From assembly GCF_006345805.1 (NCBI RefSeq), contig NC_042998.1:88846001-88910000 (forward strand): 64,000 bases of DNA, read 5' to 3'. A program made the position numbers and the translations under genes. The stretch comes from Octopus sinensis. Taxonomy: Eukaryota. The notes below the pieces were generated by a model that worked only from the letters and a program-made list of their open reading frames with translations, was not told the DNA's origin and searched no databases. Below are positions 1 through 64,000 of the stretch, one piece after another. Each line of letters opens with the position of its first letter. Position 1 is the stretch's first letter.

Positions 1-19
1 TAATAATAATAATAATAAT

Positions 20-355
20 AAGCAAACTTTTCGACCGCGGATCAAAGGGACAATACTAATACTAATAATAGTAATAATAATAATAAATAATAAACAGCTC
101 AACCACAACATTAGATTAGAAAGACTCTTATCTTGGGAACATTTCGTTCTTCGGCCTGACACGGGAATATGCGAAGGTTGAACTGACGGGCTGGCTTAAA
201 AATGCTCTTAGCAATGGAAGGGGGGAAAGGAAGAGGGGGGATGGCAGACAACGTAAAAGAGGGAGAGAGAGAAGGAATAGTGGACCCCGCGAAAATGGGC
301 CGCCATTGAAAAAAAACCCCTGTATGGAGAAATAATTGGCATACGAGGCGAAGCT
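20..355. promoter_or_regulatory. CpG-retaining, GC-richer segment, possible promoter-proximal region with YY1-like motif
   Basis: About a dozen CpGs in ~340 bp of non-repeat-looking sequence versus strong CpG depletion elsewhere; GCCGCCATT at 299-307 resembles the YY1 core. Confidence 0.3.
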
Positions 356-399
356 GAAAATAGTAATAATACTAATAGATATATAATAATAATAATAAT

Positions 400-648
400 A
401 ATAAATGTATGTGTATTATATATATGTGTATATATGTATGTGTATTGTATATATGTATGTGTATTGTATATATGTATATATGTATGTGTATTATATATAT
501 GTATTTAGGTAAGTGTATGTATGTATGTATATATGTGTATGTGTGTGTATATATATGTGTACGTGAATGTAAATAAATATATATGTATGTGTATGTATAT
601 ATATGTGCATATGTGTATATATGTATGCATGTGTATGTATATATATAT
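400..648. repeat. Compound (TA)n/(TG)n microsatellite
   Basis: Directly visible; similar tracts at 921-1140, 26550-27115, 40180-40390, 43875-44195, 50068-50210. Confidence 0.95.
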
Positions 649-820
649 GAAATTTTTACCATTAAGACTATTCTGCAAAGACCTGGATAAGTTGAAATCT
701 GAAGGAGCAATATCTGGTGAATACGGAGGGTGGGGTAACACATCCCAGCCGAGCTGCAGATATTTTGTCTCGTTCCCAAAGCATCAAATGCCCAAATGAA
801 CTTTCTTATCTTCCTTTTCA
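649..820 (-). mobile_element. mariner transposase C-terminal fragment
   Basis: Translation LPHPPYSPDIAPSDFNLSRSLQNSLNGKNF contains the mariner YSPDLAPSD motif; cut by the assembly gap. Confidence 0.9.
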
Positions 821-920
821 NNNNNNNNNNNNNNNNNNNNNNNNNNNNNNNNNNNNNNNNNNNNNNNNNNNNNNNNNNNNNNNNNNNNNNNNNNNNNNNN
901 NNNNNNNNNNNNNNNNNNNN
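821..920. other. Assembly gap (100 N)
   Basis: Run of N. Confidence 1.
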
Positions 921-1445
921 TATGTATGTATGCATATATATATATATATGTATGTATGCATATATATATATATATGTATGTATGCATATATATATATATA
1001 TGTATGTATGCATATATATATATATGTATGTATGCTTATACAGATGTATGTATGCATATATATGTATGTATGCTTATACAGATGTATGTATGCATATATA
1101 TGTATAGATGCATATATATATATATATGAAAATATATATATTAGTATGCATAAAATCAAAATAAGCAACAAGGATATCCAGAGGTAATGCAGTATGATCG
1201 TTTCATGCAACTCCTTTTAATTGAACAATGCAACCATTACATCAATTCAAATGAAGAGTAATCCTCAGCTGCACAAAGACATAGAATTTGATTAAATTAA
1301 AACATTAGTATAATTTAGCTTAAAATCTCCAAGAATTTAAGGAGGTAGACAAAGAACATGCTGTGTTTCCTTCTACTTAGAAGCTACTAATGTATCAGGA
1401 AGAAAGACTTGTTACAGATGTTGCTTGTCACTGTTTTATGGGGTC

Positions 1446-1529
1446 AGTTTTAATTTATAGACTAGTTTTATGAAATCCTTGTATATCTAGTTTTAATTTA
1501 TAGACTAGTTTTATGAAATCCTTGTATAT
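1446..1529. repeat. Tandem duplication, period 43 bp
   Basis: AGTTTTAATTTATAGACTAGTTTTATGAAATCCTTGTATAT at 1446 and 1489. Confidence 0.95.
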
Positions 1530-3194
1530 ATACACATATCTACTTAACTTGCAGTTTGTTAAGTAAATTTACAACCTATGTCTTTCTTAATTTTTTATCA
1601 TTTCACTGTTAAAAGATTATACAATCCATTTTTTGAGTAATATTTATAAATTATCATCCCTGTTTAAGTCAGTTTAGTTGTGACACCTCAGTCATCACTT
1701 AGCTAGATCCTAGGCATAACAGTATTTTAAAAGGCACACTACAAAAGAATAAAAATGGTTAAGAACCACTGATTATTTTGTATGTGTGTGTTTCTGCGTC
1801 TCCACCCTGCCACTGCTTCATTACATGTAATATAGTGGTTTAGTAAAAGACACCCTTTGGAATAAGTATTGGTGGCGATTTGTTTGACTAAATGTCTAAT
1901 TCTCTCACAATTCTATCATTTCACCACCCTGGTCTGGTATCCTTCTCTTTATTGACCCTGTGTGAAGGCTGAAGATAGCCCCAGTGGAATTTGGACTTGA
2001 GATGCAGAAAGCCAGAGCAAATATCTGGAAGCGTTTTATCCAGTATTCTAACAGCTCTGTGAATTCGCTGCTGAGAGAAAGAAAGAGAGTGAGAGTGAGG
2101 TATTTGTGAATATTGAAGCTGGGTTCAGTTAGTTTCCATAGTTATGAAAAAAAAATTCCCCCAAACAACCCAATACCCACCAGAAGTATTATAATGCTTA
2201 TTCTAATTCAGTAATATTGTGAGCTAATATCAGGAAATAGAACATTATTTCAGAGGGTTTTTTTTGTATTTTCCTTCTTTAAAAGACTAAAAAATATGTT
2301 TTTTTTTAAAGAATTGAAATCACTTACAAAATCCTGTATATATTCATAAGCATTTGTACAGGTAAATACGTACACTTATATGTGTGTGTGTGTGTGTGTG
2401 TGTATATATACATGGATACTTGCATATATACACATACACATATATACATGTTTGTATGTGTGTGTGTATCCACACACACACATATATGTTTATGTATGTA
2501 TAAGATATGAATTAGAAGATATGAAAATATGACCACATCTGTGTAAATCTAATAGTATGATAGCAGTCATCATCAACTTTATTTTAATATATTATCAAGC
2601 TTATCTCAATTATCTTGAAATATTGACTACTTGTGTGTATGTATGTAATATCTAGCTATGTCTGTGTTTCATATATATATTGATTTTATGTTCATATCCA
2701 TGTACAGCATTGTTTCAATATTTTATGTTTTGTTCTTTTAATCCAAGCTGTTAATGCCATGGCATCTAAGAAATGTCAAGAGACATTTATCAACTTAGTG
2801 GACCCTACCCCTCTTCAGGGTGTTTTCCAACCTTAAATTATAGTATTTCTCCAGACTTCCAGTAAATTGTTATATTATCTACTTTTCAATGTGGTTGGGA
2901 AGCAAACATCTTAAGCATACAGACATACCCATGTCATATATGTATAAAAATAGAGTCGGTTTGGAAATCTTTTTACAATTCAAAAGAATGTATAAGTATC
3001 AAAGTAACAAGATATTGTGTTACCTTAAGGATAATTTAATAATTACTTTGTTTTGGGTAAAATACTCATCAACAGGCGAAAACAAAGAAATATTTCCATT
3101 GGCTTTGATGGAAGGGTTTATGTTCAGTCTCATCTCTACATTTGTTGTTACAGTAAAAATATCATCAGCTGCAGCAGGGTTGATTGTAGTAGGA

Positions 3195-3461
3195 GTACCA
3201 ATGATGTCTGTACAAACCTTTCTATGCAATGTATGCCAGGAGGTCTGCAAATCTAATGGAGGCCTCAAAAGACATTTTAAGATACACAAACATCCGAACT
3301 TAACTGCAGCTCTTGTTGGTCCAAATCAGATATGCAATGATATACAATGTGGGTGTCTTTTCAAAACCTTCTCTGGTTTAAAAAGTCACATTAGATGCCA
3401 TGCTGGTTCTAAGATGTAGGTACAGGAGGTGGTCAAACTCTGCATAAGGTGTAGACAGCCA

Positions 3462-3465
<4 letters not shown>
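3195..3465 (+). mobile_element. Probable LINE (RTE-like) 3' end encoding two C2H2 zinc fingers
   Basis: CNVCQEVCKSNGGLKRHFKIH and CNDIQCGCLFKTFSGLKSHIRCH, stop, short 3' segment, then (TA)n tail; no TGEKP linker; similar relic at 53220-53360 (-). Confidence 0.6.
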
Positions 3466-3527
<62 letters not shown>

Positions 3528-3534
<7 letters not shown>

Positions 3535-3765
3535 GGCGCAGGAAGGGCTGTGTGGTAAGTAACTTGCTTACCAACCTGGGTGGCAGTGGAGCCAGGCTCC
3601 TCAATGTGAAAATTCTTCCTGTGGCTGATTGGGTTGGGTCAAAAGCTGTTTTGACCCAACCCAATCAGCCACAGGAAGAATTTTCGCATTGAGGAGCCTG
3701 GCTCCACTGCCACCCAGGTTGGTAAGCAAGCTACTTACCACACAGCCCCTCCTGTGCCTATATAT
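3528..3765. repeat. Long palindrome, 117-bp arms, loop GCTG (3645-3648)
   Basis: Arms are reverse-complementary with 4 mismatches. Confidence 0.97.
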
Positions 3766-4238
3766 CAGCCATGAATCCGGTTATGCCAGATTTTTTGAAA
3801 ATGGCCAGGTGCAGGTTTCCAGTGATTCTTGAGGGTCGCCCCCACAGGTGTCATTGGTGCCTAGAGCCTGGCCATATAAAGAAGAACTGTCCTCTGGAGC
3901 AGTCAATTGAGACCTCTGTAAAAGAGGGAACGAAGGCGGCTGAGGAGACAGAGGACTCCTCAGGGAAGGGCCGCAAGAGGAAGACGGTGAGCAACAATGG
4001 GTGCTCACCGAAGATTCGTGGATATGTATGTATATGTTTGTGTGTCTGTGTTTGTCCCCCTCAACATCGCTTGGCAACAGATGCTGTGTGTTTACATCCC
4101 CATATCTTAGCAGTTTGGCAAGAGAGACCGATAGAATAAGCACTAGGCTTACAAAGAATAAGTCCTGAGGTCGATTTGCTCGATTAAAGGCATTGCTCCA
4201 GCATGGCCACAGTCAAATGACTGAAACAAATAAAAGAA
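3535..4238 (+). mobile_element. Chimeric unit copy 1: SINE head + LINE ORF1 fragment with foldback + SINE 3' half
   Basis: Head GGCGCAGGAAGGGCTGTGTGGTAAGTAACTTGCTTACCAACC and tail ...CCAGCATGGCCACAGTCAAATGACTGAAACAAATAAAAG match the intact SINE at 59454-59847. Confidence 0.85.
3762..4020 (+). mobile_element. L1/Tx1-like ORF1 (gag-like) fragment with CCHC zinc knuckle
   Basis: VILEGRPHRCHWCLEPGHIKKNCP = CX2CX4HX4C followed by a low-complexity charged tail. Confidence 0.7.
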
Positions 4239-4243
4239 TATAT

Positions 4244-4310
<67 letters not shown>

Positions 4311-5033
4311 GGCGCAGGAAGGGCTGTGTGGTAAGTAACTTGCTTACCAACCTGGGTGGCAGTGGAGCCAGGCTCCTCAATGTGAAAATTCTTCCTGTGG
4401 CTGATTGGGTTGGGTCAAAAGCTGTTTTGACCCACCCAATCAGCCACAGGAAGAATTTTCGCATTGAGGAGCCTGGCTCCACTGCCACCCAGGTTGGTAA
4501 GCAAGCTACTTACCACACAGCCCCTCCTGTGCCTATATATCAGCCATGAATCCGGTTATGCCAGATTTTTTGAAAATGGCCAGGTGCAGGTTTCCAGTGA
4601 TTCTTGAGGGTCGCCCCCACAGGTGTCATTGGTGCCTAGAGCCTGGCCATATAAAGAAGAACTGTCCTCTGGAGCAAGGTGGAGTCCTGGAGCAGTCAAT
4701 TGAGACCTCTGTAAAAGAGGGAACGAAGGCGGCTGAGGAGACAGAGGACTCCTCAGGGAAGGGCCGCAAGAGGAAGACGGTGAGCAACAATGGGTGCTCA
4801 CCGAAGATTCGTGGATATGTATGTATATGTTTGTGTGTCTGTGTTTGTCCCCCTCAACATCGCTTGGCAACAGATGCTGGTGTGTTTACATCCCCATATC
4901 TTAGCAGTTTGGCAAGAGAGACCGATAGAATAAGCACTAGGCTTACAAAGAATAAGTCCTGAGGTCGATTTGCTCGATTAAAGGCATTGCTCCAGCATGG
5001 CCACAGTCAAATGACTGAAACAAATAAAAGAAT
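4311..5033 (+). mobile_element. Chimeric unit copy 2 (tandem duplicate; palindrome at ~4304-4540, CCHC ORF from 4546)
   Basis: Near-identical to 3535-4238; differs by an 18-bp indel and two 1-bp indels. Confidence 0.9.
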
Positions 5034-5231
5034 ATATATATATATATATATATATAATAAATATTAGGGAATAAATCCAAATTTACAGGGAAAAAATCAG
5101 ATTTAGGATTAAATCCAATTTTATAGTAAAATATTATATAATATTAATTCGAGACAAAACCACTATTTTGCAAAACAAACAAGGAAAGACTTAATCATAC
5201 ATAAAAATTTTTAATATAAAGAAATAAACCG

Positions 5232-5274
5232 CCACTACAATCGTTTCATGTCTTCAATGACATTCGTCAGGTGG
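5232..5274 (-). ncRNA. Minimal type I hammerhead ribozyme motif
   Basis: Exact reverse complement of 5340-5382. Confidence 0.75.
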
Positions 5275-5339
5275 ATTTTCGATCTCCTAATCTGTTTTAA
5301 TTTATGAAGTCATAAATTAAAACAGATTAGATCGAAAAT

Positions 5340-5382
5340 CCACCTGACGAATGTCATTGAAGACATGAAACGATTGTAGTGG
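5340..5382 (+). ncRNA. Minimal type I hammerhead ribozyme motif
   Basis: CCAC-CTGACGA-ATGTC(ATTGAA)GACAT-GAAA-C(GATT)G-TA-GTGG: stem I CCAC/GTGG, intact core boxes, 5-bp stem II, minimal stem III, GUA cleavage triplet. Confidence 0.75.
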
Positions 5383-5917
5383 CAGTTTATTTCTTTATAT
5401 TAAAAATTTTTATGTATTGATTAAGTCTTTCCTTGTTTGTTTTGCAAAATAGTGGTTTTGTCTCGAATTAATATTATATATATATATATATATATAAGCT
5501 GTTCAATTTGCCCTTCAGTCACCATACCTTAATGAATAGAAACAATGTAGGGTAGTAAGGACTCTTTGGTCTTGTGGCATTCAAAGCTACTTCACTGGTT
5601 CTGGTACAGTGATAAAATTTCTCCAGTACATTCTGTCAATTGAGCAGTCTTAATAAGGGAATCTAAAAAGCATGTCAAAGTAGAACATGAATGAGATGTG
5701 GACCTGCATCTCATCTAGGAAGGCCATAACACCAAATAAAGATATTAGACTGTGATGACTCATCCAACTCATTCCAGTATGGAAAGTGGGCATAAAAGGA
5801 AGATTGTGTGTGTGTGTTTAATTACATATGCAGTTTTATATGTAGGAACCTATATTTGATCTTTGCTGCTCAATTACACTTGATTCTGTTTCAAATATAG
5901 TTTAAACATACATACAA

Positions 5918-6249
5918 CATGGCTGTGTTGTTAAGAAGCTTGCATTATAACATGGTTTTGCATTCGGCCCCACTGTGTGGAACCTTGGGCAAGTGTCTTC
6001 TACTGTTACCCTGAGCTGATCAATGCCTTGTGGGTGAATTTGGTAGGCAGAAACTGTGTCGAAGCCCATGTGTATGTGTGTATTTTTGTGATTTCTTCAT
6101 CATTTGACAAGTGATGTTGGTTTGTTTATGTCTCCATGAATCTAGTGGTTTGACACAAGACTTATAGAATAAATACTAAACTTAAAATTAAATACTAGGT
6201 TAAATTTTTTCAGCTCCAGTCTAATGATTGAAACAACTAAAACATAAAG
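5918..6249 (+). mobile_element. tRNA-derived SINE, family A (diverged)
   Basis: Similar to 59454-59847; other family A pieces at ~24905-25075(-), 26204-26330(-), 28777-28930(+), 32575-32960(-), 38885-39045(+), 58428-58582(-), 62604-62720(+). Confidence 0.8.
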
Positions 6250-6774
6250 ACTAATGTGCTTGTAATTTATCTTCAATTATTTGCAATACTGGAATGTATA
6301 CCATTTATTTTCAAAGCTAGAAACAAAACTCATTGGGTAACAGTAAAGAGTAAAGTATTGTTTAGGAGCCATTTATTCAAGCTGAATATTACCCAGAAAT
6401 AATAAACAAAATGGTACTACATGAATTGTGTCTTGTATTGGGATTTATAATTGTAGCATAATGTTAGAGTACATAAGGACTACCAACTTCTGCTGCAAAG
6501 ATCCTGCAAGATTTCTAAATACACTCCAGTTTACATAGACTGTTACTAAAATGTAGCAGCCATCTGGCAGCCTCTTTCAATGAACAATGACTAATCTAAT
6601 GTCACTTGTACATTTTCTTTCTTGAAAGCCTCACTGTAGGTGCTACATTTATAAATTTTTAAGTTTTATTTTTGCCCTAAAAATATTTATTATTGTTATG
6701 GAGCCTGGGCAGCCCTCCAGTTGAAGGTCCCTATCAAACCAGCATGGAAAATGGACATTAAATGATGATGATTA

Positions 6775-6930
6775 TGGTGGCAAGCTGGCAGAATCGTTTG
6801 CATGTAGGTCAAAATACTTGGCAGCATTTCTTGTGGTTCTTTACATTCTGAGTACAAATGTTGCTGCAGTCAGCTTTGTCGTTCATTCCCTCAGGGTTGA
6901 TGGAATAAAATGCCACTTGAGAATTAGGAT
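6775..6930 (+). mobile_element. tRNA-derived SINE, family B
   Basis: GGTGGCAAGCTGGCAGAATCGTT...TTCTGAGT(T)CAAAT head; further copies at ~20235-20445(-), 22960-23095(+), 23365-23585(+), 42160-42365(+), 55115-55310(-), 56470-56670(-), 57200-57400(-). Confidence 0.8.
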
Positions 6931-9900
6931 AAATGTTATGAACTATCTGCTTCCTTCAGAATTTCAGGCCATGTGGCTATATAGCAGTAAGGATTATTAT
7001 TCATAGTAATTTTCCATTTAACTTTGAGCTGGTAACTGAATTCAGATAGTTTTTTTTTTCTTTCTTCTATAGATAACATATTGTTCTGATTAATTGAAGA
7101 TTGAAGGTAATCATTAAGGTAATCATGAAGAACAGTGGGCAAAATTGCCAATTTCCTAATGATCTGTGCTATTAATTTATTCACCATTAATTATCAATTA
7201 TATTAGGTATAAATTAAAAAAAATTTTCACAGTTGCTGATTGATTGATTATTAGCTTTGTTTTATGTATAACTGGTGTTATTAAGTAGAATATCTTGCTA
7301 TTCTACTCGCTTTTTTTTTTATTTTTAAAGTGAACTTGTCTTAACTATGCAAAAACAGAAAAAAAGGTGGTGATATTTTGACATCTAACTATTTCAGTAT
7401 TGACAGCTAAATGTCAAAACAAAATTTACATCTGTCAGTTTTGAACTTTTAGCTTTTGATCTTAAAATAATGGAATGTACATTTTCTCTCTTAGACCTCA
7501 TATATCTGATTTCCCTTACTGTCTATCATTATTGACAATAATAGTTTAACAAAGCTCGTTATAAACAACACTTTAATTAGTTCTGGTTTTCATGACTCAA
7601 TTAGAAACAGGCATCTCTTATTAATAACCTGAAAATCTAACTTGGCAGTTAATGCTTTATAATTAAATATTTGATCATTTTATTTTCTTAAACTGATTCA
7701 AATACAGTTTTCTTTATAATTTTTACCATCTTGCTTGTTTTTATAACATTTTGTTTTTCTCATCTTTGATAAAGATAAGTGATTTTTCTATTTAACTCAT
7801 GTATTCAGATTAAAAGAAAAGAAAAAAAGAAAACTTGAGAAACTGATATTTTAAATTTTGAAAGATTAAAAAAAAAGCAAACAAAAATTATTATCTTTTA
7901 AGAAAAGATTTTCATGGGTGGGTTTGTCTGTGATACTTCTATAGAGAAATAGTCAGAGAAATAAAATAGAAAAAAAATCTAAAACCCACTCCATTAGGGA
8001 TTTAAAACAGTTGTTGTTGATATTTGCCAGGAAGTCTCAAATGGGATAATAGCTTGGTTTTTCTTTTGACAAATGGAAATTCCTAGAATTTTTATTTAAA
8101 AAAGAAGAAGAATTTCTTGAAAGATTCTTGTCATTTTGATACTAAGATAGACCTACATAATGGTAACTTAGTATACATTTCTGATGAACTATCAGCAGTA
8201 TGCTAATTGGTTATAGATCATTTTTGTTTTCTTTTAAAGTTCGTTCACTATTTCCTATGTTTTATTAAAATATGAATAGATTGAAAATTTCGATTGACTA
8301 GATGTCCGACTGACAGTAATGTTTTCAAGCCAAATGGTGTATTGTATAGATGATGTTTTAGTGGTTGCTAATATCTAATTGAACTGAAATGATCAACAAA
8401 TGAGTAAATGTTATTATTGAAATCACTTGGTTCATTTGATTAACCATTGTTGTGGAGGAACTAATTTGTAAAATTGATATATTTGATTGGGAGAATCTGA
8501 ATCTTAGTACAATTTAAAGCTAATATCTGATTACCTTTTTCTCTATTTTCTGTTTTGCTTCTTCTTATATCGAGACAGTCAATAATCTTATGTTCTGGGC
8601 TTACCTTTCTTATCAAGATAGCCATACAGAAATAGACTATAATTCTAGACTATTAGAGATGAGTAAACTAGCTTGCCAAAGCACAAGCACTATTGGTGTC
8701 TAGTAGCAACCACTGCCAATGGTGGCTTAGGATGTTCCTAGGATATAAAACAAGAACTTACCATGGTAGTCAATCAGAAATCATGTGATAGACTGCTTGG
8801 CAACTGCAAGTATCTGAGATTGGATGTAATGAAGCAGGGACCATGAGAAAACCATTTTTTTTTTTCTTCTTCTCAACTTCAACTCTGCAAACCATTGCCA
8901 AATGTAAACTTTGTTCATTACTAATGAAACTAATCAATATATTACTATATCTTTTTAGATTTTTGGCAGATTATTGGCATATAGTTCTAAAATGAATGTT
9001 GTATAATATATATATATTGTATACTTGATGAAGTTATGAAAATGGAGGTGTAAAAGAGAATTTTCATTGTAAATAAAAGTGCAGACTAAGATATAAAGAA
9101 TTTTGAGTTAAAAGATTATTATTGTAAAATCCCAGCATTTTCCTTTCTGTTTTTGTAGAACTAACAATCTATAGTTTATTAGAAATTGATTATAGTCCAA
9201 TATCAGTACAGAAAAACTTGTAGGGGTATTGCCTTTGATGAGGATAACATTCTTTGCATAAATCTCCATATGATATCTCCAATATAATGTGTATTTAAAG
9301 CTAAATATAACAGATATGCATTTCCAAGCAGTCAAACCTTCATTTATTGTACACACACACACGCTGTCTGTCTTCCCCCCCTCTCTCTCTCTCTCTCTCT
9401 CTCATACACACATACTCATTTCTATTACAAATGGAAGTTCTCTTTAGTTGTATTAACTGATTTTGAAGTTAAGTTTTCATGTTAAAAGTAATGGCTACAT
9501 TGATAAATACACATACTTACTTTAGATTTTGGATGCTAATGATAAAGCCTTACTGGCTTGCTAAAAAATATATTTTGGATAGAAGTTAATATTGTTAAAA
9601 AACATTTGTGTGGTGTTAATTGTGAAGCATTTACCTAACTTCCTCTGGGCACCTTGGCCTTCATTGTCTCCTTCATTCTTCCATTTGATACATTCCATTC
9701 TTCAAATGCAATTTACTTGTACACTCATAGATAGTGACCTTTTGCTTTCTACGGTTTGAAGTTATCTTCATCTTTTTACATCGATCACTTGACCTATCGC
9801 AGGTTATGTTTGGTTCTTGCTTCCTTGGAAACCATATAACATATATCTGTTTGTTCAAATAGAAAACTACATTGTGTTCTATTGTCACTAGTTTTAATTA

Positions 9901-11141
9901 TTTTTGCTTCAGCTGACTGCATTTACACTAGATCAATTAATATTCAAGCCATCAGTGAACTTCTATGGCATTTGGATTTCACATTGTTGATCAGTTTATT
10001 TGCTAAGTGTATTTTTAATGTATTATTTATTTTCCATATCCATTTTTCTGTGACAGTATGATGGACAGGTTAACATTTGAAAAGTATAAATTTTCTAATG
10101 GTGAGGCAAATATCTTAAGAACTGGCTCTCCTTACTACTACTAACCATTTCTGGTATGAAATGTGAGTGATACCTATATTTTCAGCTAAGCAGGCTAAAG
10201 CAACTATAGTAACATACCTTATTTATGACTACCGTAGATCACTAATCCAAGTGTTTCACACATTTATCTATGTAGTACTTCATATTCTCTTTGATTTCTC
10301 CCAATTTCACTTGTCCTCCAGTTTCTCAGAAGTTAAAATATAAATTTCCTCACCAAAATTTTTCAGATTAATACATATCTATAAAGGAAATCTGGGCGTT
10401 AAAGCAATGATAAGGAGTTAATTTCATATCTTCTAGGTTTAATATATGCAGATTACTATCATAGTAGTAATAGGATTTGCTTTGAATGCATATAATTATT
10501 TACTGTATACTTCTGCACAAAAGCCCACATAATGAAGATGATATTCATTCATAGAAAGTTTAACTGATCTTTCTATCTTAGAAATAAAATAATCTGGTCA
10601 AAGACTACCTTCTTTTTACAGAGAATGAGATTTACAATTCATAACATACAGAAGGGACAAAGGAATACATAAAGTGAGTTGAATATATAATGGTAACAAG
10701 AAGAAAAATTTCAAATTGTTTCTTATGTACACTAGTATGATATTTATGTGATTATTTCAAGGTGTGTGTGTGTGTTTATAGGTCTAGATGTGGCTATGTG
10801 CTTAAGAAGTTTACTTTGTAACTATGCAGCAACCATAGTGACAATGCATAAGGATGTAACTGCAACAGTGATTTTCCTTGTTCTCTAACTTCAGCCAGCT
10901 GTTGGTTTATTAGGAAGGCTTTTCTTGTGACTACTGACACATCAAGAAAGAATATTTCACCTTATGTCTCTGTACACAGTCATCAGTTGTAACGAGGGAT
11001 CTTTTTTTATTGTGAAGTAGCTTAAATCTACTTTCAGCTATAAATTGATCCTGTAAATTAGCTTCATAACAGCTGATGATGAACTATGGTTGGTCATTAT
11101 TTTCCTTGAGGTTGTTTACTCTGAAGCTTTGTGATCATATA

Positions 11142-11985
11142 CAAAGGGGTACTCAAAAGTAACCGGAAACATTCTCTGTTGGACAAGCTAATTGTAGTTC
11201 TGGCTTCTGCTTCTAGAAGCCACTTGATGCAACCCTCAGGCATCAGTTTACCAACTGGTTTCATTGGGTGATTTTGTACTGCCACTTGGTGTGTCTTTGT
11301 TTTGCATTGCTTCTCCCCTGTTTGTTGATTTTTGCGATGGCTAAAACAAAGGAACAGCATGCTTCTGTGAAATTCTGTTTTGTGCTGGGGAAAATTCAAA
11401 TAGTTTACAAAGATGCTGTCATGAGCAAAACACAAGTTTACGAGTGGTTTTCATGCTTTAGGAATGGTCACTTGTCGCTTGAAGACCAACCTCGTTCTGG
11501 GCAACCGTTAACCTCCCAAACGAATGGAGGGCCATCGCTGAACAATTGACAAACTTGTTGATATGATTGGTGTGTCATGGAGCACCTGCCAACGAATTTT
11601 GAGCAAGGAATTGCGAATGAAAAGAGTTGCAGCAAAATTTGTGCCTCACTTGCTCACGGAAGATCAAAAGCAATTATGACTGAATGCATATCATGAACTG
11701 AAAGAAAAGTTGGATGTTGAGCTGGGCCTTTTTTCCAAAGGTCATCACTAGTGATGAAAGCTTGTGCTACAGAATTTGCAGATGTGGAAGACATGAAGAA
11801 AAAACAATGAAGGCATTAAAAGGCATCACTTCATAAGTGTTCAAGGACTGCTTTAAACATTAGAAAACACATCTGGATTGATGCATTGCTTCAAATGGAG
11901 AATAATGTGATGGCAATAAAAGTGTAAACATGTAAAACTAAGTGAATAAAATAATATTGCAAACTTACTCCTGGTTTTTTTTGGG
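11142..11985 (+). mobile_element. Internally deleted, degenerate mariner element
   Basis: TA then TIR-like CAAAGGGGTACTCAAAAGTAACCGGAA; translations EQHASVKFCFVLGK, VYEWFSCFRNGHLSLEDQPRSGQP, AAKFVPHLLTEDQK, VITSDES; decayed right TIR. Confidence 0.9.
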
Positions 11986-12283
11986 TTGTAGTTTCAGATT
12001 CAGTCCCACTTCAAGGCACTCTGGATGAGTCTTTTCTACTATAGTCCAGGAAGACCAAAGCATTGTGAGTGAAGTTGGTAGACAGAAACTATGTGGTAGC
12101 TTGGCATAAAAAGCACCCACTGTGCTCATGGAGTGGTTGGCGTTAGGAAGGGCATCCAGCTGTAGAAACACTGCCAGATCAGACTGGAGCTTGGTGCAAC
12201 CTCCTGGCTTCCCAGACCCCGGTCAAACTGTCCAGCCCATGCTAGCATGGAAAATGAACGTTAAACGATGATGATGATGATGA
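11985..12283 (+). mobile_element. SINE family A with alternative 3' module ending in (GAT)n
   Basis: GAGTGGTTGGCGTTAGGAAGGGCATCCAGCTGTAGAAAC...GTTAAACGATGATGATG; the module also occurs at 27115-27290(-), 29740-29920, 36730-36900, 37205-37360 and 63970-end. Confidence 0.8.
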
Positions 12284-12324
12284 TATATATATATATGCAT
12301 ACACTTTATATATATATATCTATG

Positions 12325-12551
12325 CATTAAGTGGCACTCCATCAGTTACGACAGTGAGGGTTCCAGTTGATCCAATCAATGCAATAGCCAGCTTATGAAA
12401 TTAACGGGCAAATGGCTGAGCACTCCACAGATATGCATACTCTTAACATAGTTCTAATGCCTTGCTTAAGGACAGACTATATGCTGTCAAGAATTGAACT
12501 CATGACCTTACACTCATGAGCTGAATACTCTAACCACTAAGCTGTACACCT
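12325..12551 (-). mobile_element. tRNA-derived SINE, family C fragment
   Basis: Reverse strand begins GGTGTACAGCTTAGTGGTTAGAGTATTCAGCTCATGAGTGTAAGGTCATGAGTTCAATTC (A/B-box-like). Confidence 0.6.
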
Positions 12552-13269
12552 TCACAATATGCATACATACATACATATACATACACACATACTTATATAT
12601 ATACACACACACACACACACACATTGAGAAAGAGCAATAATATCCATATCTCTGAAATGATTATGTTGCTGTTCTTCATCCCGATAATCATCACATAGAA
12701 TTTCCTCTGATTTAGGAAGAAAGACTGTCTGCATGCTTGCAGTAGAACTACAAGGAGGTTTTGCAATTTTGAAGATGGTTGTCAAAAATTGCTTCTACCA
12801 TTGTTGCTTCCTATTGAGCATCATTTTGTAATTGGCCTCACCTAAAACATTTTCACCTGCATGTAACACAAATGTGACCAATCACTACCCAAAGCTGATG
12901 AAATTATTGTGGTTGTCTAATTTCATGTAAGTCCACTTTTGAGACATTCCTATTGACTGAGATGAGCTATTCAGGTAAACAATTCTCAAAATGTCATCAA
13001 AACTTAATATGGTTGTATCTTTCAAAAGAAATACTTCTCCTTGTTAACCATTTTGTTCTGTTCCATTCATAATATTTAGGAACTTGAAAATAATGTAACA
13101 GTTGGGCGAATGTATCATCTTGGCAAAGTTTAAAAAAGATGTATACTGTAAATGTCATGTCTCTTGGAATTAGAGCTTGTATCCTAGTTGTAATTGGGTA
13201 TTAATATGCATAGAAATACACAAAAGTCACAAACATACTGATAGAAAACACAAACACACACATATACAC

Positions 13270-14040
13270 ACATGGTAATCGGCAGGCCTAAAGTTCAGTT
13301 AAGAGATGACAAAAGTCTCAGCAAAACAGCAAACCAAGCACTTCTATTAATTGGGAAGCAGTAGCCATGCTTGATATGAGCTAAGGTGTTGGTAGGAACT
13401 CTATAATATGTACCTAAAACAAGCAATGAGTATACAAAGGGTGCAATTAAGATAACAGGATGGCTGACAGAAAAGGATTTTATATTTCATAGGCACATGC
13501 AGGAGTCATGAGCAGGAAGTGCATTGAAGAAGTGCTTCTCATACATAGGTACCCTAATCAGTTGTGAAGGTGGATGTGGTAAAAGTATAACAGCCAGCTA
13601 AAAGATGGGATGGCAAAAGTTCAGGGTGTAATTTCTTCTATCAGCACAAAGAGTTTCTGTCAATGAGTGAAGGCCATACTGTATGGTGCTTGTATAGGGA
13701 GTGCTAAAGGTGTACAAAGGTTGGAAAGAGATGAAGCAAGCATGTTCTATTGGATATGCAATGTGAGCTTGATGTATATTGAGAGAATAAAAGTCAGTAT
13801 TAGTAGCATCATTACAAAATACTGCTCTCGTATGGACATATGACATATGATGCATAAGAGGAATTTGGGGGGGGTGAAAAGTGTCAAACAATGAAACCAG
13901 AAGTCCACAGAAGAAGAAGATTGAAAGATGACATGAGTAAAAGTGGTAAGGTTTGAGTGTAGGATTCTGGATGAAAGAACTTGACTTAGAACCATGACAA
14001 ATTGACTATGTCAGCATGAAATGGTATCATGGATGTACAG
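13270..14040 (+). mobile_element. Highly degenerate RTE-clade LINE, region after the RT core
   Basis: Broken frames FSYIGTLISCEGGCGKSITAS*KMGWQKFR and RLERDEASMFYWICNVS. Confidence 0.7.
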
Positions 14041-16129
14041 AATGATGATGATTTTTAAGATCTTTTATTGACTTACACTGTAAACTTTGGGACCAAATTG
14101 GAAGCTGTAAATATTTTATTATTATTTCGTTATTCACTTGAAGCGTTGTTTGTTTTCCCTAATATTTCCACTCAATTCTTTGCTGTTGGTCTTGATTTGA
14201 AGGAAGCAAGTGTTGTTTTTTTTAAAATCATTCAATCATTTTCATGTCAACTTTCTAGGTTATATATAGAAATACATTTCTGGCATATAGATAGGAATAC
14301 AAAAGATGAAATTAATTATTCTGGAAAATACAGACAACTTAAGCAATTGTTCTTTTGTAAGTATTGGCATGTAATTGCTTTTCTGCTGGAAAAAAAAAAG
14401 GAAATGAAAATTCTTTAATGATGCACTTAGAAAGATGAAGCCCAAGATAAATATATTTTGCTATCTGGTATTTTCAATAAGTTGGTTCTTAATTAATAGT
14501 TATCTTCCTTTAAAAAATAATATCTTCCTTTAAAAAAAAAAAATCAAAATTGACACTTATTCATTTCAAGTGATAGGAGTTGATGAATCATAACCAAAAT
14601 AAATAATTGAACACTTATTTTCAGGTTCTTTGAAAGGTGAAAGCTTTCTTTTAATTGAAACCAGTGATAAAGTGTTTAAACGGGATTACCTAAATTCATA
14701 ATGTTTATATGTCAAAATGAAATTAGTCCAGAGTGTAGTTGTAAAGAAAAGAGTTGCAAACAAAGTCTATGCTCTCTCTTTCTCTTGTACCTCTATATCT
14801 CTAATAAAATCATGTGCAGATTTATAAAAAAAAAAGCCTAAAATTTAACTGTCTGCAACTATTTGATATATTTCTATTTTTAATAAGTTTGGCATTTGCT
14901 GTACATTTTTTTGTATCAGTTTTATATAAATTCAATTGTTTTAAATATTCTACTTATGTTTTGTTTGTATAGCTTTTATGTATTCATTTAACCATCATTT
15001 ATTTAAGTGCACTGGGTTCAAATTTTTCTGCTTGTGACAATAGAATTTGTTTAAATTACTATTACCATATTGATAAAAGATTTTGTGGTTGGGAGGCAAA
15101 AACAGAATATTAATAGTTTGATATATATATTATTTGTGTGTGTGTAGTTTTTCGTAAAAAAAAAAGTGCAAATATGTATTTATGTTTAGAAGTAGGTATA
15201 GAAGGACTGTTTCTCAAATAACATAAGAAAATTGAAGAAGTGTGTATATATGTGTGTAATTTGAGTGTTCACTTGGGACTTAAATGTGGCATGGTGCCAA
15301 TGGTTAACAAAAACTAATAGAAAGACCAACAGCAAAATCGATGGTGTTATAACTTGAAAAGGTTAGAGATAGTTAATGTGTCAGGCATTGTCCTGTATTT
15401 GTTGGTTAGCTTTATTTCCATTTTTCCGTGTTTTCATGGGTTTGAGGAATATATTACATTGAGGCATGTTTTATTTGAGGCTGATTTACAGCTTAATGCC
15501 CTCCATGACCTGTTTTTCATTTATATATACTTGCACCTTGGGCAGGTAAAATCTACAATCTCAGGTTGTTCAATTTCTAGTTAGTGAACTTGGTAAGCAG
15601 AAACTCTACGAGCCTGTCATGTGTGTGATGTTTCCATCCTTCATTTCATTAAAACTGGTGACTTTAGTTGACAGTTCTTTGACAAGTTGTCCACTAGCTC
15701 TGCACTTTCAATGATGCATGGTATAAAATAATCTTGTTCTTAAAAAATTTGTAAAGATTAGGGACAGGAAGTATATACCCCCTGTAAAACAACACTCCAA
15801 TAAAATGTATTCATCTAACCCATTCTAGTGTGGAAAAATAGATCTCAGCTTGTGTGAATCATTTCTCAGAGTTCTCGTCTCTAATCTTTTCATCTCCAAC
15901 CCTCTGAAGGTTGGAGATGAGAATCTCTGAATATTTTTCCATACTACATAACAGTATTGAGTACTGTCTTTCATTTTGTTGCTCTTCTCAGATTACAACA
16001 TACATTTGTCTCTTTCTTCCTTCTCTCTTTCGTCTCTCTCTCTCTCTCTCTCACCTCTTCCCTTTCTCTGGTGTCTTGTGAGTGTGAGATTGCTGGTTTA
16101 CTTGATTATGATCTAACCATGAGACATTC

Positions 16130-16690
16130 TTTGGAAATGGAGATGAACGTATTAACCGTCTCTTAAGTGAATGCTGTAAGCTGACAAAAAAGGAGTATCA
16201 CTGCAGGCATGTCTGTTGGTAAAAGGGTACATTTGGATGTTAGCTATGTTTATGGATCTGAAGTGACAAAAAAAGTGGTATGAACATAAGCCAGAATCTG
16301 TGATGGTGAATGATAATTACATGACTTTATGGAATTTCTCCCTTAGAGTCTGAGCATATTATTGAAGCAAGGAGACCAGATGTGATCATAGGGTGGGGAG
16401 ATGTGTAAGATCATAGACTTAGCTGTACTGTATGATAGAATGGATATCAAAGAAAGTGAGAAATATCAAGACTTTGCCAGAGAGGTGAAGAAATTGTGGA
16501 ACACAAAGGTTACTATTGCTTCTGTGGTAACTGATGCAACTGGCACTACATCCTAACTGCTATGTAAATGGCTGAAGGGTATCAGAACTGAGACACTTAC
16601 TGTAAACCTGCAGAAAAATATCCTGTATTCTGAAAGAATCCTTAGAAAGATTCTTGAAATTAGAAAAGACTTATTGTCATCAAAGCCCAG
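16130..16690 (+). mobile_element. R4/Dong-like LINE 3' fragment (zinc-knuckle remnant plus restriction-like endonuclease)
   Basis: LLSECCKLTKKEYHCRH, HIIEARRPDVII, CKIIDLAVLYDRMDIKESEKYQDFAREVKKLWNTKV (PD..D type). Confidence 0.8.
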
Positions 16691-16754
16691 GATAACATTT
16701 CTATTAATAAAATTAATATGAAATGGCTTTTGAGTTGTTGTAATAATAAGAATA

Positions 16755-17360
16755 ATGGTTTCAAATTTTGGCATTGGGCCAGCAGTTTTTGAGGGAAGGG
16801 GTAAACTCTAGAACTAGCCTGAAAGGATGAGAGGCAAAGATGACCTCAGTGGAATTTGAACTCAGAACATAAATATGGATCAAATGCCACTAAGTACTTT
16901 GTCTGGTGTCCTAATGATTCTACGAGCTTGCTGTCGTCATGATAATAATAATAATAATAATAATGATGATAATAATATAATAATAATAATAACGATAGTA
17001 ATAATGATAATCCTTTCTACTAGAGGCAAAAAGCCTGAAATTTTGGGGAAGAGGGCTAAGTCGATCTGGGTGGAATTTGAACTCAGAACATAAAGACGGA
17101 CAAAATGCCACTTAGCATTTTGCCCAGCATGCTAGTGATTCTGCCAGCTAATAATAATTGTAATAACCCTTTCTCCTAAAGGCATAAGGCCTGAAATTTT
17201 GCATCAACCCCAGTGTTTCACTGGTACTTAGTTTATTGACCTCGAAAGAATGAAAGGCAAAGTTAACCTCGACAGAATTTGAACTCAGAATGTGAAGGCA
17301 GATGAAATGCCGCTAAGCACTTTGCCCAGTGTGCTAACGATTCTGCAAGCTCGTCACCTT
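16755..17360 (-). mobile_element. Three tandem family B SINE copies separated by (TAA)n
   Basis: Repeated GGAATTTGAACTCAGAA blocks at ~16851, 17072 and 17274; further copies at 17770-17985 and 18800-18970. Confidence 0.8.
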
Positions 17361-17383
17361 ATCGTAATAATAATAATAGTAAT

Positions 17384-17738
17384 AACACTCAGAGAGCTCA
17401 AATCTCTGCCACAGCAACACCAACTCCTCTCAATGATTAGCCAAAGATGATTTTTAAAATGAGAATATCTGAAATAAACTTGACTGCTCTCATAAATGAG
17501 AATACTAAAAATGAACCTGACCACTCTCAAAAATTAAGTTAAAAAACCAGAAAAATAATCCAGAATCCTTGTCTGGTACTGGATCAATCCCCAAATCTAA
17601 TCAGTTTGTGCAAGTCACAAGGCCAAGCATCCCTGAAAGTTTCATTCAAATCCATCCAGTGGTTCTTGAGACATCTTGTCTGCTGACAAACAAACAAGCA
17701 TGACTGAAAACAATACCTCCACCTTAGCAAAGGCAGAA

Positions 17739-17741
<3 letters not shown>
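17384..17741. mobile_element. Non-autonomous Helentron-like (HINE/DINE-type) element
   Basis: Terminal hairpin TACCTCCACCTT-AGCA-AAGGCAGAAGTA (17714-17741), a related subterminal motif near 17401, internal short direct repeats and a (CAAA)n patch. Confidence 0.5.
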
Positions 17742-17770
<29 letters not shown>

Positions 17771-18034
17771 CCTTTCTACTGAAGGCAGAAGGCCTTGAAA
17801 TTTGGTGGGAAGGGACTAGTCGATTACATCAACCCCAGTGTTTCACTAGTACCTGATTTATTGACCCTCAAAGATGAAAGGCAAAGTCAACCTTGATGGA
17901 ATTTGAACTCAGAACATAGCAGCAGACGAAATACCACTAAGCATTTAACTCAGCATGCTAACTATTCTGCTAGCTCACCACCTTAAATAATAATGATGAT
18001 GATGATGATAATAATAATGATAATAATACCACCT

Positions 18035-18400
18035 TCTAATCAACATATCAGTCCCAATGTGTGACAATGTTCCTCTAAAAGAATTGGATGAACTATCAAA
18101 ATACAAAGATCCGTATATAGAAATAACCTGAATGCAGAATCTGTTAACAGAATCAGTCCTAATGATAACAGGTGTTTAAGGTATGTTAAAAAAAAAACAG
18201 GCAGACATAACCAAAACCTTAGGACTTACAAATATATAATACATACTGAAAATAGCGTTTCTAGACACTGCATGCATCTTACACAGAGCTTTTTTCATAC
18301 AATAAAAATAATTCACTGAAACAAATCACAGCACATGCCCAAGGCAGAAAGTTGCACCCAGTAACACAGTAAAAACATGCAATGAAAATAAAACTACTGA
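18035..18400 (+). mobile_element. R4/Dong-like LINE 3' fragment
   Basis: ISVPMCDNVPLKELDELSKYKDPYIEIT, flanked by (TAA)-like repeats. Confidence 0.65.
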
Positions 18401-18414
18401 ACAATAGTAGTAAT

Positions 18415-18600
18415 AAGGGATTGCAATATAGGTTGATCACTTGCAGAAAACAACACAACTAGGAACAGCTTGAATACTCCAGAGGCTGCTTGAAAAAGAA
18501 GGGGTGTTACCTCAGTTCCCTGGTAGTGAACAGCTGACACCATAATACATCACCAGCATTGGGAGCTGAGCAAAGAAAATAATATGATAGGAGGAATAAT
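18415..18600 (+). mobile_element. R4/Dong-like LINE extreme 3' end
   Basis: DHLQKTTQLGTA*ILQRLLE, then short 3' UTR and TAA-like tail. Confidence 0.6.
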
Positions 18601-20205
18601 AACAATAGTAAGAATAACAATGTAACAAAATCTGGTTCTAATGATTCTACACACACAATACATAAGAATGAACTGTTGGAGCATACTTTTTTAAAGCTGG
18701 TTTCAGTACTTTTATCATCTTAACCACTATAAATGAAACTGGAGTAGAAATATTCAACTAGGTTGAGTTAACATACGAGGGGGTACTGAAACCAACTTTG
18801 CAGGGAGGGTTAGGTTGGCTGCATTGATTCTACTACTTGTGCTGTATTTTTTACCCTGAAAAGACAAAAGGCAAAGTTGGCTTCAATGGTATTTGAACTC
18901 AGAACAAAACAGTTGGAAGAAATGCCACTAAATATTTTGTCAGACACATTATGATTCTGCCAGCTCATCATTTTATATTCTAATGATAATATATTAATAA
19001 TATTTTAATTCCAGTTCCTGTTCTAGAAGTTATTTGAGGAGTTCAAGTGCTAATGCACCTACAAGCCCATTGCTTGTTGGCACAAGTCACTTAGGTGTCC
19101 AATTTCTAATTCAGTGTATATGAAGTAGCCTTGTTTTCAATAGGTCTCTTATTACCATCTAGGTGATGCACTAGTCAGCTAATTTCACAATAAACCTTAA
19201 CAGATGAATTGAAACCAGTGTGTCATCCCAACAATTTCTCTTGATATAAAAACATAGTACCTGACAAAAGACCTGGGGAGCAAGCTAAGAAAAACTCAAC
19301 CTATTTGTGAATGTTTTACACTTGGAATATCATGGAAAGAACTGTAAATCTCAAAGGAGCAAAACTAAATGACTTTATTCAAATTTGTAAAATCATTTGA
19401 ATGGTGTTATATTGGACATATAGCAGAACCATAAAAGTTAACAGACTTGAATTCTATGGGACTGTAAAAATTGACTACATGCAAGATTGAAAGAAATTAG
19501 AGAGATGTAACAAAAGTTGAAGATTAGACACCCTGAGCTGAAAGTTATGGAAAAAGGTTTTTACCCAGCAATGAGAGATTAATGGCTGATATTATTGAAA
19601 TACTCTCTTTAATGTAGGATGCATCAAATAGCTAACTAGTATAAAATAATGCAGTGCGATTAGTCATTGACTAATATTATTTTGTTTCTTTCATTAAGTA
19701 TAGGAGATAATCCAAGACATGTTTCAGACCTTTTTAGCATGGCATGTATTTATCATATTTGTTGAAATAGTGATGGAAAAATGGATTTTTTTTCTATTGT
19801 TGCAAAATATTTTGTGCATGGATAATATTTGTTGTTGACTAAAAAAGAAATAAAAGAACATAAGGAGAAATAAAAGTAGGGGGACCCAGTAGTGTGATCT
19901 GATACTGAACTCTAGCTAAATGATCAATTTCACAAATTTCTTTAGTGAAAAAATAAATATTAATGATTTTTAACGCAGAATAAAAATAAAAAATAATGAT
20001 CTTTAACAGGCAGAAGACTACAAGTTTATAAGGAGCAGTGTAATCAATAAAAATTACTTTAGTTCTATATTCAAATACATTTTCTTGAAACCTTGGTGGT
20101 TAAATAGAAAAACGAACCTGAAGTGATATTTGAACTTTGAACAGAATTAAATTTGTAAAATATTTAATCCAGTCACTCTGTTGCTGTCTTCACTTCCTTA
20201 ATGAC

Positions 20206-20236
<31 letters not shown>

Positions 20237-21126
20237 GTTTCAAATTTTGCCACAAGGGCAGCCATTTTGGGGAAGTGGAGAGTCGATTGCATCAACCCCA
20301 GTGTTCAACAGGTACTTGTTTTATTGACCCCGAAAGGATGAGAGGCAAAGTCAACCTTGGTGGAATTTGAACTCAGAATGTAGCGACAGGTGAAATGCCG
20401 CTAAGCATTTCATCCAGCGTGCTAACAATTCTGCCAGCTTGCCACACATCTGCAAATGTGAGTTTGTTGGAATGTGGGCCAAACTCATTAGGTGTTTCTC
20501 ATTGAAAACAAAACAAAATATTTTTCTTTCTAAAACTTCTGACTAGGAAATAATTTTATACTCAGTGTGAACAAGATATCAAAACTCTGTCCAATGCTCT
20601 AATTCATTTCAAGGAACACTTTTCTCAAACAATTGTAATCATAGATTAGTTGTATGACAACTATTGTCAAGTTATTCGGCCCTAGAAGTTGACAATTCAA
20701 AATTGGATTGCTCTTATTGTTTTTGTTGTTGTTGTTATTAGTCCAGGATATTATACTTGGTGCAAAATCATATTCATTTGAATATCCATTTGTATATTAT
20801 AAACACTAAGCCATTTATTGTTGGCATCTCTGGAACTTTTATGAGTTTTACAGTAACTATATGCTTAGTGCCACAAGAGAGAGGGGATGGGGAGAGAGAG
20901 CATGCTTACTATTTAATTATTTAAATACTTGGATATCTGCTAATAAAATATTTATAGCTTCGTTTGAACTTATTTAGAGAGAATGCAAGGCTAATCATTT
21001 TAGATCTATGTAAATATTTTTTTTTTTTTTACATCTGTTAATGACATCCAATTCACTCATTGCATTATTTTGTTAATCCATAGAAACAGTATATCTGGTG
21101 TTGAAGGAAAATTATTTTTCCTAGTT

Positions 21127-21158
<32 letters not shown>

Positions 21159-24100
21159 TTCACACACACACACACACACACACTCACACATGCATGCACA
21201 TGCATGCACACACACACGTACACACACGGTTTTTGTAATCATAGTTAGTATTTGTAACATGTGAATAATTTCATTGTCACATAGTACTTTCCAAATTCTA
21301 ATTTTTCAGTTCTGAAAAGTAGTAGTAGTAGTAGTAATAGTAGTAGTAATAGTACTGCTGGCTGTGGAAAAGGAGCTCCTGGCAAACAAAGACCCTGACC
21401 TGGTTATAGCCATTTCACCTTGTTTATGTTGCTGGTGATCTTGAGAAAGAACAGAAATGTGATGCAATCTCATTTTTCTTCCCTTAGAAATTTGAAGCTC
21501 TATGTTTATGAAAGGAGTCAGTTATAATGGGCAGGCTGTGTAAAAGGATTAGAAATATCAATAGAAAATAAATAAATAAATAAATAAATAAATAAATGTA
21601 AAAACTCTTTTGTTACAATTTAACACTTTGAGAAACAAATATAGAATGAAGCAAAATAGCAGTTCAGATGAATGAAACTTAAGCAGTTATCATTTTTTTT
21701 CTTGTTACAATAGCAAAAAGTTAAAAAGCAACCATTTGTTAGTGTTATCAGTTGCTGTTAAACTGTGCCACCATGCTAGTTACACAGCTTGTTGCTGAAG
21801 ATATTATAGGTGTTTATTTTTTGTATGTATGAAGCAGTTTTATTTCCCTGTAAATGGTGAATTTAATGAGCATAAGATTATTAACTAAGCAACATGAATG
21901 TATGTTCTTAACCCCTCCCTTGGCCACTTCTTCATCATCTCTATTCATAACATTTTTATTTTTCGCTTGGATGACTGTGAGAAAATATCCCTTTCCTTGA
22001 CCTTGATAATCATTTTTTGGTTTCAACCATTTCATTTAATTCTGGATTTTCCTTATCCTTCTTCTACTCCATTTAGCTTGTACTTGTACTCATAACAATT
22101 TCATAACTCAAATTTCACTGTGCTTGATTTTATGTCATTATTTTAGCTTCACCAAGTGCACTATCTCTGTCTCCAGTTTATATTACATATTCAGCATATC
22201 ATATTCACCATTTTTTCCTTCTTTTGCAGAATATCTTTATTAAATCTTATATTTCACTGTTAATAGAGTGCAGCACTTCTAATTTAAGCACCTAAATCAG
22301 GAAACTAACATTTTGTGTTGGCAAAATTCAATTCTAGATAACTTCTGAAAAATTCTCTTATCTCCCTTTCTCTCTCTCTTTTTTTTTAAGTACTGATTGA
22401 TTTGTGAGATGTGCTTTATGGATGTCTTTATGTTGTTTAGTCCCAGAATACATTTCTTTTTTCGAGCAGACCTATGGTGAAGGGCGATTCAAACTGTGAC
22501 TATTCTGCTTTAGATGTGTTGAGGATTATATATCTTGTGTGTCCTTTACTGGATTAACTTGCTGGAAATTTGGCTGCTGTTTCTAACAGATAACATGACT
22601 TTCTAAAGGCTCTCATTGACTCCTCATTCATGATTATATAACTCGTGTATCAGAAATTTTCTTGCTACACTATAAATTAATATTTTGTAAGGTTTTCGCT
22701 TTTAATTATATAATCTTCACTAATGGTAGATGCATTATAATTCTTCTAATATGTCTACTTTGGAAACTCAATTATTTTATGGAAATTCTTTCATCAGATT
22801 TCTTCTTTCTTTTAATGTCTAAAGTTAGCTTTTTCATCAAGGTGTAAATTTTTATTAAAAAATAGTGCAAATGTTTCTACATAACTTGGAAGTGGTTTCA
22901 TAAGAAAAAGCAATTTGAAAATAGGCAATTTTTTTACATTATATTTTATTTCTATTGAGTTAAATTTCCACCAAGGTCAACTTTGCTTTTTATTCTTTCA
23001 GGGCAGATAAAATAAATACCAGTTTAGCACTGGTGTTGATGTAATTGACTTAACCCCTCCTCCAAATTACTAGCCTTGTGCTAAGATTTTTAACCAGTTT
23101 ATTTTGTTCAATGTCCAATATTTTAAATCTGGATTTGTCCCTGTTAATGGGGGTAGCCAGATCTACCTTACTCTTACAGCAACCACTCACACCATCTTGC
23201 TATCTCACCCAGTTTTGAGTGTCCTCCCTCCTCAAACCAACCCTCCCAATCTCCTCCTCCTCCACCTTTTCTTTAGTTGACCTCGTTTCCACAGTTCATT
23301 CACTCCAAACTCAAGCACTCTCCTCAAAAAAGAATAATAAAGAAATAATTATTATGATGCCCTTTAGGGTAACATGTTGGCTGAATCGTTAGTGCACTGA
23401 AAAAAAATGCTTAGCAGCATTTCTTCTGGCTCTTTATATACTGAGTTCAAATTCTGAAAAAGGTTGACTTTGCCTTTCATCCTTTGAAAGTTGATAAACT
23501 CAGTAGCAGTGAGCACCAGGCTGAATGTAATCAACTGATGCTCCCACCCTAAAATTGCTTATCTTGTACCAAAACTTGAAACAATTATTATAAGTGTTCC
23601 TTAAGTTGATTACACCTTCATTATTTTAAGTTTCATGCCAGACATCAGTCATAAGTGGTATATCGATTATAAACTGAATAGTGACTTCAATGCTAATGGC
23701 CTTTCTTGAAGTCACTTTTTATGTTTATGTCTAGTTATTCCATCTGGTGCTATACTTGGTAACTTACACTTGTTCTTATAGTGTTATTACAATATTATTT
23801 CTGTTTTTGTTTCTTTAAATTCAAATTGTTTATAGTTTTTGACAGAATACAAAATTTTGTGGCTGTACACTTTTCACATTGCTTGGTGCTGTTGATGGAA
23901 AAATTTACAGAGGCCTTCTTTCTTTAGTTCTAAAGGTAGTAGCTTTTAAAATATAGGCATCAGTTTCTAAAATTGCCTTTGCTCATACTTATATAGGTTT
24001 TTTTTTTTTCTTTTGTCTGACGGCATGCAGCTTGTTGAGGGTTGAGTTTGGCTTTGTATAACTTTGTAAACAAAGGCTTCTGCTTCCTATACCTACACAT

Positions 24101-24865
24101 ATACATATAGATACATACAGAGAGAAAAAGGGAAGAAGAGAGAGAAATGGGTGGGGTGTGTTTGTAGTTTGCAAATACCATTGGGAGTTCAACTATCAAT
24201 ATATAATATCAAGACTGTTTACCAGTACTCAGTTCATTATTACTTGTGATATAGATTTTGGGCACTTTTCCTTCCTATTTATAATTCTGTAAAGTTTTAT
24301 AAGAGAAGGTAATGAAATACTGTAATAGGTATGAAACAACATGAGTGTGTTTGTGTAAAATAAACAGACCAGTTTTTAGATAACTTTCTGCAGAAATTGT
24401 TTATTGATTGCTTCATTCATTCATTCAACATATGTTTGTCCATGCTGGCATGGGATAGATGAATACATATTACTGAAGCATTGTTTTACAGCTCAATGCC
24501 CATTCTGTCATTAACCCTTATCTGTTTTTCAAGGAAGGGATAATTTTATTCTGCATGACTCTGAAAAGCATAGGGCTATGAGATGATTTTGTTGACAGGG
24601 AATGTCATAAACATCATTTTCCATGCAAAAGTGAAGAATGTAAATATTCACACAGATACACACTCATGTGCACACACACACACACACACACACACACTGT
24701 ACATACTTGCATGCAAAAATACTCATAACAATCCCTGCCTTTCCCTCCAGTACAGGTGCCATGATAAAATCACCCAGTCCATGGTGTGACGTGTTTGGCA
24801 TTAGGAAGGGTATCCAGTTGAAAAAATGTTGCCAAAGCAGACATTGGGAACAGACTGATGTTTAC

Positions 24866-24900
<35 letters not shown>

Positions 24901-25073
24901 CACACGTATACAACAGGTTTCTTTCAGTTCCTCTCTATTAAATCCATTCACAAAGCTTTGGTCATCCTGATGCTATAGTAGATGTTACATGCCCAAGGTG
25001 CCACACAATGGGATTGAACCTGGATTCATATGATTGGGAAGCATACTTCTTACTAAACAGCCATGCCTGCACC

Positions 25074-25109
<36 letters not shown>

Positions 25110-26801
25110 AAATATTACATCTGATGATGTAACAAATAGTTATGCACGAATAGAGTTCAGGTTAACTTGCTACCTAAACTCCAACTTGAAATGCAACTAA
25201 AAATGCAGGGTCGTTATAGCTGTCTAATGAAGATTGGCTATAGGCAGTGTTTCAATTAAGCATGTACATGAGTAATAGAATAAAAGTATAAACAGGCAAA
25301 CAACTGGTACCAGGCCAGAGTATGACATATATTTAAACATTGACACAATATGAGGTTAGAACTGAATGCCACAAGAGTTTACATCACAGTAAGTGGATAA
25401 GATATTGTTTGAGGAATATTTGTAATGTTATGGTATATGTTAGTTTTCTCCCAGAACAATTTATCTGGTAAATCTGAGTTGCTAGTATTACATAAAGCTG
25501 GTTATGTTAGGCTGAATCTAAATCTGAATGAGAAGAAAGAAAAAAAAAGTGTGCAGCTAGTCTTTTTCAGAATAAATGTGCAGATGGTGCATTTTACTGC
25601 AAGCATTTAGCACCCAACATTATGTCTTTTCCATATGTCATCAGTTACAGTGTGTGTATGTCATTATCATTGTTTTAACATCCACTTTTCCATGCTTTCA
25701 TGTATCAGACAAAATTTGTTAGGGTATATTTTATATCACTGGATGCTCTTCTTGTCACCAGCCCTCACATGATTTCAAGCAAATTAATATTTCCCCTAAC
25801 ATTCTAAACACAACACAATGAACAGAATATTTACACAAGATTTCAAATGATAATACCTCTTGTTATGTTTGTTTACAATTAACAGATGTTAAGTCATGAA
25901 TATATACACTCACACACACATAAACGTTTACAAGATATGTCTATATAATGAACCTTTTTTTAGTTTTCTTCTACCAAATTCACTCACAAGATTTGGGTTA
26001 GCCCAGTAGCTATAATAGAAGACGAAGGCCAATGTTCCATGCTATGGGATTGAACTTGAAACTATATGGTTGCAAACCCTTCTTGCTGAACCACTAAGTT
26101 ACAGGGACATATACACACCAACAGTCATCAAACAATGATGGGTATAAAGATACAGACAGACAGACACATACACACACACACATTTATACATCTATATATA
26201 ATGACAGGCTTCTTTCAGTTTCTGTCTACCAAATCCACTCATAAGTCTTTGGTAGGCTTGAGGCTATAGTAGAACACTTGCTTAAGGTGCCACGCTATGG
26301 GACTGAACTTGGAACCTCACCTGCACCTATAGGAAAAGTTATCAAACTAATTTAGAAATTTAGAAATTGATAAATCCAAAACTATCTGAATTATTTTATG
26401 AATTTCTGTCAGTCTGATTCCTTATTTCAAAACATGTAAATTATATAGTAATAATTTAAGTGGTTGGATGGATTTAGCATCTATGCTCAGCATAGAGGCA
26501 CTGAACCCTTCTGTGTCCTTAATTATAACTGTATTCTATACTATTATAAATGTATCTCTCTCTCTCTCTCTTTCTTTTCATATATATATATATATATATA
26601 TATGTGTATATATGTATATGTGTATATATGTATATGTGTATATATGTATATGTGTATATATCGTCGTCGTTTAACGTCCGTTCTCCATGTATATGTGTAT
26701 ATATATATATATGTATATATGTATATGTGTATATATATATATATGTATATGTGTATATATGTATATATATATATATATGTATATATGTATATGTGTATAT
26801 A

Positions 26802-26834
<33 letters not shown>

Positions 26835-27067
26835 ATGTGTATCATCATCATCGTTTAACATCCGTTTTCTGCGGATGTTAAACGATGATGATGTATATAT
26901 GTATGTATATATATGTATATATATGTATGTATATATATATATGTATGTATATATATGTGTGTGTGTGTGTGCATACAAATATATATGTTTGTATACATAT
27001 ATATGTGTGTGTATACATATATATATGTGTGTATACATATATATGTGTATACACATATATATGTATG

Positions 27068-27114
<47 letters not shown>

Positions 27115-27119
<5 letters not shown>

Positions 27120-27740
27120 CATCATCATCGTTTAACATCCGTTTTCCATGCTAGCATGGGTTGGATGGTTCAACTGGGGTCTGGGAAGCCAGGAGGCTGC
27201 ACCAGGCTCCAGTCTGATCTGGTAGTGTTTCTACAGCTGGATGCTCCTCCTGATGACAACCACTCTGGGAGTGTAGTGGGTGCTTTTTACGTGTCAGAGG
27301 AGGCTGGCAATGGCCACGATTGGTTGGTGGTTGTTACAAGCCACCGACACGGAAGCCAGTGAAGGCGGCACTGGCATCAGCCACATACGGATGGTGCTTT
27401 TTAGGTGCCACGGCCACAGGTGCCACGGCCACAGGTGCCACGGCCGCTGGGGTAGGCTGGCAATGGCCATGACCTGTTGGTGCTTTTTACGTGCCACCAG
27501 CACGGAAGCCAGTCAAGGTGGCGCTGGCATCGGCCACATATGGATGGTTCATTTTACGTGCCACCAGCACAGGTATCACAACTACAATTTCCATTTGATT
27601 TTTTGATGTTGATGTACTTGACTCAATAGGTCTCCTCAAGCAAAGCAGGTTGCCCTACGATCCAAGGTAAGTACAGCAGGCCGTCCTGCGATCCAAGGCA
27701 CTTTGGAAGGGCTGGGGCTTCTATGTGAAGCTGGTGCAAG
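27115..27740 (-). mobile_element. SINE with internal GGCACGTAAAAAGCACC-type tandem repeats
   Basis: GGTGCTTTTTACGTGCC-like units repeated ~27279-27570; the same unit is on the + strand at 36535-36740 and 63760-63985. Confidence 0.75.
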
Positions 27741-27764
27741 AAACAGTCATTAACTCAAAGGATG

Positions 27765-28110
27765 TCACGAGACGTGTACAACAAAAAAATACGAAGCATG
27801 AGTACATGAACCATGAACTATTCTATCGAACAAAGAAAGACACAAAACAAACAACATAAAGAATGACCCTTCATCAGTTGTTGACTGTTTTTCTAGTCTC
27901 GTATTTTTAGCATTTAACAACAATATATGCTTTCAATAAAACAGTTACTCCCTTGAAGCAAATTAAATAAAATTTGGGATTTTGCGAAGGGGTGAAATTG
28001 GTTACACAAACAGGACAGTGAAAACAAGCAGGAAGAGCTGCTAAGCCTAAATGCGGTTGTGGTGGCAAATGTGTAAATCAAGCTTGAACAGGAGACAAAC
28101 AAGAACATAT
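27765..28110 (-). repeat. Unclassified interspersed repeat with AACTGATGAAG box, loosely similar to 52225-52510 (+)
   Basis: Shared box followed by T/G-rich sequence; possibly of Penelope-like origin. Confidence 0.35.
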
Positions 28111-28266
28111 CTTATGTATGTGTATATATATCTTTATATTTAGCAGAAGCAACAGAGTGACTTTACACATGAAACTTTTAGCCCTTGAGTCAACTGTTGC
28201 TTCTGCTAAATATTAATAAAAATACATATACACTCATATTTTGAGTTCTATTTTTACTGTTTGCAT

Positions 28267-28313
<47 letters not shown>

Positions 28314-31300
28314 CATACATACACACACAGACAATGGGCTCCAGTGCAGTTTCCATGGAAAATGGTGAAAAAGCAACTGAAGCTTAAAAAAAATGGTAAA
28401 TGCAGTCTCAGATTTCTAAATTAAACTAAAGTTAGCAAGTAATTGTCTCCTGTAGTCACTGATGCAAAACAATACTCATCAACCAATATGGCTTGCCTTT
28501 TATCACATATCTGAATATATGGTGACTTTTAATTATTCTGATCATGAAATATGCTTTTTCTTTACATAATTGTATATAGTTGGCAAATGCTGATGACACA
28601 ACACTTTGTGTCATATTCCATCATTACAACTGTTACTGCTCCATGTTACGGTTTTATCTTAAGTCTTCATATGAAGCACATTTGTTCTCCTACTTATGAG
28701 TTACAACATTTAGAAGAATAAAGCAAAAACAAAACAATAAAAACGAAACAATCAACTTCATGATATGAATTAATTCCAGGCACAGCTGTGTAGTTACAAA
28801 GCTCACTCTTCAGACATGTGGTTTCAGGTTCAGTCCTGCTATGAGCAAGTTGTCTTCTACTATAGCCTTGAATTGACATATGCATTGTGTGTGTGAATTT
28901 GGTATACAAAAACTGTATGGAAGCTCATCACATACATATGTGTGTGTGTATATCTACATATATATATATAACTTATGAACAAGGGCAAAAGAAAAATTAT
29001 TCCTATGCCAATATGCTGAGAACAGACATTTAAATCGTCAATTTCCAGATTTCATTTTACAATCACTATAAATACACATGCTGAAATTGAGGAAAGTTAG
29101 CTAACAGAATTTTTTAAAAAAGTTCATTATTTCTATATTAAATCAATTTCGGGATTAATTCTATGTATCCTTCTCTCTTCAGTAGAAAATACGATAAGAA
29201 ATAAATTAAATATTTACAAGCACCCATGGAAAAAAGCTTAAGCAAGAGTCATGAGTACCCCAGTTATATCTAGGTATTTTAATATGCTGCCACTTTTAAT
29301 AAAAATTTTTTCTGAAAATTTTTTTATCCTATATTAGTAGTAGATTTATTACCATTCACTTAGGGACTAGTAACCACTATAAGCTGTGGTTCAGAATAGT
29401 TCACACATGTGCTGAGGCTGGCTAAAGGATTTTACATTTAGATATAACTAACTCTACAGTATGTCATATATGCCCATTACCCATTTTTCATCTTTGATTT
29501 CATTGTTTTTGTTTTCATCAGGCGTCTCGGATACAAAATGTCATAACAAAATCAGTGCCAGCTATCCAAATGGGGCAGCCATGTATCTCTTCTACATCAG
29601 GACCCCTTTCTCTATCCATCTATTATACTTTAACCTCTCACCAACTGATATAAAGCCACTGCCTTCATTACTATTCTCCCTCCCAGTTGAGGGGTCTTTG
29701 TGTTGCAAGATACTTGATCATCCAGTTGGTGCTGGTGCCATGTTAAAGGCACCCACCCAGTGCACTCTGTAAAGTGGGTGGCATTAGGAAGGGTGTCCAG
29801 TTGTAGAAACCAAGTCAAGCAGATAATAGGGCTTGGTACAGTCCTCTGGCTCACCAGCCAGCTCCTGTCAGACTGTCCAAACCATGCCAGCATGGATAAC
29901 AGGTGTTAGATGATGATGATGATGAGGATGACGACAACGATGAAGAATTATTATTGTAATGAAAAAAAAATAACTTCATAAAGCATATTCTGTCAGAATT
30001 ACTTAGAATACCATTATGATATTTTTCTTTTTTATTCTCGCTGAAGAAAATGGCTCCTAGGGTAAACATGATGGTTAGGACACCAAGTTATTGAGAGTAT
30101 ATTATGTTTTTACAGCATATTGACTCCAATTATGAGATGTTTCAACATTGACATATCACTTAGAGTGGCATAAATTTTTTCCCCCTCTATCTAGGACTTT
30201 CTTTGCCATTTTATTACTTTCTGCTGATCAAATATTGCTTTTCTTGCAGCATACCTAATTTTGACTCTAACAAGTGCAAAATGTAATATATAATTTATAT
30301 GATACAGCTCTGTTAACATCTGTGACTGACTATCAATTTCAATGTGGGAGATGATAGTCTTTATATGTAGCCAGCTTAATTTAATGATTTTGGTTGAATT
30401 GAAGATACAACCATAAAAAAGAATTTCTAGAGATTTGTTCTAGGTATTGGTATCTTTTTATGCAGTAATAAAATAAATGTATGGCCTCGTTTTGAATCTT
30501 GGAAAAGAATGAATATCATGAACTACATTTTGCTTTCCACTCACAGTAAAGCTTCATATTTTCTCTTTCTATTATAAGGCTTCATATTTAATTAAGTGAA
30601 TATCTTGTTTTAGTTTTCAAATATTTATCAGAAATATTATTGAAATGTTCATTTAAATACCCAATTGTAAGTGAAACCAGTTTAATTTAAAATTAAACTC
30701 TCTAGCTCAGTGATTTCACTGAGTTACTTGGGAAATATTCTCAGCTGAGTCATTACTTGAGGGAATACATCTAAACTTTAAGGATATTATTTCAAAGTAA
30801 ATTTTCATATTACAATATCTGGTTATATCAAGCCCCATTTTTTTAGTATTTTCTAATCAAGATGCATTATGATAATTGCAGTAATTATAGCAGCTACTAC
30901 CAGAAAAAAATGCTTTCACTAAAATTTATAAAAAAGTAAAGAAGAAAAAGAAAAAAGTTTCCATTTCAAATTGTTGTAAAACCATTTTCATAGGAAATTA
31001 AATTTTTCTGTTTTATTAAGAAACAACCACCCTGATTTTGGTCACTCTAGCTTAGTCAGCATAGCATGCCATTATCAGAATGAAGTAGTTCTCTTAGCAA
31101 AGGAAATAACAGATTTTTCACATTCTTCATGCTCATTTTGTAGGTGATTGTGCTTTCATTAACATGTTTTAATGATTTGTTTGTTTTGTGGTTTGTAGGT
31201 TAGAGAGTATATCAGAAGCAGAAAAAAATTATTCTAGCTCTTACATTTTTATTATTTTCGATTGAAGTAGTTTCTTAGTGAATTCTATTTTCCCACTCTT

Positions 31301-31645
31301 TTCTGTTCTTTAGTTAGAGATCTCTGATATATTAGAAAAGTATTGAAAACATTCCCTTTGCTCATTCCTATTACATCAACTCTTATACTTGTTCTATTCT
31401 ACATTTTATATGGCATCAATCAGATAGGGCTTCTTGTTATTTCCATAAGATATTTTACCATTATCCCCTATCCTCAACTTTTTATTTATATAGCATGCCA
31501 TCATATATTCTTCTGAACAAGACTGTTGTCTTCTGTTCGCCTTTTAAAATATTTATTTTGATTAGAAGTTATTTACTTGAACCACGAAGAAATAACCTTA
31601 ATCCATATAAAAAAACTTTTTAAAGTTATCTTGACAGAAGTGTAA

Positions 31646-31862
31646 CTTTTCTGATACCAACCAGTTTGAAACCATCTCTGGTTCTATGATACAAATGTCT
31701 CTTTTCATAGATTTAAATTAAAATCTTCCATCAAAATTTCATGCTAGTTTATGTTTCAAACACCAGATTGATAATGATGAACTTATTTTACTAAATTCTT
31801 CATTTTCAAAATTAATTGAAATGAAGGTAGTGTATTTCAATGGAAATAGAGTAACAAGAGAG
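31646..31862 (+). mobile_element. TTAA MITE family 2 (diverged)
   Basis: Similar along its length to 32721-32942. Confidence 0.75.
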
Positions 31863-32338
31863 TTAAATGAGCAAAAATGTTTCATCTGTTACAAATAACA
31901 ACTTTATGGAGTGAAAATTCTTCACAAGAGATAAACTGTTTTATGATGTCAAAATAATGTTGGTATGTTACTTTAGTAACAGGTTGAAAAAATACCATAA
32001 ATTGTTCTCTTTTGTATTTATCAATGAAACTAAGATGAAATGAAAGAAAGAAGAAAGAATATTGGACATTTTTTTTTTAATACTTGAGTCAAAACCCATC
32101 AAAAAACAATGTGACCTCTTTTCAGGTTTTTTGCTCATTGATCTGATTGCTTGCAACAAAGTGGATTCTACTAAAGGTACCCAAGGGTTTGGGATGGTAT
32201 GATACCAGGAATTACAACCGTGTTTCGTGGTCTGCTACCACAACAGCTCCTTTATAGGATCCAGTTAGCTCACGACATCATCCTCCTGATGATGTCTTGA
32301 GCTAATTGGATTCTATAAAGGAGCTTTTGTAGTAGCAG

Positions 32339-32542
32339 GGCCTTATCTGGCCCTATTTTCTACCTATTTTATATTCAAACCAGTCAGATCTGGTCTCTCA
32401 CACCTACCCTACAATGTCATTCTAAAAACAAACCATCACATTATCACATTGTGAAAATCTCAAAGCTATCATATATTGCATGATGAATTCAAAACAATGT
32501 AAATAAATAAATATTATGTTTGATAATCTGAATGCTAAAGGG
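32339..32542 (+). mobile_element. TTAA MITE family 1, 5'-truncated
   Basis: Ends ...AATCTGAATGCTAAAGGG|TTAA; similar to 34422-34641. Confidence 0.8.
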
Positions 32543-32720
32543 TTAAATATATCCCCCAAAGACTGGAATAGTCTTTCCAAAAGGGTTCTGTATAGTTTCC
32601 ATCTACTAAATTACATTCACAAGGTTTTAGTCAACTTAAGACAATGGTTGAATATTCTTGCTGAAGGAGCCTTGCAGTAGAATTGAACTCAAATCCATAT
32701 GGTTGTGAAGCAACCATTAA

Positions 32721-32942
32721 CCCTTTTGATGCTGACCCAGCTGAAACCACCCCTGGCTCTGTAGTACAAATGTCTTGTTTTCATAAGTTTTTAATTAAAA
32801 TCTTCCACCAAACCTTAGTCACAATTTATGCTCTTAGCACAAGCTTAATGATAACTAGATTATTTTACTAAATTCTTTGTTATATTCAATATTAATTGGA
32901 AGAAACACAGAGCATCTCAAAATAAATACAGTAACGAAAGGG
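32721..32942 (+). mobile_element. TTAA MITE family 2 (piggyBac-type ends) inserted in a SINE
   Basis: TTAA|CCCTTTTGAT ... GTAACGAAAGGG|TTAA with TTAA duplicated at both ends; SINE sequence on both sides. Confidence 0.9.
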
Positions 32943-34421
32943 TTAATCATGCAATTATGCCCATCCTCTTGTTACTATCAATCTGTTTAGTCTGTTTGTC
33001 TTTTGTTCTTTTAATCTATCTCAAAATAAAGCAATTGGTAGCACACCTAATTTCATATGCATCAAAATAACATGAAAATATTCAGTTTCAAGTCCCTTTC
33101 TTAGTAACTGAGATATTATGCTATAAATATTGATGTTTTACAGTATTGTTGCTTTCAGTTTTTACCATGTTCTGTTTGCAAAAACACTAAGCAGTGCCTC
33201 AAATAGACTTTTAGACTTCTGGTATTTAGTAAACCAGTTGGCATTACCAAAAACATTGAATCACAAAACATTTGTCATAAAAGTTTGTGAATAAAAATTG
33301 AAATGCAGTGATGCAACACCACTGAGTATTATTGTGTTTTTAATGTCAATTTTGATTTTGGCAGGTCATCAGCATATGCACTGAAACAGTGTTTACATGT
33401 ATGGTTACTAGGAAAGCTTAAACAAATATTATGAATTGCTGTGTGGGAGTTGAGGGAATGAAATAGTTGTTAGTAACTGAGACAATGAATGAACTTTTAG
33501 AACATTAACTGAGATATAAATGACAATGATGTACAGAATGGTGCTTATGAAAATGCTTTAATGGGGTACAAGATAACATATTTATTTAAAAGAAAGCATT
33601 GTTGATTGTATGACATTGCTATTTATTTTGTTAACCTTAGAAGTTTGAAATAATGTCAACAGTAGCAAGATATTAATTTACAATAATTAGGCATCAGGTA
33701 AGTTATAGTAAGCTACTCAAATTTCTGTTCTTCCATAACAATTATCTTTACTGGTGACTTTGGTGGAGACGTGCTTCAGAAGTATAAGAGTTACCAAACA
33801 AGTGAAAACTTTAGCATTTAAGGAAATAGTTGTGTGTTGGTGATGAGTTATAAAATAATTGGTGAGAACAATTATAAAATTGGGACTCTAGGTTTTTCAG
33901 GTCAGTTCCTATTCTTGATATACAATTTATTGCTTATGTATTTGCTTACTGATGATATTAACCTCATAAAGTACCTTAAAAACTATAAGTTAGTTGTTGC
34001 TGTTGTTTAGCTCTAAGTCAACCTGATCATGCTGACTGTTGATTAAAGATACTTCAGTCGTAGCTATCTCTTCAATCTTTTTTATATTTGTGATTATAGT
34101 GCCAAATCTATCCTCCTTTATTTAAAATATGCAGGGCATGATGTAAGGAAAATTTTGCTGTTGTTTTAGCCAGCTGAGTCACTCTATAGAGGCTCATTCA
34201 CTTGTTTAGGCTGGACAGATTGATTAAACATCTGGTTCTCAATATTTACTGCAAAATCTACTTGTTATATCTTTATGATAGCTGAGGTTGTTTTGTAAAA
34301 AAAGTTTCCAGTTATGTGAATGATTTAATTAATTGTAGTCTAATTTTTAAATGCATGTTAAACAATTATAAACTCCAATCTAAGATAATAAATACAGGAA
34401 GAACACTGACATAAGACTTAA

Positions 34422-34641
34422 CACTTTAGCATTTAAACCCACTACATTTGGCCCACATGTTCTACCTGTTTTATGTTCAAACCAGCTAGATCTGGCCTCT
34501 TGCACCTACCCTACAATAGGATTCTAGAAATATACAGTCATATCATTGAATTCTTAAAGCTTTGAGATAATGCATAATTAATTCAAAACAATGTGAATAA
34601 ATAAGGATTACATTTGACAGAATAATTTGAATACTAAAGGA
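34422..34641 (+). mobile_element. TTAA MITE family 1
   Basis: TTAA|CACTTTAGCATTTAAAC ... TTTGAATACTAAAGGA-TTTAA. Confidence 0.85.
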
Positions 34642-35621
34642 TTTAAACAATTAACTATTTGTCAGGTGACCAAGTATTGCTAGTGGTAGTGGGCCTGTTG
34701 CTCTTTTCAGTTGCAAATTGATGCTTATAATGTCTAATTTCATTTTACATTCACAATCTTACAAGTTAATTCCCTCATAAGTTAAAAATAGGCTGCACAC
34801 TAATTGGTTTGCCCTAATTAACAATGTTACTTAATAGCAATGAAATCAAAAGCAGTCTCAAGAACTGACTGATAGTTTATGATGTAATATTAATATCACC
34901 GTGCAAATGTTCTATAATTTCTTGTAAAAGAATTTATAAAGAATGCAAGAACTTTGTTTTAATGATCAGCAATGACAAAGAGTAGTTTTGTGTCATTAAT
35001 TTTGTGCTCCAAGGAAAAAAGCTAAGGCATGACCTTGTCCATTCTCGGGATGAAGTATAGGTAAAGAAAGAAAGAAAACATACTAAAAGGACCAAACATA
35101 TTATAACATGAATTCAAGTTCCATTCCAGTGTATGTTGACATACTTGTGGGTATGATTAATTAAAGTACTATGCAGACTCAGCTGTAAAAGAGAGAACAG
35201 ACTTACATTTTTCAAGGATGAAAATATTTCAGATATTCTCAGAATTTGATAAAATTAATCATAAAAAAAATTAAAAAGGAAAAGAAAAGAAATCTGGATG
35301 TTTTCAAAGCTGAATTTTTAGTTTTAAGGAAATAATAGGCTTTAATATTGTGCAGTCTCTTTTTAGTTATTTTTGGATTGCTACCAGTTATTTCTATACA
35401 AATGAAAATTTGCCAGTCACATCCTTACAGTACACCTACATGTTATCACAATTATAAACTAAAACTCCAAAAATATAAACTTAACTAAAATATATTAAAT
35501 TTCAAATTTAATAATAATATTTTATACTAAAAGATAACTTTTTTTATAAACGAAAGACAAAGACCTAATTTCTTGAAATAACTAGATATAGAGAAATCTT
35601 GGCACAGCATTGGATTTTAGT

Positions 35622-35652
<31 letters not shown>

Positions 35653-36534
35653 TTTGACATTTGAGAATAATAACAGAAATTTATGTGCTTTTATAAGATG
35701 CAAGAATGGAAAGAATAAATACATAACTTGAAGGATTTGCAAATATATATCAATACATTTGAATAAAAAATAAGTTATTTATATTTTCTGGAATTCACTG
35801 TAAACTATACATGTTGATTTTATTATTAAATACCAGGTTACTTAGACAATAAAATGTTTTATTGCTCAATCCATCTTTGCTGACCATGTAATTTAAAAAA
35901 AAATAATATATCGATTTTGCATGTTGATTTAAAAAAAAAAAAGAACTTCAAAATTACACACAACCTTTACTGCTATTTAAAATAAGCATTTCCATAAAGA
36001 GTAACATACAAACATGCCCTTTGTGACCATGCATGCTTTCCTTCACACACATAAGTCTGTCTTCTGGCAAAACTTCTCCACTGCCCATCTTCCCAACATT
36101 GCCACCACCCACTGCAGGTCCTTTCACTCTCTCTCACATGCCTATCCACAACCTCTCCATGCTTCTACATGTCCACCATACCCCACCAGCCACTCCAATT
36201 CCTCTTGCCATCACTTGCTATTTATAATTATTTCTCATCTCATGCTCTTATGGAACATCTCCTTTATTCCCTCTGCACTACTTATACTCCCCATGGGTTG
36301 GCCCTCTCTGTCATTCTGACTTCTCTCTATTTTTCTCTCAAACGTTCTCTCACTTCCCTTTCCTCCCTTGTCCTATTGGGGTTGCCAAGTATCTCTCCTT
36401 TTGTAAGACAGCTATCCCTGTCCCTCTATCATACTCCAACATCTTGCCTAGCACATGGCCATTTCTCTTGGTTCCTCTCCATCTCAGCTGAGAGGCCTTG
36501 TGTTGCGAGCTGTTTGGTGACCCCATGGGTGCTG

Positions 36535-36740
36535 GTGCCACATAAAAAGCACCTGTGCTGATACCATCTAAAATGCATCTATGCTGACACCATGTAAAAA
36601 GCACGTGTGATGGTGCTATGTAAAAAGCACCCATGCTGGCACCACCTGAAAAGCACCCATGCTGGGCACCATGTAAAAATCACCCATACTGGTGCCATGT
36701 AAAAAGCACCTGCGGTGACAGCACATGAAAGGTACCCACT
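36535..36740 (+). repeat. Minisatellite-like array of ~30-bp units with core CCATGTAAAAAGCACC inside a SINE
   Basis: About seven degenerate units visible. Confidence 0.85.
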
Positions 36741-39700
36741 ATACTCTGTAAGGTTGTTGGTGTTAGGAAGCACATCCAGCCATAGAAACTATGCCAAAAC
36801 AGATGACTGGAGCCTGGTGCAGCCTTTTGCTTTGGCTCGTCAGCTTCTGTCAAACCATTCTGCCCATGCCTGTATGGAGGAACGGACATCAAATGACGAT
36901 TGAAATATTCGAGGGATTTGCTTCTCAATAAATTCATAAACCTCACTAGATAAAAGAGAAATTCATTAAAGAGAACCTGCAAAATGTTGAAACTAATTAC
37001 CTCACAAGAGGAGCTGCAGTTCTGAAAATTGCAACTGAATTCACTTGGATTAACTCTCAGATGTTTCTGAATATGCAGTTATAAACAACTGCACGTAAAT
37101 AATCTTGAAAAGATTTTCATTTTACTCTGATTAGGCTGTCAGAAAGGTAGTTGTTGTGCACATCCAACCTTTTATTATGGAAAGATATATTCTATTTAAA
37201 CTTTACTCAGTACATTCTGTAAAGTGGTTGACATTAGGAAGGGTATTCAGCTGTACAAACAATGCTAAAGCAGACATTGGAGCTTGGTGCAGCCCACTGG
37301 CTCTCTAGTTCCTGCTGAACTGTCCAACCCATTCTAGCATAGAAAGCAAATGTTAAATGATGAAATATATCTACACTCACAAATATGCAAAGATTCTCTG
37401 TATGGAAGACACTTAGTAGTACTCAAAAGATTTAAACTTAGACTTCAATGTCTTTACAAGGGATCAATTCCACAGGGTAAAAGCATCGCTATAAGAGGGA
37501 TCAAGTTGAGTGGATATAGAGGCAATTATGTGGATAAACAAATTAAATATATTAAATATAATATGATAGTTTGGGTATGAAGCACAAAACATGTATATAT
37601 GTATACATGCAAAATGAGAAAAAGCAAAAGATGGAGATTTGCAAGTGAATATTTAAGTGCAAATATATAGATATTTATATTAATAGATCCAACTTACATA
37701 GAGTACAAATGACAGCTTTGAACTTCTCTGCATTAAGATCTGAAATGTAAGGTCTTCTCTACCCTGGTGATGGAGGCTCATCTTATCCAATGTTAACTGC
37801 ATCCATTATGGCTGCATATTGTGATGAACTACATCTACCAACATTATCATGGATCTCTGAGCCCCCAGAAACAACTGTTGGACTTATAATACCTTTCTTC
37901 CACCCCTTTAATTCTCTCTCTCATTTGTACTCTGTGAAAATTGAGTGAATTAAAGGGGCGGAGAATTAATGCCTTTCCAATTCTGTCTTGCTTGTGCAAT
38001 TCTTTTCTATTTCAACCTATATTGCTTGACTAACTTGTCTTCCCATCATCATGGAGGCCTGTCAGGTGGTCTTTTCCAATCTTTTAGATACCACTCAGCA
38101 ACTTCATGGGTCCACCTGTTTGTGAACCTTCTGACATGTTCAGTGGGTACTCTGCAATCACATTGTTCACTCCGCTCCATTCTCAAATTATCTCATTATG
38201 TTATAAAGACTGCATATAAATTTCAGTTTGTTTGATGGTTTCTTGTATATTTCTTTCTCATATGTCTTATCAAGCATTAACCTAAGATGTTGCTGGATTT
38301 TGTTGCATTTCTGACATTCTAGCTTTTCTTTTAACACAAATTCAATGAACTAGGCAACTAAACATTTTAAGTAGAAAGATTTCCGATGTCTTTGAATTGT
38401 AAACATAAATTAATTTGACCCTTTCAAGAATCATGAGAGCTACTGTTAAATTCCAGCTTTTGTTATTTAAGCAGATTGTGTTAATCTTCATTCCTTGGAC
38501 ATAATATTAACTTCTTGCTTCAGTTATTTCCTAAAATGTTTGATTCTTAGTTTTCAGTTAGTTAAGGTAGCTATACAGAATTATATGTTTATAGTCTTGG
38601 GCTGATATCTTTCAGAGAGTTCTTTATCTGTTGTTATTATACATTATATTCTGTGTTAAGCATATTGCATTAACTGAAACCCATATCAGTTCCATTTGTT
38701 ACTTATTATGAGACACACTCTCTCTTACACCCATGTAACAAGGGGAATACTAGTTTACTTGGAAACAGTTGAAGGTTGACAATACGAAGAGCATTCAATT
38801 ATTAAAAAATATGTACCTCAACAATTTTTGTCTCATCTCTGCAAGCATAGTAAAGTGTATGTTAAAACAATGATGATGATGATGCCCAGGCATGGCTGTG
38901 TGGTTAAGAAATTTGTTTCAGAACCACATGGTTATGAGTTCAGTCTCACTGCATAGATGCTGTCAGCTAGAGTCTTCTATTACATCTGTTGATTGAACAA
39001 TACCTCGTGAGTGAAATTATTAGACAAAATCTGAAAGAAGTCTATTACATATAAAATGATGTATATATGTATGTGCAAGTGAGTTCAAATTTCCCTTTGT
39101 TTCCACATGTGTATTTGTTGAATTTAAACAAAAGCTTCACCATTCATGCAGACAGTTTGTTTGCAACCCACCATGAGAATATATCCAGGTTTCTTGGCAT
39201 GTCTTGACATGTTACAAGTTAAATATAAACCAAAGCCTCATCATTCATGCAAACAGTGTCATTTGTTTACTGTCCACCACAAAAGCATATCTAGGCCATT
39301 CATAGGGGAATATTACCTTCTTTGGAAATAAGCCATGAAGGGCATCAAACTAGAAAATTCTGCCTATGCAATCAGGAAAAGGTAGATATGCAAACTTATA
39401 TCTGTCTGCCTGTCTTTGAATATGTGTATGGGATTTGGTAGAGTTGCTAAGGTGATAGGTGCAATGACTTGTGGTATTTGTTCCAGCTATCTTCACTCCA
39501 AGTTCATAAGTTCATATCCCACTGAAATCAATTTTGTTCTTTATCCTTTTGGGGTTAATAAAACTAGGAGCATTGCATGGAAGTGAATTAGAGTATAAAG
39601 CACGGTGTCACTTTTGGTTTCTTACATCCAGAGTTCAGATTCCACCTAAGTGCCAGTGCTCATGGATAATCACCCAATCACAATAGTATCATGCCCTAAC

Positions 39701-40272
39701 AGCTGACCTACCAGATAATCCAGAAGTATTATCTGTTTTAAGCCAACATCCTATCCATTCTGGATAGTTAACTTCTATTCAGGAAGTTAATATTTCATTC
39801 CTTTAATGCCATGGAACTGGAACTAACCATTGACCTTTTAAAAGCTTACTGGGATTTGAGAGGCATTTACATATATACACAGCATCTACTAAGAGCCAGT
39901 ATAAGAACTAGGGTTTGTGAGGCATTTATCATATAGTATCTATTAGACAAGCAAAAGTCCTGTCATATGTTCAAATGTTCTTACCTCAACCTTTGTGTAA
40001 ATTGAAACTTACAGCAGAACTCTGATCACTTTAATTTTCCTGACAAATAAAAGTGTTTTCTATCTCACACTTTATAGTGATGGACAGCCTTACATTTAAC
40101 AACAGCTAAAAATTATCCCACCTATACAAGTGTAGAAAAAGGGACATAAGTCCTATATGTATGTGTATGTTTATATACCTATACACATGCACACACACAC
40201 ATATATATATATATATATAAATACACACACATAAATAAATATATAAATACACACACACATACTGAGAGAGAG

Positions 40273-40314
<42 letters not shown>

Positions 40315-40348
40315 TGTGTGTGCATGTGTATGTGTGAGAGAGGAGGAG

Positions 40349-40391
<43 letters not shown>

Positions 40392-41990
40392 TGCAAAATT
40401 TATAAGGCTCCTTGATAGTAAAACATCGTAACTGGCTGTAGGGACCTGCAAGCATAGTTAAGTGTGACCTGTGGCAATTTTGTATGAAATTTGGAGCACA
40501 GATGAACTGAAAAAAGCATCTAATGTATGCAAGTGAAACAATCATGCAGGTTGGGATAGTTGATGTATCTGGATTATGTGTGTTTGTTGGTAAAGTGCCT
40601 TTTGGAAGGAAATAAAGTAGATCTTAGGATAACATATCTCAAAGATGCAGTCACATGAAACTAAAGTGAACAGGGATTCACCTTACTGCAGATCTGCCCT
40701 ATCTATGCTAGTTTAGTAAGAAAAAAATATTCATCATCACCTTTTAATGTCCATCTATATTGGTTCTAAGAACTGCATTGTACTCCAATGTCTGTTTCGT
40801 CTATGTTTCTATGGTTGGATGCTCTTTCCAAATGCCAGCCATTTAAGTACCTTGTAAACAGAGTACTTTTTCATGGCACCAGCACTAGTGAAGTCACTAT
40901 GCAACTTTTAAAACAAAGAACTCATTCATCTTGGTTATACTAGAGTAAAGATGGATGTAGATTTATGCTAGAAGACCAGAGGTTAAAGTATGAAAGAAGG
41001 GGCCAGAACAGAACAGGTTTCTTGTTGTTGAGAAGTTACATAACTCCTCACATTGTAGAAGAGTGGGTGGGGGTAATTGGGATGGAACTAGAAAGAGAGA
41101 TGAAATAGTGGTACTGGGATGTCAGGGTGAACCCTGAATGTATAAGAAGGTGAATAGAGGTGAGTGCAGACAGAAGAACAGGGAGTGAGAGTGGATTGAT
41201 GTTGCAAGTGTATATGAAGAGAGTGATGGATGATTGGAGATATAGAGTTGGTGAAGGGACAAATATAGTGAAGAACAAGGTTGATGAAAAATTCAAGGAG
41301 GGACAATGATAGACAACAGGAAACACAATCTATTGCCAAGTTTAATGATAATGTCAAGATACTTAAACTTAAAGCATCTTGCTATTATATAGCTGGCTGT
41401 TAAGATGTAGGGTTACTGAAGTGCACATTAAGATTCTCCATTGCCATATTGTTCATTAGTATTTTAAGACTAAAACTCAGCCAGTGTAAGTAATGATTAA
41501 TATTACATGGGTATGGCTCTGTTGAAATAAGATACTCTTTTAATAGTTAATGTGATGGGTCTTTATAAGCTATGTTTTACACATAACCAAAGTTATTGTG
41601 AGTTTCTGCTTTTGAATTTCTTATACTTTATTTTCTTGAATATTGAGGTTATTATGAGCAAGGTTGTACCTGTAGGATCAGGTGTTATTAATAGTAGGCA
41701 CTCTACATTAAAAATGAGGTGAGATAAATCATGAGAATATACTACATAAGTGACCCATACACTCTGTATGCCTTTGACAAAAAAGAAGACATGACGAGGC
41801 AATGGTTTGAAAATATATATTTCAACAAACAACAGAAACAGCAAAGCAAGAAACCGTTGTAGCACTGGTCCAGTGGTGTAATCTGCAAATAAAGTTGTAT
41901 TGACTAAATTAATTTTGAAATGATGCTTCAGTTTTTTTATTACTTAACTGATTCTCATTGTCATTTTATTTATTTCTTAATTTTTTGCAG

Positions 41991-42112
41991 CCAGTAAACT
42001 TGAGTACACTTGCGCTTACTGAAAGTGCATTAGCCAGGTATGAAAAAACGGAAGCTGAAACTTGGACTGGTAATCGTCATCCACAGTATGAGATGATACA
42101 TGGTCAGAACAG
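41991..42112 (+). CDS. HYCC1: Internal coding exon of a hyccin/FAM126 homologue (PI4KA complex subunit)
   Basis: Pyrimidine tract plus TTTTTTGCAG acceptor, AG|GTTAGT donor; PVNLSTLALTESALARYEKTEAETWTGNRHPQYEMIHGQN(R) aligns with human hyccin [39 protein letters not shown] as I recall it; phase 0 start and phase 2 end. Confidence 0.88.
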
Positions 42113-44014
42113 GTTAGTTGACACTTTTTGCTCTTATTAACTTTTATCATTGGAAAGTGCAGTAAGTTGGTGGAATTGGTAGAGCACCAGGAAATACTAT
42201 GTGCCAGTTGTTCCATGTTTTTCTATTCTGAGTTTAAATTCTGTCAAGTACAACTTTGCTTTTCACTTTTTCAAAGTAGATAAAATAAAATGCCAATCAA
42301 GTACTAGGGTTAATCTAATTGGCTAACCCTTCCCCTCAAAATTGCTCGCTTTGAACCTAAATTAGAGATTATATCTACCATTGTATTTAGAGAACAAGTT
42401 AATATATCCTTTTTCATTGGGATATTTCATTGGAGTAGTGATCATCATCATCATCATTTATTTAAAGTCTACTTGCATGGGTCAGAGACGGAGTTTATTC
42501 AAGCAGATTTTCTACAGCTGGATGCCCATCCTGTCACCAACCCTCGCCTATTTTCAAGCAAAATAATATTTCTGCATGGTCAGACATGTCTTTCATGGAA
42601 GAATGGATTACATCACTGGACCAGTACTACATGGCTTGTATGATGATAATGCTCATTGATAGCTACCATGCAGTGTCACGATAAGGGGAGAGACAGAAAG
42701 CACACACACACACACACACACATGTAAATGTAACAATGTACACATATATATAAATATGACATGTATGAGTTTATTATTTGATTGGGTTTCAAAATTCCAG
42801 TTGTTGTTCATTCAACAGCTTTCCTTTCTGTTTGTATTTGTTTGGTAGATTTCTCTCTAAACTAACATAATTTTCAGAGCTAGAAGTATTCTAAAAATTT
42901 GATTTAAAGTAAAACAAAACATTTAAAAAATTTTTAAAGTAATTAATTTGCTAAACTTAATATGAATTACTGTTTAGCTACTTCTATCTCTCCCAACTCA
43001 TTGCCATTTTACTAGTGTCAGTCTTAGAAAATTGAAGTATACTTCAATTTCCTACATAACTATTTTGAGAAATCCTCCAGCTTATTTTTGTCAAATCTTG
43101 TAGTCAAGCAATTTTATGTTGACCTATATTAGTTTGAAGGCTTTTACTCATAGCTCTCTAGCTAACCCAAATGAAATGCTATAATTATTTAGGCTTTATT
43201 TTCACCAATTAGAAGCTTACGGTTGAATTTTCTGAGTCTTTTGTAGTATTTTACTGTGTTAAGATAATTTCATTCTGTAGAGAAAAAAGATACAAAACAT
43301 TTTTGTTTTGTACATAATGAATGATCTGTTCATTTGTTTTTTCATTAGCATTTACCTTTGTAATTATAAAATAGTAATTTCAAGTTACCATAATACAAGC
43401 ATCCTGTGTATTTTTAGATTATGTCTGGTTCCAACTATAAGCTTTCACTATATATCTCTTATTATAAAAGGCAGATTTTATCTGCCTCCCTTTGGGAGTT
43501 ATACAAATCTACAATATAGGATTTCTTCAATTACAATTTACCTAGCAGTTTTAAGAGTACAATGCATCGCGTCATGCCAGGTCCAGTTTTTAAAATTTAA
43601 ACTCCAATTAAGCAAAATTTACAGAAAACTCACATTCTGGTGTGTGTGTCAAATGCTTTTCTTAGTCTGGTTTACACCACACGCAAACGCACACACACAG
43701 TGGGCAACGAATAAAATGAAAGTAAATAGCAACAGAGTGATTTGAGGAAGACTAAAGTGAAAGTATTCTGTCTATGCCGCTGATAGATACATGAGTAAAA
43801 TGTATGGGAAGCTAAGAGCTAAGAGTGAGTGAAAATGTTCTTGGAAGAGAGTAATTAGTAATAAAGTAAAACACTCATACATACATACATACATACATAC
43901 ATACATACATACATACATACATACATACATACAATATCACACACACATACATACACACACACATACATACATACACACATACATACATACATACATATAC
44001 ATACATACATACAT

Positions 44015-44047
<33 letters not shown>

Positions 44048-44161
44048 ACACACAGTATTGAAGCTTGAGAACAATCAGATACATTTGCAACACATCTGTT
44101 GAAAATATTATTGTTCACACACATACATATACATATATACATACAGACAGACAGACAGATA

Positions 44162-44197
<36 letters not shown>

Positions 44198-44199
44198 AT

Positions 44200-44612
44200 C
44201 CAGCATGGCCACAACCTCAAGGCTGAAACATATAAAAGAATAACAGAATATAAATGTGTGCAAAGTACAAGAAATATTAATGCAGTATATGGGGATTGGA
44301 CAATAAGCGTAAGGCAGTGTCAATGGTGGTTCCAGAAATCCCGAGCCATAAACTACAGCCTAGAAGACGAGCCTCATCCTGAAAGATCTGTAGAACTCGA
44401 CAAGTACATCCTAAAAACCCTGGTGGAACAAAATATCATCGTAACTGTTGAGGAACTAGCAGAGAAGCTTGGATTTGGTCATTCAACCATTCATTGAGAC
44501 CTGTGTGCTATCGGAAAAGTCAGCAAATTGGGTCAATGGGTTCCTCACGAACTTTCCGAGTCTAATTGCATGCAGAGAGTGAATGTATGCTTTTCTTTGC
44601 TGTCATATCTCA
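44200..44612 (+). mobile_element. mariner transposase N-terminal fragment
   Basis: STRNINAVYGDWTISVRQCQWWFQK, SLEDEPHPERS, TVEELAEKLGFGHSTIH, then GQWVPHELS after a stop. Confidence 0.9.
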
Positions 44613-44632
44613 CCACTACTGCGCTATGTATA

Positions 44633-45268
44633 TCTATATATATAAAACTGTAGTTGTGTGAGTGTCTGTCCCCTTCGATTTAGATTCCTAACTACTCCCA
44701 CATTTTGCGGTACAGTTTAAACCAATTCGGGTAGCTTATAGTCGTGATTCATATCGAGCCCGTCTGAATATTAGCGCGCGTCTACGATGAGTCTACGATT
44801 TTAAAAATAATTTAACATCATTTTTTATTCCATTTTAATGCATAATTTTTCGTGTGTCGATGGCGGCGGAGTGGGCGTCCACGCTCACACCTGCACCTGT
44901 GGGGAAGGGAGCGTAAGGAAATCAACGTCGTAATGCGTTGTCAAGGAGACCAGTGTTCTTTTAGAACAACGACTTCATGGCTTGAAGACACCAAAACAGA
45001 AATGGCTAAGAAAGCGTCTACATGAGTCTACGATTTAAAAAAAAATTTACCATCGTTTTTTTCCATTTTAATGCATTTTTTCGCTATTATATAAGGGAAG
45101 TAATTCTCTAAAAATGTCTACGATGAGTCAACGATTTTAAAAAAAATTTACCATCATATTTTTTCCATTTTTAATGCATTTTTTGCTATTTTTTGGCTAT
45201 AACTCTCTAAAAATGCTTATATAGTTATTTCCCTTACAAACCCGAGCAACGCCGGGCGATACTGCTAG
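44633..45268 (+). mobile_element. Non-autonomous Helitron, complete ends
   Basis: A|TC 5' end, subterminal hairpin CCCGAGC-AAC-GCCGGG (45241-45256), CTAG|T 3' end, no TSD; three internal repeats GTCTAC(G)ATGAGTC(T/A)ACGATTT; CpG-rich. Confidence 0.9.
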
Positions 45269-45712
45269 TAATTGCTAAATACTAACTTCTCTATCATCAT
45301 TGAAGTTCCAGATAAATATACTTAAGTTTGTGTTTGTGTATTTTGCAACTAAGTGATCTGGAGTTAGTCCTACTGCATAACAGCATGGGCAAGTGTCTTC
45401 TACCGTTATTCTGTGTCAGCTAAACTGCAGTAAACCTGTTGTGTGTGTGTGTATGTTTGCATGTGCATGCATGCAAATATAAATGTGTGAATATTAATAT
45501 TCTGCTTGTCACCATTTAAGTAAAATGCTGATGAAGTTTACATTTCATGTTGACATTATGACCAATTGCTGTATGTTTTTGAACACTTGTGGAATATAAA
45601 ATTCTTTTACTTTAAAACAAATGTTGACTACAGGAAGAACATCTGGCCATAAAATTCTGCTTCGGAATCAAATCCCCTCCAAGTAATGCTAACACAGTAA
45701 AACATACATTAA

Positions 45713-48431
45713 CCTTTTAATGCTCAGATTAATCTGTAAAATGTAATGCTTATTTGTTTACATTATTTTGAATTATTCAGGTTCAAGAGGGGTGCCCACA
45801 ATATTTGCTTGTAACTTTGTTAAATTTTTGCAAACAGATTTGAAATTTTGTCAGTGGGTGTTTATATAACAGTGGTTTATATTTATGTAATTTTAGCTGA
45901 TCTTCCTGATTAAATTTGACTTTTACGGGCAGGTAAATTTAATTAACAGGTGTAAAAGCAATAACATCATGGATAAACACTAAAATTGAAATTCTTAATG
46001 CATTTTGCCTGTTTGATTTATTACTGAAATTATCCCAGATGTCAACCGTCAACAATTTTGCCACTTTTCAAGATGAGGTACATTAATTTGAATTAATTAA
46101 TATACAGGTATAATCGGTACAAAATTTTTTCCTTATATTTCATTCAAACATTTTCATTGGCTATGTACTCTTATACAATTTAATGAATACATTTAATATA
46201 AACAAGCTCATTAACAGGTGAGACAAAGGTGAATACAGGTGTGTAACATACTGAAAATTAATATGATAATGATGATTTCTCACTTTCATGTATTATTTGT
46301 AATAAAATGAAAGGAATATATGATAGTATTACTATCAAACAACAAAATATAGTTATGCTATATTTGTTTTGTGAAACTGTCCCTAGCAAACTTTACACAA
46401 GGACACTTTGCAAAAGAAACACATATATGAGGTCTCGACCTGATATCCTTTCAGAGTTTTTCTTTTTTACAGCGAATGTAGTCTGCAAACTTATTTCCTT
46501 CCATTTATCTTTTCTACTTTATGGAAGTCAATATTTTCTCTGTTGACATCTACCTCAGTTAATTTTACTTTTCTCCCAGTTCTGTGCTTCCTGGAAGAAA
46601 AACTGTTATGTAACTGAGATGCGATGTCAACCCAAAATTTCAAATGGTCGTAGTCCTCTGGTGACAAAGTACCTTGTGGCTTTTTACATAAACAATATAT
46701 GAATTAACTATAGTTAAATACACTAAAAACCACAAAATGTACCTCCACCATTTCTCCTATGTCATCCAACTGGGTAGTATGCTTGATACTGGTCAACCCC
46801 ACCCATATATTTATTATAGCAAATATTCATGGCTGTGTGGTTAGGGAGCTTGCTTCCTAGCTACATGGTTTAGGGTTCAGTCCCACTGCGTGGCACTTTG
46901 GGCAGGTGTCTTCTACTATAGCCCCGAGCCAACCGAAGCTTTGTGATTGAATTCGGTAGGCGGAAGTTACTGCCATGTGTGTATATGTGCATGTAGGTGC
47001 TCAGTGCCTCTCCAAAAGAGAGAGAGAGAGGGTTTTCCCTCAGCACCAACACCAGGTTGTTCATTACTAGACAGAAATAAAATCTGTTTTTTGTCTTTGT
47101 ATAAAGTTGCTAACAAATTTTGTTTTTGCATTTGTAGAATATCCCCTCTTTTTTTAAATTTTGTTTTCATTTCATGGGTTAAACCTTTGCAGTTGCCCAT
47201 AGTAGTACTTCACATGTAACTATTTACACAGGCAAGATGTTCTGCCAAAGCCACTGAAGAAAAAAAGTGGTCAAAACAGAAGTGTTGGTGTTGATAGTGA
47301 AATGGTTTAGTTAGATATCATACTACATCATATCCCAATCCATATGGTCTGTTTCCACTATACTTTTTACCTGTTTAGACATTAAAGTGCACACAATATC
47401 CTGTGTCTTGATTCACAGACTTCCCATACCTTGATGCCCCATTTAATGGATTTGTCGGGAATGTATTCTGTCCTTATAGTCTATCATGACTTCATCTGTA
47501 CTAAGATTTTTCCCAGGGAGATACACTGTTTTATACCTATCACAAAGTAAATCAATTACAGAGTGTACTTTATACAGGGGATTATAGTTTGAGTTGATTT
47601 TGCTGGGGTTTTTAGTGGAATCGACTAAATGGAAATATTGAGATATTTTTGAATACCTTGTCTTAGATATAATGCTGGAGATATATGGATCACCATACGT
47701 TATATCAGGACTCCAGTAGTTCCACAGTCGAGGAAGCTGCTTGATACCAAACATAATGTTTATAGTAAAAAAAAGCTCACATTTCTGCAGTATCAGTTGA
47801 CTTCCACAAATAGAAATTATTTGTTGAGCATATTTATTTTTTTCCTCCGTGACAATTTCCAAAAAACTTTTTGGTAAAAATAAGAATAGTCCAATGGTTG
47901 AGCATTGGGAGGTAGTTAGTGTTGTGGACCAGTCTTTTCTGTGAAATCAGTAATTGTAGTTGATGTAGTAATCTTCAACCATGTTGCTAAAATGTTTTCA
48001 ATATTATTTTCATCACTTTCATTATCAAAATCTTTGTCCAATGAAGATTCATAAATATCAATATCAGATTTGTCCAAAGACAAATCACTGCTGTTTTCAT
48101 TTATATTTGGTACATCCTCAAGAGTAAAACCTTCAAAGTCGGAATCGCTACTTGCTGACACCCTATCGTTAAAAACTAAGATATACACTTTATCTTCAAA
48201 TGTTGAAAAAGCCAAGAAGTCTCGGAATTTTCACAGTATTTTTATTTGAATAAAGGCAGGAAATGGCTTTATCTCACATTATTTCAAAGCTACAAGAATT
48301 CAATAACATGACTTGTTTATTTTTTTTTTAGCGATTTTGTAGAGGAATTAGATACAGCTGGATTTGGCTAGTTCAGACAAATAAAGGGGAATTATTTTCG
48401 ACCAGTTTTGGCCAGTTTGAACACTAAAGAG
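45713..48431 (-). mobile_element. Degenerate piggyBac transposon with both termini
   Basis: TTAA at 45709-45712 and 48432-48435, decayed TIRs; acidic N-terminus (47916-48215); GIKQLPRLWNYWS...YFHLVD...PGKNLSTDEVMI (47443-47862); KWGIKVW; C-terminal ETSYMCFFCKVSLC (~46380-46450). Confidence 0.9.
46828..46975 (+). mobile_element. Family A SINE inserted in the piggyBac
   Basis: CATGGCTGTGTGGTTAGGGAGCTTGCTTCC...GGGTTCAGTCCCACTGCGTGGCAC. Confidence 0.85.
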
Positions 48432-50062
48432 TTAAAGAATGAATAGTGGTTTTTCTTTTCCCTTTAGCCACTGATTAAGAATTTGACCGATTGTGCCATC
48501 TCCAACAAATATACTTGTCAGTTATATCCTTAGGATTAGTTCCATTTAACACTGCAAGCTAACAAAATGCTCATCTGTTTGACAATGCTACTTTTGTTTA
48601 CAGCAGCAACATGTTCTTGTGTGATAGTATCCAGCAACAACTGACTGAACTGGAACTTTGACAGTTCTGTATGGAGACCACTTTCAATATAAGTATCTAT
48701 ATGACTGACACAATACAGTTTTGATGACCATGTATAAACTACTAACTTCTCATTTCTCTTATACTCTTCTCCATTTGTGTTTTCAGTGTACAAGTACTTA
48801 TATATGAATATAAGTGGAGCCATTCATACATAAGTATTATTGTAGCCCATAAGTTTGTTTTAGGACTAGTTTTAGCTAGTTAAAATCTATATTGTTCTTT
48901 TCATCATGAGGATCATATTCCAACTCCTGATTGAATTTGAGTTTGGCACTGAAAATCTATAAAACATTCATATCTTATATAGTCTTAATATTGTATGTCA
49001 CTGTTATGTATGTATGTTTTCCTGTATTATTAAGTCTCTTAGCTATGGACATAGAACAAAGTTATATAAATTGATTAACTTTCAACTAATAGAATATCAA
49101 ACTGATGTGGCCAGTTATAAGTCATTGTTGTACATTATGGTCTACAGGATTGTCATCTCAGTGGAACAGAATGACCTACAAAAATGTCTTTATGTTTCTT
49201 TCACTGTTCAACAAAATTATTTATAGGGAGTCTCATCACTTGTTTTTTTTTTTGTATTCCTTATTTTCTGACACATGAGTTTTGTACATCTGCGATCTCT
49301 TGTACAAAAGTGTTGTGATTTTATTGTTAGGTCCTAGTGCCAATAATACCAGTATTGATTGTAGCTTACTTCAGTTTTAATTTTGTTTCTTACTGATTTC
49401 TCATAATTTTTTTTATCCCACTACCATCAACTTTTCAATTATTTTACATTCAAATAGTGATATTAGTTTGTTTACATTGTATTTGCTGTTATTTCTTTTT
49501 ATTTTGTTTTGTTTTTGCCTATGTGTGTACTGTGGTCATCTTTGGTTAACTTTGTATCAACTACATCAACCACTACATTCCAACTACAAATGCCCATACC
49601 TACAAATCATGCACACACACACATGCACAACATGAACATGTACAATGCACAACCTACAAACGCTCACATGTGAAAAAACAAAAATAAAAAATGAAAATAA
49701 AAATATAAGAAAACAATTTCAACAAAGCAGTACCATGATAACACACACATACTTGGAAACATAGAGGAGATGCTTGACATAACATGTACAAGAATTCAGT
49801 TTGATGATTTGAAATCATTGGAAAGGTTATAGGGTGGGGTGGGAAGAGAAATGTATGACCAATTAGTTTGCAATAAAAGTATAAATGAAGTGAATAATAG
49901 TGTATGTGTTTATTGGTACTATGACCCAACCAAAGCACAACAATATTGGTTTGCAACACTGTTTCATACCAAGATTCTTGCAAAGCAGATTAACATATAT
50001 ATATATATATTAACATATATATATATATGTATAAAGTACAAATAATGAGGATGATTTCATTC

Positions 50063-50115
<53 letters not shown>

Positions 50116-50159
50116 CTCTCTCGTCTCTCTCTCTCTCTCTGTATATGTAAGTATGTGTG

Positions 50160-50205
<46 letters not shown>

Positions 50206-50614
50206 CACATACAAATAATATCAATATTATCTATGATGATGATGATGATGATGCTGTATGTGTGTATTGCTTACATTGTAATTAAGGTTATTATTGTCCA
50301 GATATAAATTCTCTTTTCCTGATTTGTACATATTTATATATATATTTTTTTATTAATCTACCATTATTCATTTCTTCTTCGGTGCAGAGATCCAGGAAGA
50401 AAATTATTCCATAATTATACCTAGGAAGTGATTTGTAATATTCATCTGTATATGCAGTTGATTAAGTTTTGACATAGGAACAATATTATTTTGCTTCTTA
50501 TAAATGAAGATGAAATACACTTGCTTAAAAATATGTGGAAACAAAAATGTAAGAATATCATTTGGCTGGAGATATGTAAAACTATATGAAATATATGTGT
50601 AGTGTGTGTGTGTG

Positions 50615-50647
<33 letters not shown>

Positions 50648-50839
50648 ATTTGATGACCATTCCTCAATTGAGAATAATTCTTATAGAAGTTTTAGTTAGG
50701 CAAGCAGATACTGTGAATTTTCCTCATATATTGTGTGCTGTGTTTTATTTGTGATTTGAAAATATTTAATTTGTTCTGAAATGAAATTTTCAGACCCTTG
50801 TAATTCCTGTTTCTGTTATAGGGGCTAATTTCTTTTTAA

Positions 50840-51059
50840 CCATTTTGTTACAGTATTTCTATTGAAATATGCTGCCTTTGTTTCCATTAATTTTAACAAT
50901 AATTAAGAATTTAGTGAAAGAGCTGTAATTATTAAGGTGATGTTTGGAACATAAAATAACATACAGTTTTGATGAAAAGTTTTAATTTAGATCACGTTAA
51001 AACAAGAAGTTGGTACCACAGGACCAATAATGGTGACAGGCATGTTGGTATCAACAGAG
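50840..51059 (-). mobile_element. TTAA MITE family 2 (diverged)
   Basis: TTAA|CCATTTTGTTAC ... GTTGGTATCAACAGAG-TTTAA; reverse complement resembles 32721-32942. Confidence 0.75.
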
Positions 51060-52515
51060 TTTAAGTAATATTGTAAAAGTTGTAAAAGAATAGTTTGTTA
51101 CATGAACTGTGAAATAGTTTCTGACAGCCCTTGATGTTTTGTCAGGATTCATAACTTGTATAAGCAAAAAGTAGTCTGTGTACATCTTTTCAGCTTATCT
51201 ATCACCTGAAATTATTGTATATCTAGTAAACCTGCATATCTTCACTTTCAGAATAATCACTGTGAACTGTGAGAAAGTTCAAGTGTCTCAGAGCTATGAG
51301 TCATGTGTTAAGTTGCAAAAGAGAGTGCTAAGTGGTTACAAGAGATTTAATCCTATTAAATCTAGCCCTTCCTATGCACCAAGGCTACAACCAAGTGTGA
51401 GTATATATATATATATACACTTGGTTATATATATCTGAGAAAGGGTTAAATATAGATACATTGTAAGCCTTGTTAACCTTAAATCTACTCTCACATACTG
51501 AATTAGCTTACTAGCAGAGAGCCATTCTAATTTGTTCATAATTACAGTTATATTTTGTCCCCCTTTTCACCCTTGAACCGCTTTTCTTCTTTGTCTCTCT
51601 TTTAATGCTTGGTGTCAAGCAACAAACTTTCTCTTTGTGTTTGTATGTGTGTGTATGTGCTAACTCATCAAACAAGGTCATTTACAATTGTTTTCATGAC
51701 CAGCAGGTGACAGTTTCAACTCTAATCTCCTCTCTCTCTCCCCCATTCCTTCTTTGCAATCAAGAACAAAAATGTACTTTTGACTGAACATATTTTTGTA
51801 AATCATCTGTACTTGCTCTCTCCCATCCTCCCACCCTCCTTCTCTCGCCCTCTCTCTCTATTTCTCTCTCCCCCACACACAAACAAACTCATACATACTT
51901 TTATACACACACACATTCAGGAATTTAAGCCCTATGTATTTTTTTTATATAAAGGAAAATGATATTATGAGCATGCATACATGCACACTCTTTCGAAAAT
52001 TGAGATAAACCAGTTTTCATTTTTCTTTTAAATAGAAAACTGATATTATAAACACATGTATATAATTTTGTGCAGGTTTGTGTGTATGTATGTCCATTAA
52101 GTGTTAACCCAGAAAAGGAGCAAGCAATACATACATATAATACTGTAGTTTATTTTGGCCAGTCCACAGTAAGAGGTCACCAGACAGAAACAAGCAAAAT
52201 ACAGCCTTAGGGCCAAAACGACAAGGCCCTAAGGCTGTATTTTGCTTGTTTTTTATTTATTTTGTCAGATTTATTCATTTTCATGTGTCCACTCTGTTGT
52301 TTTGTTTGCTCTCGGCTCTATATTCTCTGCAAATTTTGGAGGGCACCACCAATATGGGAAGTCCTCAGTCTTATCATTACTAGTGTGAAACTGAGTAATA
52401 CCAATTGGTTGATAACTGATGAAGAATTAGGGACCTTCTGTGTCTGTCTCCTGTCCAGTTGTACACTTAGTACACATTATATCGTTTGTTTATTTACCAT
52501 ACATTTGTTCATTTT

Positions 52516-52635
52516 ATTCAAAAGTCACCTTACATAGGAAAAATTAATTTTTTTATAAGAAACAGTTAAATAAAAAAACTGTTTCTTATAAAAAAATAAA
52601 TTGTTCTTATGTATGGTGACTTTTGAATCACCCTG
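52516..52635. mobile_element. Tc1/mariner-type terminus folded into a palindrome (MITE-like)
   Basis: ...GGTGACTTTTGAATCACCCTG|TA terminus; ATTCAAAAGTCACC inverted copy at 52516. Confidence 0.65.
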
Positions 52636-52819
52636 TATATATATGATATATATATGTATATGTATATATGTACATAGATATATATATATGTATATGTATA
52701 TATATATGTATATGTGTATATGTATATATATTGTATATGTATAGATATATATTATATGGATAAGTATTTGTGAGGAAAAAAATCTAATTCTCGGCGACAA
52801 CTATGGTGTCACACGCTGA

Positions 52820-52919
52820 NNNNNNNNNNNNNNNNNNNNNNNNNNNNNNNNNNNNNNNNNNNNNNNNNNNNNNNNNNNNNNNNNNNNNNNNNNNNNNNNN
52901 NNNNNNNNNNNNNNNNNNN
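52820..52919. other. Assembly gap (100 N)
   Basis: Run of N. Confidence 1.
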
Positions 52920-53185
52920 AAAAGATTCAAAGATTCAAGTCTTACAGCTGTTTCTGTAAGACTTTGAATCTTCTCCAATAATGATAATGTATATGACTCA
53001 AGATGTTTGCCTTGCCTTAATGTTTTTTGTCCCCTTCAACAATTATATATCTGCTATATCGGAAATCTGCAATGAATCCATAACTACCATCTCGGCTACA
53101 ACCTTGGAGCCCTAGTAATCCATTGCAGCACTTACCTAGCATTCCTAATCCTTTAGATCACCTGTGAACTAAACTGCCATACTTG

Positions 53186-53216
<31 letters not shown>

Positions 53217-53219
53217 GAC

Positions 53220-53420
53220 TTATGATGGACTCTCCTGTTGATTTTGCTCTATGAGGATGTGACAGCCTACACTTTTTTTGTCAGTCATAATGCTTATGTC
53301 AAATGTGACATTTGAGTCCTGCCAGTGATTTGCAAAGAAGTCCGCAGCTGTTGCTAGCATGAGTATTATCAGTCATTGCAGGTAGTATATTTGCAGCTGC
53401 TTTTCTCCTTTGCCTTGCAC
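53220..53420 (-). mobile_element. LINE (RTE-like) 3' end relic with decayed C2H2 finger
   Basis: SNSCGLLCKSLAGLKCHI*HKH followed by a short 3' segment and microsatellite. Confidence 0.5.
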
Positions 53421-55329
53421 CCGTAAGCCTGTTAATGCTGGTTGAAACAAAGTCTCTTATACCCTCTTTTTTATTTGATATGCATGGGCGACTGCTGCTC
53501 TTCCACAAAACAACTGTGGCTGGACTTGTATCTCAGTAATCAACTTTCTAGATGCAATCCCATGGTCATTCATGACTGAAGGGGGCCTTTTACATGCACA
53601 CATACACGTGCGTGCACATTTCAATAATTCTTGACCTCTTCCCACTAGCTGTAGTGTGTATAAAATTGCTTTCACTAATATTCTTCAAGTAATAAAACTA
53701 CTGTGATAGCTGATAAGCCATTAAATTTTTGTTGACCTCTCCAACCCTATCAGTATTAAAAAAAAAGCTGTGACAAATGAGAAATTTAAGTGTTTGATAA
53801 TGATGTGTAATGATTCAATAGTTTATTACTGCCTCTACTTCTTGTTTAATCACCACTACCATTATAATAAGCACAAATACCATATGGTTATGAACATCAC
53901 TATTGTAACTACTCCATTCACCATAACCTCCATTTCTTGATTTAACTCTGTTTCCTAAACATCATTCTTCATTGCCCAACATATCCAACAACCAAGAAAT
54001 TAAGTGCCTCTCTTTTTATCCAGTTTGCTTTTTTGATTGATTATTTGTGCATCAGTGTTGGTCTTTCAAACCACTGAAGCTAGTCTGTTCAATTTTTTCC
54101 AGCAGTTATTACTTATCAAAATGTAATAGATTTTATTTATTTATCTTATTTCATTTATTTATTGTCAAAATTTGCTTTCTTAGAGTAAAATTAGTTGAAT
54201 GGGTAAATTACAAGTTTTATGATAAATACCAACTGCAACATAGTAAAATGAACTAGAAAAGAAATACTGTTAGATGTATAGTTAGATGACAACATCATTT
54301 TTCATCCAGATTTGGGTGGTAATGACAGTTAGTACTGGAAAATATATCCAAGTACTGACCACATAAGTAGGAAAAAAAAAATGTTTTCTTTCGTTTTCAT
54401 TTGTTACCTTTTGCTTAATATTGGGTCAAATATTTCATCTGTTTATGTAATGGAATAGAAGATATTTGCACATAGAATCTAGTTGTGTTTGTATTTTCTC
54501 TCTACGATTAACTGATGTCAAAGCAAATTAAGTAGAAGCCTCTCTCACTAATTAAAAACAAGAACACAACCAACAATAATTATAATGAGTTCTGTAAATA
54601 TGTACAAAGCCTTGGTCAAGTAGAGCTAAGTGTCTTGTCCAGTGTTTCAATGGTATGAACCCCCGAGAGATAATTTCTAAATCAGTTTTGCTTTTTCTTT
54701 CTTAAATAATGATGATACCTTTTTTTTGACATGAAGCTAAATTTATATGAGGAAAAGTATATGTATAATCAATTATATTGATCTCCCTTATAACATTTCT
54801 TATATCTCTTTCACCTACTCTGGTAAGATAAAAGACATAAATCTTCCTTGCTATGATTTGAATTCAAACCAATGAGATACAGTCACAAGACAGAGTTAGT
54901 GACCAATCCGTTTCCTGTCATCTCAACCAATTATAGTTGTACTAATTAGTTAATTAGTAGCACTTCTGTATTTACAAAATCTGTCATGTGATTTATTTGT
55001 ATCACATTCTTCAAAATACAGTTGTTCTTATGTTACAGCTGTGTACGTTAACTAAACACGGTTAAACAACAGCTTTCTGCCACCATATCAATAACAGCTA
55101 CAACAACAAAATAATACTTTCTAACAAAAGTACAAGACTAGAAGTTTTATGTTGACCTTAGTACTTGACCGATACTTTATTTTATTGACTCTAAAAGAAT
55201 GAATGATATAGTTGACTGTAAGGAGATTTTGAACTTGAAGCATAAAATGCTGCAACATCTACCACAAAGCATTTTGAGTGACACAATCATGATTCTACCA
55301 GCCCACCACTGTTATATATTATAATATTA

Positions 55330-55560
55330 ATAAATTTCAGAGAAATTGGAATTGACATGAGAGCAGAGCAGGCCCAGAACACTGCTCTGTTGGGGACAGC
55401 TAGTATTTTGAGATTGCTGATTGGGTGTTGATACTTCCATGATACCAAATCTTATAATTTGCGGAAAGTATCACCTTGGAAACCTCTGACAACAGGTTGC
55501 TGTCCACTCTCACAGAACTCTTGATCTTATTTGCTCTGGTTGATTCTGTGAGAGTGGATT
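55330..55560 (+). mobile_element. R4/Dong-like LINE extreme 3' end
   Basis: FREIGIDMRAEQAQNTALLGTASILRL; TAA-rich flanks. Confidence 0.6.
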
Positions 55561-55589
55561 TTACACACACAATATTATAATATTAATAA

Positions 55590-56040
55590 ATTTTACACAC
55601 AATAACTGTTCCATACAATCCCACAACTCTCCAATGCATGGACACTGAATTATTGCATGCAGGACAGTTTTGTTCCCCTGCAAGCATCTTGGCCAGGTTT
55701 GGCTGTTGGTACTTCCATGCCTGAAGAGCTTGTCTCAAATGGGCAATGCCCTTCTGTAGTACTGCCAAGCCAAAGACTTTTGAAAATTGTCCTCTGGAAG
55801 AAACTGCTCAGACTGTTCTCGTTGATGCCTAGATTCAATCTTAGGCTATCATCATTCATACCCTCAACTAGCCTCCTATAGAAAACTTGGGTTGTTTTCC
55901 TGCTATCAGTTTTGGGCAGCTGGCACAATGCAGCAAGTGCCTGGCAACATTCTAGATGCCAAATGCCCAACCTTGGTCAACATTTGACCCATGACTGCAG
56001 TTCTGTCAATGAGATGAGCTGCAAAAGACATGTTGCATGG
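55590..56040 (-). mobile_element. RTE-clade LINE 3' fragment
   Basis: DSRKTTQVFYRRLVEG...DDSLRLNL resembles the RTE C-terminal R.PK..FYGEL..G...KD.LK motif. Confidence 0.6.
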
Positions 56041-56041
56041 A

Positions 56042-56275
56042 AGTTATAGCCAAAAAATAGCAAAAAAATGCATTAAAAATGGAAAAAAAAATTATGGTAA
56101 ATTTTTTTTAAAATCGTAGACTCATTGTAGACGCGCACTAATACCCAGAAGGGCTCAATATGAATCACGACTATAAGATACCCGGTTTTGGTTACACTGC
56201 ACCGCAAAATGTCGGAGTAGTTAGGAATCTAAATCGTAGGAGACAGACATACAACTTCACTTTTATATATAAAGA
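56042..56275 (-). mobile_element. Second copy of the non-autonomous Helitron, 3'-truncated, one internal repeat unit
   Basis: Reverse complement aligns with 44633-44800 and 45120-45205; A|TC 5' end at 56275. Confidence 0.85.
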
Positions 56276-57655
56276 TATATATATATATATAGAGAGAGAG
56301 AGAATAACAAACAGACAGACAGTGACAGTGGTTTGTATCCATTTTATATATACTTATGTCTACAAAAGATAGTGTCAGAAATGATACAAGTTGAAATGAG
56401 AAAGCATACAACTCATATTAATTCCCCTACCTTCAGTTCAGCTGCTCTTGTTTGTTATATTTATTTCTTTATTGCCCACATAGAGAGGACAAACAAGGAC
56501 AGACAAAGGGATTAAGTTGATTACATCGACCCCAGTGTGTAACTGGTACTTATTTAATCGAACCCCCCCCCCCCCTCCTGAAAGGATGAAAGGCAAAGTC
56601 GGTGGAATTTGAATTCAGAAAGGAACGGCAGACAACGGCCTGCTAACGATTGTGCCAGTTCGCCGCCTTGTTTGTTATATTAATTACTTGTATTCTTTTG
56701 AAATTGCTGACTCCCTCCCAGACTTAATCAGAACATGTTGCCATGCCTACCTTTTTACTTCTTCTGCATTCTCATTTTCATTAGATCCAGTACTAAACAA
56801 TCTGAAAGTGAAGTTGATTTAGTATTTATAGAAAATTGTATAAACTGTCTTCTGCGGATAGTAACAGCCACTGAAATTTTATTCCAGACACCACAGCCTT
56901 AAGAAATGAAAGACATTTCTAAATTCTTAGAGAAATTAAAGCCAACTAAGCATCTACTTAAAGGCAAACACTGTAGAATAATGGTCTGCTTCCAGTAGGT
57001 CAAGTCTGCGACCTAGATACTGTAGCTAGTTATTTTATTTAACACTTATCATTAATATGCTAAAAAAGAATCTCAACAGCTATGACAAGCAACATAAAAT
57101 ATTGGCTTTTGTTAGGTTTTTAACTATCTTAAAACATATCTTCAATATTCTGAAAACTTGTGGCCAATATCCTTGGATTTTTCTTATACCTACTTTAATT
57201 ATTTCAAATTTTGATACAAAGCCAGCACTTTTAGGGGAAGGGTTGAGTTGATTGCATCAAGACTTATTTTTATTGACCTTAAAAGGATGGAAGGTAAAGT
57301 TGACTTCAACAGAATTTGAACCCAGAACATAAAGAACCTGAAGAAATGCTACTAAACATTTTGTCCTGACTCACTAACAACATTGTCAGTTTGCCGCTTC
57401 TTGTATCAGCTATAATAGAATGTCTTTAGATTGATTTTAAAATACCATATGGTTAGTAAAAGGGACTTTTAACTTCTGGTAATACTGAACTTTTCATCTT
57501 CTAAGGTTGCTAAAATAATTTTTCTTAGTTATACACAAAACTTAGTCAGTGAAATTCTGAAGCATGAAATACTGCTTACATCACCTGCTGATGGGTAGCA
57601 GTGCAAATAAAAGAATTATCATACATAGAACTGTAATGTTTTAGTGAAGAGAGAA

Positions 57656-57686
<31 letters not shown>

Positions 57687-58353
57687 AGATATATACTGAG
57701 GGAGAGAGAGAGATAAAGTAGCTTGATACTGCGAGATTCTTGGCTCAGTGATTTGCTCACTGGTTGACTAAATGTTAGTTTCCTACTTAGTTCTTTACTA
57801 TTAGACTCAGTCTGAATCACAAATTAGGTAGTTTTCTTAAAGAAAGTTCTTCACATTAAATGATGACTGATCTGTGACATGAAAGTGTATGACACTTAAT
57901 GCGTAATACCATTCCTTTTTACTGGACTAAAGGATTTAAACTACTTTATACATATGTCAAGTATTTCCATAATGTCATCATATTACAGATGAAACTTCAG
58001 AAAAATAGTATCCCCTACCTAACCACCCCTCCTACAACTGAATAATTTGAGTCCTGTAGATAATGCCTTGTCTCAGTTATTTTAAACAAAGTTGTTCTAT
58101 TTTCGTTCCTAAATTTTGTCTAAGAAACACTCATGTAATGGATATGAGCATCTTTGCCCACCTGATATTGTGCATGCCTCTATATCAACATGTGCATGTA
58201 GCTACACACACGCACACACACACACACATAAATAAACACACAGTTCAGTGTTAGTGCAACATATAGCTAAATAATAATTTGCATTATAAGTATACCAAGT
58301 TCTAATAACCAAGTATTGATACTACTGGGTGTACCTATCTATCTATCTATCTA

Positions 58354-58385
<32 letters not shown>

Positions 58386-58590
58386 TCTCTACACACACAC
58401 ACTTACACACACACACACACACACATGATGGTCTTCTTTCAGTTTCCCTCTACCAAATCCACTCACAAGGCTTGGTTGGCCTGAGGCTATAGTACAAGAT
58501 GCTTGCCCAAGGTGCTATGCAGTGGGACTGAACCTGGAATCATGTGAATGGAAAGCAAGCTTCTTATCACACAGCCATGCCCACACACAA

Positions 58591-58635
<45 letters not shown>

Positions 58636-59453
58636 CTGTCTCTCTATCTATCTATCTATCTATCTATATATATATATATATGTATATATAAAAACACATA
58701 TAACCCCCCCCACACACACACACATGCACACATACACACACACAGAAACGTGTGTGTGTATTTATAAATGAATACTTGGGCTTGGGATATAAAATATACC
58801 TACATATGTACATGTAAATATATTTAACCATATGTCAAGAGAGAAACAAATACTGAAAATATTCAGAAGACGAGCATTTGTGTATATGCATATAGATGTT
58901 TATATATTTACAGAGCAGATTTACATGCAGTACAAAAGATGCATGGTACTTTAGGTCTGACAGCTGTTTCTTGGGGCTTGGAACTACGTAATAGTTGTAA
59001 TACTGGCAAGTATGGAGCAAAAAAAAAAAATATATATATGCACACAAATGAACAAAAAAGTGATTCTGATTTCCCACTCTTGTTAGTTTAAAAATGTTAT
59101 ATGAGATTAAGAAATTATTATCATTACTATTACAACCAAGCCAGTGACCCAATTCTAACTGTTTTTAGAATGAGTTCATTTCGGTTCTTAACACACTTTG
59201 GGAAAGTTATGAATATCAAGTTTTCCATCTTCTGCAAGAAACTTATTTTGTAGTTGTTTTTGTTACTATATAAATGTGAAGAAAAAAAAAAATCTTCATT
59301 CCATTCAGTATCTGTTCTTTTATTATTTGCTCTTTTATTCAATATTGCAGTAAATTCTAAATAATTAAACAATGCAGTATTTTACTTTCCAACACCACCA
59401 TTTCTGACTGGCACAAAATGAGAAGAAAAAAAGATATATAAAATTCACTATTA

Positions 59454-59614
59454 GGCACAGGCTTGGCTGTGTGGTAAGTAGCTTGCTTACCAACCACATG
59501 GTTCTGGGTTCAGTCCCACTGCATGTTACCTTAGGTAAGTGCCTTTTACTATAGCCTTGGGCTGAACAAAGCCTTGTGAGTGGATTTGGTAGACAGAAAC
59601 TGAAAGAAGCCTGT

Positions 59615-59650
<36 letters not shown>

Positions 59651-59847
59651 TCTCCCCACCATTGCTTGACAATCAAAGTTGGTGTGTTTAGGTCCCTGTA
59701 ACTTAGTAGTTCAACAAAAGAGACCGATGGAATAAGTACTAGGCTTACAAAGAATAAGTCCTGGGGTTAATTTGTTCAACTAACGGTGAAGCTCCAGCAT
59801 GGCCACAGTCAAATGACTGAAACAAATAAAAGAATAAAGGAATAAAA
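59454..59847 (+). mobile_element. Full-length tRNA-derived SINE, family A
   Basis: A-box-like TGGCTGTGTGGTAAG, B-box-like GGTTCAGTCCC, central (TG)n, A-rich (GAATAAA) tail. Confidence 0.9.
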
Positions 59848-60260
59848 GTTGAATCCTCCTCTGTTGTTTTATCTTCGTTTGCTAATTCTGTAAATTAGCC
59901 AAATGACACTTTCTTTCTGTTTCTCAGTGATAACACTATGTGCATTATGCAGTCTGGTTGCACTAAATAGAATGCTTGTACATGATACTTTTATTTAGCA
60001 TGTGTTAGCTTAGTATTCCTCCCCCTACTATTCAATACTATCCTATGTGGACTTGGTGACAGCAGCAGTGGCAGTATCAGCAGCAACAACTGAAAACAAT
60101 AGCAGTATTTAAAGGTTATTAATTGAATAAACAATATTATTATATAGTCATTGTGTAGATAGGGACATGTGTGTGTATGCATATATATATACATTTATAT
60201 ATATATAAGCACACACATCATCATCATCGTTTAACATTTGCCTTCCATATATGAACACTT

Positions 60261-60293
<33 letters not shown>

Positions 60294-60398
60294 CATATAT
60301 CTGTGAGTGTGTGTGTATATACACGCATGCATTTGTCTGTGTGTGTGTATATACACGCATGCATTTGTCTGTCTGTGTGTGTGTATGTGTGTGTGTTT

Positions 60399-60546
60399 GT
60401 AAGAAATTCCAGGTGTGGAAGTAAGGTCCAGAATCAAAGGGCCTAAGAGTTAATCTAGCAAAGATCAAAGTCTTAGTAAGTAGGGAAGTGGGCAAATCAC
60501 AAATCCCTTCAGGAAGATGGCCCAGCTCAATCTGCAGAAAAGGCAA
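60399..60546 (+). mobile_element. RTE-clade LINE RT-distal fragment
   Basis: KKFQVWK*GPESKGLRVNLAKIKVLVS...SGRWPSSICRKG. Confidence 0.7.
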
Positions 60547-60547
60547 A

Positions 60548-61590
60548 ACCTAAGAAGGCAGTGATCTGTCCAGCAGCCAGCTGCACCAGGTATGGAACAG
60601 ATGATACATACATCTCATCTGTCCTTGGATCTTATCAGAACATAGTCTAGGATGTGCCAATGTTTAGACCGTAGATGTTTCCAGGTCACCTTTTGTCGGG
60701 TTGGGAGACGAAATAGGAAGTTGATGACAAGTTCGTGCTCGGCACAAAGGCCCAGGAGGAGCTGGCCATTGGCATTTCATTTCCCAATGCTGTGATGTCC
60801 AAGAATGCTGTTCCACAGTCAATGGTCACTACAAACTCTGCCATTAAATTCCCCCAACACAAGGAGTTTGTCATGTGCAGGGACTGTCTGGATGGTGCGG
60901 TCCAGCAGATTGTAGAATGAAGCATTAATGTTGTCTTCAGATGTGAGAGCAGGGGCATACACAGAGATCAGCGTAAGGTATCTGTCCCAAATGAGTGGGA
61001 TCCAAACAGTGTTCAGGCACTCGCTGACAGCAGTTGGGATGAGTTTGTGTTGATCCATGAGTTTCATTTTCATGGCAAGGCCAACTCCATGGATGTGTGG
61101 TTCATTAGGATTCTTTCCCTTCCAAAAAATGGTGTATTTGGAACCAGTTTCTCTGATGTTGTCTTCTCCAGGAAGCCTAGTCTCGCATAAGGCTGCCATG
61201 TTGATGTTGAAGTGGGCAAGTTCCTTACAAACAAGGGCTGTATGTCGCTCTGGACGATTAATGTCACTCTTGTCCTGGAGAGTGTGGATGTTCCAGGCCC
61301 CGAAAGTGAGAGGTTGTGAAACAAAGGATTTAGTAGTCGATGATGGATGAGTAGAATTAGAGTTCTGACAGCTGAGTGGCTAGTCTGCCAGCCGCAGTAT
61401 GCTAGCCAGATTGAATTGCTGTGTCTGATGTTTACCCCACCTTTCCTGGGCGCCCCTACCCTTTAGAGTTGGGCTGCAGTAATCCTAAAGAGGCCAGACC
61501 AGTCACTGCTATTTATTGGAGAGCAACCATCTAAGATTTGCTGCCGATGTATATTCACGAACTAGAGGCTTCCAGCTTTCCAGACCTACA
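60548..61590 (-). mobile_element. RTE (BovB-like) LINE 5' part: 5' UTR plus AP endonuclease
   Basis: TFGAWNIHTL, AALCETRL, YTIFWKG, HGVGLA, LISVYAP, LLVLGEFNGRV, HILDYVL, WTDH; frameshifted. Confidence 0.92.
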
Positions 61591-61594
61591 TCCG

Positions 61595-61891
61595 GTTGTT
61601 GTTGTTTGTTCCTTCTCAAGCCATGCCTGGCTTATAAGGGCCGGTTTCCTTGGCGTATAGGTTCTCCACCTAGACGGGATGCTGGTCCATCACAGGTGAG
61701 CTGCAAGATGCAGGAGGAAAGAGTGAGAGAAACTTGTGGCAAAAGAGTCAGCAGAAGTTCGCCATTACCTTCTGCCGGAGCCACGTTGAGCTTAGGTGTT
61801 TCGCTCATAAACACACACATCACCCGGTCTGGGATTCGAGCCCGCGATCCCTCGACCGCCAGTCCGCTGCTCTAACTACTAGGCCATGTGC
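61595..61891 (-). mobile_element. Young tRNA-derived SINE, family D, (AAC)n tail
   Basis: Reverse strand GCACATGGCCTAGTAGTTAGAGCAGCGGAC...GGCTCGAATCCC; CpG-rich; tail GAACAAACAACAACAAC. Confidence 0.85.
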
Positions 61892-61892
61892 T

Positions 61893-62499
61893 CGTGATAC
61901 AAGGTGTTTCAAGGACTTTTGTTGGTCTCTCACTCATCTGTACTCCACACATAATAAACAAAGGAGGTTGCAGTCTGGGGAGTTCAGTGGCCAGATGTTA
62001 AGGGTGATGTGGTTGTAGAAATTGTCTGACAGTTATGACTGGGTTCTTCTGCTTGTGGGGCATGGTGCAGAGCCCTGTTGTCAGACATAGGGTCTTTCAG
62101 CAGCCACTCTCTTGACCTGCCTCATCCAGACACTTGTTGTAAGCCTCCGTGTTGAGTCTGAGACCGTGTGGGAAGATGAATGGGGGCATAACATCTGCAT
62201 CGCTAGTGATCAGTCCAAACACTATGATGTTGACTAGATGTTTGATTTTTATCACATTTGGTACATGTCCTTAGATTGCAGTGTTCTCAGATTGACACCC
62301 TAACACTCTAGTGTGAATGCCTAGCAGTACAACATGTCATTTCCAAATATCTGGTAGAGTGAATTGCATCATGGTGCTGTTTTTCTCACAGATGGTGTCC
62401 AACTGACCCTACCATATTTTGTTGTTGACAAATGAAAAAACAATCCACATGCATGAAATTAAAAATATAAAATGGCGACAATTTACCCATTGTATCCTG
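61893..62499 (-). mobile_element. Degenerate Tc1/mariner element, maT (DD37D)-like
   Basis: VFGLITSDADVMPPFIFPHGLRLNTEAY, YV*QQGSAP, IWPLNSPDCN; terminus CAGGATACAATGGGTAAATTGTCGCC. Confidence 0.8.
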
Positions 62500-63309
62500 T
62501 GTATATATGTACGTATGTGTGTGTGTGTGTACATACATGCACACACTCGCGCACATATAAATACACCCACACACACACACCATATATATGTATATCTATA
62601 CATGGGCACAGATATGGCTGTGTGGTTAAGACGTTTGCTTTGTAACCAGCATGGTTCTCTGCAGCTTCTTCTATTATAGACCCAGGCTAACCACAGCCTT
62701 GTGAATAGATTTGGTGATAGACAGACAATATATATGTTTGTGCATGCACAAGCCTCTGTGTGTGTGTGTGTTGATGTGTACATATGTACTTGTTTGCAAA
62801 GGCTCTGTGCCATAAGTAGTGACATTGTTGTCATATGCCCTAGCTTTGTACCTTCAAAACATGTGACACCAAAACATGTGCAGTAAAGATGGAGAGAGAT
62901 GTGTGGGTTGGGCTGCTGGTAAAGGAATGGGATGAACCATTTCCAAAGAATAGACAGAGAAGTCCGAGAAGAGATGACTTGCCAGTTGGCTGCCAGCTGA
63001 GATGTGCATCTTGGTGTACACATGCATGCACATGTGCAAATACACACCACACACAGACACACATGTGTGTTAGTCTTAATTTTCAAATCTGTGTATGTAT
63101 GCATGTGTGTACATATCTATGTATGCATGTGTGTCTATATATATATGTATGCATGTGTGTGTGTATATATATATACAGATGTATGTATGTATGTTTTATT
63201 TTAATTTATTTTTACCTGCTGAATCTGTAGGAACAACATTGCTTATGACCTTTGCATACCTTACAAGACCAGTGAGTTTGATGTCATTAATATTCCTTTT
63301 AAATTAATG

Positions 63310-63640
63310 GAAGTTAACACCAGCAGAGAAGATGTGAACATAGAGAAGATTTCACAGGGTCAGTGCCAATGTTCTGGGGATGAAGACCTGGATATAGTGT
63401 TTAGTGCAAGGCCAGCAGAAGGGGCTTGATGCAACAAGTGATGAAAAGTAGAGAGACAAGTGTGTTGGGGTGCTTGATTGTAGGAGATATGCTATGAGCA
63501 ATCTCCAATGGACAGAGGTCATTATAGTAGTAATAGAAAAGACAGAGCGGAGTGACAGCATTCCAGTGGGTCAGAGACTGGAGTGTATCTGTTAGTGATT
63601 AAAGCTTGAATGCCAATCAATAGAGTGGGCCTGCCTTTTC
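63310..63640 (-). mobile_element. CR1/L2-like LINE 3' relic
   Basis: TKHYIQVFIPRT resembles the C-terminal SFIPRT..LWN motif. Confidence 0.5.
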
Positions 63641-64000
63641 TGACTACACACACACTCACACATACATGTATATATTGATCAGCAGAAAGACTGATATATA
63701 GGTTTGTGTGTGTGTATATATATATGTGTGCTTGTGTATACACATGCACACACACACACATGTAAAAAGCACGTGAAAAGCACCATTCGAGCGTGGTCAA
63801 TACCAGTGCTGGCTGACTGGTCCTGTGCCGATAGCATGTAAAAAACATCATTCAAGCATGGTTGTTTCCAGTGCCGCCTAATTGGCTCCCATGCCACTGG
63901 CACATAAAAACAACATTCAAGCATAGTCGATGCCTGTACCACCTGACTGGCCCTCGTGCCAGTGGCATGTAAAAAGCATCCACTACACTCTTGGAGTGGT

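Follow-up and report, generated by a model that had tools for sequence, protein, structure and literature searches.

A palindromic insert in a hyccin intron of Octopus sinensis reads as a stub of a Hydra-type Penelope-like retroelement, with two intron-less leader copies

Inverted pseudo-LTRs (pLTRs), tails, hammerheads in the pLTR, and (TA)n targeting are already known from Penelope-like elements (PLEs). The Hydra clade, which includes Hydra-1_Obim, has been described by Craig et al. (2021; PMC8557442, here and below in the portions available to us). Like the element studied here, its members have DKT, a CxCX5C linker, and CxxC/CxH around the E and N of the endonuclease (EN), lack CCHH, and insert into (TA)n; their hammerhead is built in the same way, with an extra base after CUGANGA, a 4-bp stem II, and a palindromic stem III. 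They have RWK and are generally <3 kb in size, whereas our element has RIKWK and a unit of ~5.7 kb; its pLTR, unlike theirs, contains an intron of 1-1.6 kb and a tail of ~80 nt. The hammerhead listed there for Hydra-1_Obim differs in sequence from ours, and Hydra-1_Obim is noted as having no pLTR. The same portions of PMC8557442 call intron retention by PLEs a peculiarity of unexplained significance and contain no description of spliced copies.

Penelope of Drosophila virilis and the Adineta Penelopes (PMC2377424 and PMC3846280, as far as their accessible text goes) resemble our family in their internal pLTR start site, 5'UTR intron ending beside the hammerhead, inverted 5'-truncated pLTR, one-sided tail, and Inr-like TCACT. 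Their genomic copies keep the intron, however, whereas our family has hundreds of spliced head-to-head arms. The accessible part of PMC3846280 ascribes head-to-head junctions to self-priming on an antisense template, and the antisense template was proposed to account for intron retention as well. In vitro work on Poseidon_Ac (Frangieh et al. 2024, PMC11167929, in its accessible sections) found that both target strands are cut and extended and that two reverse transcription (RT) starts bound the tail, which fits our family. The tail of Poseidon_Ac lies inside the open reading frame (ORF), whereas ours, ~80 nt long, lies ~60 nt before the ATG; the Poseidon_Ac hammerhead was dispensable for insertion, and a word search of PMC11167929 returned no discussion of palindromes or spliced copies. 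Non-LTR retrozymes, according to the accessible text of a preprint (10.64898/2026.07.22.740005), are, as here, short noncoding PLE derivatives with a type I hammerhead, but they are head-to-tail tandems. A literature search that left most subscription papers outside its scope returned no report of spliced PLE leader copies.

The window that we analyzed is a stretch of 64,000 nucleotides of Octopus sinensis DNA. An earlier note on it had described a 346-bp palindrome whose arms differ by one mismatch, one 1-nt bulge, and one 3-nt bulge. Our alignment of the arms (5135-5310 and 5310-5480) agrees on the mismatch and both gaps, and the 346 bp hold for the arms (5135-5480), but the whole insert is longer: it extends leftward to ~5054 by an extra ~80-nt tail, present on the left arm only. 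The note had overlooked this tail, as well as the most informative feature of the locus, its spliced arms. The features are as follows.

5031..5053, no strand: (TA)n target, left flank, read from the sequence; family copies end in (TA)n
5054..5134, minus strand: one-sided ~80-nt tail, leader positions ~177-257, with two ~38-nt repeats; such a tail is on one arm in 91/99 palindromes
5135..5283, minus strand: left arm, corresponding to 5' leader exon 2 of the element; 4 differences in ~258 nt from the exons of the ORF-bearing copy L207
5232..5274, minus strand: antisense to the host gene, a minimal type I hammerhead motif whose cut is predicted after 5236
5284..5310, minus strand: left arm, 27-nt exon 1 from the putative start site, exactly joined to exon 2
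5306..5314, no strand: head-to-head junction, tailed arm to leader base 1, untailed arm from base 4
5310..5330, plus strand: right arm, exon 1 bases 4-24
5331..5480, plus strand: right arm, exon 2, no tail, ending at the upstream tail boundary
5340..5382, plus strand: sense to host pre-mRNA, a minimal type I hammerhead motif whose cut is predicted after 5378
5477..5496, no strand: (TA)n target, right flank
41991..42112, plus strand: next hyccin (FAM126) host exon, from exon matches

The 3-nt gap between the arms falls precisely on a splice junction. The left arm carries the exact spliced junction at the site of the parent's GT-AG intron of 1.0-1.6 kb; the right arm has lost the 3 nt that precede this junction, a private deletion between AG repeats. 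(TA)n adjoins the insert on both sides, and no target-site duplication was discernible at these flanks. The unequal ends, variable centre, and spliced junction set the insert apart from MITEs and DNA transposons, which have equal terminal inverted repeats and a target-site duplication, and a single head-to-head pair at 5054-5480 sets it apart from non-LTR retrozymes, with their head-to-tail tandem units and a hammerhead in each. Judged by its sequence, the insert is a stub of a Hydra-type PLE, one of hundreds of intron-less head-to-head leader copies.

The earlier proposal that the palindrome is an inverted pLTR of a PLE was borne out by the parent element, which we found in two copies of the same layout, L213 and L207; the left arm is ~98% identical to the L207 exons. 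The near-whole copy L213 comprises a pLTR, ATG, RT, linker, GIY-YIG, a ~1.7-kb 3'UTR, and a pLTR; its period is ~5.7 kb. In its 5' part the hammerhead exon is followed by the tail and, ~60 nt on, by the ATG, and its 3' pLTR runs from promoter region through exon 1, intron, and exon 2 to the tail. The pLTR intron follows the 27-nt exon 1, starts with GTATGT, ends with TTTTAG right before the hammerhead exon, and measures 1006-1588 nt in 12 arms; the start region carries an Inr-like TCACTTC. Partial-tandem pLTRs and an inverted 5'-truncated copy were seen in L213, L207, and L208. Hairpins after the two tail start sites had no significance in L207 (z -0.6 and -0.9).

Pfam and PDB searches with the parent protein gave no RT or EN match, so its identity rests on motifs. 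LYRDD and VY..YIG in L208 and L213 point to a single ORF with RT plus GIY-YIG at its C terminus, although the copies are frameshifted. A motif scan against section 11 of PMC8557442 found DKT, CxCX5C, and CxxC/CxH present and CCHH absent, with RIKWK at the RWK position of the Hydra clade. By these motifs the protein would belong to the Hydra clade of that section; our first label, the Neptune clade, was dropped after the scan. Insertion into (TA)n, a Hydra clade trait, is found in the family, and so is the one-sided tail of PLEs, at ~80 nt rather than the usual 30-40. The size of <3 kb typical of the Hydra clade, a tendency and not a diagnostic, is exceeded owing to the 3'UTR and intron. The intron itself is kept in 13/13 ORF-linked hammerhead copies but lost in the insert and in the 242 + 167 junction matches described below; since intron retention is a habit of PLEs and not diagnostic, we still class the parent among PLEs and treat the stub as a variant.

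Several related sequences were met along the way. A GIY-YIG ORF just after the tail in L132 was rejected as part of the element, being the end of another family's ORF, and the hammerhead exon was absent from all 29 other loci fetched for that ORF (L142-L170). This second Hydra-type family (L132:3190-3800; L214-L220) has DKT, a C-terminal GIY-YIG, and 305 EN-region candidates, and in L132 one copy of the studied family lies immediately upstream of its EN. Tandem mini-elements of the studied family occur in L276, L278-L280, L283-L284, L289-L293, and L298-L300, with units of 241-456 nt. Each unit contains a portion of exon 2 (in some cases lacking the hammerhead), then the tail, the post-tail region, and 60-130 nt from the start of the ORF, looped back. 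These retrozyme-like arrays begin with an inverted copy and keep the post-tail region that is missing from the palindromic stubs. A minisatellite in L068:6095-7465 is made of the ~40-nt tail repeat.

The genome held 1298 candidates for the arm, 40 of which were scored. Matches to the spliced junction with ≤1 mismatch numbered 242 in subfamily A1 and 167 in other subfamilies (73 exact), and the unspliced counterpart gave 117 acceptor and 44 donor junctions, counts from patterns of different lengths that allow no exact ratios. In A2, exon 1 ends with GAAA and is followed by GT, so its exact join cannot be a microhomology deletion. Nearly all short copies extend no further than one 5' point: of 42 spliced arms reaching base 1, 41 end within 6 nt of it, whereas 14 of 14 intron-keeping arms continue upstream. 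The intron persists in every one of the 13 ORF-linked copies that have a hammerhead, and 2 further ORF-linked copies lack the motif. In a tree of 60 spliced and 60 unspliced sequences, out of 174 distinct haplotypes and over ~140 columns, a single spliced clade was rejected (p-AU 3.9e-5), and 7 hammerhead haplotypes are common to both classes. An extra G precedes base 1 in 22 of 42 arms, 10 of which are explained by the partner arm; this is only suggestive of cap copying.

From these sequences we infer two RNA classes, a spliced mRNA that would start in the pLTR and a read-through RNA in which the downstream pLTR would be mostly unspliced. The spliced arms require a sense template in this family, which argues against the antisense-template idea put forward in the accessible part of PMC3846280. 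One spliced copy, L239 (L252:1250-1520), has ~70 nt of upstream promoter sequence and would represent a spliced read-through RNA. At the centre of L085, both arms have a noncanonical junction, from which most of the intron is gone and its last ~10 nt are kept.

Next to splicing, the pairing of the arms follows a rule. Our 99 short palindromes (103 less four duplicate insertions) come from loci chosen by pattern and not at random. Among them, 91 combine one tailed and one untailed arm, 3 are tailless, 5 are unclear, and two tails never occur together; if the tail-selected loci are set aside, the proportion is 73/81. The long pairs follow the same rule in 20 of 22 cases, the exceptions being one pair cut by the locus end and one internal pLTR. 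We infer that the tail ends are RT start sites. The 91 short pairs divide into 28 non-nested ones, in which each arm holds sequence that the other lacks, 16 nested ones, and 47 with similar ends; in 7 of the 28 the untailed arm reaches base 1, with bases 1-3 present. The junction at 5306..5314 is of the family's commonest type, seen 11 times against 0 for its mirror form. Short pairs were spliced in both arms in 45 cases and mixed in none, and long pairs were unspliced/unspliced (15), spliced/spliced (2), mixed (1), or unclear (4). In the mixed pair, L270:3050-6310, a 2.95-kb unspliced arm is joined to a spliced tailed arm of the same rare haplotype; one of these arms cannot have been copied from the other. 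Subfamilies A1 and A2 were never mixed in 46 pairs, which speaks for a single template per pair. The distance between A2 arms was 0.006 within loci versus 0.031 between them, and the A1 values (0.0104 versus 0.0127) are uninformative. Asymmetric head-to-head joints of the family also occur in contigs of two other independent runs (X1 and X3), so the palindrome class is no artefact of this assembly. The repeats of C12650 were rejected as independent copies because they are segmental duplicates.

We propose, with a probability of about 0.68, that the palindrome consists of two intron-less 5' leader copies, reverse transcribed on spliced sense mRNA from primers at both cut target strands, usually with one RNA serving both. 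The tail/no-tail pairs, the non-nested arms, and L270 fit such priming, as do the two RT starts of Poseidon_Ac. The pLTR promoter would yield a capped mRNA whose first intron is spliced, and the element protein would bind near the tail and cut both strands of the (TA)n. The outer tail boundary would then be the priming site for one target end and the inner boundary that for the other, assisted by AT microhomology; both cDNAs would run to the RNA 5' end, only ~180-260 nt off, and their 3' ends would join via 0-3-nt microhomology or a template switch. The long intron-keeping copies would arise when this reaction takes place on read-through RNA, at its downstream pLTR, whose intron would mostly remain unspliced. 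In L1 twin priming, two target ends prime on one RNA and produce an inversion, the arms of which cover nonoverlapping parts of the RNA. Our model shares the two-end priming, but both arms studied here copy the same ~180 nt. Against twin priming stands the polarity of the commonest junction, which needs an ordered template switch as its explanation, and the splice-mixed pair is a single case (L270). The likeness of the arms could also be due to gene conversion, or to activity of the subfamilies in different periods.

Twin priming might form part of a wider scheme, to which we give somewhat less than even odds. Here, one mRNA would have two fates: the intron of the cap-proximal pLTR would be spliced for translation and that of the identical downstream pLTR kept, and twin priming at either pLTR would give short spliced palindromes or long intron-keeping elements. 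If true, this scheme would unite PLE intron retention, inverted pLTRs, and the one-sided tail under a sense template, and L270 would be a record of both ends of a single RNA. An origin of palindromes from spliced mRNA bears on how Penelope-type elements jump. The family further bears on why PLEs keep introns, the peculiarity noted in the accessible portions of PMC8557442, and on the choice between an antisense and a sense template for head-to-head copies, for which PMC3846280, in its accessible part, asks for experiments. The tail/no-tail rule would tie the two in vitro start sites given in the accessible sections of PMC11167929 to the two target strands.

Could both arms stem from a single cDNA instead? 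A tail-primed cDNA on spliced sense mRNA might fold back and prime its own second strand, the hairpin then opening into a palindrome. The 11-to-0 polarity of the commonest junction, with a 1-2-bp snap-back at that point, speaks for such an event, as do the constant lack of two-tailed pairs and the private variants common to both arms, for example the odd junction of L085. Self-priming has also been proposed in the accessible part of PMC3846280, though on antisense RNA. Non-nested arms could be ascribed to later central deletions in unstable palindromes, but they make up 28/91 pairs, and 7 of them have bases 1-3 in the untailed arm. In addition, the spliced arm of L270 cannot be copied from its unspliced arm, and the asymmetric joints recur in contigs of independent runs. 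We regard fold-back as unlikely.

Far less probable is the mobilization, as a unit, of one or a few intronless masters (SINE-, MITE-, or RNA-circle-like). In its favor, L239 is spliced and has ~70 nt of upstream promoter sequence, and the tandem mini-elements show that nonautonomous members of the family exist. However, this explanation is largely refuted by the tree, in which the spliced copies do not form one clade but are polyphyletic; in each subfamily they match the exons of copies that keep the intron. Moreover, centres and truncation points vary between loci, the stub ends are unequal, and the stubs lack the post-tail region that the mini-elements keep.

The earlier note placed the palindrome in a probable host intron. 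Starting from a weak Pfam match at 41952-42137, we found six matches to hyccin exons, correctly ordered along the plus strand of C2. The preceding exon ends 5.4 kb upstream of the window and joins in frame to the 41991-42112 exon, which in turn joins in frame to the following one. Since ordered plus-strand exons that join in frame lie on both sides, the insert is inside a hyccin intron, of ~47 kb (an approximate length, as the window contains an N gap). It follows from the strand that host pre-mRNA yields the masking (left) arm first, in line with the note's view that the antisense arm precedes and sequesters the motif; folding of the full-length transcript predicts that the other arm pairs with the motif (P = 0.999).

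The outward-reading hammerhead motif itself, CCAC-CTGACGA-ATGTC-ATTGAA-GACAT-GAAA-CGATTG-TA-GTGG, is present in both arms as noted (plus strand 5340-5382, minus strand 5274-5232), with the predicted plus-strand cut after 5378. The note had also suggested a covariance-model or descriptor search. Rfam gave no hammerhead match, and its below-threshold, hairpin-driven miRNA matches were rejected; a type I descriptor matched twice in the window versus 0 in each of 100 shuffles. The core (CUGANGA, GAAA, UH), stems I and II, and palindromic stem III are those of a type I hammerhead. In the monomer, stem III has only 1-2 bp, and the minimum-energy fold (-7.8; z -1.0) is a different one from that of the hammerhead (-5.1 kcal/mol). 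The 8-nt stem III self-pairs at -5.8 kcal/mol, the usual dimer design, as the note had recognized. Published minimal PLE hammerheads do not cleave as monomers (PMC4209133), and that of Poseidon_Ac cuts only with protein (PMC11167929, accessible sections). Because a dimer or protein is needed and the motif is predicted to base pair with the other arm, the hammerhead in the 5054-5480 insert is likely silent. Genomic 5' ends are not piled up at the predicted cut (2/81 versus 3.9 expected), and we rejected hammerhead cleavage as their source.

The motif occurs 267 times exactly in the genome. The common haplotypes share the same core and stems I and II; they differ at N7, at the base that follows the core, in loop II, and in the stem III palindrome. 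Compensatory double changes, the covariation that the note had named as a check, were absent from the invariant stems in a sample that was partly core-selected and in which 34/215 copies were unparsed. The constancy of core and stems suits selection in the parent lineage.

That the palindrome explains why the motif is tolerated, as the note had supposed, was not supported: the palindrome is the family's default insertion product, and among 141 spliced arms with a complete motif, counted irrespective of genic context, 35 have a partial partner only and 21 are solo. With 56 arms lacking a full antisense partner, masking is not required for persistence. A-to-I editing is high in coleoid cephalopods, and the note had imagined that editing might expose the ribozyme; however, A>G differences in two runs taken to be RNA were also present in DNA runs, with no RNA-only A>G site, in a comparison of contigs only that counts as weak evidence. 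The idea that the host intron retains or uses a ribozyme that masks itself, perhaps unmasked by ADAR or processed to siRNA, would draw on the hyccin location, the masking arm transcribed first, and the predicted pairing. Set against it are the youth of the copy (~98% identity to the parent copy), its default shape, the 56 arms without a full partner, the unfavored monomer fold, and the lack of RNA-only sites, and we give this idea very little credence. Without the upstream promoter and post-tail regions the stub is likely a dead end, and the insert at 5054-5480 is probably an ordinary, inert retroelement scar, although the variant class of which it is a member is informative. Perfect palindromes are known to arise as artefacts and no contig of other runs spans the whole locus, but a chimeric fold-back read in the library or assembly is very unlikely, given arms that are unequal in a fixed manner (one-sided tail), centres that differ across loci, and the joints in X1 and X3.

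Other repeats surround the insert. Beside it, at window positions 3493-5048, lies a ~775-bp tandem duplication with (TA)n and a 110-117-bp inverted repeat, which we take to resemble a SINE head; the same duplication holds a CCHC-like coding fragment and a SINE-like 3' part. A weak C2H2 zinc-finger match at 2844-3416 (E 8e-4) is probably the end of a LINE ORF. Remnants of Mariner-type HTH domains and of a DDE_Tnp_1_7 transposase were seen in hyccin introns at 11217-11546, 44069-44494, and 47446-47946.
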